Source: Negaprion brevirostris
Lineage: Eukaryota
Length of the DNA: 64,000 bases
Direction: 5' to 3'
Assembly: GCA_030324005.1 (NCBI GenBank)
Contig: JARDVH010000163.1
Location: forward strand, 84,016,467 to 84,080,466
Positions 1 through 64,000 of the stretch are shown one piece after another (position 1 is the stretch's first letter; each line of letters starts with the position of its first letter). The translations under genes were made by a program, and so were the position numbers. The notes beneath the pieces are model-generated. The model was not told the DNA's origin and did not search any database. It was given only the letters and a program-made list of their open reading frames with translations.

Positions 1-171
1 AATCCACCTAACCGGCACATCTTTGGATTGTGGGAGGAAATCGGAGCACCCGATGGAAACTCACGCAGACACGGGGAAAATGTACAAACTCCACACAGCC
101 AGTCACCTGAGGCCTGGATTGAACCTGGGTCCCTGGCCCTGTGAGGCAGCAGTGCTAACTACTGTGCCACA
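1..171 (-). mobile_element. HE1/V-SINE, 5' half
   Basis: Minus strand gtggcacagtagttagcactgctgcctcac...ggttcaatcc...V-domain gtgtggagtttgtacatt...gggtgctccg. Confidence 0.88.
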
Positions 172-857
172 GTAAGGCAGGGTGGCTTAATACTCAAAAG
201 AGAGCACAACTGATGGTGCAGCACTCCCTTTTATGGAGAGTCAGCCTCCATGAAGTAGGCTTTAAATCCACAGTCTTTTGACTCTGAAGCAAGATTGTGA
301 CCATTCAACCACACCTGGCAACAAATTCGAGATCGGCAAGGTAACGTGAGAATATAGTATAATCGTTTCAAAAATCAATAAACCAGGATAAAGAAAATTT
401 GGACATTTTTAAACAATCAGAAGATGAAAAGAAAGTAAAATTTCATGAGACATTATAAACTGAAATGTTTCACTGTTGTCAAATTCGCTGACGGTACTCC
501 TAATTACATATCTGGTATACATTCAAAATCTCATCAATCACTATTACAGATGTACCTATTTAATTTTCCCAAAGGATGTTCTCCCATTAATCCAGAGAAT
601 CCATATATTCTTCGAGTGGAACTGAAAAGGTTTGTTAAAATGCTGACACAATTGATTAATGGTCATATTTTACTGTGCCAGTTTTATGACGGATACCACC
701 AGTATTGCCATGCCGCTATTTATTTGGGTGTAAAGTCAGGATGACCTAAACAAACAGCTGGATTAAAATGTCATTAATGTGTAATTTAAAAGCAATTGTG
801 TCAGATGACCTTTCATCATTCAGAGAAAAAGAAGTCAGTTACAGAACCACCGACGCA

Positions 858-2300
858 GGGGGCAGGATTTTTGTGCCCAGGATCATCACATGCCAACTCC
901 TCGTTGCATCGGCAGAGATGGAGAGGGGTGGGGGAGTGCAGGCGTATGCCCGCCATTCAAATGGAGCAGTCAACAGCAGGGACTAGTTGAGACAGCAGAA
1001 AGGCATGGGTGATTTCAAAAGGAGCCAGCAGTTTTTACTGTGGTTGTTGCAGTTCAATGGGGGATGGCAGAGAAGGTGGTTCGGAGAGCCACCAGAAGGA
1101 AAAGTACCCCTGCAACACTATAATAACAGATAAATGTACACATCCATTTGGAGTGTGATCGAACGAGCCGTCAGCATGGAGGTGCTCTGCTGAAGGCACC
1201 AACCAGGCTCTTCAGAATGACAGAAGTTCTTATTTCACAACAACCAGCTTTAACTCTGCACGAGGAACAAGGTGAAAATCTTATGTTATCTGTGGACAAT
1301 TCTAAGGAAGAATGAAACAATGAGGAGGAAAACGAAGAGGACAGTGAAGCAGCAGCAGCTCACGTTGTTCCCCCTTATGCTTTTATTATTGTAAAGTTCA
1401 CTCAGTTCACACCACTGGTCTGATGTTGGAAACACATGCAATGGTCACTCTTCCCCCGCAGCCCTGCTAACCCACTGCCACTACTACAAACCACCTTGTA
1501 CTTGCCTCCATTGGTCCCTGTCAATCCATGAACTCCCATCCACCATTTAGCAATATAAAAAGTGATTTTACCACCCAGCTACCTGGAAAAGATGAGAAAG
1601 TGGTACAAAATAATAAAATTTTGTGATTCATAGATACTTCCATTTTCACAAACACCCATACGTATATTCGAGTGTAACTGCAATTTTTACTTTTCCTCTT
1701 CCTCCTGCTCCTAACTGGATAACTTATATCTCAGATGTGGTGGAGGTAGGATGCTCAGATCCTTGCTCTGTCCCTTGAGAAGCTTTGAATTTGGAGCCTA
1801 TGCGGCCTGCCTCAAATGCAGCTCTTCCTGCACATATACAGGGGCCGTCGCAGCCATTAGGATAAAGGCTACATGCACTGTGAGGGGTGAGGGCGGCTGG
1901 CCATGTGAGAGAAGTGGATTCCCATTTCTATGTCCCTTTCACTATCATCCCTCTCATAGCCAGCCATATTTCACTGTTACCTGTGATACAGATCAGTGCG
2001 GGCCAAGGTTTTGAGTATTTAGAGCAGCAGATGTATTGACATCTAAAATGTGCAGGGCCATGATTAAGGCCTTTACGGATTTAATTTAATGTTCCACAGA
2101 TTTGGCCAACCCATCCACGACATGACAATGTCCAGCACTATCAAGCCACTCATACTCTCCATTCTCTGTTCTCAGTTTGCTAGGAAGGCCTGTCAGTCAG
2201 TCACACATTGCCTACTGCTACTCAATGATTCTCTGCTTCATCGACAACTCACCCTTATCCAGCTGAACAGAACTTGAAGAATACTGTACCCTCGGAGACA
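858..2300 (+). mobile_element. Decayed Harbinger-like element
   Basis: GGGCAGGATTTT-type terminus at ~860; SVIERAVSM (~1152-1178), like the C-terminal catalytic-E motif; acidic EEENEEDSE tail. Confidence 0.45.
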
Positions 2301-2349
2301 CACTCTCCACTGATGTCCGTGACCACCAACTACATTTGCTGAATTATAG

Positions 2350-4110
2350 TCATAGAGTCATAGAATACCGAAGAGGCCCTTTGGCCCATCGATTCTGCAC
2401 TGACAAAACTACACTAAATCTACACTAATGCCATTTTCCAGCACTTGGCCTATAGCCTTGAATGTTATGACATTTCAATTGCTCATCCACGTATCTTTTA
2501 AAGGTTGTAAGTTTTCCAGCCTGCACTATCCTCCCAGACAGCGCATTCCAGATTCCCACCACCCCCTGGGTGAAAGGAAATTTCATCAAATCCCTTCCAA
2601 ATCTCCTGCCCTTCACTTTAAAATTATGCCCCCTTGTTATCGATCCTTCAGTTAAGGGAAACAGTTTTTTTCCTATCCACTTTGGCCATACCTCTCAGAA
2701 TCTTATACACCTCACTCAGGGCTCCCTCAGCTTTCTCTGCTCTAAAGCAAATAACCCAAACCTTTCCAGCCTCTCTTCATAGCTAAAATGCTCCATGAAG
2801 AAGGGAAAGGATTAATGAATTTAATGAATGTTGTACCTAGCATATATCACAAACATAACCCTTCCTCATGGCTGATCTCCTCAAGCTTATACTGTTCCTG
2901 GCATCAATATATTCATGTTTTCCTTACTTGTTCATGTCTTTCATTCTTTAACTTTCATTTCCATAATGACAGATAGTTAAATATGGATATTATTTTATAG
3001 ACATTGCAAACCTTACTTGTTTGTACTAGCTAAACATAGTTAAACAGCTGCAGATGGTACAGTGCGATAACAGCTATTTTACAGGAGGACTCCTGCTGGG
3101 AAGGTGCGACCACACAAGTTATTTCAATGAAGAAGCTGCTGGAGTTGCTGGAAAAGATGTGGGTCATGACTGTACCGATGACTACATCGTGACTGAAGCT
3201 TCCAGATGAACTGCGGGTCCTGGCTGAAGCCGGGGGCTGTCTCATGACTGGAGTCAGGAGCGCTGCAGGTCTTGACTGATACCAGAGTTTGCATCATGAC
3301 TGGTGCTAGGAACCATGATGTAAAAAATACCCACACTTATTTGTGTTCAGTGAGAAAATTGGCAAACTGCTGTTAGGTGCCAGATCTCTCCCAAAAGCTT
3401 TTATAATAAAACTACTGTACTTTGATTTACTGACAGTCTTGGAGGTACCATTTTTCCTACTCCATCCCATGCAACTTCCTGGTGAATCTCCTCTGCACCT
3501 TTTCTGGTGCAATCACATCCCTCCCATAGCAAAGGGATCAGAACTGCACACAGTACTCCAGCAGTGGTCTAACCAAAGTTTTGTACACCTCCAACATAAC
3601 CTCCCTGTTCTTATAATCTATGCCACAACAGATAAAGGTCCATGTCCCATATGCCTACTTAATTCCCTATTAACCTGTCCTGCTGTCTTCAGGGATCAGT
3701 AGACAAGCACCCGTTCCTCTGAGCTTCCTAGGTCCTGCCATTCATTAAGTACTTGCTTATCTTGTTACTCCTTCCAAAGTACATCACGTCACACTTATCA
3801 GGGTTGAGTTCCATCTGTCACTGCTCTGCCCATCTGACCAACTCATCAATATCTTCCCACAACAAAAGACTTTTTTCCTCACTATTAACTACTCTGCCAA
3901 TCTTCGTGACATCCACACAAACTTACTTATCATCTCCCTACATTCTCATCTTTATCATTTAAGTATATAACAAACAGTAAGGGACCAGCACTGACCCACG
4001 TGGTATGCCACTGAACACCAGTCTCCAGTCTCACAAATCCTGTTTGGCCCTCACCCTTTTTCTCCTCCCACTAAGCTAATTTCATATCCACCTTGCCAAG
4101 TTTCCCTGCA
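2350..4110 (-). mobile_element. CR1/HER1 LINE 3' portion in two pieces (2350-2795 and 3465-4110)
   Basis: KGRRFGRDL..FTQGVVGIWNAL...TFKRYVD (ORF 2425..2616) plus a 3' microsatellite tail. RT motifs lie upstream on the minus strand. Confidence 0.85.
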
Positions 4111-4578
4111 AAGTGCAACTCATCTGTCACTAGTCCTTCAACATGAACAGGTTCATTTCAGAAGAATATGATGATGTGATTGAGGCGCAGAGCTAGGTGT
4201 AGAGCAGAGAGAAAAAAATCCTTTGCGGAAAGCAGTTAGTCTGCAGCTGAAGCCTGGTTGAAGTTAGAAGGATTTTTCAGGCTTCTGGAACTCTACCTCT
4301 CTCTGAAAGCTCCAAGACTTAATAAATATGTTAAAACAAGTATGCCTAGGTTTGCTAACTGTGTTTATTTAAAAGTGAATTTGATTTATACACGAATGAG
4401 GCTTAGTTGGAACTGGAACAGTCAGAAATTAGAAAGTAAAGTTGCTTCCGTTCATTAGTAAATATTGAGGGGGTGATGCACATAGCAGGCTGTAGCGTAA
4501 TGCGCCAATCTTTCGTAACTTTGTTAAAACATTAATGCATTTCCTGCATTAATGCCAGAAGCATGCCACAATGATCCT

Positions 4579-4955
4579 TGGGCAGCACAGTGGCACAGTT
4601 TTATCACTGCTGCAAAACAGTACAGTTTTGCAGCAGTGATAACACTGTGCCACCGTGTTCCATTCCAGGCTCAGGTGACTGTCTGTGTAGAGTTTGCACG
4701 TTCTCCCCATGTCTGTGTGGGTTTCTTCTAGGTGCCCTGGTTTCCTCCCACAGTCCAACAATGTACAGGTTAGATGGATTAGCCATGCTAAATCACCTTT
4801 TAGTGCCCAAAGATGTGTAGGTTAGGTGAATTAGACATGGGAAATGCATGGAGTTATGGGGGTAGGGCAAAGGGGAAGGCCAAGGTGGGATGATCTTTTA
4901 GAGACTCAGTGCGAACTCAGTGGGCCATATAGCCTCTTTCTGTAGTGCAGGGATT
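4579..4955 (+). mobile_element. HE1/V-SINE with a palindromic rearrangement in its head
   Basis: V-domain gtctgtgtagagtttgcacgttctcccc...cacagtccaa and CR1-derived tail. Confidence 0.85.
4586..4657. repeat. 72 bp spacerless palindrome
   Basis: cacagtggcacagttttatcactgctgcaaaacagt|acagttttgcagcagtgataacactgtgccaccgtg; 33 of 36 positions pair. Confidence 0.95.
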
Positions 4956-5450
4956 GGCTGGATTTTATGGATCTAACTGCTCAGCTCCTGAACTATCTCC
5001 AGCCATAGCTTATTTTAGTGGCCGCATGTTTCTTCCTCCATTTGCTGATGATAGATTATCTCTTTCCAGCTCATCACAACTCTCAGCAGTTCAGTGATGT
5101 AGGTTTACAACCTTTGACCTGAATACAATGTAAAAAGTTCTTCATCCCTTTTTTCCAAATTTAAACTTCATCTTTGAATTGGCCCTTTAAATATTGGATT
5201 ACTGTGTCCTGCAGTCTGTGCGGTTGGTTCCAAATTCAGAAATAAATTGAGGTGTTAAAATGGCTCAGGCAGACACTCTGAACTTCATTCCAAGTTTCCC
5301 ACCTGAGGCTGGGCCAGACCGCTCTGCTCCCAACATGAGTCCACATTAATATTATGTCAAACTGTGCCATGTTGCTTCACTGGTGTTTGATTAGTGTACT
5401 CCCTGTTGCCCAGCGTGCCACTTTTCACACCAGCATGCCTCACCAGCGAG

Positions 5451-5687
5451 TGGCGCGGTGCCACAGTGGTTAGCATTGCTGCCTCTTAGCACTAGGAATC
5501 TAGGCTCGATTCCAGCCTTGGATGATTGTGTGGAGATTGTCTGCATGAGTTTCCTCGCACAGTCCAAAGATGTGTAGGTTAGGGGGATTAGCGGGTTAAA
5601 GACTTTGGATTGTGGGGATGGAGCCTGGATAAAATTCTCTGTCGGAGAGTCAGTACAGACTCCTTCTGCATTGTAGGGATCCTATGA
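5451..5687 (+). mobile_element. HE1/V-SINE, internally deleted
   Basis: Head cacagtggttagcattgctgcct, then cacagtccaaagatgtgtaggttagg, then tail tgtagggatcctatga. Confidence 0.8.
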
Positions 5688-6379
5688 ATCCTCTTGATTT
5701 ACAAAGTAAGATTTCCAATTAATGCTGAGTTAAAGAAAATTATGGCTCTGTAGGCTCGCTCCTACAATCGACTGACCACTTAGATTCCTTAGAGCCAGGA
5801 GTGTGCGATGTCTTCAATCGAGTTAAAGTATACTGAATTCAGATCTGGAAGCTACTGTTCCTTCCAAATCCTTCATTCGAATGATTAATGGAGACTTGAC
5901 AACTTTGCTTGGCATCTATTTTGCCCCTTAAGTGATTTGCATAACTTCTGGAAACTTGATAAAACAACATTTGTAAGAGAGAAGCTAAAGACCTGGCCAC
6001 ATTTGAAAGCAATGGTCGCTGAGAGGAATGTTGCTGATGTAATCGATAGTGTCACTGAACATCTTATGAATTGCACAATAAGCCATCTGTGAAATTGAGC
6101 CTGCACCTGTAATAACTGTTTGCTAGCAGGACAATGCATTCCTTTTCTTATTATTCCAAATGTGTTAATCCATGTTAAAGTGTGAAGGCCCGAGCATCGA
6201 TATCAATTGCAAAGAGAAAAGTGCTGGATTTTCTGCTGCAAGTTAAAATATTGTGTTTCCACAACTTCACTATAGGACATAAATAAAAGAATCGCATCGC
6301 CACTTCTCTTCGCTCTGTTGAAATGGAATGATTCACAGTGGCCATTTTGAGATACACAGCCATGGCAAACAAAGCAAAA

Positions 6380-6823
6380 AATAAATTGTATTTACATAGA
6401 ACATGACATAGCCTCAAGACATCTCATAGTGCTTTGCAGCCAATTAAGATCTTTTTAGAAGTCTAATCCCTGTCATAATGTAAGTAATACAACAACCAGT
6501 TTACACACAGCAAGGTTCTGCATACAGCAATGGGATAAATGGCATCATCCATTTTAGCAACCTTGATTGAGGCATAATTATTGGCCAGGATTCCAGGGAG
6601 AACTTACCTGCCGTTCTATTAAATAGCGTTCAGGGATAATGATCTTCCCCCCCCCCCCGTGAGGGACGACGGGAATCAATTTAATGCCATGCCCACAAAA
6701 ATCTCTGATGGTGCCACAATCATTAGTGAGTGTCTATCCAGAATCAGATCATGCACTCACGTCTCCAGGGTGGGAGACCTTTAACTTTCCGACTCAGGGA
6801 CGAGAGTGTTACTGCTGAGCCAC
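6380..6823 (-). mobile_element. Old DeuSINE/SacSINE1-like SINE, near full length
   Basis: Decayed match to the family layout as I recall it: gtgctttgcagccaat...cacacagcaagg...ttggccagga...ggagaacttacctgc...ccgactcagggacgagagtg...tgagccac. Confidence 0.65.
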
Positions 6824-7099
6824 AGTGAAGTATTTAGGAAGACAGGTACAGAATTGAAGAACGTAATGCTCTTTGTAATAATTCATTTTGCACAAATTTG
6901 AAGAAGATTTTAAAGTTATAAACTCAGTACTTGGTAGGGTTTCGCCTGAAAACCAAGGATACCTGCCCACCTTCAATGGACCTTTACATAGTCCAACCCC
7001 CCCACTAGAATTCCAGTGGAGGGAGGGATGGGAGAATTCCAGCCAGTGTATCTTACTTTGAAAAACCTTTTGACCGTTCACAAATATTGCATTCCTAAC

Positions 7100-7727
7100 A
7101 GTTGGAGATGCCGGCATTGGACTGGGGTGGATACAGTAAGAAGTCTCACAACACCAGATTAAAGTCCAACAGAGTTATTTGGTAGCACCAGCTTCCAGAG
7201 CACCACCCCTTCATCAGGTGAGCGGAGAGTTGGGTTCACAAACAGGGCAAATATAGACACAATTACAAGATAATGGTTGGAGTGCGAGTCTTAACAGGTA
7301 ATCAAGTCTTTACAGGTACGGACAATGCGAGTGGAGAGAGGGTTAAGCACAGATTAAGAGGTGTGAATTGTCTCAAGCCAGAACACTTAGTAAGATTTTG
7401 CAAGCCCAGGCAAGTCGTGCAGGTTACAAGTAGTGTGACATGAACCCAAGATCTCAGTTGAGGCCATCCTCATGTGTGCAGAACTTGGTTATCAGTTTCT
7501 GCTCAGCGATTCTGCATTGTTACGTGTCTTGAAAGCCGCCTTGGGGAACGCTTACCCAAAGATCGGAGGCTGAATGTCCTCGACTGCTGAAGCATTCTCT
7601 GACAGGAAGGAGATACTCCTGCCTGGTGATTGTCCACTGGTGTTCATTCATCCGTTGTCATAGCATTTGCATGGTCTCACCAATGTACCATGCCTCAGGA
7701 CATTCTTTCCTGCAGCGTATCAGGTAA
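7100..7727 (-). mobile_element. Penelope-like retroelement 3' end (GIY-YIG endonuclease plus pLTR)
   Basis: Minus strand YLIRCRKECPEAWYIGETMQ...QRMNEH...AEQKLITKF...GLN.DLGFMSHY, followed by a terminal repeat with a decayed hammerhead-like ctgatgaagg motif. Confidence 0.85.
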
Positions 7728-7854
7728 CAGTACTAAGGGAGTCGATGACACTGATGAGAATTTTAATTCTGTTACTCAATTATGGTAATTATAAACTTGA
7801 ACATTAATCATATGTGGTAGACTATTGTGAAACTTCACATTCATTACAGAATTT

Positions 7855-8115
7855 TAAAGTTTATTTATTATTGCCACAAGTAGGCTTACATTAACACTGC
7901 AATGGAGTCACTGTGAAACCCCCCTAGTCACCACACTCTGGCGGCTGTTCAGTCACACTGAGGGAGAATTTAGCACAGCCAATGCACCTAACCAGCACAT
8001 CTTTCAAACTTGGGAGGAAGCCGAGCACCCGGAGGAAACGCATGCAGTCACAGGAAGAACGTGCAGACTTCGCACAGACAGTGACAAAGCCGGGAATCGA
8101 ACTCAGGTTCCTGGT
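7855..8115 (-). mobile_element. V-SINE variant with an alternative tail
   Basis: V-domain plus tail ...ttgcagtgttaatgtaagcctacttgtg...taataaataaacttt. Confidence 0.85.
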
Positions 8116-8379
8116 CACATTCTGGGACAGAGATCAGGAACTAGTATCCATTGAAGGTGCATAAGGCAGAGGAGTGTGGGAATATTCACAAAGGATTCTA
8201 CACTGTTCCATTCCATTCATAGTTCCTTTGACCATGTCAGCCTGCCAAAGGATCTGGATAATATCCAGACTTACACCAAAAGCTGGTAGGTTGGATTCAT
8301 GCCATGTGAGTGCCAGGTAATGGAACAAGAGAAATCCCTGTACCGTCTCCCTTCATCTTTCAGTGGGTAAAATTGTCAA

Positions 8380-9000
8380 TAAGGCCATTCAGCCGATCGA
8401 GTCTGCTCCACTATTCAATCATAGCTAATAACTGTTGATCTAGCAGAAGGAACTCTTCAGTTATAGGCACTAAAATGAAACAAAACTTACTCCAACTTGT
8501 AAATCAAAGAAAAAAGGTTTAATAAAGAAACACCATTACTCCAATACTTGAGGCCTCACCCCGGGCCATTCCAAGGCCCCACAAGCCCCAGCAGCTTTTT
8601 ATTTATATGAGTCAGCTGGTCAGCAACCCACTATATTGATTACATAATTTACTGGATCAGCTGACCCTTACAGCATGTTACCATTGGTCACTACAACAGA
8701 TCCAATGTTATCATTGGTTACATTCCAACAATAAGTTTCTCAACCTCATTCCCCTGCCTTTACCCCGTAACCATTGATCCTTTACCATTCAAGAATCTAT
8801 CTCTGTCTTAAATATATTCAATGACCTGGCCTCCACATCCTTGTAAGGCAATGAATTCCATAGAATCACCACCCTCAGCCTGAAGAAATTCCACCTGACT
8901 TTGGTTTTAAAGGGTAGTCCCTTTACTCTGAGGTTATGCCCTCAGATCCTAGTCTTGCCTACTAATGGAAACATTTTTCCCACATCCACTCTACCCGGGT
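8380..9000 (-). mobile_element. CR1 3' fragment (host of the solo LTR at 8433-8730)
   Basis: Tail aaggccattcagccgatcgagtctgctcc and coding-derived tgaagaaattcc...actctgagg. Confidence 0.8.
8433..8730 (-). mobile_element. Solo LTR (298 bp) inserted in a CR1 3' tail
   Basis: TGTTG...CAACA termini with a 5-bp TSD ATAAC/ATAAG. The minus strand reads two CCAAT motifs, then TATAAAT, then ATTAAA. The CR1 tail is continuous across the insertion. Confidence 0.75.
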
Positions 9001-9659
9001 ATTTCAGTACTGAACAATACTGAAGAAGCTCAATAACATCCAAGACAAAGCTGTCAGCATTCCTACCATTGAACTCCCTGGATCCCACTCACTCATTCCA
9101 CACCACCTCTTCCTTCATGCACCAAACAAACTTACGATGCACTTGTATCATCCAACCAAACTTACTTTGACATCTACTACTAAGAAGCAAAGCAAGATTG
9201 TGGCACAATCAGTTGCAAGTTCCCTTTCAAGTTACACATCAGGCAGGCACCAATTCTACTGTTCCTTCATCAGCATTGAATGGAAAATCTTGGAGCTGTT
9301 GATCTATCATCTGGACTGACCTTCTCAGCCTTGACCCTGTTCCATTCTTCTTTTCACTAGCAATCTGGAGGGGATATCATCAGAGGCAGCAATGTACCCT
9401 TTGCTAATTGAGTCACCAAGAGTGGTTAATTCTTCATCCAAAAGATAATCAATTTGCTAATCACCACAGGCAGAATCCATAGAATGAGACAGTGTATGGA
9501 AAAATGATATGTTGTGTACAGTGCCAGAGGATGCAAATCAATAACTGCGTCAAAAATAATCAACTATACTTTCCAAACTTCCTTCCGTTAGAAAAGTTTG
9601 GCACCTTGATTTGATAATCACATTCTTTATAAAGGAAGGCAGCAGAGAACAGGAGCATA

Positions 9660-11690
9660 CTAGACTGGACACACAATCCAGAGCCTGGACTTATGCTTCA
9701 GAGACACTATGGTAATTGGGCGAACTTACATTCAATTCATTCAATAAATCTGGAATAATGAGACATTAGTGATGATTGTGAAAATACCAGATTGCTGTAC
9801 AAATCTGCTTCACTAATGTCCTTTAGGGAAGGAAATCTGCCATCCTTACTTGGTCTGGCCTACATATGTTTCAAGAGCCACAGTTATGTGATTGACCCTT
9901 AACTACAATCTGAAATGGCCAAGCAAGCCACTCTCTTGTATCAAACTGCTACAGAAAGTCAAACAAGAATAAAAGCAGATGGATCCTGCAGAATTAGTCT
10001 ATACATCAGAAATGACAAAGGTACATTCAGGCCAGTCAATGTTACAAAGTGCTCCTCACTGATATTTGGTGACTTCTGCCAAAATTGAGGAAGATGTCCC
10101 ATATACAATCGAGCAACAGCATGACATATTCTTACTAGCTGAAGCATACCCTACAGCAATAATCAGACTTTCCCCATCACCATCCACTTGTATGAAGTTG
10201 TTCCATCAGTCGACATAGTGGTATACCAGTTCAGTGGTTTACCATTGTTGGGAGTGGTCCATGGATTCCTCAGCATTGACTCTGGATCCTTTGGAGTCTC
10301 TTGGATAAGGATGTTTCCATATACCGATGCCTGCCCACTCTCCCCATCCCCCACTCCCTCCTCCTCAACAGATGACTCAGAACCATGAACACCACTTGGA
10401 ATAAACAATGAGGGTAGCATGAGTACTGACTGGGTGGGGGAATCAAAATCCATCACCAAGAGCAGTTTGGTAGAACCACTATTGCTGCCACTGTGCCAAG
10501 GAATAGAGTCAGAACAGATCTAGCAACAATACTAAACACCCATGAGACACTGTGGCCATCAGTACTCATTGTAATCTGTAATCTCATGGCTCTGTAAATC
10601 CCTGACTCGACCATTAGCAACAAGCCAGGATCAGTACTGGTCCAATAAAGAGTGTACCCAAGCATGCCTAAAAATGGAATCAAGGCAAATACCCTTAATT
10701 GGTTGGATTCATACCTAGTACAAAGAAGATTGGTTGTGATTGTTAGAGGACAATCACTGCAGTCTCAGGACATCGCTATAGGAATTCCTCAGGGTCATGT
10801 CCTAGGCTCAATCACCTACAGCTACTTCATGAATTACTTCTCCTCCATTATAAGATCAGAGGAGGTGATGTTCATTGGTGATTGTCCAATGTTCAGCAGC
10901 ATTTGTGATTCCTCAGATACTGAAGTAGTCCAAGCAAGGCCTCAACAACCTTCAGGCTAGGGCTGATAAGTGACAAATAACATCCATGTCACACAAGTGC
11001 CAGGCAATGACTATCTCCAACGAAAGAAAAGCTAACCACCTCCCCTTGAAATTCAAAGGCATAACCATCACCGAATTCCCCATTATCAACGTGCTGGCCA
11101 TTGACTGGAATCTGAACTGGAACAGGCACATAAACCCTGTGGCTACAAGAGCAGGTCAGAGACTGGGAATTCTGCAGTGAGTAACTCACCTCCCAACTCC
11201 TCAAAGCCTGTTCATCTACAAGGCACAAATCAGGAGTGTGATGGAATACTTTCCACTTGCCTGGCTGAGTACAGTTCCAACAACACTCAAGACATCATCC
11301 AGGGCAAAGCAGCCTTCTTGATTGGCACCCCATCCACAACCTTCTACATTCACTCCTTCCACCACCAATGCACAGTGGCAGCAGTGTATACCATGTAAAA
11401 GATGCACTGCAGCAACTCACCAAACTTCCTTCAACAGCACCTTCTTAACCTATTTCCTCTGCCATCTAGAAGGACATCACCATCTAAAAGTTCCTCTCTA
11501 AGCCACATACCACCCTGACTTGGAATTATATCACCATACCTTCACTGTTGCTGGGTCAGGATCCTGGAACTCTCCTTCTATTGTTAAAGAATGCATCTCA
11601 CCCCCAACTTCTCAATGACAATCAAGGATGGGCAATAAATGCTGTCTTAGCCAGCAATGCCCACATCCCAGGAAGGAATAAATGAAAAGG
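9660..11690 (+). mobile_element. Internally deleted CR1-group LINE with a SINE-like 5' region, decayed endonuclease, RT C-terminus and 3' tail
   Basis: RT-like GIPQGHVLG...FIGDC (ORF 10652..10960) and KCQAMTIS...ATRAGQRLGILQ. The tail ggatgggcaataaatgct...cccacatccc and the 5' ~270 bp both match the SINE at 44821-45200. Confidence 0.8.
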
Positions 11691-13110
11691 TGTCAATCTG
11701 GTAAAACTGCTACACAGGTCTACTGAGAACTTTCTTGGAGAATTGTGCACAGTTTCCGATATCTAGAAAAGGATATATTTTCCATTGAGGGAGTGCAACA
11801 GATGATAACCAGATTAATCGCTCAGAATACAGGATTGTTTAGGAGGAGAGATTGAGGAGACTGGGTCTGTCATCCCTTGAGGTTCAAAAAAATGAGGAGT
11901 GACCTCATTGAAACAAACAAAATTTTTATGGGATGTGACTGGGTGGATTCAGATAAGGGGGTGGATTTTCCCATTCTGCCCACCATGGGAATCGCAGTGG
12001 GCAAGAGGTGGACCACGGAAAGGTCCGTTGACCTTTTCCGGTTTCAGGGCAAGTGCGGCCAGAAAATGCTAGCCAAGATATTTTGTCTGGCTGATGGGTT
12101 GAAAACCAGCAGACATAGGAGGCGATCTTACCGAAATATTCTGAGTTCCAAACGAGCATGAAAATGGGAGAGTTTCAGATCCATTTTTTCAGCAAGACCA
12201 CAAGTCCCATCTTATGCCATTCTATTCAAAAAAACTGCAAAATCTGTTTCCTGCCAGCAGGGGAAGGGGCAAGGCCTAAGGTTTCTGGAACACCAGCTCT
12301 CACATCAGAGAATGCTACTGCACATGCACAGATCTCTCTGTTCTGTACAATAGGAAGAACAGAGAGGTCGGTCACTCCCTGTCCTCCCCTCACCACTATC
12401 ACCTTCACGGCCAATAGCCCCTCCCCCACTATTGCTGGCCTCTGCTGCCGATCACCAACTCCCCTCCAAAGGGTACTGTCCCCCCATCTAACCTCCTGGG
12501 GTCTTCTGTGGCCTCCGGTCCCACCAGTGAGGCAATCATAAGTCCCCATTGATGGGGACCACACATAATCCTTTCCTGTGAGAACCTTCACTGGTGAGGC
12601 CATACAAGTAAGTGAGCCCAGACAGCTGTGTACCAAATTGATTAAAGGTTGAAATCAACTTGGCGCCCTTTTCAGACACAGGGTTGATCTCACCAGAAAT
12701 CCAGGCCCAGTAAGATCACGAGAGGTGAGCAATCAGGCATAAACCCTATTTTTCACCCAGCTCATGGTCCTACCAACTCACCCTGCTCATCGACCACTCG
12801 GGATGAGAAGGTAAGGTCGCCACCATAATCTCAGGAAAAGGGGCAGGCCATTTAAGACAGAGACAAGAAGGAGCTTTTTCACTTAGAGGTGGTGAACCTT
12901 TGAAATTCCCTGCCACAGAGGGCTGAGGAAGCTCAATCATTAAGCACATTTGAGAGAGAAATTGATAGATAGGTTTCTGGAGAATAATGACATCAAGAGA
13001 TATGGGGATAATGTGGGAAAGGGGCATTAAGGTTCACAGTCAGCCATGATCTAATGAATGGTCAAGCAGGTTCGATGAGTGAAATAGCCTACTCCTGTTC
13101 CTGTGTTCTC
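11690..13110 (+). mobile_element. CR1 3' portion split by MITE insertions
   Basis: LEFKKMRSDLIETNK-like segment (11877-), later ttcacttagaggtggtgaacctttgaaattcc and tail gcctactcctgttcct. Confidence 0.75.
11957..12074. mobile_element. Short Harbinger-type MITE inserted in a CR1 fragment
   Basis: Termini GGGGTGGATTTTC / GAAAATGCTAGCC, preceded by TAA. CR1 sequence resumes after it. Similar MITE-like blocks at ~12170-12708, ~30587-30842 and ~58130-58650. Confidence 0.55.
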
Positions 13111-13219
13111 ACTTGCCTGCTAACCAGTGGCAATACCATACGATAGACAGTGTTAAGTGATCCCACAACTAGTGGGTCAGGTCTAAGCTCTATAGTCCTA
13201 CACATCCAATCATTAAAAG

Positions 13220-13690
13220 TGGTGGATAATTAAACAACTAATGCTTGTTGTTCGTTGATCCACAAATATCCCTTATTCAATAAGGGAGCCCAACCCATCA
13301 GTGCAAAAGGCAAGGCTGAAGCATACTGCAACCATCTTCAGCTAGAAGTGCCAAGTAGATGATTCACTCTGCTTTCCTCCTGAGGTTTCATAGATGCCAG
13401 GCTTCAAGTGATTTGACCCACTCACTTGGTAACAGGAAGTGGCTGAAATCATTGGATACAGCAGGGCCACAGGTCCTGACAACATTCCAACTGTCCGACT
13501 ATAGACTTCTGCTCCAAAGTGAGCCAAGCTGTGCTTGTACAGTTACAGCACTGGCATCTACCTATCAATGCCCAAAAAAGCAGAACAATCCAACCCAGCC
13601 AATTACTGCCTCATTGATGTATTCTCAATCATTAGAAAAGTGATGAAAAATGATTAACAGTGTGCATACTCAGCTGTGCTTGGTACAGGT
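13220..13690 (+). mobile_element. Middle fragment of the same CR1-group LINE family
   Basis: Decayed WWIIKQL...ISAKGKAEA...GPQVLTTF-like segment typical of the EN-RT linker. Confidence 0.6.
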
Positions 13691-14364
13691 TCCACCAGGG
13701 CCAATCGGCCTCACACTTGGAGTATTGAAGTTGCTCCATTGTTTTGTCAAAACTGACTGGAAAAATTGCAGGCATAACATTTTTTTGTACAAAAAAACTG
13801 GACTATACTAATGTTTTACTAACCAGCTGCAGTCACTTTGCAGTCATTAATATTAAATCATCCAAATATGTGCACAGTCATTTACAACATAGCATACACA
13901 TCAAAGCCATTGAACAGAGTGTCTGTGCCTGCCTGCCAGCAATGTGTTGTTAATGTTAACCTATTCTGTTTATTGATGAGTTGTGCTACTGAGCAGATGC
14001 TAACACAACTGGAACCTTCTATCAGAAACAGCTGCCACGAGCAAGAAAAATAATGTTTAAAAGCAGCATGGATAACAGTTCAAAAGAAAAATTTCAGTCG
14101 TGTTATAACTGTTTTCCTTTATTAACATTGCATGCATTTTTGCTACTGTCACCGATGACAGCTTAACCCTGCAATGAATAGGAAGCTGAAAAGGAATTTA
14201 TACATGTTTAAACCATTTCATTACCTTCGGCATCACGTCCCAAGAAAAGCTGTCATTGAAAAAAATGCAGATATTTAATCTAGTGATGACTGAGGAGTTC
14301 GAGTCCCAGTTGTGTTGGGGTGTTTGTTGTAGTGTATTTTGCACAATGCAGTCATTTACATGTC

Positions 14365-14865
14365 TTAGGTTAACCATCTTCAGCTGCTTCCTCAATGACC
14401 TTCCCTCCACCATTAGATCAGAATTAGGGATGTTTGCTGATGATTGCATAATGTCCAGCTTCATTCACAACTCCTCAGATACTGAAACAGTCCATGTCCA
14501 TATGCAACAAGACCTGGACAACATTCAGGCTTGCGCTGATAAATGGCAAGTAATATTAGTACCACTCCAGTGCCAGGCAATGACTGTCTCCAATAAAAGA
14601 GAATCCAATCACCTCCCCTTGACATTCAATAGTATTACTATTATTGAATCTCCCACTAACAGCCTGGGGGTTACCATTGACCAGAAATTGAGGAGGACTA
14701 GCTATATAAATACTGTATATATGAGCAGGTCAGAGGCTGGAAATTCTGTGGTGAGAACTCACTTCCTGACTCCCCAAAGTCTGTTTCACATCTACAAGGC
14801 ACAATTCAGAAGTGTGATGGAATACTCTCCATTTGCATGGAGAAGTGCAGCCCCATCAACATCAG
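14365..14865 (+). mobile_element. CR1-group LINE RT fragment
   Basis: ORF 14256..14870: FLNDLPSTIRSELGMFADDC...QQDLDNIQACADKWQ...YKAQFRSVMEYSP. Confidence 0.9.
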
Positions 14866-14880
14866 GATGAGACTAGGATA

Positions 14881-15083
14881 AAAGCAAATTACTGTAGATG
14901 CTGGAATCTGAAATAATAACAGTGAATGTTGGAAAATCTCAGCAGGTCTGACGACATCTGTGGAGAGAGAACAGGGCTAACATTTTGAGTAGGATCATCC
15001 TGTCTGGAAAAGTTTGCTCTATTCTTTCTCCACAGATGCTGTCTGACCTGCTGAGATTTTCCAGCATTTTCTGTTTTTGTTTC
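14881..15083. repeat. Inverted-repeat (hairpin) element, probably inverted Penelope-type terminal repeats
   Basis: Left arm ggaaaatctcagcaggtctgacgacatctgtggaga pairs with right arm tctccacagatgctgtctgacctgctgagattttcc. Confidence 0.7.
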
Positions 15084-15237
15084 NNNNNNNNNNNNNNNNN
15101 NNNNNNNNNNNNNNNNNNNNNNNNNNNNNNNNNNNNNNNNNNNNNNNNNNNNNNNNNNNNNNNNNNNNNNNNNNNNNNNNNNNTAGGTTATGGGGGAAAA
15201 TCCAGTTAGTGACATTTTGATTAAAGAAAATAAAGTT

Positions 15238-15553
15238 TGGGCAGCATGGCAGCACAGTGGGTTAGCACTGCTGTCTCACAGCGCCAGGAACCCAGGTTCG
15301 ATTCCCGGCTTTGGTCATTGTCTGTGTGGAGATTGCACATTCTCCCTGTGCCTGCGTGGGCTTCCTCCAGATGCTCCGGTTTCCTCCCACTGTCCAAACG
15401 TGTGGGTAAGTGGATTGGACATGCTAAAGTAACCTTTTGTGTCAAGAGAACTAGCTAGAGTAAATGTATGGGGATAGGGCCTGGGTGGAACTGTGATTGG
15501 TACAGACTTGATGGGCCGAATGGCCTCCTTCAACACTGTATGGATTCTATGAT
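15238..15553 (+). mobile_element. HE1/V-SINE, full length
   Basis: Head, V-domain and tail gatgggccgaatggcctccttc...gattctatgat. Confidence 0.9.
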
Positions 15554-15741
15554 TTAAGTGGCTTACTCAGAATAAAGCAACAAGATTCCATGGGTTTTGA
15601 ACAAATGAAAATAAACTTTACAAGTTTCAAAAGATAAAACAATTTACAACATCGATCTTATGCTGTAACATACAGAGTAAGTATGAGACAAAGGTGATTA
15701 ACAGACAAGCTGTGGTCAGACACACCACATGACGCAAAAGG

Positions 15742-15985
15742 TAAAAGCAAAACACTGCAGATGTTGGTATCTGAAACAAAATCAGGACATGCTGGAAAAC
15801 CTCAGCAGGTTTGACAGCACCAGTGAAGAGAGAGAATAGAGCCAATGTTTTGATTCCGGGTGACCCTTCATCCGACCCAAGCTCTGACAATGGGTGATCC
15901 AAACTTGAAACATTGGCTTCGCTTTCTCTCCACAGATGCTGTCTGACCTGCTGAGATTTTCCAGCATTTTCTGTTTTTGTTTCAG
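15742..15985. repeat. Second copy of the same inverted-repeat element
   Basis: Same arms. The centre has two decayed, opposed ctgaNga...gaaac hammerhead-like motifs (15845-15915). Confidence 0.7.
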
Positions 15986-15999
15986 GAGAAGTCTGACTA

Positions 16000-16410
16000 T
16001 TTGATGGCATCACTTTCACAAAGTTAACCATTCACACCCTCCATCATTGCATTCAGTAGCAGCATTGTGTACTATCTTCAAGATGACCTACACAAACTCA
16101 CTAATTCTACTTTGACAACATCTTCCAAACCTGTACCTCTGCCGCCTAGAAGGTCTAGCACAGTAGACACATGGGAACACCACCAGCTGTAAGTTCCCTT
16201 CAAGCTAACCATACAATCCTGACATGGAAATATATCACTGTTCCTTAACTATTGCTGGATCAAAATTCTGAAATTCCGTTCTGAATAACATAGTGGATAT
16301 ACCTACATCTCAGGGACTGCAGTGGTTCACCACCGCCTTCCCAAGGATAATTAGGCTTGGGCAGCAAATAATGGCCTTACCAGTGACACCAACAAACCAC
16401 ATAATCAAAA
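16000..16410 (+). mobile_element. 3' end of the CR1-group LINE family
   Basis: Collinear with 11330-11690 (attcacaccctccatca...ggataattaggcttgggcagcaaat). Confidence 0.7.
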
Positions 16411-17659
16411 AGAATTCACATGAAGCCAGTGTGCTCTCTGTACAATGTGTGCCACACACTGTGTGTAAATCGGGTGGGGGGTGGGGGTGGATTATGGATT
16501 CCCAAAGGAAAGGGATTATGGATTCTCAAAGTGTGAGGGGGGAGCACAGTGAGACAGCCAACTATGGAATCTGTAAAGCCAAGTGTTTTTTCACCTTGAA
16601 ACCCAACGAACAGAAAGAGTANNNNNNNNNNNNNNNNNNNNNNNNNNNNNNNNNNNNNNNNNNNNNNNNNNNNNNNNNNNNNNNNNNNNNNNNNNNNNNN
16701 NNNNNNNNNNNNNNNNNNNNNGTAAAGACTTGGGTCAAAGAAGAAAAACAAAGAAACCAAAAAAACAATCAAAAACAAGATGCTTCCCAACAAAAGCTTA
16801 GTTATGCAGTTTTAAAACTACTTTCTGCTCCTTTGCAATAAGAATATTCCCCAGATGAATGAAAATGGAGCTTTGCATTCTGCGGTCAATACATGTCTAT
16901 TAGAAAACCTTGAATCATGTCTTCTGCTTTCTATCACATAACTGCACCATTGACGCACAAGCATTGAACATCATCCTTAGTTGTTCAGTATAACTGCCAT
17001 TATCATATTTCTAACTAGGTTGCTTCCAATTCTGGCCATGCCACTCTAAGCTTTTAATTATTATGTAAGCTCTGTTACTGCACTAATGTGGCATTTTACC
17101 GGTACCAAATGCTGCAACCTCAATCTCATCGGAGTTTGCCTTAGGCTTAATCACAACATTACTCCCTGAGTGTCCATCCAATAGTGCTGGTGATTGCAGG
17201 CTGGGGTATTGTCTCTTAATATTTAATATCTTAATGAGATGCTTGTCTCCAGACAGAGTGACAATCACCTTAGGAGGTTTATGAGCAGGCTCCAATCCAG
17301 ACAGCTCCAGTGGGTGACTAATGAAGCACTAGTACTGAATACTTGCTTAATGGCCAGTGACGTACTTGCATCTGAGTCAGGTGATAAAACCCCACTCCCC
17401 CTTGGGAAGGGCACTTTAACATTGGCTGCCACCCATCATGGAGAAGGGAACATGCATGAAGAAGACAAGATGAAACTTACTGAGCTATGTTTCCCCTGTC
17501 CGAGACTGGTGCAAGCATGCCCTTAGGCAGAACATGACAGATGGATGGAAAAAATCCAGTTGAAGGCTTGGGAATGAGCAACATTGGAACAATATGTACG
17601 ACGCAAAGTAGGCTTTACAACTAAATTCTTTTAGGTGCTCGTATAGAAAAACAAATTAT

Positions 17660-17955
17660 TTATTTCATTTATTAGTGTCGCAAGTAGCCTTACATAAAAC
17701 TGCAATGAAGTTATTGTGAAAATCCTCCAGTGGCCACACTTTATTAGAAACAATGTGCCAGTGCGGTTACACTGAGGGAGAATTAAGCATGGCCAATGCA
17801 CCCAACCCGCACATCTTTTAGACTGTGGGAGGAAACCAGAGCACCCGGAGAAAACCCACGCAGACATAGGGAGAATGTACAGACTCCCACAGACAATGAT
17901 CCAAGCTGGGAATTGAAGCTGGGTCTCTGGCACTGTGAAGCAGCAGTGCTAGCCA
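17660..17955 (-). mobile_element. V-SINE variant (alternative tail)
   Basis: Same architecture as 7855-8115. Confidence 0.85.
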
Positions 17956-18449
17956 ATGGCCAAATGTAAAACATAACTATGAAAGGAGACCACCTTGAAG
18001 AATCTGGACAGGTTTGGAGGCTGGGATTGACTGTGTCTGACAATCTTACATTGCTCGGGTCTGACACCACACAAACAGAAGCCCAGTTAATGTATCTGAC
18101 TGATTTTGCACTGTGTCAACTTGCAGTGGGTTCACCTGATACTTCTCAATGTTTCAAGAAAGCAGATACCCCCACCAGCATTCTGAATTAAGTTAAATTT
18201 ATTATTTAGAAATTGAGTCTGCACATTACTGTATGGACTTCTTTCCTTGTCATTAGAATAAGATTCAAAGCCCACTGTATAAGCCAGGCAGCCATGGCTG
18301 CACACTGCACCGTGGAGTTCACATCCTCAACCTAACTCAGGGTGAAAGCAGGTGGAAATCTCGCAATTTACAATTCCTCCAGGCATATTCCATGTGATTC
18401 AGTTTATTTTCTGTTGGCTTTTATTTTTGTGATGGTGACGGCCAAGGAT

Positions 18450-18760
18450 TGGGTGGCAAGCTGGCACAGTGGTTAGCACTGCTGCCTCATAGCACCAGGT
18501 ACCTGGGTTCAATTCCCGGCTTGGGACACTGTCTGTGTGGAGTTTGCACATTCTCTCCGTGTCTACGAGGGTTTTCTCCAGGTGCTTTAGTTTACTCCCA
18601 CAGCCTGAAAGGCATGCTGGTTAGGTGTATTGGCCATGCTAAATTCTCCCTCAGTGTACCCAAACATGTGCCGGAGTGTGGCGAGAGGGGATTTTCAGAG
18701 TAACTTCACTGCAGTGTCAGTATAAGCCTACTTGTGTCACTAATAAATAAACTTAAAGTT
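18450..18760 (+). mobile_element. V-SINE variant (alternative tail), full length
   Basis: Head ggcacagtggttagcactgctgcc, V-domain, tail aagcctacttgtgtcactaataaataaactt. Inverted relative to 17660-17955. Confidence 0.88.
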
Positions 18761-18829
18761 AAAAAGCTAAGTTGTGGGACTGTTGGTAAATGAAGATTTG
18801 GGATTAGGTTTTTGGTAATGAAGTTGGAT

Positions 18830-19555
18830 GTATTCTCACAGAGATCTAAAAGGATCAAGGACGAGCAGCACAGATTTAAAGCGATTTGCAAAAGAAGCAA
18901 ATGTGACATGAGAAAAAACTTCTTCACACAGCAAGCGGCTCAGGTCTGGAACGCACTGCCTGGAAATGTGGTGGAGGCAGGTTTGATCGAGGCATTCAAG
19001 AGGGCATTAGATAATTATTTTAATAGAAACAATGTGCAGGGGTACAGGGAAAGGGCAAGGGAATGGCACTAAGAGATAAAGTGGAGAAGAACATCCAGCA
19101 GAGGTGGCAAAGAGACTTCACCGAGGAGAATTCTGGGAGAAGTCGTCACTGTCACCCTGACTGAATAGTAGGGAGAGGAAGAACCCCTCCATAAGAACAT
19201 CCAGCAGAGGCAGCAGATATGCTCAAAACCATGAGGGGTCTGGAAGAGTGGACAGAGAGAAACTGTCCCCATCGGCAAAAAGGTTGAGAGGCAGAGGGCA
19301 CAGGTTTACGGTAATTGACCAAAGAAGCAATGACAACGTAAAAAAAGTGTTTCAATTCAGCAAGTGGCTAAGGTGAGCAATGCACCTCCTGATGAGGTAA
19401 TGTAGGCATATTCAACCAAGATCCTCAGTAGAGAATTGAATGATTATCTGCAAAGAAAAACCTGCAGCACCACATGGAAAAGAAGTGAGATTGGATGAGT
19501 TGCTTTTGCAGAGATCCAGCTCGGGTGAGACAATCAACTGGCCTCCCTCTGTATC
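18830..19555 (+). mobile_element. Two CR1 3' fragments (18830-19070, 19215-19555)
   Basis: HRFKAICKRSKCDMRKNFFTQQAAQVWNALP...AFKRALD. Confidence 0.85.
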
Positions 19556-21329
19556 GTGACCTTTCAATAATGATTCCACGTAGAGATTAACATAGCAAAG
19601 TAATTAAGCAGCTGAGGCTGTGCTCCACATGTCTAACAAGAGGAGAAAAACATGCCTTCTGAAGGTGGATTTAACAAATTTGCTCTGGCAGGACAGAGCT
19701 CCCTGGACTGGAACAGGGCTTGGGAATATCATACAGGGAGTTCAGAGGCACACAGGAGGATTGGTGGTCAATTAGACTGAACAGACAGAGAATGCTGTGG
19801 CTCCCAGTGTCCCCCCCCCCCCCACAATGCCCAACATGTAATCTCTACTCACAAAGCTGCGCAACAGCAATCCCAATTCATAAAATGCATTTTCTAGCCT
19901 CTAGGTTTGTTTAGAGTTTAAACATTATCTGTTGGCAGGTCCAGGATTTTGAAACATGAGGCTGAAATAAAACTGGCATTACAGTGACTGACTACAATGT
20001 GAACATTATCACCCGACTGCCAACAATGGAAACATTTTAATTCCACAGCAGAGAAGTTTCTGACTTTTTCTTTTCCCGTCCCTTTCACCTTAATATCAGC
20101 AGAATGGTACAGAAGCTATTTGGCCCATTGTGTCTGTACTGGCCCTATACTCTCCTGCAAATTTTTCCATTTGATATATATAACCAGTTCCCTTTCAGTC
20201 TACATCCAGCACCCTTTTGGGCAGCGTATTAAACTCACAACAATAAACTGATACAAACATTCCCCTCATCTCCCCTCTGCTTATGTCTGCAGTGACTGAC
20301 CTTCTCGCTAGAACAGTTCCTCCTTCTTTGCACAAATATTGAGGCCCTCCATTGATTAAAAAGCTTTGTTATATCACCCCTCAACTGATCCGGGTCTTGT
20401 GGCAGAGCAGTAGCATCCCTACCCACAGACCAGAACTCCAGCTGCAAGTCCAGCACCAGCACTTGTTGGCCACACAGTTATAACGCAGTTCAACAGACTG
20501 ATAATCAGCTCAAGAATCCTTCCACCACTTGCCCACTATTCCCCAAAGGAAGCAAGATGTGTTTGCATGCATGTGTGTACATGCATGTGTGCGTGTGTAA
20601 TGACACTGGTGTAGGAAAGATCCTAATCTCCTCCAGTTACACTTCATGATTTATATCACTTTTATCTCCGAAAGCAGTGGCTGCAGTTCACAGTCATCCG
20701 AGGGCATCTGAGAGAGCTTACATAGTTAGAATTGAACTGTATATAGCACTGCAATGGATCCTTATTCACATTATCGTACAGAGCAAAAGCATTGCACCAG
20801 TTATTCACCTGATCATGCATCAAGAAATTATTGACTGAGGATTTAACCAGCAGAATTTGATACTATCTTAGATTACTTTAGTTTTCATATGATATATTTG
20901 TGACTACAAAATATGGCAAACATCATTAATCAGCAAATTCAGGGACTGGTCAGTGTGGAACAACTGTTTATTTAATGATGTCCAATCCCTGCATGATCTT
21001 TTGATTTCCTCCTTTATCTTTTTCACTGTTCCTGTTGTTTTGAAGTTTTTTATTTAGCTACTCTTTAGCATCAGATCTTCAGTGTCTTAAGGCCCACCAT
21101 CATTAAAATAATATGGCTTCACCGATCTAACAGCAGGATTTTGCTGCTCTGAAATTTGGTTCCCTTCAGGTTTCCAAACTCTGCACAGATAGATTGTTTT
21201 CCCCTGATGTTATATCTGTTATTTTTATCATGTCTCATCTTTGCAATTCACCTGCTTTGACATATGACCTCTAACTATCTTATAGATTCCTATCACAAAC
21301 TAATTGCCCCACATGACAGACTGGTTAAA

Positions 21330-22190
21330 AAAAGAACAGGAGCCCACGGAATGTAGCAAACTGGATACAAAATTGGTTGAGTGGCAGGAAACAAACAGCA
21401 CTTATTGTTGGGTGTTTTAATGACTGGAAAGATGTTACTAATGGGGTTCCACAGGGCTCAGTACAAGGTCCCTTGCTTTTTGGGGTATACCTTAACGATT
21501 TGGATGCAGGTGTAGGAGGAATGATCACAATGTTTGCAGACAACACAAAAAATGGCCATAGGATTGATATCGAGGGTTGTTGTAGATTGCAGGAAGACAT
21601 CCACAGACTGGTCAAATGGATAGAAAAATGGCAAATGGAATTCGACCCAGCGAAATGTGAGGTGATGTATTTGGGGAGGTCAAACAAGGCAAAGGAACAC
21701 ATGAGAAATGGGAGGATACTGAGTGGTGTAGAAGAAGTGAGGAACCTCAGAACCTATAGCTCCTTTTGGGTAGCAAGGCAGATCGATAAGATGATTAAGA
21801 AGGCAAATGGAATCCTTTCCTCTATTAGCCTTAGTATTGAGTATAAGAGGAGGGGGGTTATGTAAGATATTAGACCACAATTTGAGAACTGTGTGTAGTC
21901 CTGGTCACTTCATTACAGGATGGATGTAATTGCAGTAAAGAGGGTACTAAGGAGATTTATGAGGATGTTGACGGGACTGGAAAGTTGCAGTGATGAGGAA
22001 AAATTGGATAGGCTAGGATTGTTCTCCTTGGAGCAGAGTAGACTCAGTGGAGATTTGATTGAGATGTACCAAATGTGAGAGGTGGGATTTTTTTAGCAGA
22101 GAGATCAGTGACTCAAAAGCATAAATTTAAAGTGATGGGAAGGATTAAAGGGAAGATAAGGAAAACCTTTTTTTACCCAGACGGTTGAAA
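21330..22190 (+). mobile_element. CR1 RT fragment
   Basis: ORF 21377..21865: NGVPQGSVQGPLLFGVYLNDLD...MFADNTK...LQEDIHRLVKW. Confidence 0.92.
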
Positions 22191-22331
22191 GGATTTTGAT
22201 TTGATTTGATTTATTATTGTCGCATGTATTAGTATACAGTGAAAAGTATTGTTTCTTGCACACTATATAGACAAAACATACCGTACATAGAGAATGTTAC
22301 AGTCATAGCTGGCTGTAGAATAAAGTTTTCA

Positions 22332-22660
22332 GGCAGCACAATGGCACTGTGGTTAGCACTGCTGTCTCACAGCACTAGGGAGCTGGGCTCAATTGCTTTC
22401 TTGGGTTACTGTCTGCATGGAGTTTGCACATTCTCCCCGTGTCTGCGTGGGTTTCCTCCGGGTGCCCCAGTTTCCTCCCACAGTCCAAAGATGTGCAGGT
22501 TAGCTTGATTGGCCACACTTAGAAATTGCCCCTTAGTGTTAGGGGGACAAGCTAGAGTAAGGCATGGGGTTGTGGGGATAGGGCCTGGCTGGGAGTGTGG
22601 TTGGTGCAGACTCGATGGGCCAAATGGCCTCCTTCCACACTGTAGGGATTCTATGATTCT
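22332..22660 (+). mobile_element. HE1/V-SINE, full length
   Basis: Head, V-domain and tail tgtagggattctatgattct. Confidence 0.9.
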
Positions 22661-25600
22661 AAGATGAAACAAAAGTAAAAAATTGAACTAGAATGTATGC
22701 TGGGCAGTTTGCAAGAAGTCATTATGCTCCAGTGCCGTCTTAGTGGATGTGGAACTCACTGTCAGAAAGGGTAGAGGCAGAAATTCTCAACTCATTAAGT
22801 ACCTCTCCCTGACGAAGCAGTGTCAGGATTATATGAATGCTATGTTGAGAAATAGGACATTCAGAGTGAACACTTCCTTTATTTATGATACCATCGTTCA
22901 TTTGTCAAGCAGACAGAACACCCACATAATAGTTGCATCGACAAAACTTCTCAGTTTAAAGTATCTTCCCTGACAGTTATTTTTAGAAGCTGTCAGGCTA
23001 TCTGCTGGGTTGTACTGATAGTGGAGGTAGAATGGCTGAAGCACAGTTGTCTCCAGTAGGTGGTTGTTACTAAAGCTATTGGGCTGGACTGTCCAGCAGA
23101 GCCTGTCACAGAATTCATGGAGACTGCAATCCCAGAGAGACCATAGGATACCAGCAGTGACTGGAAAAGATGCTGAGGGCAGTCCTCAATCATTCTGCAC
23201 CCTAAACCGTGGTATAAGCCACAGGGAAATAATTCTTTACAAAGAAAAGTGTAACACTGGTGGGAGAGCCACCTGGGATATCTATTCAACTGTTGGTTGT
23301 GGAGGGGACAAACTCTGTATGTGGGATGTGTGTATTTGGCTGATATCATCCGAGACAGTGAACTGATCTATCATCTAAAGATTGCAGAGGCCCCAGGAAA
23401 CAGCAGATTCCTGCTGCAGTGGAAAGGTAGATTTTGACAGTTTGTTCTACATTGCACAATAGGAGTTGCATTCAGTAATGTCTCGTGTTGTTCTAGGCTG
23501 GGAATAATGATCAGGAACAGAAAGATGCTGACTAAGTTGGTACCAAAGACTAGACTTGATGCCTCCGTGCCCCCGCTTTATCAGGTACATCTCCAGAGGA
23601 CAGAACATTCCATGTCAGGTGTCAGAGTCAGGAAGGCATCCTCAATCTTTGTGGGGAATCCCACTGAAATAAAGTGTAAATTTCATGCTGGAAAGACCCT
23701 GAGAGCCACGGTAGTGTTGGAATGGCTGAAGGGGGAGATGCTTAATGAGTTCTGACATGTCCTTGTACATCATAGCTGTCAATCCACTGAAAAGTGGCCA
23801 TTTGTGCTACCACTCCTCTGCCATCACCATCAGTTTCTGCTCCCTATGCATTATGTGTCCCAACAAGTGCACTCTCCCCAGTCTCAGATTCCCCAAGCTG
23901 ATGTTGTCCTGGGGCAGAGAGAGGCATGGTGCAGCTTTTGAGGAGCTTGCTTTCTCCACCTCCTTACATCCTGATTCTGCTTCATGTGAAACATCCGGAG
24001 AAAGAGAAGAACAAGTTCACACGCTCGAGAGGTCAGTGACTCATGCAACTATGTTCTTAGTAGACTGGCCAGACTAAAATGAGGTCATAAGCTCAGAGCA
24101 TTTCCACTTAGCTTCTGGCAATGTAAAACCCAAGATTGTAATGTTGGAAAGTTGCTTTCTTTTACAAATAAAAATGACATTAATATCTTGAGTGAATATA
24201 TTTTGTCAGCTAATGTTGCCATCAATTTATGCACAGCAAACAGGAAAATATATGACCAGCTCATCTGCATTGCTAGTCTCACCTCAGTTGAGGCTGGAGA
24301 TCAAAAGAATTCTCTTATTCAAAGAAGTATCACAAGACACTGAGGAAGCCTAGTGCTCTCTGCCGAACAAGACCCAACACCTTATTATGGTGCAGGCAAT
24401 AATATGAAGCGTTTACATAACATCGCCAATGTAGAACAACTTACCAAGCCATAATCCAGAACAATGATACCAAGCCAGCACAGGCTTGATGGGCCAAATG
24501 GCCTCCTTCTGCACTGTAGGGATTTTATTATCTATGAACCAAGGATGGAAATGATAAGAGGGGTAGCCCAGTCCTTCCTAACTTACTACCCCAAATTCAA
24601 AACTGTTTCCCTCCATGGCTCTCCTTAGTGAACCCCAGATCCAGGGAGATATCGAGAGTAACGAAAAAAGCCAGTGCCTTAATCCACCATTCTCACAAAC
24701 TGACTATTCAATAAGAATATTCTGCAAGCATGTTTTCTTCCCTCCAAACATCAGGTTGCAGGTTGCCTCTAATAATGGCATTAATTATTCAACTCAGTGC
24801 TGAATGATATTTACTTTCAAAGTACTGTGTGAACATGATTCCATCCTGACTGAAGTATCAATAATTGATGGGTAGCTGCAAAATTCAATTTTAGACTTTG
24901 ATTTTATTGACAGGATCCAAAGCCACAGGACTATGCATACTTACAGTGCTGATGAGGAGTAAACCCCTTCTGAACATTCAGGTAAAAGCCTGTTCCCCCA
25001 TTTCCAATTCCAATTACAAAGCTCTTATGAGTTAAGGGAGGAAGTTCCTCCTCCACAGTATAGTGGGTCTTAGAACAAAAATCAGGAGTAATAAAATAGA
25101 TGATTTCCAGCTGTATAAATACTATGGCGTGAGCTTGACTAGCAGAATGTTTTGTACAGAGAATCACCTTTAGGTTGTAAACATTTAGATAGTAATTATA
25201 TTTTGTGTGTACTTGCCATATTCTGAATTCTGTGCGTGTTAAATGGAACAAGACAAAGAAGAAAGTTTCCAGTGCCAAATACAGAGCTATTAAGACCATC
25301 GAATAGCATATGGTACAATGAAAAGACATTTGTACTCAGAATAGACCTCTCCTGAGGCTAATTCTTGTAAAATATTAATGATTACATTACAGGTCTGTAG
25401 CAATACATTTGCAGAAGCAGTTAGCAACTCGAATAAAACCTTTTTTTAGGTATGTGAAATATTCTCTCACATAGCTTCAGGCAAAAAGATTTCTCTAAAT
25501 TCCTGCTGATGGGTAGCCTATTTGTAAAATGGAAATAAAGGAGGGTTGAAACAGCAGAGCTTTTCTTCATCATATTTTCAGAGTCCATAACAGTCTTAGA

Positions 25601-25684
25601 ATTAATTAAGTAAAGCAAACAGAGCTCTTCAAAGGTTCTCTGAGTAAATATATTATGCGTGGTGATGATCCATATTGCAGCAAG

Positions 25685-25920
25685 CCCAGGTATGAGCCCT
25701 GTTTGCTGTTAGCTGATTTCCACTGAGACAATCGTGGAGGTTAAGTAAAAGCAAAATTCGCCAGGATTCCAGCTCCGGATTATTATTCAGTAAACTGTGA
25801 GGAATTATGTGTGCATGAATTGTCTCCAGATGAGAGCAGAATCAGGTTGAACTGTGATGCTGCACCTCATTCAGCAACATATCAATATTCATTGCATTTA
25901 ATCAGACATGAACAAACTAC
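25685..25920 (+). mobile_element. Old SINE-like repeat fragment (related fragment at ~59780-59845)
   Basis: gttagctgat...gccaggattccagctccggat...gatgagagcagaatcaggttgaactgtgatgc resembles a shark interspersed repeat as I recall it. Heavily decayed. Confidence 0.4.
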
Positions 25921-26229
25921 ACATAAAGGAGACACACTTAAGTAAGGCACCAACTCACACATGATGAGTAGACAGTATGAAGAAGTACTGCAGACAGTTC
26001 AGGGACACACCAAGAACTTACACATGACAAATGGAATGAAGAGCTGCCACACACAAAAGGAAGTCACTGAAAAAAATTCACACAGAATCATTGACACTTG
26101 ATTGGAGTACTTTCTGAAAAATGAAGAATAGTCACTTAATTGATGTTTATTTTTCATTCTCAATGTAGAGAGAAAAGTCATGAATAACTCACTAGAGAAT
26201 ATCAGCAGGTGAAGAATTAAACCCGACTC

Positions 26230-27050
26230 GGCGAGGGGGGGGTCACGTGCTGGGGAACGCCTCACTGACAGTCTCTGTAGCAGTCAGCGTTAGGGACAGG
26301 TTGGGACCCAGGCACTCAGAGGGCTGCTGGAGATCAGTCACCCGCTCAGTCCCAGTCAGATGATGGACTTCTGGAAATGGCTGCCTGCTCACTAGTGAAG
26401 ATGCAATGACAGGCAGTGCAAACATCATCTTTCAGAATCACTCAGCAGACTAGAACAACCTATGGAGCAGTGAATTTGTGTTCTGTCTGATATTGTAGCT
26501 CCAACATGTGGGCATCATGAGGTCACCATGAGAAGGTGGGTGACCACCACAGAGACCTTAGTCCAGCAGGTCTTGCCAGATTTGTACTGTAAGCCATGAC
26601 TGAACATTCTGGTGGGCACCATCAAGATGTAGGTGACATGGGCTGAGGCACCATGGCCTCTTTCCAAGTGTACTATCTCATGACGGAGTCTGGAACGAGC
26701 CCGCTGGCACCCACAAGGAGGATGAGTGTCAACCGGACTGCCTGGGGGCCTGCATTCAGGCTAATCCAAGAGTGTGCAGCCATTCAGAATCCCCTCTGCT
26801 TGTGCTCACGTAACTCCAGCAGCACTGGTTGCCAAGCACCCGGAGCAGGGAATCCTGATAAGGCCGGGATTCTCCAAAGTTAGAGTCTCCGGAGGGCCTG
26901 GGGGCCTGTATTCATCACAGCCATTAGTCTGCCTCTGCCCCTACTGCACTGTATGGAAGGATTAGGAAAGTCAAACATTTCTGATGTCACCTCAGGATCA
27001 TGGATGTGCTATCACTGTAAATAAATTGCAGTTATTGAAAATCATTGGAT
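26230..27050 (+). mobile_element. Probable Harbinger Myb-gene remnant (similar GC-rich decayed coding-like block at ~23000-24080, minus strand)
   Basis: GC-richer, decayed coiled-coil-like coding sequence with many stops. Assignment by resemblance only. Confidence 0.4.
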
Positions 27051-28177
27051 GGCTGTGTGAATGTTCTGGTCAATGATCTGTGTTATGGGGTAATTAAGAT
27101 GGCTGGTACTGTCTTTAACGGCAGACAATACAAAATGTACAAGGCACATATCTCTGCATAAAGATGTAACATTTGTTTAAAACAAAAACACAACAAGCAA
27201 CTGCTCAGAGATCACCAAAAGGCTTAAGTAGCTCTGGAATAAAGCAACAGAACTTCTCCAATGAATTTAACATAGACAATCAAAAACGCATCAATTATAG
27301 ATTTTCTTATTGATCATTCCTACTTCATATTAATTTAAAATCAATTACATTCAGTGAATATACATCAATAATAATTCCTGACATACATTTCAGCAATTTG
27401 CATTCCACCATCCAGCACAATGATATCTTATTTGTCCATTCAATCCAGACACTAACTCCCATCTTGGCTGAACTCACTTCTCTATTGCTATGTAACTATA
27501 AACACTTCATAGAGGTCAAAGTAAACATTCTCAGCAGCTCATTGCCAAACTGGGTAGTTACGTGGTCCTGTGTCCAGATACATATCTCTTCTGTGTCTGG
27601 ACAATGAATATCTCTATTCATGAAGTTGCAAGATGTGTTCCCTCACCAGAAACTTTCTGATATGAATTCTGCTAACTCCTGGGGTTCCCAGGCCTTTGGC
27701 TCTGAACTTTTTGCCTTTACTATCATACCTTGCAGTAATTTACTTTTAGCTGAAATGGACAATGATTCATTCAATACTTAAAATACATCTAAAATATCGA
27801 GATATATATTTTGAAATCATGTTTAATTCTCCAACTGCATCCACATGTGTGTAAACTATTTGTTTCATTAGCTTATTAACTTTGTTTCAAAAATCATTTA
27901 ACTCTTCACTGGTAATGTTGTTAGCACCTTATGTATGCTGTCTAAAACCCTATTAGCTGGTTAACAACTTCCCTCTTCAGTCTGGTCATGTAAATGTTTT
28001 GGTTCCATGATCTATGAACAGAAGGAATTGTGATTCTATACTTTGAAATCCTCTTATCTCAAGGTTTAGCCATCCTCTCACACAGTGACAGTGTACCATT
28101 AAAAGATGAACATTCATGTGATGTCAATCCCAGTGTAAGGAGTCTCCAAACCCCTGTGTGTTATCAGGGCGATGTAC

Positions 28178-28408
28178 ATGGTGGCACAGTGGTTAGCATT
28201 GCTGTGTCACAGTGCCAGGGACCTGGGTTTGATTCCTGTATTGTGTCTGTTTGTACAGAATCTGCACATTCTCCCTGTGTCTGTGTGGGTTTTCTTCCAG
28301 GTGCTCCGGTTTCCTCCCACAGTCCGAAAGATGCGCTAGTTAGGTGAATTGACCGTGCTAAATTCTCCTCAGTGTACCCAAACAAGGGCCTCTGGAGTGT
28401 GGTGAGTC
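28178..28408 (+). mobile_element. V-SINE variant, 3' truncated
   Basis: Head, V-domain and ctaaattctcctcagtgtaccc. Confidence 0.85.
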
Positions 28409-28409
28409 T

Positions 28410-28760
28410 TTGAGCCTGGCCTTCTTCATCCAGAGAAAACCTGACATAGTATTGGGCCTCCGTGTAGAGAGAACCTCCTCTATACAGTAACATGTTGCGG
28501 ACCGAGAGAAGCCGCACCGGTCCCTTGCTGATTCCTGGAAAGACACGGTGGCAAAATTGAGAACTTTCATCACCTTCAAAGCCACTGGCAGGGGATCTCC
28601 ACACATCATCAAGTCTTCACAAAGAATATGACATTGGCAATGCTAGGTCTTTGGACAATAACAGCTGTGCTCGGGATTGCCTCACACTCATTTGGAAGTC
28701 AGAGACTCGTTGACAATAAACCTACGGTTATGGCGAGTCACCTCTCCTGTCTGGGTCTCT
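28410..28760 (-). mobile_element. Harbinger/PIF transposase (HARBI1-like) N-terminal remnant
   Basis: ORF 28358..28612: GDPLPVALKVMKVLNFATVSFQESARDRCGFSRSATCYCIEEV resembles the Harbinger HTH segment (PVxxKVxxALxFxAxGSFQ...GxSQS). Confidence 0.75.
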
Positions 28761-29041
28761 CCACTTCACCCTCTGTTTCATGCATAGGCTCCCTCTTGCC
28801 ATGCCCACCAGCTGGTGCCTTCCTGTTGGAGCTGCACGTACTGACACCTCTCCCACCTCCATCTCCTCCATTGAATGAGGGCCCTGAGAAATGCAGCACT
28901 GAGCCCTGGATCCATTCATCCTTTTGCCTTCTCTCTGAAGGNNNNNNNNNNNNNNNNNNNNNNNNNNNNNNNNNNNNNNNNNNNNNNNNNNNNNNNNNNN
29001 NNNNNNNNNNNNNNNNNNNNNNNNNNNNNNNNNNNNNNNNN

Positions 29042-29395
29042 AAGATGACAATGGTTAAAGAATACAGAAAGGGAAGCTGGGATTGAGAGAAATGTGGGAG
29101 ATGTGGAGCTCCACAGTTTTGGGAGCCTTGATTGCACTGTACCTGATGCAGCCTTACCCCTGAGACACTCACCCATTAGAGGTAAGCAACATTCCATTCC
29201 ATAGCTGTGATATCTGGAACCCTCTGGGAGGTGAGAAGCTGAGAATGAAATGATTAAACTGAAATAACTCCACACTCCATTCTTTGAAGTGATAGACCTA
29301 TGACCTTTCAATTGCTCATGATCAGCAAGTGGAATCTGTTTGGCCACTGATTAAGGACATTCAGTGTTAATTCCTGACTGCCCCTCAATGATGAG
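29042..29395 (-). mobile_element. Very decayed LINE-like (CR1/L2 group) fragment
   Basis: Coding-like and loosely reminiscent of a LINE ORF2 C-terminus. Weak. Confidence 0.3.
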
Positions 29396-29414
29396 AGGGG
29401 CAGACGTTATGCTG

Positions 29415-31923
29415 CTGTGCTCCCTACACTCTCCAAGGCTACATTCCGATTGTATACTCTGTCAATGTTAAGACTTTGCTCTGAGGCTATTGAGTTCTGC
29501 CTGTCCCATTAACAGTGCTGAATAAAATGATTGACTTTCTGGGTAATGAGGTCTCTCTGTTTTGCAACTCTGGGTCCTCGTCACTGTAACGGCACCAACA
29601 AGTGTCTGTGCATTCCAAAAAGGAGCCCCATAGCCCAGCTTAGCGGCCCTCTACGCTGCCTTCAATCGCCTCCCAGACAGAACTGATCTTGCTTTTGTTT
29701 TTGTTGATAACCTTGTTCTGGGACCTCAAGATGGTGCTGCTACACATCTACTTCAGGATTGAGTTAATCCCTCCCTCCATCACTTTCTATGCGCCTCTGG
29801 TTTACCTGAAGCCTCACAGTGCGCAGGTAAAATTATCTCTTGTTACTCTCTAGACTCCATCACTAATATTGGATCCTATCATCATGGTGGTGAACATTCT
29901 GACTCTCCCCCACCCCGACTCCATCGCCTGCAAAGTGCCCATAAGCTCTCTAGCACTCTGTCCAGAGCTTGTGAGCATAGTTATTTACAGAGGTGAACAC
30001 TTCCCGCACCCCACCCATAAAAACTTCACCCTCCCCCTCAGCTCCGTTCTTGTACAGCCCTCCTTCCACATTGCCCCCTCCTGTCTTTTTCACCTCTCAC
30101 CGCAACCCAGATCAAACTTCAGCCATTGGAAGTGAAGTCCTGCAGCACAGTGCCATCAAGACAAATAACGGTGTGAGACTTGGGGAGTAGAAAAGACCCC
30201 AGCACTCCTCAAGCTCAGACACAGGACTGATCTGAGTCAAGGAAATAGGAAGGTCCATGAGTCCTGCAGCACAGTGCTGTCCAGATAGATAACAGTGTCT
30301 GGTTCTGCAAGTAGAAGACTGATGAGAGCGGGGAAATGGGAAGGTCCATGAATCCGGCTGCACAGTGCTATCCATAAAGAACAGCAGAGCTACATTCAGT
30401 ACAACAGAAACATAAGAACATAAGAAATAGGAGCAGGAGTAGGCCATCTAGCCCTTCGAGCCTGCCCCGCCATTCAATACGGCACTGCGCTACAGCAGGT
30501 AGACCATGTATGTTGCACTCTCCTTGAAATCTCGAGCAAACTAAGGTCTACTTGGTGCATCCCACTCAATTCTCAAACAGGTTTGAGGGCGACATGATTT
30601 CCTGTTGGCGTGACGCAAGATTGGAATGTGAGAAGTGTTTCAATGAACATTCATGACATGCAAATGAATGCAAACAGCGTTCACACCAGCAGGCAGCAAG
30701 AAAACATGAACCATTAACCCATCACCCGGAGAATTACAAATTGCTTTTATGGCGGAGAGGGGGCAGATTCCAACTTTCTGCCTCCCACTGGATTCTCCAC
30801 TCCCACCCATCAGCAAACCCACCATAGGTGGAATCCCGTCCAAGAACTTGCCTTTACAAACTTTACAAATTGAGTTGCAGTTAATTACACCCGGGTACTT
30901 AAATTGGATAAATGGACTCATATTGAGAAGGGCTGTCATCAGTTTAATTCACCTTTAGAGGTTGGATCTTGAAGCACTGAAACTCAATGATGTGTTTTGC
31001 ATTCATAATTTAATTGGTTCGGTTGACTCGTAGTATTGGACAAAACCTTAAAATCACGCACTTTAATATTGGCACCTAAATTGTTAACACCTTTACATAC
31101 AACCATTAGTTTGGCATTTACACAAAGATATTAACCAGGTTATGATGACGTTAAATTAAGCTCCCCCATTTCAATTGCAAAAAACAGCAGGGCCTGATTC
31201 CAGGATCCAGGAGTTAATAAAATTTTCACATCCTTATCCTGCTCAAGGTTCTTCCATCATCAGTAAATCAGAAAACAATAAATTAAATAGAATCCCTACA
31301 TTGCAGAAGGAGGCCATTTGGCCCATTGAGTCTGTACCAACCACAATCCCACTCAGGCCCTATTCCTTCTGTGTTCCCCACACTACTGCTTTCACTCTCC
31401 AAGGCTGCATTCCAATCGTATATTCTGTCAATGTTGAGACTTTGCCCTGAGACTATTGAGTTCTGCCTGTCCCATTAACAGCGCTGAATAAAATGATTGA
31501 CTTTCTGTTGCTTTCTGGGTAATGAGGTCTCTCTCCTTTGCAACTCTGGATCCTGTTCACTGTAACGGCACCAACAAGTGTCTGTGCGCTCCAAGAAGGC
31601 TCAGCTTAGTGGCCTCTACACTGCCTTCAATCGCCTTCCAGGCAGAACAGAACTTGCTTTTGTTTTTGTTTGACACCCGTGTTCTGGGACCTCAAGATGG
31701 TGCTGCTACACATCTACTTCAGGATTGAGTTAATCCCTCCCTCCAACACTTTCTGTGTGCCTCCAGTTTACCTGAAGCCTCACGGTGCGCAGGTAAAATT
31801 ATCTCTAGTTACTCTCCAGACTCCGTCACTAATACTGGATCCTATCATTGTGGTGGTGAACATTCTGACTCTCCCCCACCCTGAGCCTATCACCTGCAAA
31901 GTGCCCATAAGCTCTCTAGCACT
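29415..31923 (+). repeat. ~550 bp dispersed direct duplication: 29415-29957 and 31369-31923
   Basis: Long identical runs shared, e.g. gttctgggacctcaagatggtgctgctacacatctacttcaggattgagttaatccctccctcca and cctgcaaagtgcccataagctctctagcact. Confidence 0.95.
30128..30385 (+). repeat. Three degenerate tandem units (~90-115 bp period)
   Basis: Recurrent core gtcctgcagcacagtgc / atccggctgcacagtgc at ~30137, ~30260 and ~30352. Units 2 and 3 share ggaaatRggaaggtccatga. Confidence 0.7.
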
Positions 31924-31999
31924 GTTAATTTACCCTGCTAATCCCCTGACAGTCAGATCAATTTAGCATGGTCAATCAACCTAGCTCACAAATCTTTGG
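31287..31999 (-). mobile_element. HE1/V-SINE 3' half split by a ~555 bp insertion
   Basis: SINE pieces 31287-31366 and 31926-31999 are collinear with the intact copy at 39269-39578. Confidence 0.8.
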
Positions 32000-32124
32000 A
32001 AACGAAATTCAATAAATTAAAAGCAAATGAGAGGGATGACAGGCCCTGGCGGACACTGCAAAAAAAACGATATGTGGTCAACCAAGACAAGGAAAGACAA
32101 GTTAAATACAATTAGGGAGAGGAT

Positions 32125-32436
32125 GTGTTGTGGTGGTAATGTCACTGAATCCAGAGGCCCAGGTTAATGCTCTGACAATGTGTGCTCAAATCCCATCATG
32201 GCTGTTGATGAAATTGAAATTTAATTAATAAATCTGGAATTAAAGACTAGTCTCAGTGATGGTGACCACGAAGCTATCATTGATTTTTGTAAATACCTAA
32301 TGTCCCTTTGTTAATGCAGTGTTGTCTTTACCTGGTCTAGCTTAGATGTGACTCTAGATCCACAGCAATGTAATGGCTGTAGCCAATATAGGGGTGGGCA
32401 ACAAATGCTGACCTTGCCAGGGATACCCACATCCCT
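32125..32436 (+). mobile_element. Same tRNA-headed SINE family, decayed
   Basis: gtggtaatgtcactg...caaatcccatcatgg...aatctggaatt...gggtgggcaacaaatgctg...cccacatccc. Confidence 0.7.
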
Positions 32437-32606
32437 TCAATTAACACGTCCCATCCAGAAACGGGAAGAGCTGGCTGATCATCCATGAGTTATTGCTGCT
32501 ATGGAGAAGTCAGTGCTACAGAATGGATCAGTACAGTTGGTGGGTATCAGTGTACTTGCTCCTGGAACCACTCAAGTGGACTGCTCATATGATTTGCTCA
32601 TATAAA

Positions 32607-32915
32607 ATCATAGAATCCCTACAGTGTAGATAGAGGCCATTCGACCCATCAAGTCTGTACTAACCACAATCCCACCAAAGCCCTATTTCCGTAACCCTGC
32701 ACATCTACCTTATTAATCCACCTGACACAATTTACCATGGCCAATCAATCTAACCCACACATCTTTGGAGTGTGGGAGGAAACTGGAGCACCCGGAGGAA
32801 ACACATGCAGACATGGGGAGAAAGTGAAAACTCCATACAGCCGGTGACTTGAGGCTGGAATTGAACCTGGATCCCTTGCACTGCGAGGCAGTGGTACTAA
32901 CCACTGAGACATTGT
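32607..32915 (-). mobile_element. HE1/V-SINE, full length
   Basis: Tail, V-domain and head on the minus strand. Confidence 0.9.
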
Positions 32916-32939
32916 GGTGACCAGTGTCATCGTGACTAG

Positions 32940-34399
32940 ATTCCTCCATCCTCTCTGCTCAAGGGCCTGCACTGTTGCAGGGAATTCTGTCGGATGGTCA
33001 CACATTTCCCTTTGACATTCAGTATATGTGTCTGGAGATGCACCCTGTCCTCTAACGGGCTCTTCCCACAGTTGTTGCTTCTCCCATCACCCATTCCTGC
33101 TCACTTCTAAAATGGTGCTCACTTTGTGCCACCCATTCTCAGCATACCTGAGCCCTCACCAAGGTGTGTGCATCCGCTAGCGCAGAGTGCATTTTTCTGC
33201 TGTATGGTGGATACATAGAGTGTACCCCTTTCTCTGAGGTTGGCATGGCTCCCAACATCTGCTGCTGCAGCATTGGTCTTGGGGCAGAGAGACATCTGTT
33301 ACATAACACTTCCTATCTCTCAGAATCTGCTTCATCAGACACCTGGCAGCCATCAACTGTGATCTACTGAATACAACTACCCAAATGAGAATGTTGGCAG
33401 CTGCATGCAAGGTACAAAAAGATGTTTTTTCCTCTCTCAGGTGGGCACGCATCTCACTCTTGGTAACTGCCTGACCTGTGGCCATCCTGACAACAGTAAG
33501 GATATTCTCCTCATTGGTGTTGTTATTGACAGGTGTGACCCTGCTGTCAGATATTGTGTGCTTATTTATCCTCAAGATGAAGATCAGGATTGTTATGGTG
33601 ATGAAGATTCCCACTTGAACATCATGAGGCACAATCACGTGCAATTATCCACACACTATCGTATCCATGGGTTTCACTTTAACAAGTGTAAGTGATGTGA
33701 GAAGTGAACATGGGTCCCCCATGTCCTCAGTATTCCTGGGCATTGTCTATTCATAACCAAATGAATCAACACTCATCATTTAATAGCTNNNNNNNNNNNN
33801 NNNNNNNNNNNNNNNNNNNNNNNNNNNNNNNNNNNNNNNNNNNNNNNNNNNNNNNNNNNNNNNNNNNNNNNNNNNNNNNNNNNNNNNNTTAATAGCTTCA
33901 TGGCTGCCAGATTGGCCTTACATGTGATTTTGCCTTCCAAAGTCATCGAAGTATTGTACTGGGTTCACAGCTTGCTCATCAAACTGTGGCTGTTGACATC
34001 TCGAGCCAGCTTCAATCATGCTCACTTAGCTTGACTGGCAGACCTTCTCCCGACATTCTCCATCAATGACACATTCCATCAGGCCCTCACTGATAGCATA
34101 ACCTCCAGAGAGGCATCATAGAATTGGGTAGTGAGTGAGAGGCTGTCTATCCTTTGGCTGTCTGTCCTGAGCCAATCTGTATGATTGATGGACAATGGGT
34201 GCCCTATGAACAGAGCCTGCTGCCTCTAGTTCCCACCACCTGATCACACCCGCCAGGCCTGGTCGGATAGGCAAACCTCAAAGCAACTCGGTAATTGGTT
34301 GCCTCCCATAAAATTCAGTCGGAAGTCACCGAACAACTTTGAGTGAGGTCAGAACACAGAAATAGCCTGGTTCCCAATAGCCACAGAAAAATTCAGCCC
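32940..34399 (-). mobile_element. Harbinger-derived element carrying a decayed Myb/SANT-like gene
   Basis: Minus terminus GGGCTGAATTTT (34388-34399), then QFYDASLEVMLSVRA (~34085-34130), resembling the RFSDxxLExL start of Harbinger Myb-like proteins. Confidence 0.6.
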
Positions 34400-34704
34400 A
34401 AAGTCTTTGAGATCACTATGCAGAGAGTTTACTGATCAGTAAAGATTAGTGTTATATCTGTGCTAAAGGTAGCTGGAAGGTACAATTATATTTTTTATCA
34501 GTGGACAATTACATTTGCAATTTGCATGTCTAACTTATTCAAAAAATCCTCCTTTGCAAAATGAGGAGATCATATATCAAAATTAACATGCTGATAACTT
34601 GTTCCAATTAGATTAAAATTTAAATGTTCTTTTGCTCTGCAACTCAAAACAAAGTTGACCTTTTAAAATTATATTGAAGTTTGTGTTTGTTACTCTTCTG
34701 AGTA

Positions 34705-35168
34705 TGATAGCACAGTGGTTAGCACTGCTGCTTCACAGCTCCAGGGACCTGGGCTCGATTCCTGGCGTGCGTCCGTGTGGAGTTTGCACATTCTCCTCGT
34801 GTCTGCATGGGTTTCCTCCGTGCGCTCCGGTTTCTTTCCACAGTCCAAAGATGTGGGGGTTAGGTTGATTGACCATGCTAAATTGCCCCTTAGTGTCCTG
34901 AGATGCATTGATTAGAGAGATTAGTGGGTAAATATGTATGGATATGCGGGTAGGGCCTGGGTGGGATTGTGGTCGGTGCAGACTCAATGGGCAAAATGGC
35001 TTCTTTCTGTGCTCTAGAGTTTCTATGATTTCTATGATAATGTGGATTTATACCAATTAACACCAACAAATAAGATAAAAAGAGTGCACATTGCCTCATG
35101 GCACCAGGAACCCAGGTTCGATTCCACCCTTGGGTGCCTGTCTGTGTGAAGTTTGCAAATTCTCCCCG
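34705..35168 (+). mobile_element. HE1/V-SINE (34705-35037) plus the start of a second copy (35090-35168) running into a gap
   Basis: Head, V-domain and tail, then a second head gcctcatggcaccaggaacccaggttcgattcc. Confidence 0.88.
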
Positions 35169-35639
35169 NNNNNNNNNNNNNNNNNNNNNNNNNNNNNNNN
35201 NNNNNNNNNNNNNNNNNNNNNNNNNNNNNNNNNNNNNNNNNNNNNNNNNNNNNNNNNNNNNNNNNNNNNNNNNNNNNNNNNNNNNNNNNNNNNNNNNNNN
35301 NNNNNNNNNNNNNNNNNNNNNNNNNNNNNNNNNNNNNNNNNNNNNNNNNNNNNNNNNNNNNNNNNNNNNNNNNNNNNNNNNNNNNNNNNNNNNNNNNNNN
35401 NNNNNNNNNNNNNNNNNNNNNNCTCCTGCTCCTATTTCTTATGTTCTTATGTTCTTATACCCAGCCAAAGGAAAAACCATTGCCATATATTTTCTCACAT
35501 TCTATTCAAACTTAAAACAGTCAGTACAAAATCTGGGTGCAAATCTTGAGAAGATTAACCTGACGTATCTCTAAGGAAAAGTATTCTGTGACCCATCATC
35601 AATAGAAATCATATGCAACATTGAAAGCATTTTAAAAAT

Positions 35640-35870
35640 TGCTGCTTTCGAATCCCTTTTTTTTCTTCCAATTAGGCCCATCTGTGCGCCTGAACAGGCT
35701 GACAGGACCTCAGTAAAGATGCCAGAAACCCAATGCTTCTGACAATGCAGCACTTGCTTAGTGTTATACTGGAAGGATCGACCTAAGTTGCGCGTTCAAA
35801 TCTTGGAATGAAACTTGGAACACGCGACTTTCCGACTGGGAAAGGTGAGAGATTGACCATTCTGCCAACT
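35640..35870 (-). mobile_element. DeuSINE/SacSINE1-like fragment (another fragment at ~180-310)
   Basis: ctgacaatgcagcactt...gactttccgactggg...gagagattgacca, collinear with 6660-6823. Confidence 0.5.
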
Positions 35871-36234
35871 ATGATTTTAACGAATAATAAAATTCTGGAA
35901 ATCATACGAGCTTAATACTTGCTGCCAACAACTAGGGAATGCAAGAAAGTTGTCTTTCACACAATGAAATAGAGCTTCTGCTTTAGGTACAATCAGTGCC
36001 CATTATTACACTAGTTTTGAGAAATGTTTTGTTTTTCTTTAAATTGCTGTGCAAATACTTCTTGTATCTCATTGAATGTCAAATGTGGCTGGAACCACAG
36101 CAGTTAGGCGCCAGTGTAAATATTTGCTTCCTATATTTAAGAATGGTAACTACATACAGTTTAATGAATAGTGCTGGAAATGGATTTGTCACAGAACAAT
36201 AAGCATTTTTAATCACAGTACCTAGCCATCACTT

Positions 36235-36489
36235 GTGAGGAATACGGTATACACAGAACAGGGCCTTGTGCATGTAGTTTCAACAAGCATTGCTAAGAAT
36301 TATACTAAACTAGTTGTTACTGTAATTCTTGGCACACTCGGGATTGTTCTGGAGGTGCTGTCCAATTGCAGAATAACATCTAATGTTGGACATTATGTTC
36401 TGAGTTTTCCAAACATGAGCTGGTTCAGTATATCCAGTACTCTGCCTATTGGAAACAGCAAAATGACTTGCTGCATGGTACAATCCACA
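36235..36489 (-). mobile_element. Second Penelope-like family, GIY-YIG C-terminal fragment
   Basis: SAIGQHLQNNPECAKNYSNN in ORF 36310..36834, typical of the C-terminus of PLE endonucleases. Confidence 0.7.
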
Positions 36490-37974
36490 NNNNNNNNNNN
36501 NNNNNNNNNNNNNNNNNNNNNNNNNNNNNNNNNNNNNNNNNNNNNNNNNNNNNNNNNNNNNNNNNNNNNNNNNNNNNNNNNNNNNNNNNNNNNNNNNNNN
36601 NNNNNNNNNNNNNNNNNNNNNNNNNNNNNNNNNNNNNNNNNNNNNNNNNNNNNNNNNNNNNNNNNNNNNNNNNNNNNNNNNNNNNNNNNNNNNNNNNNNN
36701 NNNNNNNNNNNNNNNNNNNNNNNNNNNNNNNNNNNNNNNNNNNNNNNNNNNNNNNNNNNNNNNNNNNNNNNNNNNNNNNNNNNNNNNNNNNNNNNNNNNN
36801 NNNNNNNNNNNNNNNNNNNNTGACAATCTCCCAATGCACTACGTATTTTTTTACATAGTGCTATGGGAAATCAGGCCACATGCGCAATAGTACCCTCTAG
36901 CAGTTAGCAGCCAGCTTCCCAGCATGAATAGATTCTGTCCACTCTCCCGACTAGTGAGAATCACGCTTTGCCTCATTTCTTTTCTAAGTGTGAGAGATTT
37001 GTTCGTTTCTCTTGCTAGAAAATGGGTCTGAATCTCTCCCCTTTCCACGCTGATTTGGCACTTGGAATTAAGATAGCCCCTTTGAATTTTCCCCCCTGCT
37101 ATTACTGCTTCTTATTTATAACTTTTATACAACATTCTCCAATGATGCAAAGGATTGACTAACTAACTTGGTTAATGCTGCATAATAACTAATCATTAGG
37201 GAGTAGACAAGATGCTTCAAGCCAATTTTCTGGCTATCTCAGACCAATAGATCACACTGTAGGATATGATGGAAATGTAAAGTGAAGTAAGAACAGGTCT
37301 GTGTGGAATAGGGTCACTGACACAGATCTCATGGCTGATACAACCAGTTTCTGTACTTTAACTCGATGTAATTCTCTGAGGTAGAAGAGAACAATACATT
37401 TGAAAACATTCTTCAATCCTAGGTTTATCTGAGAAGCACAGAACCAGAATGTTGAGAGTAGTAAATTCAGACGCACATTTAACGCGATTGTGAGTCACTC
37501 TCCATAAATAAATCCAACAGTCACCACTTCCACACAGAAGTTCAGAGAATACAGCTGTAGGCTGGTAAGTACATCAAAAGAGTAATATTAGGAAGAAAGG
37601 AACACATTTCAGTACTGCAATTACTGGGTTTAAAATATGGACTCATTTTGCTGAACAGGAAATATTTGTCTCAGATCTAGGATAAAAATGTCATTTTTGT
37701 CCATTTTACAATAGCAGAAAACCATTTGTTTCCAAATCAAAGATAAAGTCCAGTGAAGGAGGCATTGAAACCTTTTGTTAATTTGGAGAATTCTGCAGTG
37801 ACAAAGTCTACTGACCTCCTCTGGATGTAGATGGTAATTGCAGCTACAAAGTCAGGGTTCTGGCACATTGCAGTCAGGGTGCAGAACTAACTGAAAGACA
37901 TGCGTCTTCATCACTGTCATTCCTTCATTATCACTGCCCCATTGTCCTGGGATTGTCTAACCAGTATTGCATTT

Positions 37975-38332
37975 GGGCAGCATGGTGGCACAGTGTTTAG
38001 CATTGCTGCCTCACAGTGCCAGGGACACGGGTTCAATTCCGGCTTTGGGTGACAGTGTGGAGTTTGCACATTCTCCCCATGTCTGTGTAGGTTTCCTCTG
38101 GGTGTCCTGGTTTCCTTCCACAGTCCAAAAATGTGTGGGTTGGGTGGATTAGCCATGCTAAATTGACCCTTAGTGACCAAAGACGTGTATGTAGGTGATG
38201 GGATTAGCGGGGTAAATGCATGGGGGTAAAGGAAATGGGGCATGTGGTCTGGGTTTGGGTATGCTCTCTCAGAGAGTCAGTGTGGACTTGATGGGCCGAG
38301 TGGCCTCCTTCTACACTGTAGGGATTCTATGA
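37975..38332 (+). mobile_element. HE1/V-SINE, full length
   Basis: Head, V-domain and tail. Confidence 0.9.
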
Positions 38333-39268
38333 ATGTGGGGGCATTGAAGTCTAAGGCCCACTAAAACTGCTTCCAAGCAATTTAGGATTGAACAATAAAT
38401 GCTGCCTTCACATCATTACTGTCATTCCAAAAGCAAGGTTCAGAACTGAGTGAATGGCAACAAATCTTTTAACAGGACTGTAAAGAATTTACACAAAAAA
38501 AAATTTACAAACCCCAAAGCACCTNNNNNNNNNNNNNNNNNNNNNNNNNNNNNNNNNNNNNNNNNNNNNNNNNNNNNNNNNNNNNNNNNNNNNNNNNNNN
38601 NNNNNNNNNNNNNNNNNNNNNNNNNNNNNNNNNNNNNNNNNNNNNNNNNNNNNNNNNNNNNNNNNNNNNNNNNNNNNNNNNNNNNNNNNNNNNNNNNNNN
38701 NNNNNNNNNNNNNNNNNNNNNNNNNNNNNNNNNNNNNNNNNNNNNNNNNNNNNNNNNNNNNNNNNNNNNNNNNNNNNNNNNNNNNNNNNNNNNNNNNNNN
38801 NNNNNNNNNNNNNNNNNNNNNNNNNNNNNNNNNNNNNNNNNNNNNNNNNNNNNNNNNNNNNNNNNNNNNNNNNNNNNNNNNNNNNNNNNNNNNNNNNNNN
38901 NNNNNNNNNNNNNNNNNNNNNNNNNNNNNNNNNNNNNNNNNNNNNNNNNNNNNNNNNNNNNNNNNNNNNNNNNNNNNNNNNNNNNNNNNNNNNNNNNNNN
39001 NNNNNNNNNNNNNNNNNNNNNNNNNNNNNNNNNNNNNNNNNNNNNNNNNNNNNNNNNNNNNNNNNNNNNNNNNNNNNNNNNNNNNNNNNNNNNNNNNNNN
39101 NNNNNNNNNNNNNNNNNNNNNNNNNNNNNNNNNNNNNNNNNNNNNNNNNNNNNNNNNNNNNNNNNNNNNNNNNNNNNNNNNNNNNNNNNNNNNNNNNNTT
39201 AATATCAACAGGTTTAGATCTGAACAATGTTGCACACTCACAGTTGTGCACTGGTGTGTCGGCCTAGA

Positions 39269-39578
39269 TCATAGAATCCGTGAATCACAGAATCCCTATA
39301 GTGCAGAAGGAGGCCATTCGGTCCATTGAGTCTGCACCAACCACAATCCCACCCAGGCCCTATTCCCGTAACCACTCATATTTATCATGCTAATCCCCTG
39401 ACATTAGAGGCCATTTGGCATGGTCAATCCATGTAACCCGCACATCTTTGGACTGTGGGAGAAAAACGGAGCATCCGGAGAACACTTACAGACACAAGGA
39501 GAAGATGCAAACTCCACACAGACAATGACCCAGAAATGAACCCAGTTAGCTGTGAGGTACCAGTGCTAACCGTGCCAT
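39269..39578 (-). mobile_element. HE1/V-SINE, full length
   Basis: Tail, V-domain and head on the minus strand. Confidence 0.9.
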
Positions 39579-40074
39579 ATCTTCTCAAATCCCAGAATGA
39601 AAATTGAATGCAAGTTACACATCCTAGATTGGAAATATGAGGTACATCTGTCCAAACAGTGAATGTTTATTAAACCGAAGCTCAGCAGTGGGTGTGAAGT
39701 GAGNNNNNNNNNNNNNNNNNNNNNNNNNNNNNNNNNNNNNNNNNNNNNNNNNNNNNNNNNNNNNNNNNNNNNNNNNNNNNNNNTTAAAGTGCTTGATACA
39801 GAACTAGTTATATATCTAGCCAGAGACAGTTAAGAACAAAATACAGTACAGCACAGGAACAGGCCCTTAGACCACCAAGCCTACACTGACACATGAACCT
39901 TTCTAAACTAAAGACCTTTTGCCTTTACTCCCTCTATATCCTGCCTATTCACATATCTGTCAAGATGCCATTTAAATATTGCTATGGTATCTATTCTACC
40001 ACCTCCTCTTACAGCACATTCCAGGCACTCACCATCCCACCACCCTCTATGTAAAATGATGACTGTGGGTTTTA

Positions 40075-40113
40075 GTGTGTGTGTATATATATACACATAA
40101 TACACACACACAC
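40075..40113. repeat. (TG)n-(TA)n-(CA)n compound microsatellite
   Basis: gtgtgtgtgtatatatatacacataatacacacacacac. Confidence 0.85.
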
Positions 40114-40657
40114 ATTACAAGCTTTCTTATGATTAAACGTGAGCTGGAAAGCCTTGTGTTTATGCCTAACATAATCTCAATGTGTCCAACTTAAAATACT
40201 GTCTGCAGAAAGTAGACAAAAAGGCTCCAAAAGCTTCATGCCTGAAAGTAATACTTGTTATTTTTCACCATGCTAAAGCTTTTGAGACAGGAATAGTTAT
40301 ATATTCAACCAGAGACATTTAGAATTAGAATTGCAGGAACTGTCACGTGCAGATCATTCATTATCTCAACCTAACAGGCTCCAGAAAGTCTTGTGGCACA
40401 GTAGTAGTTTCCCTGCCTCAGAGCCAACAGTTCCAGCCTCAAGTCCCACTCCAGAACTTGATGGCTGAGGAATGTGCATTCATAATGTGGCCAAAAAGTT
40501 ATTAAATGGTAAACTATGCCAACAGTAGGACAGATTCCCAATCAGCTGTAAGATGGAGAAAGTGCGCACTGTGATGGGGTCGACTTGGACTTAGTTCCCA
40601 TTCAACTGTGTTAGTTTGTTTCTGGGTACCACTGATCTACAAAATGCATTGCAGCAG

Positions 40658-40860
40658 TTAGAATCATAGAATCCCCACAGTGCAGGAGGCCATTCAGCCC
40701 ATTGAACCTGCACCATCAACACTCCCATCCAAACCCCACATATTTACCGTGCTAAATCCCCTGACACTAAGGGTTAATAAAGCATGGCCAATCAACCCAA
40801 CCTGCACAAGTTGGAACTGTGGGAGGAAACCAGAGCACCCAGAAGAAACTCCACACAGAT
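40658..40860 (-). mobile_element. HE1/V-SINE, 5' truncated; abuts a LINE 3' fragment (40860-41065, +)
   Basis: agaatcatagaatccccacagtgcaggaggccattc...gggaggaaaccagagcaccc. Confidence 0.85.
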
Positions 40861-42049
40861 AATGCATGGGAACACCCCCAAAATCACAAACCATCCCTGG
40901 CTTGGAACTATATTGTTGTTCCTTCACTGTCGCTGAGTCAAAATCCTGGAACTCCCTCCCCAACAGCACATAGATTGCAGCAGTTCAAAACAATCACCTT
41001 CTCAAGTGGTAGTTAGGAATGGGCAACAAACACTGAATTTGCCAGTGATGTCCATATCCCTTGAACCAGAAAATCTTAACAATGGAGAAAACTGACAAGA
41101 AAAACGAGAAGACATTTTCCTATTCCATTTTAAGATTTACAATTCAATAAAGGACAAATACCTAAGTAGAAGCACATTCTGCTGCAGACTGTAAAAGATC
41201 TTAATGAATTTGGTATTTGCTGCATTACCACTTGTTTTTGTTATTGTTATGTATTTCAGGTCAGATTTTCACAGTGATTTGACACCCAACTTGCAAAATA
41301 TAGTTAGACGTAAAATAAATTGGTATTTACAGGAAGCCCTTCAATCATTGAACACTCCCAATTAGCGTTTCCTATCGTTCACATTCTCATCCACCTGGTT
41401 CAAACTAGGCTGTCTGCTTCCCTTGGTGTATAGGGACTAAGTGAGAACAATTCTGGCCTGTAGATGTGAAAGCCAATTGTGCCGTCAATTGGTGATGGAG
41501 GTAACAACTACCTCAGTGGGACAAACAAATCATTTCACACAACTGTGAAGGAAAACTGTAATAATTCCTCTTCACCAATTAGGTAATTAAGACTGCAATG
41601 TTTATTTACATATAACTATAATGCAGAGGCTTGCAGCCTCAGGGCTGCCAGTCAGCTTCGGAGAAATATATGGAACAGAAACCGAAACTCACCAGGGTGA
41701 TCCCCAATCCCGATCCCCTGCCCTGCTCCCTAACTGGGTCATGTCACCTTGTCCTGCTGATGTATCCTCAAAGNNNNNNNNNNNNNNNNNNNNNNNNNNN
41801 NNNNNNNNNNNNNNNNNNNNNNNNNNNNNNNNNNNNNNNNNNNNNNNNNNNNNNNNNNNNNNNNNNNNNNNNNTGATGTATCCTCAAAGGGACAATCACC
41901 GCAAAAACCAAGATCAGAGTTTGCTGAAAATAGTTTGACTTAATACAGTTTAGAACAGGGTTTGCAGCTGCAGGCACATCTCCCCACAGAACAATCTTCT
42001 GATTCTTTCCATGAATGTTTTTTAAAAGGCATGAAGCCCGCAAATATTG

Positions 42050-42745
42050 ATATTCAGAGGGACCTGGGCACACTTGCGCAAGGAGCACTGAAAATTAGTA
42101 TGGAGGCGCAACAAGTAATCAGAAAGGCAAATGGCATGTTGGCCTTTGTGGCAAGGGGAGCTGAGGGAAAGAATAATGAAGCCTTGCTACAGTTATATAG
42201 GGCTTTCACGAGGTCACACCCGGAGTACTGTGTCCTGGTTTGGTCTCCATATCTAAGGAAGAGTGTATCTACCTTCAAAATGGTGCAGCCAAGGTCTACC
42301 AGATTGATCCCTGAAATGAGAGGGTTGGCCTACCATGGCAGGCTGAATAAATTGAGCCAATGTTCTCTGGAGTTTAAGGAGAATGAATGGTGATCTCATT
42401 GAATCATAGAAGATTCTGAAGTGACTTGACAGAGTAGATATTTGGGAATCTCATGGGGACACAGCTTCGGAATAAGAGGGTGATTATTTAGGACTGAGGT
42501 GAGGAGAAATTTCTTTATTCGGGGATTGTGAATTTTTTGAATTCTCAACCCAGAGAGTTGTGGATGTGCCAACTTTGAATATATTTAAGACTGAACTCAG
42601 TAAATCTTTCGTGTCTCAGGCCCTAAAGGGTTATGGGAAGCAGAAAGAAGTTGGAATTGAGGTATATCAGCCATGTTTGTGCTGAATCTCAGAGAGGGCT
42701 CGAGGAGCTGAATGGTTGATTCTTACTCCTATTACTTATTTTATG
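42050..42745 (+). mobile_element. CR1 3' fragment
   Basis: IRKANGMLAF...LYRAFTRSHPEYCVLVWSPYLRK plus 3' tail. Confidence 0.9.
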
Positions 42746-43056
42746 TGATGGAAGAGGTTTAAAATATTGATTTCAAGCATCTGGTCAAACAAATTAACAC
42801 AAAGTGCGTTGTCAACTGTTTAGCAGTTGTAGTCGGATGAAACAGTCGAACATTCTTATTGGAAATACAAGTAGGCAGCTTAAAGTGACGCTGAAGCGCA
42901 CCCATGGCATCGTAGTATATCAAGGAGCAGGTTCAAAATAATGAGAAGTTTTCTGGAAAAAACAATATTAAAGTTTGCTAACTTCAAATTAAAAATGCAC
43001 AAATGCGACTTCTTGTGCTTTCAAAATACACCGTTGCAGTTATTCAACAGTCACAT

Positions 43057-43075
43057 GATGCCACCTGGTGGCATC
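43057..43075. promoter_or_regulatory. Palindromic candidate CTCF site
   Basis: GATGCCACCTGGTGGCATC. The minus strand reads CCACCAGGTGGCA, matching the CTCF core CCASYAGRKGGCR. Confidence 0.4.
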
Positions 43076-43464
43076 TTTGAAAGCCAAGCTTCTCAAAAGA
43101 GCATTCTGAATAGAACTGTACACAGCAATATGCCAGCCAGCCCAGAGGGTGCCATGCTCCACATTGTGCATTCAGCCTGCCCAGGTTGACAACATTTTAT
43201 AGAGGTGTGGAGAGATATTTGTCCCAGAAATTTTAGATCAACGAACTGAAAACAACACCCAAATGTGGCAGGCTATTCAATGCAGCAATCCAGCACAGTT
43301 TTGCAAGGTCATGTTTGTCCAGTAGAGTCATAGTTGCTATTGATAGCTCTTGGGGAACAGTGAGCATTGTCTTTAAGAATGAGAAAGAAAAGCTTGCATT
43401 TATATAGTGCCTCTCACAACCTCAGGATGACTACCCTTCCAACCCCTCAACTATCTCCCTTTTT

Positions 43465-43830
43465 TATAATTTCATGGAGTATGGACGTCATTGGTGAGGT
43501 CGCCCATCGCTAATTGCCCTTAAACCAAATGATTTGCTCATCCATTTCAGAGACAGTTAAGAATCAACTACGCTGTTGTGGGTCTGGAGTCACGTGGGTC
43601 AGACCAGGTAAGGATGGCAGATTTCCTTCTGTAAAGGACATTAGTGAACTAATGGCCTTTGCAATCATTGATGATAGTTTCATGGCCACTATTACTGAGA
43701 CTAGTTTTATTTTGCAGATCAATTGATTGAAATTAAATCTCATCATCTTCTAGGGCTGGATTTGAACCTGTGTCTCTAGAGTATTAGGGTGGGCCTCTGG
43801 ATTATTGGTTCATTAACATTACACTGCACC
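43465..43830 (-). mobile_element. Same tRNA-headed SINE family
   Basis: Reverse complement of the 44821-45202 family (gtctggagtcacgtgggtcagaccaggtaaggatggcagatttccttc). Confidence 0.75.
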
Positions 43831-44399
43831 ATAATTTTTCTCTGATCCCAACATGCCTCAAATCCTGACCCTCAAACGTGACCCTACGAGCACCCAGCCT
43901 AACAAGTCCCCCCGATTTAACTTCCCTAAATCCACCTAACTTCTTGTCACCCAACCCACCTGCCATCCTACCACACAACCCACCTGTCAACCTGCCATTT
44001 TACTCATCTACCACCCTAATCAGTTGCCACCCTGCCCACTTGCCACACTACTCACCTATTACCCTACTCACCTAACCATTTACCTCACCCACCCTACCCA
44101 CTTACACATGCATTCACTCCTACATCAACATGCAGAAGAGCTGTTTAAATGTCCCGAAGCTTTTCGGTGTTAACGAGCACTTACAGAATACAACAGCTAG
44201 TGCCATTAAAAAGGAGGCATAGATTCCCCCCCACCCGATGATCCAACGCTACAAGACAGCAGTTCACTGGAACACCACTCCACGGTTCTGAAGAAACCAG
44301 AATTGGAAGACCTGGCCAGAAATGTGGAACTGCGTTGCGACAAAGAAAAATAGGAGGAGCAGCAATTGGAAGCTGATTCCCACTCCTCGGAAGATTCAG

Positions 44400-44815
44400 C
44401 CCAACGACTTCAGACTTCCAAATAGTTAATAGGGGAAAATTTCTGCTCGTCAGGTAAACAGTCTGATAATTCAGCAGCAGTTTAGGGGTTGAGAGAGGTT
44501 GTGCTGAGGTATAACTCGGTGCCGTCAGTGAAGATGTCTCCAAGGGGCAGCGTACGGACAAGAAATAGGAAGATGCCAAGTATAGATCCTGAGGGACACC
44601 AGAGGTAATGGTGTGAGAACAGGAAGGAGAGCCATTGCAAATTGTTTCCTGACTATGATTAGATAGATAAGAATGGAACCAGCTTGAAGAGTGGAGAGCA
44701 GTCCCACCCAGCTGCCTACAGTGGAAAGGCATTGGAGGATGGTTTGATCGATAATATTGAAGGCCATGGAGAGGTCAAGAAGGATGAGGAACAAAAGTGT
44801 ACATTCACTGCAGTC
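44400..44815 (-). mobile_element. L2-type LINE RT fragment
   Basis: LILLDLSMAFNIIDQTIL...WFHSYLSNHSQ...TSGVPQ. Confidence 0.8.
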
Positions 44816-44820
44816 ATGTA

Positions 44821-45202
44821 GGCAATGGCCTAGTGGTACAATCACTAGACTACTAACCTAGAAACTCAGCTAATGTTCTAGTGGATCTGGGTTCAAATCT
44901 CACCACAGTGATTGATGGAATTTGAATTCAATAAAAAATACTTGGAATTAAGAATCTACTGATGACCATAAAATCACTGTTGGTTATTGGAAAAACCCAT
45001 TTGGTTCACAAAGTATTTTTAAGAGAAGGAAATCTGCTGTCCTTACCTGCTCAGGCCGACATGTGATTCCAGAGCCACAGCAAAGTTGTTGACTCTCAAC
45101 TGCCCTCTGAGATGGACGTGCAACCCACTCAGTTCAAGGGCAATTAGGGATGGGTGATAAATGCCGGTCAATCAGTGACGTCCACATCCCATGAATGAAT
45201 TT
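44821..45202 (+). mobile_element. tRNA-headed SINE, full length
   Basis: A-box TGGCCTAGTGG (~44826) and B-box GGTTCAAATC (~44891); body gaaggaaatctgctgtccttacctg; tail caagggcaattagggatggg...cacatcccatgaatgaat. Confidence 0.8.
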
Positions 45203-45219
45203 TAAAAATTGTAAGCGCA

Positions 45220-46496
45220 AGGACATAGGGGCAGCAATAGGCCTTTTGGCCCTTCTATCATTCAGCTAGATCATGGCTTATTGTCCACCTCAATGCCACT
45301 TTCCTTCACTATCCCCATATCCCCCAATGTCATTAGTATTCAGAAATCTCAGTCTTGAACATGCTCAACGATTTAGCATCTACAGCCCTCTAGGATACAG
45401 AAGTCCAAAGAATCGCTACCTTTTCAGTGTAGAAATTCCTCCTCATCTCTGTCCGAAATAGTCTGCCCCTTACTCTGAGATTGTGTCTTCTGATCTTGAA
45501 CCCCCCCCCCCACTTTCCCCCAACCTCCCTTTGCCTTTCTGCATCTATCCTAACAAGCCCTGCAAGAGTTTTGCAAGTTTCAAAGGGATCACCTCAAATT
45601 TTTCTCAGAAATTCTGGAGAATGCTGCTCTAGTCTGCTTAATCTCTCCTCAAAGGACAGTCCCACCATGCCGGGGATTAATCTGGTGAAACTTCACTACA
45701 CTCCCTCAATGGCATGTATATCCTTCCTTCGGTAAGGGGCCAAAACCGTACACAATACTCCAGGTCAGTTCTAATCATAGTTCTATTCAATGGAAACAAG
45801 ATGTCTTTACTCCTACGTGATGCTAATGGGATCCTTGCTTTTCTTGATTATACATTAATGGTATAGATCTAAGTGTACAGGGGACAACTTCAATGTTTAT
45901 GGATGATATGAAACTTGGAAGTATTGTAAACTATAAGGACAGTGTAGAACTTCAAAAAGACAAGTTGGTAGAGTTGGCAGGTAAGTGGCAGATGAAGTTC
46001 AATGCGGAAAATTTTGAGGTTATGCATTTTGTAGGAAGAATGTGGAGCTAAAATGTAAAATAAGGAGTTTAAAGGGTGCCAGAGAACAAGAACTCGGGTG
46101 TATATGTGCATTGATCAATGAAAGTAGCAGGACAGGTAGAGAGAGCAGTTAGAAAGCATGTAGGCTTTATTAATGTAGGCATAGAGTACAAGAGCAAGGA
46201 GGTCATGTTGAGTTTATATTAGACACTAGTTAGATTTCATCTGGAGTACTGTAAACACTTCTGGGTGCCAAACTACAGGAAGGAACCCACTGGAGAGAGC
46301 GCAGAAGAGGTTTACAAGGATCGTTCCAGGAATGAGAAGCTTCAGTTATGAGTATAGGCTGGAGAGGTTGAGACTGTTCTTCGTGGAGAGGAAAAGCCTA
46401 AGAGAGAGAGTAGACAGAATAGATAGGAAGAAACTGTTCCTTCTCATAAAAGGATAAGAACAAGAGGGCACGGATTTAAAGTGATTTGTAAAAGAA
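45220..46496. mobile_element. Adjacent CR1 fragments (45220-45820 minus; 45880-46496 plus)
   Basis: CR1 3' coding and tail motifs on opposite strands. Confidence 0.8.
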
Positions 46497-46618
46497 NNNN
46501 NNNNNNNNNNNNNNNNNNNNNNNNNNNNNNNNNNNNNNNNNNNNNNNNNNNNNNNNNNNNNNNNNNNNNNNNNNNNNNNNNNNNNNNNNNNNNNNNNNNN
46601 NNNNNNNNNNNNNNNNNN

Positions 46619-46910
46619 TGGGTTCATGTCACAGTGTGTAAACCCCATGACTTGGCTGAACTTGCAACATGTCACTTACTGTCCTGTCTGGAGACAATAC
46701 ACATCTCTTTATCCCATGCTTAGTGTTATCTCCACTCATTATCTGCATCTTTAAGACTTGATTAGTTGTAAAGGCTTACGATCTAATCAGTATTCTGTAA
46801 ACTGAGTGTGTCTTTATATGCTGTTTGTGATCAGAACTCCCCACTCACCTGACAAAGGGGCAGAGCCTCAACAGCTGGTGGTGTTTGCTATCAAATAAAC
46901 CTGTTGGACT
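46619..46910 (+). mobile_element. Penelope-like 3' end/pLTR
   Basis: Collinear with the reverse complement of 7160-7450 (tgggttcatgtcac...cactcacctgac...aaataaacctgttggact). Confidence 0.8.
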
Positions 46911-46914
46911 ATTA

Positions 46915-47435
46915 CTGTGTCACCCACAATGCCATTAGGGAGGGAATTCCAGGATTTTGAGCCAGTGACTGAAGCAACAGTGATACATTTCCAAATCAGG
47001 ACGATGAGTGGTTTGGAGGGGAACTTGCAGGTAGTAGTGTTCTCATATCAGCCACTTCCATCTAGAAGGACAAGGGCAATGGGCTTGGAAGGTGCTAAGG
47101 ATTTGGTGAATTGCTGCAGTACATCATGTAGATAGTACACGCTGCTGCTACTAAGCTTCAGTGGTGAAGAGATTGAATATATGTAGATGTGGTCCCAATC
47201 AAGGAGGCTGCTTTGTCCTGGATGGTGTCAAGGTTCAAGTGTTGTTGGAGCTGCACTCATCTAGAAAAGTGGGGAGTATTCCACCACACTCCTGACTTGT
47301 GCCTTGCAGATGGTGAATAGGCTCTGGGAAGTCAGGAGGTAATCACTCAACACAGCATTCCTAACCTCTGACCTGGTCTTGTAGTCAGCATTTGAGATAA
47401 AACCAATTCTGGTCAATGATAACCCCAAGGATGTT
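46915..47435 (-). mobile_element. CR1-group LINE 3' fragment
   Basis: Minus strand encodes SLFTICKAQVRSVVEYSPL. Reverse complement of 11150-11580-like sequence. Confidence 0.8.
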
Positions 47436-47672
47436 AACAGTTTGGATTCATAAGAACTAGGAGCAGGAGTAGGCCATCTAGCCTTTCGTGCTTGCCCCGC
47501 CATTCAATAAGATCATGGCTGATCTGAAGTGGATCAGTTCCACTTTCCCACTTTCTCCCCATAACCCTTNNNNNNNNNNNNNNNNNNNNNNNNNNNNNNN
47601 NNNNNNNNNNNNNNNNNNNNNNNNNNNNNNNNNNNNNNNNNNNNNNNNNNNNNNNNNNNNNNNNNNNNNNNN

Positions 47673-47745
47673 AAGCTTTCGAGGGGACTCCCTCTTCGTC
47701 AGGTGAATGGAGAGTTCTGGCCTCGGACAGAGCATATAAAGCACA
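47673..47745 (-). mobile_element. Penelope pLTR fragment containing a minimal hammerhead ribozyme core
   Basis: Minus strand CTGACGA-A-GAGGG-AGTC-CCCTC-GAAA-GCTT at 47673-47702. Same context as 7190-7260 and 46810-46880. Confidence 0.65.
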
Positions 47746-48079
47746 GACATCCGCATCATGACTTATTTTTATTACCATCTGTTTCTTTCCCTCATCATCC
47801 TGCTTAGGTTCCCATCCCCCTGCTATTCTAATTTAAACCCTCTCCCAAGAAATGAAGCTTAGCTTGCTAACAAAAGAAAACTAAGGGAATTGAACAGATT
47901 GCAGAAATAAGATTGAGGAACAAACAAGTAGCAGGAACAAAAATTTAAGTCCACATCAACAACTTGCAAATAGTTTGTAAAACCAACACTATGAAAAGCA
48001 AACAAGATTAGGTACAGTACAAATTCCCAAAGAAAAAAGTGACCTGAACAAGGACTGTATAGCAGAGCATTTAAAAAGC

Positions 48080-49490
48080 AGTGGCAGCAGAGTAAACATG
48101 GATTTATGAAGGGAAAATCATGCTTGACAAATCTGTTGAAATTCTTTGAAGATGTAAGCAGTAGAGTTGACAAGGAGAATTAAGTCCGTGTGATATATTT
48201 GGATTTTTAGAAGGCGTTTGACAAAGGTCCACATAATAAAGTGGGAGAGGGGAGTGTGCACCAGTTGCTGAAGATAAGCATGATTAAAGTGCGTGGGATT
48301 CAGGAAAATGCCTTGAGATGGATAGAGAACTGGCTGGCAGAGATGGAAAGAGTAGGAATGGAGTTATAGAGCTTATGAGGCAAGGCTGAGGGACTTGAGG
48401 TTATTTTCATTACAAAGGTTACGAGGTGACCTAATTGAGGCATACAAGATGATCAGAGGGTGAGATATGGTGGACAGTGAGAGCCTTTTTCCTTGGATGG
48501 TGATGGCTAACACAAGGGGACATAGCTTTAAAGTAAGGGGATAGTTAAGTTATAGGACGGATGTCAGAGATCGGTTCTTTACTCAGGGTAGTAAGGGTGT
48601 GGAATGCCCTGCCTGCAGCAGTTTGGACTCGCCAACTTTAAGGGCGTTCAAATGATCAGTGGATAGGCATTTGGATAACATTGGAATAGTTTAGGTTAGA
48701 GGGTCATTAGATTGGTTCCACTGGTCAGCTCAACATCAAGGGCCAAAGGGCCTGTACTGTGCTGTAATGTTCTATGGAGTGGGGTGCCACAGGGATTGGG
48801 GCTGGGACCCCAGCTATTCAGAATATATATTAGTGATTTGGATGAGAGAACAAAATTTAACATCTCAAAGTTTACAAATGATACCAANNNNNNNNNNNNN
48901 NNNNNNNNNNNNNNNNNNNNNNNNNNNNNNNNNNNNNNNNNNNNNNNNNNNNNNNNNNNNNNNNNNNNNNNNNNNNNNNNNNNNNNNACCAATATGGGTG
49001 GGAGGGTGAACTGTGACAAAGATGCAGAGATCCTTCAGCATAATCTGGACAAATGGGAGTGAGTGGGCAAATCAATGGCAGATGCAATATAATTTGGATA
49101 AATGTAAGGTTATTCACTTTATAAGCAAAAACAAGGCAGCAGATTACTACCTGAATGGCTGTAAATTTTGTGGGGGGGTGCAGTGGGACATCAGTGCCTT
49201 TGTGCACCAGTCGCTGAAGGGAAACATGCAGTAGGTGGTAAAGGCAGCAAATGATATGTTGGCTTTCAGTGAGAGAGATACCAAGGGTCACAGTCTGAGG
49301 ATTTAGGATGGAAATGAGGACATTTCTTCACCCAGAGTGGTGAGCTGCAGGTTTAGTTACCACAGGAAGTAGTTGATGCCAAAACATTAAATGTATTCAA
49401 GAGGTGACTAGATATAGGGATCATAATGAATGATGGAGCAGGCTGAAAGTACGAATGACCTCCTCCAGCTTCTATCTTCTACATTTTTAT
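48080..49490 (+). mobile_element. CR1 RT fragment with a nested CR1 3' piece (~48362-48775)
   Basis: HGFMKGKSCLTNLLKFFE...YLDF..AFDK before the nested piece, [14 protein letters not shown]...ISDLDE after it. Confidence 0.88.
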
Positions 49491-49965
49491 GTAAGACTGG
49501 TTTCCTCATTTGTAGCTACTACATATTAATGTGCCAAGAACTGTAAGAACAATTTGGCTTTGGAGGAGGCCAAAAAGAAAATTAATCAATTGGACCAAGC
49601 AACTAAAATGTTTACAAAGAGGTCACTTGTGAAAAACTCAACATTTTCATTGTGCCATTAAATAAATCACACATTGGAACTGGATGTTGATTAATACATC
49701 TCAATGGCAAGTTATGACTGCACTAACAGTTACCCACAATCACCAATATAAGTTAGCAATGTCACTGTAATGGAGAATTAAACAAATAGGGTGATTCTTG
49801 TATCAATACGCTTGTGACAAAGGATTCTTCAGCCCTTGACTTTACAGATCAAAGATATCCAACTTACCAGTTCTAAAAAAGTTACCTTTAAGTTGCACCA
49901 AGTTTTAGATGAGGAAAGCTTAGAAGCAGCAGAGGTGTGTGTTTTGCTCAGACGTTTGTTAAATA

Positions 49966-50003
49966 ATTAACAACAAAAAAATCAATGGCACCACATTTTT
50001 ATT
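49966..50003 (-). terminator. Distal polyadenylation signal of EDEM1
   Basis: Minus-strand AATAAA at 49998-50003, followed ~17 nt later by TTTTTTTGTTGTT (U/GU-rich downstream element). A second AATAAA lies at 50165-50170. Confidence 0.6.
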
Positions 50004-50091
50004 GACATTTGTTTGGTCCTCTGATAATTTCAATACCATTGCTTATTTATGGGAAAATAAAATTTATACATTTTTTTCTTTTATATAATTG

Positions 50092-50722
50092 TATTGCACA
50101 TTGATTTTGGTAAACTTTAATAGGTCACTGTCTTGTATATTAAACATCCAGCTGAGTAAATACTTTTATTTGTAAAAAACAAAATCTGACAATTAACCTT
50201 ACCAATGTGTTTAAAAAAAAGATGCAATGTGCTTTGCTGTCTTCTGCCATTGCAGTGAAATTGGTCAATCAGATAAAGTTTGCGATATCAATAGAAATCA
50301 GCTAAAATTTTAAAACCTTTGCATTAAGCTTGAACATTTGGCACCTTCATTGCACATATAACTGAAAGAAGATTCTAACACAATTGAGCCCTGTTCCAGG
50401 GTCAAGCTTTTTCTTCACCCACCCAAAAGGCCACTCCATGACTGAGGAACTAGAGACTGAATGATTGCACAGATCCCATTTGACTGGGGAAAGTAAAAAT
50501 CAGAGGGCAGAGGTCACTGGACAAAGAGTTCATTCAAAGAGGCCAATGCATAAAGAGAACAGGCAAATTTTCTCCAATAATATTAACAATTATGCACAGA
50601 CCTGTCCAAGTTATTTTTAGTTCAGTTTCTAGATTCAAAATTTCAGCAACCTAACAAGGAAACCATCATTAACAAGGGATTTTGATACAGTTGCGACTTC
50701 AGATATTTTAGGTGCATTGCAC
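50092..50722 (-). promoter_or_regulatory. Cluster of four miR-25/32/92-family seed matches in the EDEM1 3'UTR
   Basis: Sense-strand GTGCAATA (50092-50099) and GTGCAAT at 50349-50355, 50464-50470 and 50716-50722. Confidence 0.6.
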
Positions 50723-51017
50723 AAAAACTGAAAAAGAAGTCCTGCTGTGAAGGTAGCCTCATGTGCAGCACTGAAGTGAAAGGCATGTTTGAACCATGAT
50801 TTCACTATCTTTGGTTCCCAGCCCCCCTCTACTTGTCAAGGAAGATACTGAACAGGAGTAAGGTGCTTCCTTATTTGAATGGTAACAATGTTACTGAAAT
50901 GCAAGCCATTCTTGCACAACTGGAAATAGTGGACTAACCACAACTCCTTAAGTACTTGGTCAGAAAATGTAGTCAAAGTGACAAAGTGTCGACTCATGGC
51001 ATCAACAAAATTCAATC

Positions 51018-51090
51018 TATCGGCTATAAAGTGATTGAGATGTCCGGCGGTCGTGAAAGGCGCGATATAAATTCAAGTCTTTTTCTTTTT
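51018..51090 (+). mobile_element. DeuSINE-like 3' tail fragment in the EDEM1 3'UTR (antisense)
   Basis: ggtcgtgaaaggcgcgatataaattcaagtctttttc. The same tail occurs reversed at 43382-43428. Confidence 0.6.
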
Positions 51091-52485
51091 AATGGCTGTT
51101 TGACATTTGAAATTGGTTAATTTCAGCAGCCCGTCACAGCTTCCATGTTCCAGACATGATCAGCTGCCTGAACTACACAACTTTTGTTCTTCGTGATCAG
51201 GAACTTGTCAAAGGTAGGGCAATTCTTCTGGACTATAAAATCAGACTTTGAAGTCAGTGGCATATGGAAAGGACAGGTGTGAAATTACCACTATTTCACC
51301 GAAGCACTGAGTTGTCACAATCCAGAGAGAAAATATGCACACACAAAGTGTCCCCATTTAATAAGGGTTACAATGTAGACCAGGAAATAAGCAACCAGTT
51401 GGGATTGTGGGAAGTATTTAAAAACTATTATGTTCACTATTTTTCTGAAAAAGTCATAAATATTCCATCACAATAGCCTAATATGTTCTTTTAGAACCAC
51501 CCCATTCTAACATTATGATTCACCAAACACAAAACATGGAATGAATTTCAATAATTGCCTAAAATCTTTTGACGGTTCATTTACATTGGAGGTAATTCAG
51601 AAACAGAGGTTTTGAAAGTATTTGATAAAGGTTTCACCGGTAAAAGATTGTAAAACAGGCAATGCTCAAGTTCAAAGTGAGCATTCATCAACTGTCAAAA
51701 GTGCTCAAAAGATCCCAACAGCAAATGTCATCAAAACTAAATGGCACAAGATGGCAAGTGAAAACAACTGTGCAATACCAAGGAATGTTAGAATGCTGAC
51801 TAGAACCCAACTGCAAGAGTTCCCAAACTGAGCCATATCAAAAGTGGAGGTGATATTGAGCAGCTTTGGAACACCTCTTCCCCCTTCAAGGATCTGTGGT
51901 CTTGACACGACTGTTATGGTGATATCTAAGCTGTTACGGAGGCAAAGAAATTTTACCTTCAGGGGACAGGTCATAACGGGTGATCCACAAAAATAAACCA
52001 AATTGTGGCTCATGAATATATCTCAATCATAACACACTTGAACATCAGTGTTGCAGTCCATAACGCACACAGGTACAGTTGTAAACAAGCTCAACTATCT
52101 TATGGACAATGCATACACATTGGACAGCTGGCACAAGTCAGTAGATTTGATGCTCAGACATGAGGTGATCTACTTCTGGCGAATGGTGAAAATACTGATA
52201 GCTACAAGGCACATTAGGCAAATTGGTAGGTTATACGTTATCCCTCCATCCAATATTTGGACACCTTGCACACAATACAGTACTCCTGGAAAGATACCAA
52301 GTGCATGGTCTTTTAACAGGTCAGATCATCACCATTTCTTAGTTCTCACATACATGTGCAGCTCAGAATAAACGTGCATTCTGTGATGTGCACTGAAACA
52401 CTCGTTTCAAATCATTGTACATTTAAGGGTAAATTACTCTCAGATTCAAACCCACTTAAACAAATATCTAGCATAAGTCTTAGAT

Positions 52486-52491
52486 TTTATT
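52486..52491 (-). terminator. Candidate proximal polyadenylation signal
   Basis: Minus-strand AATAAA ~285 nt after the stop codon, with tttgttt and gtgggtttg downstream. Confidence 0.3.
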
Positions 52492-52773
52492 CTTTTTGGA
52501 AGAGCCCTGTAGTAAAGCGATTATTCCTACGCCTTCACAGAAGGCACTATGCATCAAAACCCCACCCTTTTAAACAAAAAAATTCTTCCCCTGCACAAAA
52601 GGGTTTAGATGTAATATCACTATTATAGAGGTGAAATTTCATGTCCTAGAAATGTTTTGAGAAGTTGTAAAAATCACAATAAATAAATGTCAATATAATT
52701 ATACACAAAATAAGTTGCATAGTTGAAGATTAAGTCCCTGTCTATTCACATGAGCCCTTCTTATGAGGTTGCT

Positions 52774-52863
52774 TTAAAGAAGTCCCACCATCTGGTCAAT
52801 CTGCTGCATGTAAACTCCTTTCAAGGGCAGCGCGTATCTCCGCTCACTGGGGACTCTGCTGCA
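52774..52863 (-). CDS. EDEM1: EDEM1 terminal coding exon (90 bp including TAA)
   Basis: tttccacag|TGC AGC AGA...CTT CTT TAA. Translates [29 protein letters not shown], matching the EDEM1 C-terminus (human ...[22 protein letters not shown]). Confidence 0.95.
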
Positions 52864-53693
52864 CTGTGGAAACATTTTTTGAAGCAATTAGTTTCATCAC
52901 AATAGTATCATTTGCTGCCAAGTTAGAATAGGGGTGATTAATTTTATACAAACAAATNNNNNNNNNNNNNNNNNNNNNNNNNNNNNNNNNNNNNNNNNNN
53001 NNNNNNNNNNNNNNNNNNNNNNNNNNNNNNNNNNNNNNNNNNNNNNNNNNNNNNNNNNNNNNNNNNNNNNNNNNNNNNNNNNNNNNNNNNNNNNNNNNNN
53101 NNNNNNNNNNNNNNNNNNNNNNNNNNNNNNNNNNNNNNNNNNNNNNNNNNNNNNNNNNNNNNNNNNNNNNNNNNNNGAAGAGGGGAGAAAGAACTCAATA
53201 AATACTACTCCATGAACAATTCTGTGCAAATTGTTTTATCAGTTGTGCAGTTTTATCTGAAGCCTTTTGGATTAACTTTTATGTTCAGACAACACAAGCC
53301 TGCACTACAGAAAAGCCCCATCTAATGCAATTTGTTTGTAATTTTTTTATTTGTAACTTTACTCTTCAGACCATCGGAAGTTAATGATACTTTGAAACCG
53401 ATGATGAGATCCAGACCAGTGATCCACAGCAACAACAGAACACAAACTTCCTGGTTGCTAGATTTAGGCCTCTGAGGCAAAACAACAAAGCATCAAGGTA
53501 ACTCTGAACCAGAGAGACAGAAAGAGAGAGAAAAATACAGGATATTTAAACTGCTAGTCATGATCTTGCATTACAATATGTGCACAATCTCAGGCTGGAC
53601 ACACTCAATGTTAGCCAAAAAAAGGGTCCAGTACATAGAAAACAAGAGTTCCATTCTTTAAATCGTGCAAATCCCAGAGCTTAGTTTACTTAT

Positions 53694-54485
53694 TGTGATG
53701 TTAGTGTACTTTCAGGAGATTTTCTTTTTAAATTATGTTCTGCGCAGTTCTGTGTTGCCAAGTTGTCCGTAGAAGCACTTTATTGCTCCTTAAATGGGGT
53801 TTGTTTATGCTTACTTTGGGATCTTTTAGGACCCTGCATTGTGATGAAGGTCATGTGTTTTGGACAGTTTTTTTTCCCTTCCTAGTGAATTTAAGGCTTA
53901 ATTTTCCATTTTGGCTGGCAGCCTATTTAGTTTTATAAGGGACGTCAAGCCGAAAGTAATATTTCTCTCTCGGTTTTGGAAATTCTGCTGGTTAGCTGCA
54001 AGTATGGTTTCTTGCCTTCCTGAAGTGGAGATTCTGCATTGTTGGCTCGACCAGCATATCTCCCAGGCGTTCTGACAAGCTGTTCTGACTCCAAGCTCGT
54101 CTGTGTGCCCCTCAAAGAACTGCAGCATTCATCCAAAGGACTCAGTCCCACTATCACATCAGCTTTAGTCTTTGCTGTGTTAAACATGTGGAAAGTTTTT
54201 TTTGGTCCATGGGAAGTTTGTTTGACTGGAACATTTTAGATATATTTAAGGGTTAGACATTGTCGTGATTGTTTTGTTTTTGTTTGGAATTGATAAAAGT
54301 TATTACTAATTTTCTTTCTATACATTAAATATATTCTTAAATAAACTCAATTTGATTAAAAGTTCTAGGTCAGTTGAATCATCATGAGTGAAACATATTA
54401 TGCTTATCCTAGCCAAATTCAACATGCAAAACTCAGGATCCAAACAGGCTTCAGAGAACACTTGTTTCTGACCCAAATTATAACA
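53694..54485 (+). mobile_element. Solo LTR (~792 bp) in the last EDEM1 intron, antisense to the gene
   Basis: Starts TGTGAT and ends ATAACA (imperfect terminal inverted repeat). Flanked by the 5-bp direct repeat CTTAT (53689-53693) / CTTAC (54486-54490). AATAAA at 54340-54345. Confidence 0.7.
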
Positions 54486-54490
54486 CTTAC

Positions 54491-54676
54491 ATTAATGCTG
54501 GAATTGGCAGGTTTGTGGTCCAGCACTCCAGAGTTATCTACAGTACCTTCTTCTTTAGAAGATACATCTTCCCAAGGTTTTTCTCTGAAAAGTTTATCTA
54601 CTGGCAAAATATGGCCTTCTGTTGTGAAAATATATTTGCTCCCAGATCTGTGCAATGGGTTATCTTCATCAAATAG
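54491..54676 (-). CDS. EDEM1: EDEM1 coding exon (186 bp; ~exon 11)
   Basis: gatcag|CTA TTT GAT GAA GAT...ATT AAT|gtaagt. Translates LFDEDNPLHRSGSKYIFTTEGHILPVDKLFREKPWEDVSSKEEGTVDNSGVLDHKPANSSIN, containing the TTEGH motif. Overlaps ORF 54419..54655. Confidence 0.94.
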
Positions 54677-55149
54677 CTGATCAGGCAGTAAAAAGAAAGA
54701 TTAAAGTTGGTTTCATCCACACAATTAATACTAAAAGCAACTAGAACAGAATCTTACCTGGCTCATACACCACGAATGGTGTAACGATGTAAAATCTTAA
54801 TCTATTCCCATTAAATATTAATACAGCAGGATGTCAAATGTAAGCTTGTGAAAAACACTTACAGCAGATACCAGAAGGAACTTGTTTACACGAGGAGTGA
54901 CAAACATCGAAAATGAATTTTCGAACGGTCGTAGACAGACATGCCTACTAGGGTTTGGGGTAGTGAAGAGACATGAAAGCATGGTTGGATGCTAGGTTGA
55001 AATTGCTTAAAAGTTGAAGCCGTGAATGGATCAAATGACCACTTTTCAATCTTAATTTCTTACAGTCACTGACATTTTATACTTGGACCTTCAGAACTCA
55101 TCGATCCATACTGTTATTTACATAAACGTCTTTGTGAAACTTTTGGTAA

Positions 55150-56260
55150 GAGAGCAAAGATGGGAATTATCAAGTGCAAAAGGTACTGCAGCACTCCAAA
55201 TAAGTGACCAGAACTTCATAGTTGTGGGAAAGTATACCAAATCTGTTCATAAGGGCACAGGTGACTGTGCATTCACCCAAAGTGAGTTGATCATAAAGCC
55301 AGGGAGAATTTGTATAGGGAAAATCATGTTTAATGAAGTTAGCTGAATTGTATGAAGGGATAATAAATGTGGTAGACAGGGAGTACCAATGTATTTTATG
55401 CATATAGACTTCCAAAAGATATTTGGCAAGCTGAATGATAATGCAAAAGGAATAGAGAACCATACAACCCAAGTCTGTCAACGGCACTCTTTGTTGTAGA
55501 ATATATCATAGAATGCTTATGGCAAATATGCCCACACTCCAAGAGTACCTTAGCTAATTACATTCTCCTGCCTTTGTCATCCTGCAATTTGATTGTCTAA
55601 TTTGGTTTTGATAGCTGCAATTGAATCTGCCTCTTTTCAGAGCAATGCATTCCAGACCCCAACAATCTGGAGGTAAAAATTAAATCTCATCACTGAATAT
55701 TTCCCTTTCAGACAATACATTCCAAATCTCAATTTCTGAGGCAGAAATTCCATATCACAATATTATTGGTATGTTTATTAATTACTGTAAATCTGTCTTC
55801 TCTGGTCATTACGCACCTGCCTCTCAAAATTGTTCCTTTTATTTACTCTATCAAAACCAGGGTTTTTAATTTTCAGAAGTGTAAAGAGAATAACTTTTGT
55901 CTCTAAATGTAACTGGGTCCCTCACTCGCTTACGATTCTAATAATTCTCCTTTTCATCCTCACCACTTCCTAAAGTGTGTTATCCAGAAATGGACAAAAT
56001 TCACCAATGGATCCTCACAATTGAGCATTACTTCATGCTTTGTACAAGCCAAGGAAGGATTTTGTGTAAATTTTTTTTTTAAAAAAAACAACCTTCTGAA
56101 CGTGTCCTGCTACCTTCAAAGATTTTGCTGCACCTGCACCTCTTTTCATGTTACCATTTAAATGATACTGCCTCTCATTCTCCCTACCAAAACAAATTAC
56201 TTCAGACTTGGTGTTAAACTGAATTTGCCACACGTCTGCTCATTTCACCAGTCTATGTTA
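55150..56260. mobile_element. Decayed intronic CR1 fragments (55150-55440 plus; 55505-56260 minus); further pieces at 58765-58980
   Basis: WQIQFNTKSEVICFGREN (ORF 56033..56233), IGKIMFN/DFQK-like RT motifs and 3' tails. Confidence 0.7.
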
Positions 56261-56595
56261 TTTGATTATGAAGAGTAGAATGTGCAATTTTTTAACATGG
56301 AACACATTGCCCTCGTCTAACCATTTCCCATCCTATATCCTTGTTTCACACGAAGGCTTTGCTTGGTCTTGGCTCTCCATACGCAATATTGTGGAACATA
56401 CTGGTGTCATACAGTAAGGTAGTAGCATTCAAATTATTACAAGTTCAGAAATAATTTGTCTTCAGTGTTACAGCTTTGAACCTCAGATCAATTATTCTAT
56501 AGTTATACATTTTTTAAAAACATCCTGACAAGAATACTAATATTAGCAAGTACTCCCTTTAGTTATAATTCTACTTAATGTTTACAGAAACATAC

Positions 56596-56692
56596 CAAAT
56601 ATAAATATTTACAAGTCTCGCTGAGAAAGAAGCTCTCCATTCGATCCTCCTTCGACTTGTCTATTACATGGTGAAGTGTGGCATAACCACAT
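56596..56692 (-). CDS. EDEM1: EDEM1 coding exon (97 bp; ~exon 10)
   Basis: aaatag|A TGT GGT TAT...TAT TTG|gtatgt. Translates [32 protein letters not shown], the GH47 MESFFLxET-KYLYL motif. Confidence 0.96.
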
Positions 56693-59497
56693 CTATTTAC
56701 AAAGAAAATAGCCAACTGTAATTGCAGTGTCAGACTGCCACGGGTTTTCACCATGACAACAAAATCTCAAACAATTTCTCATTCATTTTTGGGGTATATC
56801 ATAGTTTGTTAATCATAATTTTACAACTGATAATTTACTTGTACCAAAACAGTTATTGGCCCAGTTACTTTCAAGATCGACTCGGAGACCCCACCCTCTT
56901 GCAAAATTTCTATTTCCACATCTCTACACAATGAGAATAGACATTTGGATGAGATACTTTGTCTGCCAGTACCCACAGAACCATGGCCGCAACACAAGCA
57001 TGACGACTTCCCTAAAGGAAAGGGGCTGACAGGAAACTGTTTATTTTAAAAGTTACTGGAGTAACAAATTGTGCATCTGTATTAGAAATCATTTTTGATA
57101 CCAAGACAAATAGTGAAATTCTCTCTGGTATTTGACAAACAGGTTAGGCATTGAATTATTTCTATATGCAACTACAAGTCAGCAATGTACGCCTCCAGAT
57201 TTGTTCTTTAGTGAATAACACAATAAAGTTAACAGGGAGTAACACACTTGGGATATCAACTGCAGAAAACAATGCTCTGCTCCTGAAACTCACTTAGCTG
57301 CCAGGTGCAAGAAATATCTTAGAAAGCCTACACATGCTGCAGGACAATGGGGCATCTGAGATATAAATCTAACAAGGAAGAAAGACATGACATGAGATGA
57401 TGCATAACCCAAATGACTATCCCCAGTATCGCTTGTTAACTGACTCTTCAATTGTCACTCAGATTGAGATACTGGGGGTTTTGTTCATTTTAATAATTTG
57501 GTTTAGCAGTGTTATAAACCCTTAAATAATGAATCAATTCTTAAATTGCTGTTAGATACTCTAACCTTCGTTAAGTGTTAGATGGAATTAGATACCCATA
57601 AATTAACAGTTAACAACTTGATTCCCACTTACAGTTAACTGGAGAGAGCCACACCTAACTCTGGACAGATGAGGACAGGGCAGTCTGCGAAAGATAACGA
57701 TTGGTTAAAGCTACACAAGGAGTGCAGCCACCAAATGAAGTGTGTGATACATCATGAACTACAAGGAATTGGATCATTTTAATTCCATTAATTATTCAAT
57801 TATTTAATTGCATGCTTTGACAGTCAATTGGTGAAAGGTCACACCTATGTCAGGGCAGGCAGGGACACAATGGTCTGTGTCAGATAATGATGTATTGTAC
57901 CTAGATAGAATGGAGCCAATGAGCTTTGGCACACAGATGCACAACAGAACCATAAAAGAGCATAAATAAAACAGCGCTAACAGAAGAAAGCAAATGGTAT
58001 CTGAACCAAGAGCTACCATGCTGCACTGCTGCCCAGAGACTCGGAATGAATATCAATCTTAATTCTACTAATTGTTGCTTTCATACATGTGCATATGGTT
58101 GCTTCTGCTAAAGTTGCAATAAAGTCTTTAGCACAGAACTTCTGTTTCACCTAGGGTGTTGTACCAGCAGGCAAATACACCAGAATGTGCAATGGGGGAT
58201 TCCATCAGCACAGGAATTGCCCTAGGAAACTTAACAGGCAATGATTCTGCACTGGAAGCCCTCCGATACTGATTTTAATGAGACACTTTGGATGGTTGCA
58301 ACTTACCTAGGAAGAATATTGGAAGGAGTACAATCACTTCTAACTCCTGGGTAACTATGGTAGAGTCCACCTCCTCAGCTCTGCCAACTACCCCAAATAC
58401 CAAATGACCCACCCGACACTCCCTTTCCCACCCTTAATTCCTATCCACTTACCTAACACATTGAACTTCTTAGCTTTCAAAGCGGCTGGGAACTTGATAA
58501 GTAACACTTTATGACAGCTTGTGCCATAAAAGGTTGCATGGCTTCACTTCCCCTGACACTGCTGCACCAGACTGAGAGCCCTAGGAACCCACTGCACTGC
58601 TCATACCTGACCAGAGTCAGGTGGCTAGGAAAATACCATGCAGTCCCCAAGTAAAAAGACGCAGAGTACTAATCCGACAGATCATCATTCCTTGGATGTT
58701 CTTAACATTTATGCACAACTAGTAATTGCTAAGCAAATTAATTAATGGGGTATCTAAGAATACAGGGTAAACCTTTTAGGACTCGGATGAGGAGAAATTT
58801 TTTCACCCAGAGTGGTGGGCCTGTGGAATTCGCTACCACAGAAAGCAGTTGAGGCCAAGACATTAAATGCTTTCAAGGGGTTAATTTTGCTCCTGAAGCA
58901 AAGAGGATGAATGGATGTGGGGGAAGGTGGGATCAGGCTAGTGCGCCATGATCATAATGGTGGAGCAGGCTCGAAGCACCAGACAGAAAATAGGAGCAGG
59001 AGTAGGCTATGTTTCGACATAAACCTAAGGACAAGTGCCGAGGTGGCCAGGGAACACAGCTTGAATTTTAATTTCTTCCCTTCCAGCTTCACACATTTCA
59101 ATAGGTTGCCAGCGGCTCCTCAATCATATAGAATCAGAGAATTGTTACAATGCAGAAAGAGGTCATTCAGCCCATCGTGTCAGCACCAGCTCTCTAAATC
59201 AGCATGTCCATGCAAACTCCGCATCCTCTCAGGCTCAATGTCTCAAACAATCCAATGTGAAATAATAGTGGGAATTTATTTTGTTACATCCATTCAACAA
59301 ATCAAAATCCTTTCACCCTTACCAGAAAATCAGAGACAAACTGTATTGATCAGTGATATAAATTCAACGATGTTAAAAATAAATCTGGGACTCAGAGTTA
59401 GAACTTTAGAAATTGGATCAATGCTGGAATTTAATACTTATGAATAAATGGACAGCAAATCATCCCAACAAAGTTAAAATTTTACTCCAGCACTGAC

Positions 59498-59571
59498 CTG
59501 ACTTTGGTGTACTTCTCCAAACTCTGGAGGATATCCATTCCCACATGCAAATAGAAAGGATTCTTTGTCGC
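59498..59571 (-). CDS. EDEM1: EDEM1 coding exon (74 bp; ~exon 9)
   Basis: atattag|GCG ACA AAG...AAA GTC AG|gtcagt. Translates ATKNPFYLHVGMDILQSLEKYTKV(R). The phase-2 end matches the next exon. Confidence 0.95.
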
Positions 59572-61146
59572 CTAATATCAAACAAAAGCAAGTAGTAATT
59601 TAGGAATGGAGGACATCAGATCAAACAATCAATGCTGGTCGCTCCACAGCCTAAAATTAACTGCAGAATGTTTTAAATACTGTGTTTACAGATTAGTTTT
59701 CAAGAAATAACACAAGCTTCATTAATAAATAAACACATTTCAAAGTAGCTTAGCAAACCATACAATCAAAAAGGGTTACTGGTCTGTGCCTAGTTGGCTG
59801 ATCTCAGACAAAACAATACTGCAATTGACTGAGTTCAGTGCCCCCAAAAACTAAGTCATGTGTGGAACAGCACCACAGCATGAGTGAGAAAAAAAAGAAT
59901 TTGTATAAATAAGCTGCCTGTTCTAGCTTTAAAACTGAAAAAAATCAAACCATTTCCCATATACAGTTAGATGGGATCAGTTTAATTAAATTTAGCTGAG
60001 AGGACGTCACAAACAGACATGCATTGGGAAATACAAAGATGGTTTGTCATAAACAAGAATTATCCGTAAATAAAACTTGGACCAAGAGATGGGTACCGTC
60101 CAAGGGGATGCAATAAGGTTCCTCTGCACTATAAATCTATCCCACGCAGAACAATCCATGTCTGACTGTACAAAACTGTAGAAACCACGTCCTGCAAAGG
60201 ATCCAGTTGCGACTTCTTATGACTGACCAAAGGCCCAATTCCTGGAGTTCAGGCTTGAAGCTCAGACTAACCATTCGTCCAGATACAGCTACACATGAAA
60301 ATCCTGCAACATAGGTATGCAGCTATTACTGAAAGGCCCTCTGCAAAAACTCTGGAAGCCTGGAAAAGTCAGTACTGAACAACTGTTATTTTTCATCCTA
60401 TAAAATTAGGATAATTAAACCTGCAACTACTGTAACCCTACATTGCTTCCATTGACATCCAATTAATGGTCTAATAAATCTATTTACCATTTGTCAGCCT
60501 AATCCACAGTTCTAACAATTATTTGGCCATCTTCCAAAAAACAAAATTACAATGCACAAGGTTCACAGATAACTCCTGTGTTAGTGTTGAACTGCCCAGC
60601 CACAAAGCCATGGAGTTATGCTCAGTGGATGAACTCTTGCTCTGTAAGGAAGTTGAAATTCTAAAATTGCAGAATACCCTGAGTAAAGATCCCACAACTG
60701 ACCATACTGTGCTATCCACATGCTACATGGTGAAAGTTCCAAACTTTTTAATATCTATGCAAGCAACACAATCTGGAGTAAACAAAATCAATCTAAAAGA
60801 TTCCTAAGTATTGTGCAACTCCTTGAATCCATCCGGAGATGGCGCAGATTGAAATTAATTGGTTGTATTGAGGGAAGGTTTGAAGAACGGCCTGTTTGTT
60901 GAGTTCAGACCTTCACCTGATCACTGTGCCAGTGTATCTATATTGCGTCAACTTGGTGAAACCCAAATGTTTCCGTGTAGAGCACAATCCTGTAATACTC
61001 CTCCAACCCCAAGATACCAGTAAGCCAATCAGAACCTACCTGGCACAGCTTGTACTGATATTGGGGATGGAAGAGGATTCAACTGAATGGTTAAGGCAGA
61101 GGTAACCTGTTTGGGGGCAATGTTAAATACATTTCCAGTTCCATAC

Positions 61147-61317
61147 CTGATACAGCAGATAAGTAGACTCAACTAATTCAGGCCTTAGTGGGTAAAACAT
61201 CACATCAGGTGCTTGAAGCTGCCAGTTATACCGCTCTGGAAGAGCTCCAAAACGTTTCCATATGGCATAATAAAAGGCATGAAGGCAAATGGCATCTTCG
61301 ACATCACCCGTTAAAAC
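61147..61317 (-). CDS. EDEM1: EDEM1 coding exon (171 bp; ~exon 8)
   Basis: tttag|GTT TTA ACG GGT...TAT CAG|gtatgg. Translates [57 protein letters not shown], containing the GH47 YPLRPE motif. Phase 0, after an 86 bp intron. Confidence 0.96.
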
Positions 61318-61403
61318 CTAAAATGAATAGATCCTTCTAATATTAAATCAGGAATGTTATAAAAAGACAAGAAAAATTACAAACTTAAAATCAATGAATT
61401 TAC

Positions 61404-61524
61404 CTGAAGGCCAGGGAAAAAAGCCTGGAGTGAATCAATCCACGTGTTCATTAGTTGGCCATTAAACATATTCACATTAACGTAGAGTGGAGGATCTCCC
61501 TCTCCCTCATTACAAGCTTCGCGT
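61404..61524 (-). CDS. EDEM1: EDEM1 internal coding exon (121 bp; equivalent to human exon 7)
   Basis: Minus strand ...acatacag|A CGC GAA GCT TGT...CTT CAG|gtaaat. Translates [40 protein letters not shown], near-identical to the vertebrate EDEM1 GH47 domain as I recall it. Confidence 0.96.
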
Positions 61525-62399
61525 CTGTATGTTAAGAAATATAACACAAATTTATAGCAATGCGCTGGCACTAAATCATGATTAACAATAAACTGTTGAG
61601 CTGAATAAGTCCATTAATTCTAGCACTCCATAACAATTGTTTCCACTCAAATTTGTTGCTATACTCTATACCACATGGCAATTTATGATAGTTTACAGAA
61701 GTTGAGTTAGACCTATTTGCAAATGTGGAAAATTCCCATCTCTACAGCTGCAAATATTCATTGCAACATGACACAGAGATAGGCAGATTAATAAGGCAAA
61801 AATAGTCTACAGAAAGCATCAAGATTAAATCAAGTTTGCAATCCACCAATCATCCAACTCTTCTTGACAACTGTCTACATTTTTCTAATATGCACATTTT
61901 GTGGACTGACAGAATAAGCTAATAAGCCCAAGACACACATTTTCAGGAGCAGGTTGCCTTTAAGCCAAATATGCCCACAAGAAATTCAGACATCCATCAC
62001 ATTTCTTTGCTGTCAGTACAAATCACATGGAAGTTTACATGTAGTACGTACCTACCTACACCACCCCCCCTCCCCGCAACGTTGCATTCTATCAAAAGGA
62101 ACATAGAAAATCTCAGGGAAGGCTTTGCAGTAATTACTGGCTCATTTAATTTCACCACTCCTGCAGTACACTGGTAATTTTACTTCATGAGCAGAAAGTA
62201 AAATACGCTGATTGGTCCCCACTTGACAAATTATCAAAGCTAGAACATGCTTCTCGGAGAAAAGGTTGAAAATGCTAGAACTGCACTCACAACTAGTCTA
62301 CTTGTGGCAAAATGCAGAAACATGGCTATTGTATCAAAAAGGATAAATAGGGTGGTCACAAGGACTTAAAACTAGCAAGTTGGAGGAAGGTAAGAGTAA

Positions 62400-64000
62400 A
62401 ACTATGGGAAATCTCACGGTTAGTGGAAAAAGCAGCATGTTAGCATAAAGGGAGGAGGCTTTAACTACATTGAAAATCAGGGAAAAAAAGGAGAACTCAG
62501 GAGATGTTATTAGTGGAGGTGTTAAGATTCAAAAAGATACAAAAACAAACATAAGGTCACTTTTACTGAATGCTCGTAGCATTCGGAACAAGGTAAATGA
62601 ATTGACAACACGAATCATCGTGAATGAGTAAGATTTGATGGCCAGACATCAACAGGCATGGCTTCAGGATGGTCACGACTGGGAGTTAAATATCCAGGAA
62701 TATCAGACTGTTCCAAGGACAGACTAGAAGGTAAGGGAGGTGATATAGCTCTGTTATTTAAGGATAACATCAGGGTGGTGGTGAGAGATGATATAGATTC
62801 TATGGAAAACAAGGTTGAATCCATTTGGTGGAAATTAGAAAGTGAGAAAAAGTCACTGATAGGCATAGTCTTCAATTTGCACCAAACAATATCATGGTGA
62901 GGTGAGAAATAAAAGAAACAACCGCATGTAAAACTGGTACAGCAATTATCATGGGGGATTTTAATCAACGTGTCGATTGGTCAAACCAGGTCAGTCAAGG
63001 CAGCCTTGAGGAGGAATTCATAGAATGCATTCACAATAGCTTCTTTGAACAGTATGTAATGGAACCTTCAAGGGAGCAAGCTATCCTAGATCTGGTCCTG
63101 TGTAATGAGACAGGAATAATTAATGATCTCGCAGTTAGGGATCCTCTCGGTAGGAGCGATCACAGTACGACTGAATTTAAAATACAGATGCATCGTGAGA
63201 AGGTAAAATCCAATACCAATGTCTTGTGTTTAAACAACAGAGACTACAATGGGTTAAGGAAGGAGTTGGCTACTGTAGACTGGAAGCAAAAACATTATGG
63301 TGGGACAACTGAGGAACAGTGGAGGACATTCAAAGCGCTCAGCAAAAGTATATACCAGTGATAAGGAGGACAGTAGGAAAACACATACCCAGCCACGGAT
63401 ATCTAAGGAAATAAAGGAGGGTATCAAATTGAAAGAAAATGCAAAGTGGCAAAGATTAGTGGGAAACATGAGGATTGAGAAAACTTTAAAGGTCAACAGA
63501 AGGCCACAAAAAAGTTATAAAGAAAAGAAAAAGATGGATGAGAGAAAACTAGCTCAGTATAAAAACAGACAGCAAACATTTCTACAAATATATGAAACGA
63601 AAGAGAGGCTAAAGTAAACATTGGTCCTTTAGAAGATAAGGGGGATGTAACAACTGGAAATGGCTAAAGCATTGAACAGATAATTTGGTGTCAGTCTTCA
63701 CAAAGGAAGACACAAATAACATGCCAAAAATTGATGACAAGGTGGCTATGGGAGATGAGGACCTAGAAACTGTTATCACTAAAGAGTTAGTGCTGGGCAA
63801 GCTAATGGGGCTAAAGGTAGATAAGTCTCCTGGCCCTGATGGAATATATCCCAGGGATGGCGGAGAAGTAGCAAATGCACTATTTACCAAAATTTGCTGG
63901 ACTCTGGTGACTCCCGCAGATTAGAAAACAGCAAGTTTGACGCCACTGTTTCAAAAAGGAGGTAGACAAAAGGTGGATAACTATAGACTGGTTTGCTTAA
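62400..64000 (+). mobile_element. CR1/HER1-type LINE, ORF2 endonuclease region (decayed), runs off the window; intronic and antisense to EDEM1
   Basis: APE motifs LNARSIRNK, IMGDFN, LDLVLCN and SDH; later LKVDKSPGPDGIYPR and DNYRLV. Contains stops and frameshifts. Confidence 0.9.

What the first reader, a model, noticed from the sequence alone, without database searches (positions are those of the whole stretch)
53683..54495. Solo LTR inserted into the EDEM1 5' splice site: TSD duplicated the donor and the distal copy is inactivated
Seen: the penultimate coding exon ends at 54491 with minus-strand donor GTAAG (54490-54486). The LTR end TGTTATAA follows immediately, so the LTR supplies the +6 T of a consensus GTAAGT. 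At the far LTR end the duplicated target reads ATAAG (53693-53689) followed by TAAACT, i.e. ATAAGTAAACT, one substitution from GTAAGTAAACT. Inference: the element landed at intron +5/+6. The gene survived because the LTR's terminal T restored the consensus. The second donor copy lost its G; with it, the copy could have spliced the ~0.8 kb LTR into the mRNA. The LTR is antisense to the gene, so its AATAAA would not truncate EDEM1, though it might drive antisense transcription into the exon.
Basis: partly seen in the sequence, partly recalled or inferred. Interest (0 to 1): 0.7.

Follow-up and report, generated by a model that had tools for sequence, protein, structure and literature searches.

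The report
Old gypsy LTR beside EDEM1 donor
An old retrotransposon end sits six bases into the last intron of a shark EDEM1 gene without breaking splicing; it is likely a harmless passenger, because relatives carry an intact second splice signal at its far end and show no sign of using it.

Summary
Window 53694-54485 is a 792-bp TG..CA solo LTR with the same ends as its paralogs. It belongs to a Gmr1-like Ty3/gypsy family (SCAN gag, integrase before RT/RNase H), lies antisense to EDEM1, and starts at +6 of the last donor. A relative's contig is spliced at that donor. All 6 relative runs laid carry the LTR; no empty allele was found.

First, the family makes 4-bp target duplications: 22 of 71 paralogs exact, against 1 of 71 for 5 bp. 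The donor G was probably never copied; TAAG (+2..+5) plus one extra base fits slightly better. Second, two relative runs read C at 53693, so their far copy is an intact GTAAGT, and the RNA-like one shows no branch there. Inactivation was not needed. The +6 T follows from any TG..CA end. Verdict: a real, ordinary, likely neutral insertion of the kind known to survive near donors.

The parts
53694..54485 (+). Solo LTR (792 bp, TG..CA) of a Gmr1-like Ty3/gypsy family; LTR sense is the window + strand, U5 end faces the exon
   Evidence: orientation from purine tracts and RNase H upstream of the TG end, and from PBS and SCAN downstream of the CA end, in paralogs
54486..54490 (-). Used splice donor +1..+5 (GTAAG) of the last EDEM1 intron; 54486-54489 is the exon-side copy of the likely 4-bp TSD
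   Evidence: spliced contig in X24
54485..54485 (-). +6 T of the donor, supplied by the LTR terminus
   Evidence: U1 duplex -7.3 kcal/mol with T against -4.3 to -4.8 without
53689..53693 (-). Far-end repeat: TAAG at 53692-53689 plus one variable base at 53693 (minus-strand A here and in organism B; G in X7 and X10)
54491..54676 (-). Penultimate EDEM1 coding exon, 186 nt
52774..52863 (-). Coding part of the last EDEM1 exon (acceptor at 52863)
53779..53784 (-). Gene-sense AATAAA inside the LTR, a family feature; use not shown
   Evidence: 40 of 58 paralogs
54340..54345 (+). LTR-sense AATAAA, the likely poly(A) signal of the LTR
   Evidence: 39 of 58 paralogs
54419..54421 (-). In-frame stop met after 23 codons if the proximal donor is skipped

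Best explanation
This is an old solo LTR of a Gmr1-like Ty3/gypsy retrotransposon, shared with relatives and lying antisense at +6 of a working EDEM1 splice donor, and it is likely a neutral survivor. Inferred steps: a full-length element (about 5 kb inside plus two LTRs) integrated with the family's 4-bp staggered cut over intron +2..+5 (TAAG). That left the donor whole from the first moment, since any TG..CA end puts T at +6. Recombination between the LTRs left one LTR. The far junction carries one extra base, T in the oldest state and C in one clade. The far GTAAGT-like site is likely ignored whatever that base is: using it would need a 983-nt exon instead of 186 nt, with a stop after 23 codons, and the proximal donor competes first.
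For: Shown: the repeat and its ends. The family TSD is 4 bp: exact in 22 of 71 and 3/4 in 20 of 71, against shuffled rates of 0.7% and 6.4%; 5 bp exact in 1 of 71 and 4/5 in 0 of 71. Domain order SCAN, integrase, RT, RNase H, LTR in L031 and integrase, RT, RNase H, LTR in L162. LTR present at the same site in 6 of 6 relative runs laid. Splice 54491 to 52863 in X24 at depth 30. Intact far GTAAGT in X10 and X7; X10's 1296-bp intron contig (depth 7) is unbroken over 53694 while the exon start 52863 is a branch point (depth 32), and no 53694-52863 joint is listed. The intact far site pairs with U1 about as well as the used one (-7.2 against -7.3 kcal/mol), so weakness does not explain its silence. 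Inferred tree: at 53768 and 53777 organism B (and H at 53768) shares the paralog base while the window and C, E and X7 share another, so T at 53693 looks older than C. Literature: LTRs surviving near exons are mostly antisense and more often near donors than acceptors (PMC3088655, section 8 read).
Against: The focal site is not a clean 4-bp TSD in register (1 of 4 matches), and a 4-mer shifted by one base occurs in only 1 of 71 paralogs (L006, equally readable as 5 bp). The exact CTTAC/CTTAC in X10 and X7 is what a true 5-bp TSD would look like. The tree rests on two polarised sites, one of them beside a G (CpG risk). Organism H reads T or has a one-base gap at 53693; this is unresolved. Contigs drop rare isoforms, the RNA label of X10 and X24 is a guess, and no RNA of the window's own species was laid. 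No empty allele was seen. The exon-length argument is general knowledge, not tested here.
Confidence: 0.7

Rival explanations
1. True 5-bp duplication of GTAAG (a rare cut for this family), with later neutral change of the far G; the C in X7 and X10 is a retained or reverted base.
For: Exact 5/5 repeat in X10 and X7; 4/5 in the window, chance rate 1.9%; one paralog, L006, can be read as 5 bp.
Against: At most 1 of 71 paralogs shows 5 bp. On the inferred tree it needs two substitutions at 53693 rather than one.
Confidence: 0.15
2. One reading: the duplicated donor was harmful and selection removed its G.
For: The window and organism B lack the G. An intact far site pairs well with U1. Human LTRs near exons carry fewer and weaker predicted splice sites (PMC3088655, passage read).
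Against: The G is present in X10 and X7 with no branch or joint at that site. The window's lineage has itself gained a CAG|GTAAGA at 54757 that four relatives lack and an AAA|GTAAGC inside the LTR that 0 of 58 paralogs have, so such sites come and go here.
Confidence: 0.07
3. The far-end likeness is chance: the real TSD was erased by a small junction deletion, and the original donor continuation is unknown.
For: 17 of 71 paralogs keep at most 1 of 4 TSD matches (some are ends of longer elements), and the in-register focal match is 1 of 4.
Against: A shifted exact 4-mer has about a 0.7% chance and 4/5 a 1.9% chance.
Confidence: 0.12
4. The LTR is co-opted: read-through of the donor plus the gene-sense AATAAA gives an EDEM1 isoform with a 23-residue LTR-derived tail, or the LTR drives antisense RNA into the exon.
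For: Open 23-codon read-through; gene-sense AATAAA at 53784; intron contigs in both RNA-like runs at roughly an eighth to a quarter of exon depth.
Against: The AATAAA is a family feature, not locus-specific (40 of 58 paralogs). X10's intron contig is long enough to run unbroken past it. None of the 24 proteins fetched has the LTR tail (14 further members of a 37-member cluster were read). The TATA-like word at 53934 is in 0 of 58 paralogs. Intron cover can be pre-mRNA or DNA.
Confidence: 0.05

Closest known systems
Gmr1-like Ty3/gypsy LTR retrotransposons
   Same: Integrase upstream of RT (described in PMC8220671, passages read); SCAN domain (over half of frog Gmr elements, PMC4131045, passages read); TG..CA LTRs; no room for env.
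   Different: The focal copy is a solo LTR and is assigned through paralogs at 75-82% identity; no RT tree was built. A 4-bp TSD and a tRNA-Pro-like PBS were measured here; I found no paper stating them for Gmr1.
Fixed intronic LTRs inside the under-representation zone near exons (PMC3088655)
   Same: Antisense, on the donor side, within 20 bp of an exon, donor core of about 6 bp left intact. The paper reports six full-length mouse LTR elements within 20 bp of exons, one near an acceptor.
   Different: Here the element is flush with the donor core and forms its sixth base, in a shark; the parts of the paper I read do not discuss TSD-duplicated donors.
Transposon-created introns or splice sites by TSD duplication (recalled, not looked up)
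   Same: A target duplication copies part of a splice signal.
   Different: No new intron or exon results: the junction is the same in chimaera, ray and shark proteins, and the copied site is not seen in use.

Membership tests
Solo LTR | TG..CA termini shared with dispersed copies | tested here: met
Solo LTR | Same repeat flanks gag-pol internal sequence elsewhere, with PBS and PPT | tested here: met
   tRNA-Pro-like PBS scores 18-20 in three copies against at most 12 in 70 other flanks
Solo LTR | TSD of the family's length on both sides | tested here: inconclusive
   family 4 bp; focal 1/4 in register, 4/4 shifted by one base, 4/5 or 5/5 as 5 bp
Gmr1-like Ty3/gypsy | Integrase upstream of RT and RNase H | tested here: met
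   L162 and L031; RVT_1 E 6.9e-07 and 1.8e-04 with stops read as X
Gmr1-like Ty3/gypsy | SCAN domain in gag | tested here: met
   L159 E 2.8e-14; L031 E 2.4e-05, below the curated cut-off
Gmr1-like Ty3/gypsy | RT phylogeny within the Gmr1 clade | not tested
   no reference Gmr1 sequence was held
Endogenous retrovirus | RT-RNase H-integrase order and env before the 3' LTR | tested here: not met
   integrase precedes RT; RNase H ends a few hundred bases from the 3' LTR
   1 of 71 exact, 0 of 71 with one mismatch
EDEM1 (GH47) | GH47 domain and closest named proteins | tested here: met
Exonised or co-opted LTR | Spliced or polyadenylated transcript using LTR sequence | tested here: inconclusive
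   none seen in two RNA-like contig sets or 24 proteins; rare forms are invisible to these data

The most novel reading that the evidence does not exclude
The LTR gives this shark group a regulated second 3' end for EDEM1: donor skipping plus the LTR's gene-sense AATAAA yields an LTR-tailed isoform, and the clade that gained an intact far GTAAGT adds a decay-targeted 983-nt exon, so one base at an old integration scar tunes an ER quality-control gene differently between species.
Probability: 0.05. Interest if true: 0.55.

Novelty: new member of a known kind. Interest (0 to 1): 0.2.

Why it matters
As found, it is a tidy example of survivorship: +6 is about the closest an LTR can land to a donor without harm, because both LTR ends read TG. 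A rough estimate (about 2e5 introns from general knowledge, 2.7e9 bases, thousands of copies in this family alone) makes a few such cases per genome likely across all LTR families. Its modest value is as a natural pair of alleles: relatives with and without a second GTAAGT 797 nt downstream allow a clean test of donor competition. The insertion and the base at 53693 are also usable phylogenetic markers.

Tried and rejected
Empty allele: none in the 6 distinct relative runs laid, of 24 listed. The genome holds one copy of the exon, so no second haplotype. A 20-nt exon-donor scan of metagenome contigs gave 2 hits, both chance 20-nt matches. No listed run is on record as RNA; X10 and X24 are guesses, supported by breaks at the exon edge. 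Antisense transcription cannot be judged from contigs. One search's difference table was cut (696 rows hidden), so 53693 is unknown for organisms C and E. L032 was fetched on the wrong side of its LTR and not used. A TATA box at 53934 was rejected as not shared by paralogs. Absolute dating was dropped: the shark rate seen (PMC10587355, abstract only) is per generation. An ERV reading was rejected on domain order. Alternative tails of three Heterodontus isoforms do not match this LTR. No splice-site scorer was on hand; U1 pairing was used instead. Paper searches listed no report of this locus or of a TSD-duplicated donor, judged from listings; many journals are not covered. Two look-ups of earlier scan notes returned nothing.

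Full report
Observation. On the minus strand a 186-nt exon ends at 54491, GTAAG follows, then a 792-bp element with TG..CA ends (54485-53694), then ATAAGTAAACT. The gene is EDEM1: GH47 hits, nearest named proteins, and a tblastn exon map over the window and its neighbouring stretches. Most of the shark, ray and chimaera proteins compared join ...SSIN to CSRV or CNRV, so the intron is older than the insertion.

The element is a real repeat. A genome search scored 41 matches of 4540 candidates, best 79%. A terminal 21-mer occurs 308 times against 0 for the control. Paralog similarity stops at the same two ends. Internal sequence beside paralog LTRs gives SCAN, integrase, RT and RNase H in that order, with a tRNA-Pro-like PBS after the CA end and purine tracts before the TG end. 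Integrase before RT and a SCAN gag are described for Gmr1 elements (PMC8220671 and PMC4131045, passages read). It is not a retrovirus. LTR sense is window +, antisense to the gene, with U5 facing the exon.

TSD length. Of 158 loci held, 5 long ones were skipped and duplicates merged. That left 72 copies with both ends (the focal one included), 50 with only the 3' end, and 14 loci without the 3' motif. The set is biased to top BLAST hits and to the first 100 of 308 motif matches. Among the 71 paralogs, 4-bp TSDs are exact in 22 and 3/4 in 20 (shuffled 0.7% and 6.4%); 5-bp TSDs are exact in 1 and 4/5 in 0 (shuffled 0.14% and 1.9%). The family cuts 4 bp. The focal flanks, CTTA-T before the LTR and CTTA-C after it, fit either a 4-bp TSD over intron +2..+5 plus one extra base, or a rare 5-bp TSD.

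Relatives. Of 24 runs listed, 6 distinct ones from six studies were laid. All carry the LTR at this site. Four DNA-type runs bridge the exon-side junction. X7, X8, X12, X10 and X24 bridge the far junction with single contigs, and X2 with two overlapping ones. Flanks differ from the window by about 1.5-5%, against 18% or more for the closest paralog, so the insertion is several times older than this radiation.

The key base. At 53693, X10 reads C at full depth (6.97 of 6.97). X7 reads C in 2 contigs (35.9 of 90.2), one of which must be the long orthologous contig, given its distance from the contig end. X2 reads T. X24 reads T or has its one-base gap there. In X10 and X7 the repeat is therefore an exact CTTAC/CTTAC and the far site an intact GTAAGTAAACT. 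At 53768 and 53777 the paralogs (50 and 46 of 58) and X2 share one base while the window, X7, X8 and X12 share another (inferred from residual depths). X24 sides with X2, and X10 with the window, at 53768. That places B and H outside, makes T the older state, and makes the G of the far site a likely gain. The tree is thin evidence.

Splicing. X24 has a depth-30 contig that leaves the last exon at 52863 and continues with the sequence of 54491-54520, so the proximal donor is used. X10's exon contig (depth 32) begins exactly at 52863. Its intron contig (depth 7, 1296 bp) overlaps it by 30 nt and runs unbroken across 53694, and no joint from the far site is listed. Contigs drop rare forms, so only abundant use is excluded. 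With the U1 end taken from this genome, pairing is -7.3 kcal/mol for the used donor, -4.3 to -4.8 if +6 were not T, -4.1 for the window's far site and -7.2 for the intact far site. So +6 T likely matters for this donor, which lacks a G at -1, but any TG..CA end supplies it. The far site's silence is better explained by exon size and competition (general knowledge): it would make a 983-nt exon with a stop after 23 codons.

Other signals. The LTR's own AATAAA (54340) is in 39 of 58 paralogs. None of 24 proteins has the LTR read-through tail. Antisense transcription was not testable.

Comparison and verdict. Fixed LTRs near exons are known to be antisense-biased and commoner near donors, whose core is about 6 bp (PMC3088655; passages and section 8 read). 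This locus is the limiting case of that pattern. No listing in my paper searches reported it; supplements were not opened. It is a real but ordinary, likely neutral insertion. My weights for the junction detail alone are about 0.5-0.55 for 4 bp + 1, 0.2-0.25 for 5 bp and 0.15-0.2 for chance; these are judgements, not computed values. Interest 0.2.

Noticed in passing
window 54760-54751, minus strand (+1 at 54757): A near-perfect donor CAG|GTAAGAT lies 81 nt upstream of the penultimate exon's start; four relative runs have T for C at 54757, so the GT is likely new in the window's lineage. Use unknown.
   Followed up: partly
window 53817-53809, minus strand (+1 at 53814): Gene-sense AAA|GTAAGC inside the LTR, found in 0 of 58 paralogs; weak U1 pairing.
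   Followed up: partly
window 53405: A 13-bp insertion shared by runs X7 and X10, with seven shared substitutions including 53693, marks them as one clade.
   Followed up: partly
proteins P0001, P0012, P0020: Three Heterodontus EDEM1 isoforms diverge exactly at this donor into three unrelated tails, and none of the three has the usual last exon; the X1 tail looks LINE RT-like (recalled, not tested). No match to the window. Possibly an assembly or annotation gap.
   Followed up: partly
window 52864-53741: Both RNA-like runs have contigs in the last intron at about an eighth to a quarter of exon depth; pre-mRNA, DNA or retention cannot be told apart.
   Followed up: no
window 15229-15316: ARAGORN calls a tRNA-Leu(TAG); could be a tRNA-derived repeat.
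   Followed up: no
L160:1-2016 and L161:25-2796: Rearranged family members: an inversion inside one copy and a partly deleted second LTR in another.
   Followed up: no
window 45000-50000 and 62300-64000: Broken reading frames that look like LINE endonuclease/RT pieces in EDEM1 introns and downstream (label recalled, not tested).
   Followed up: no
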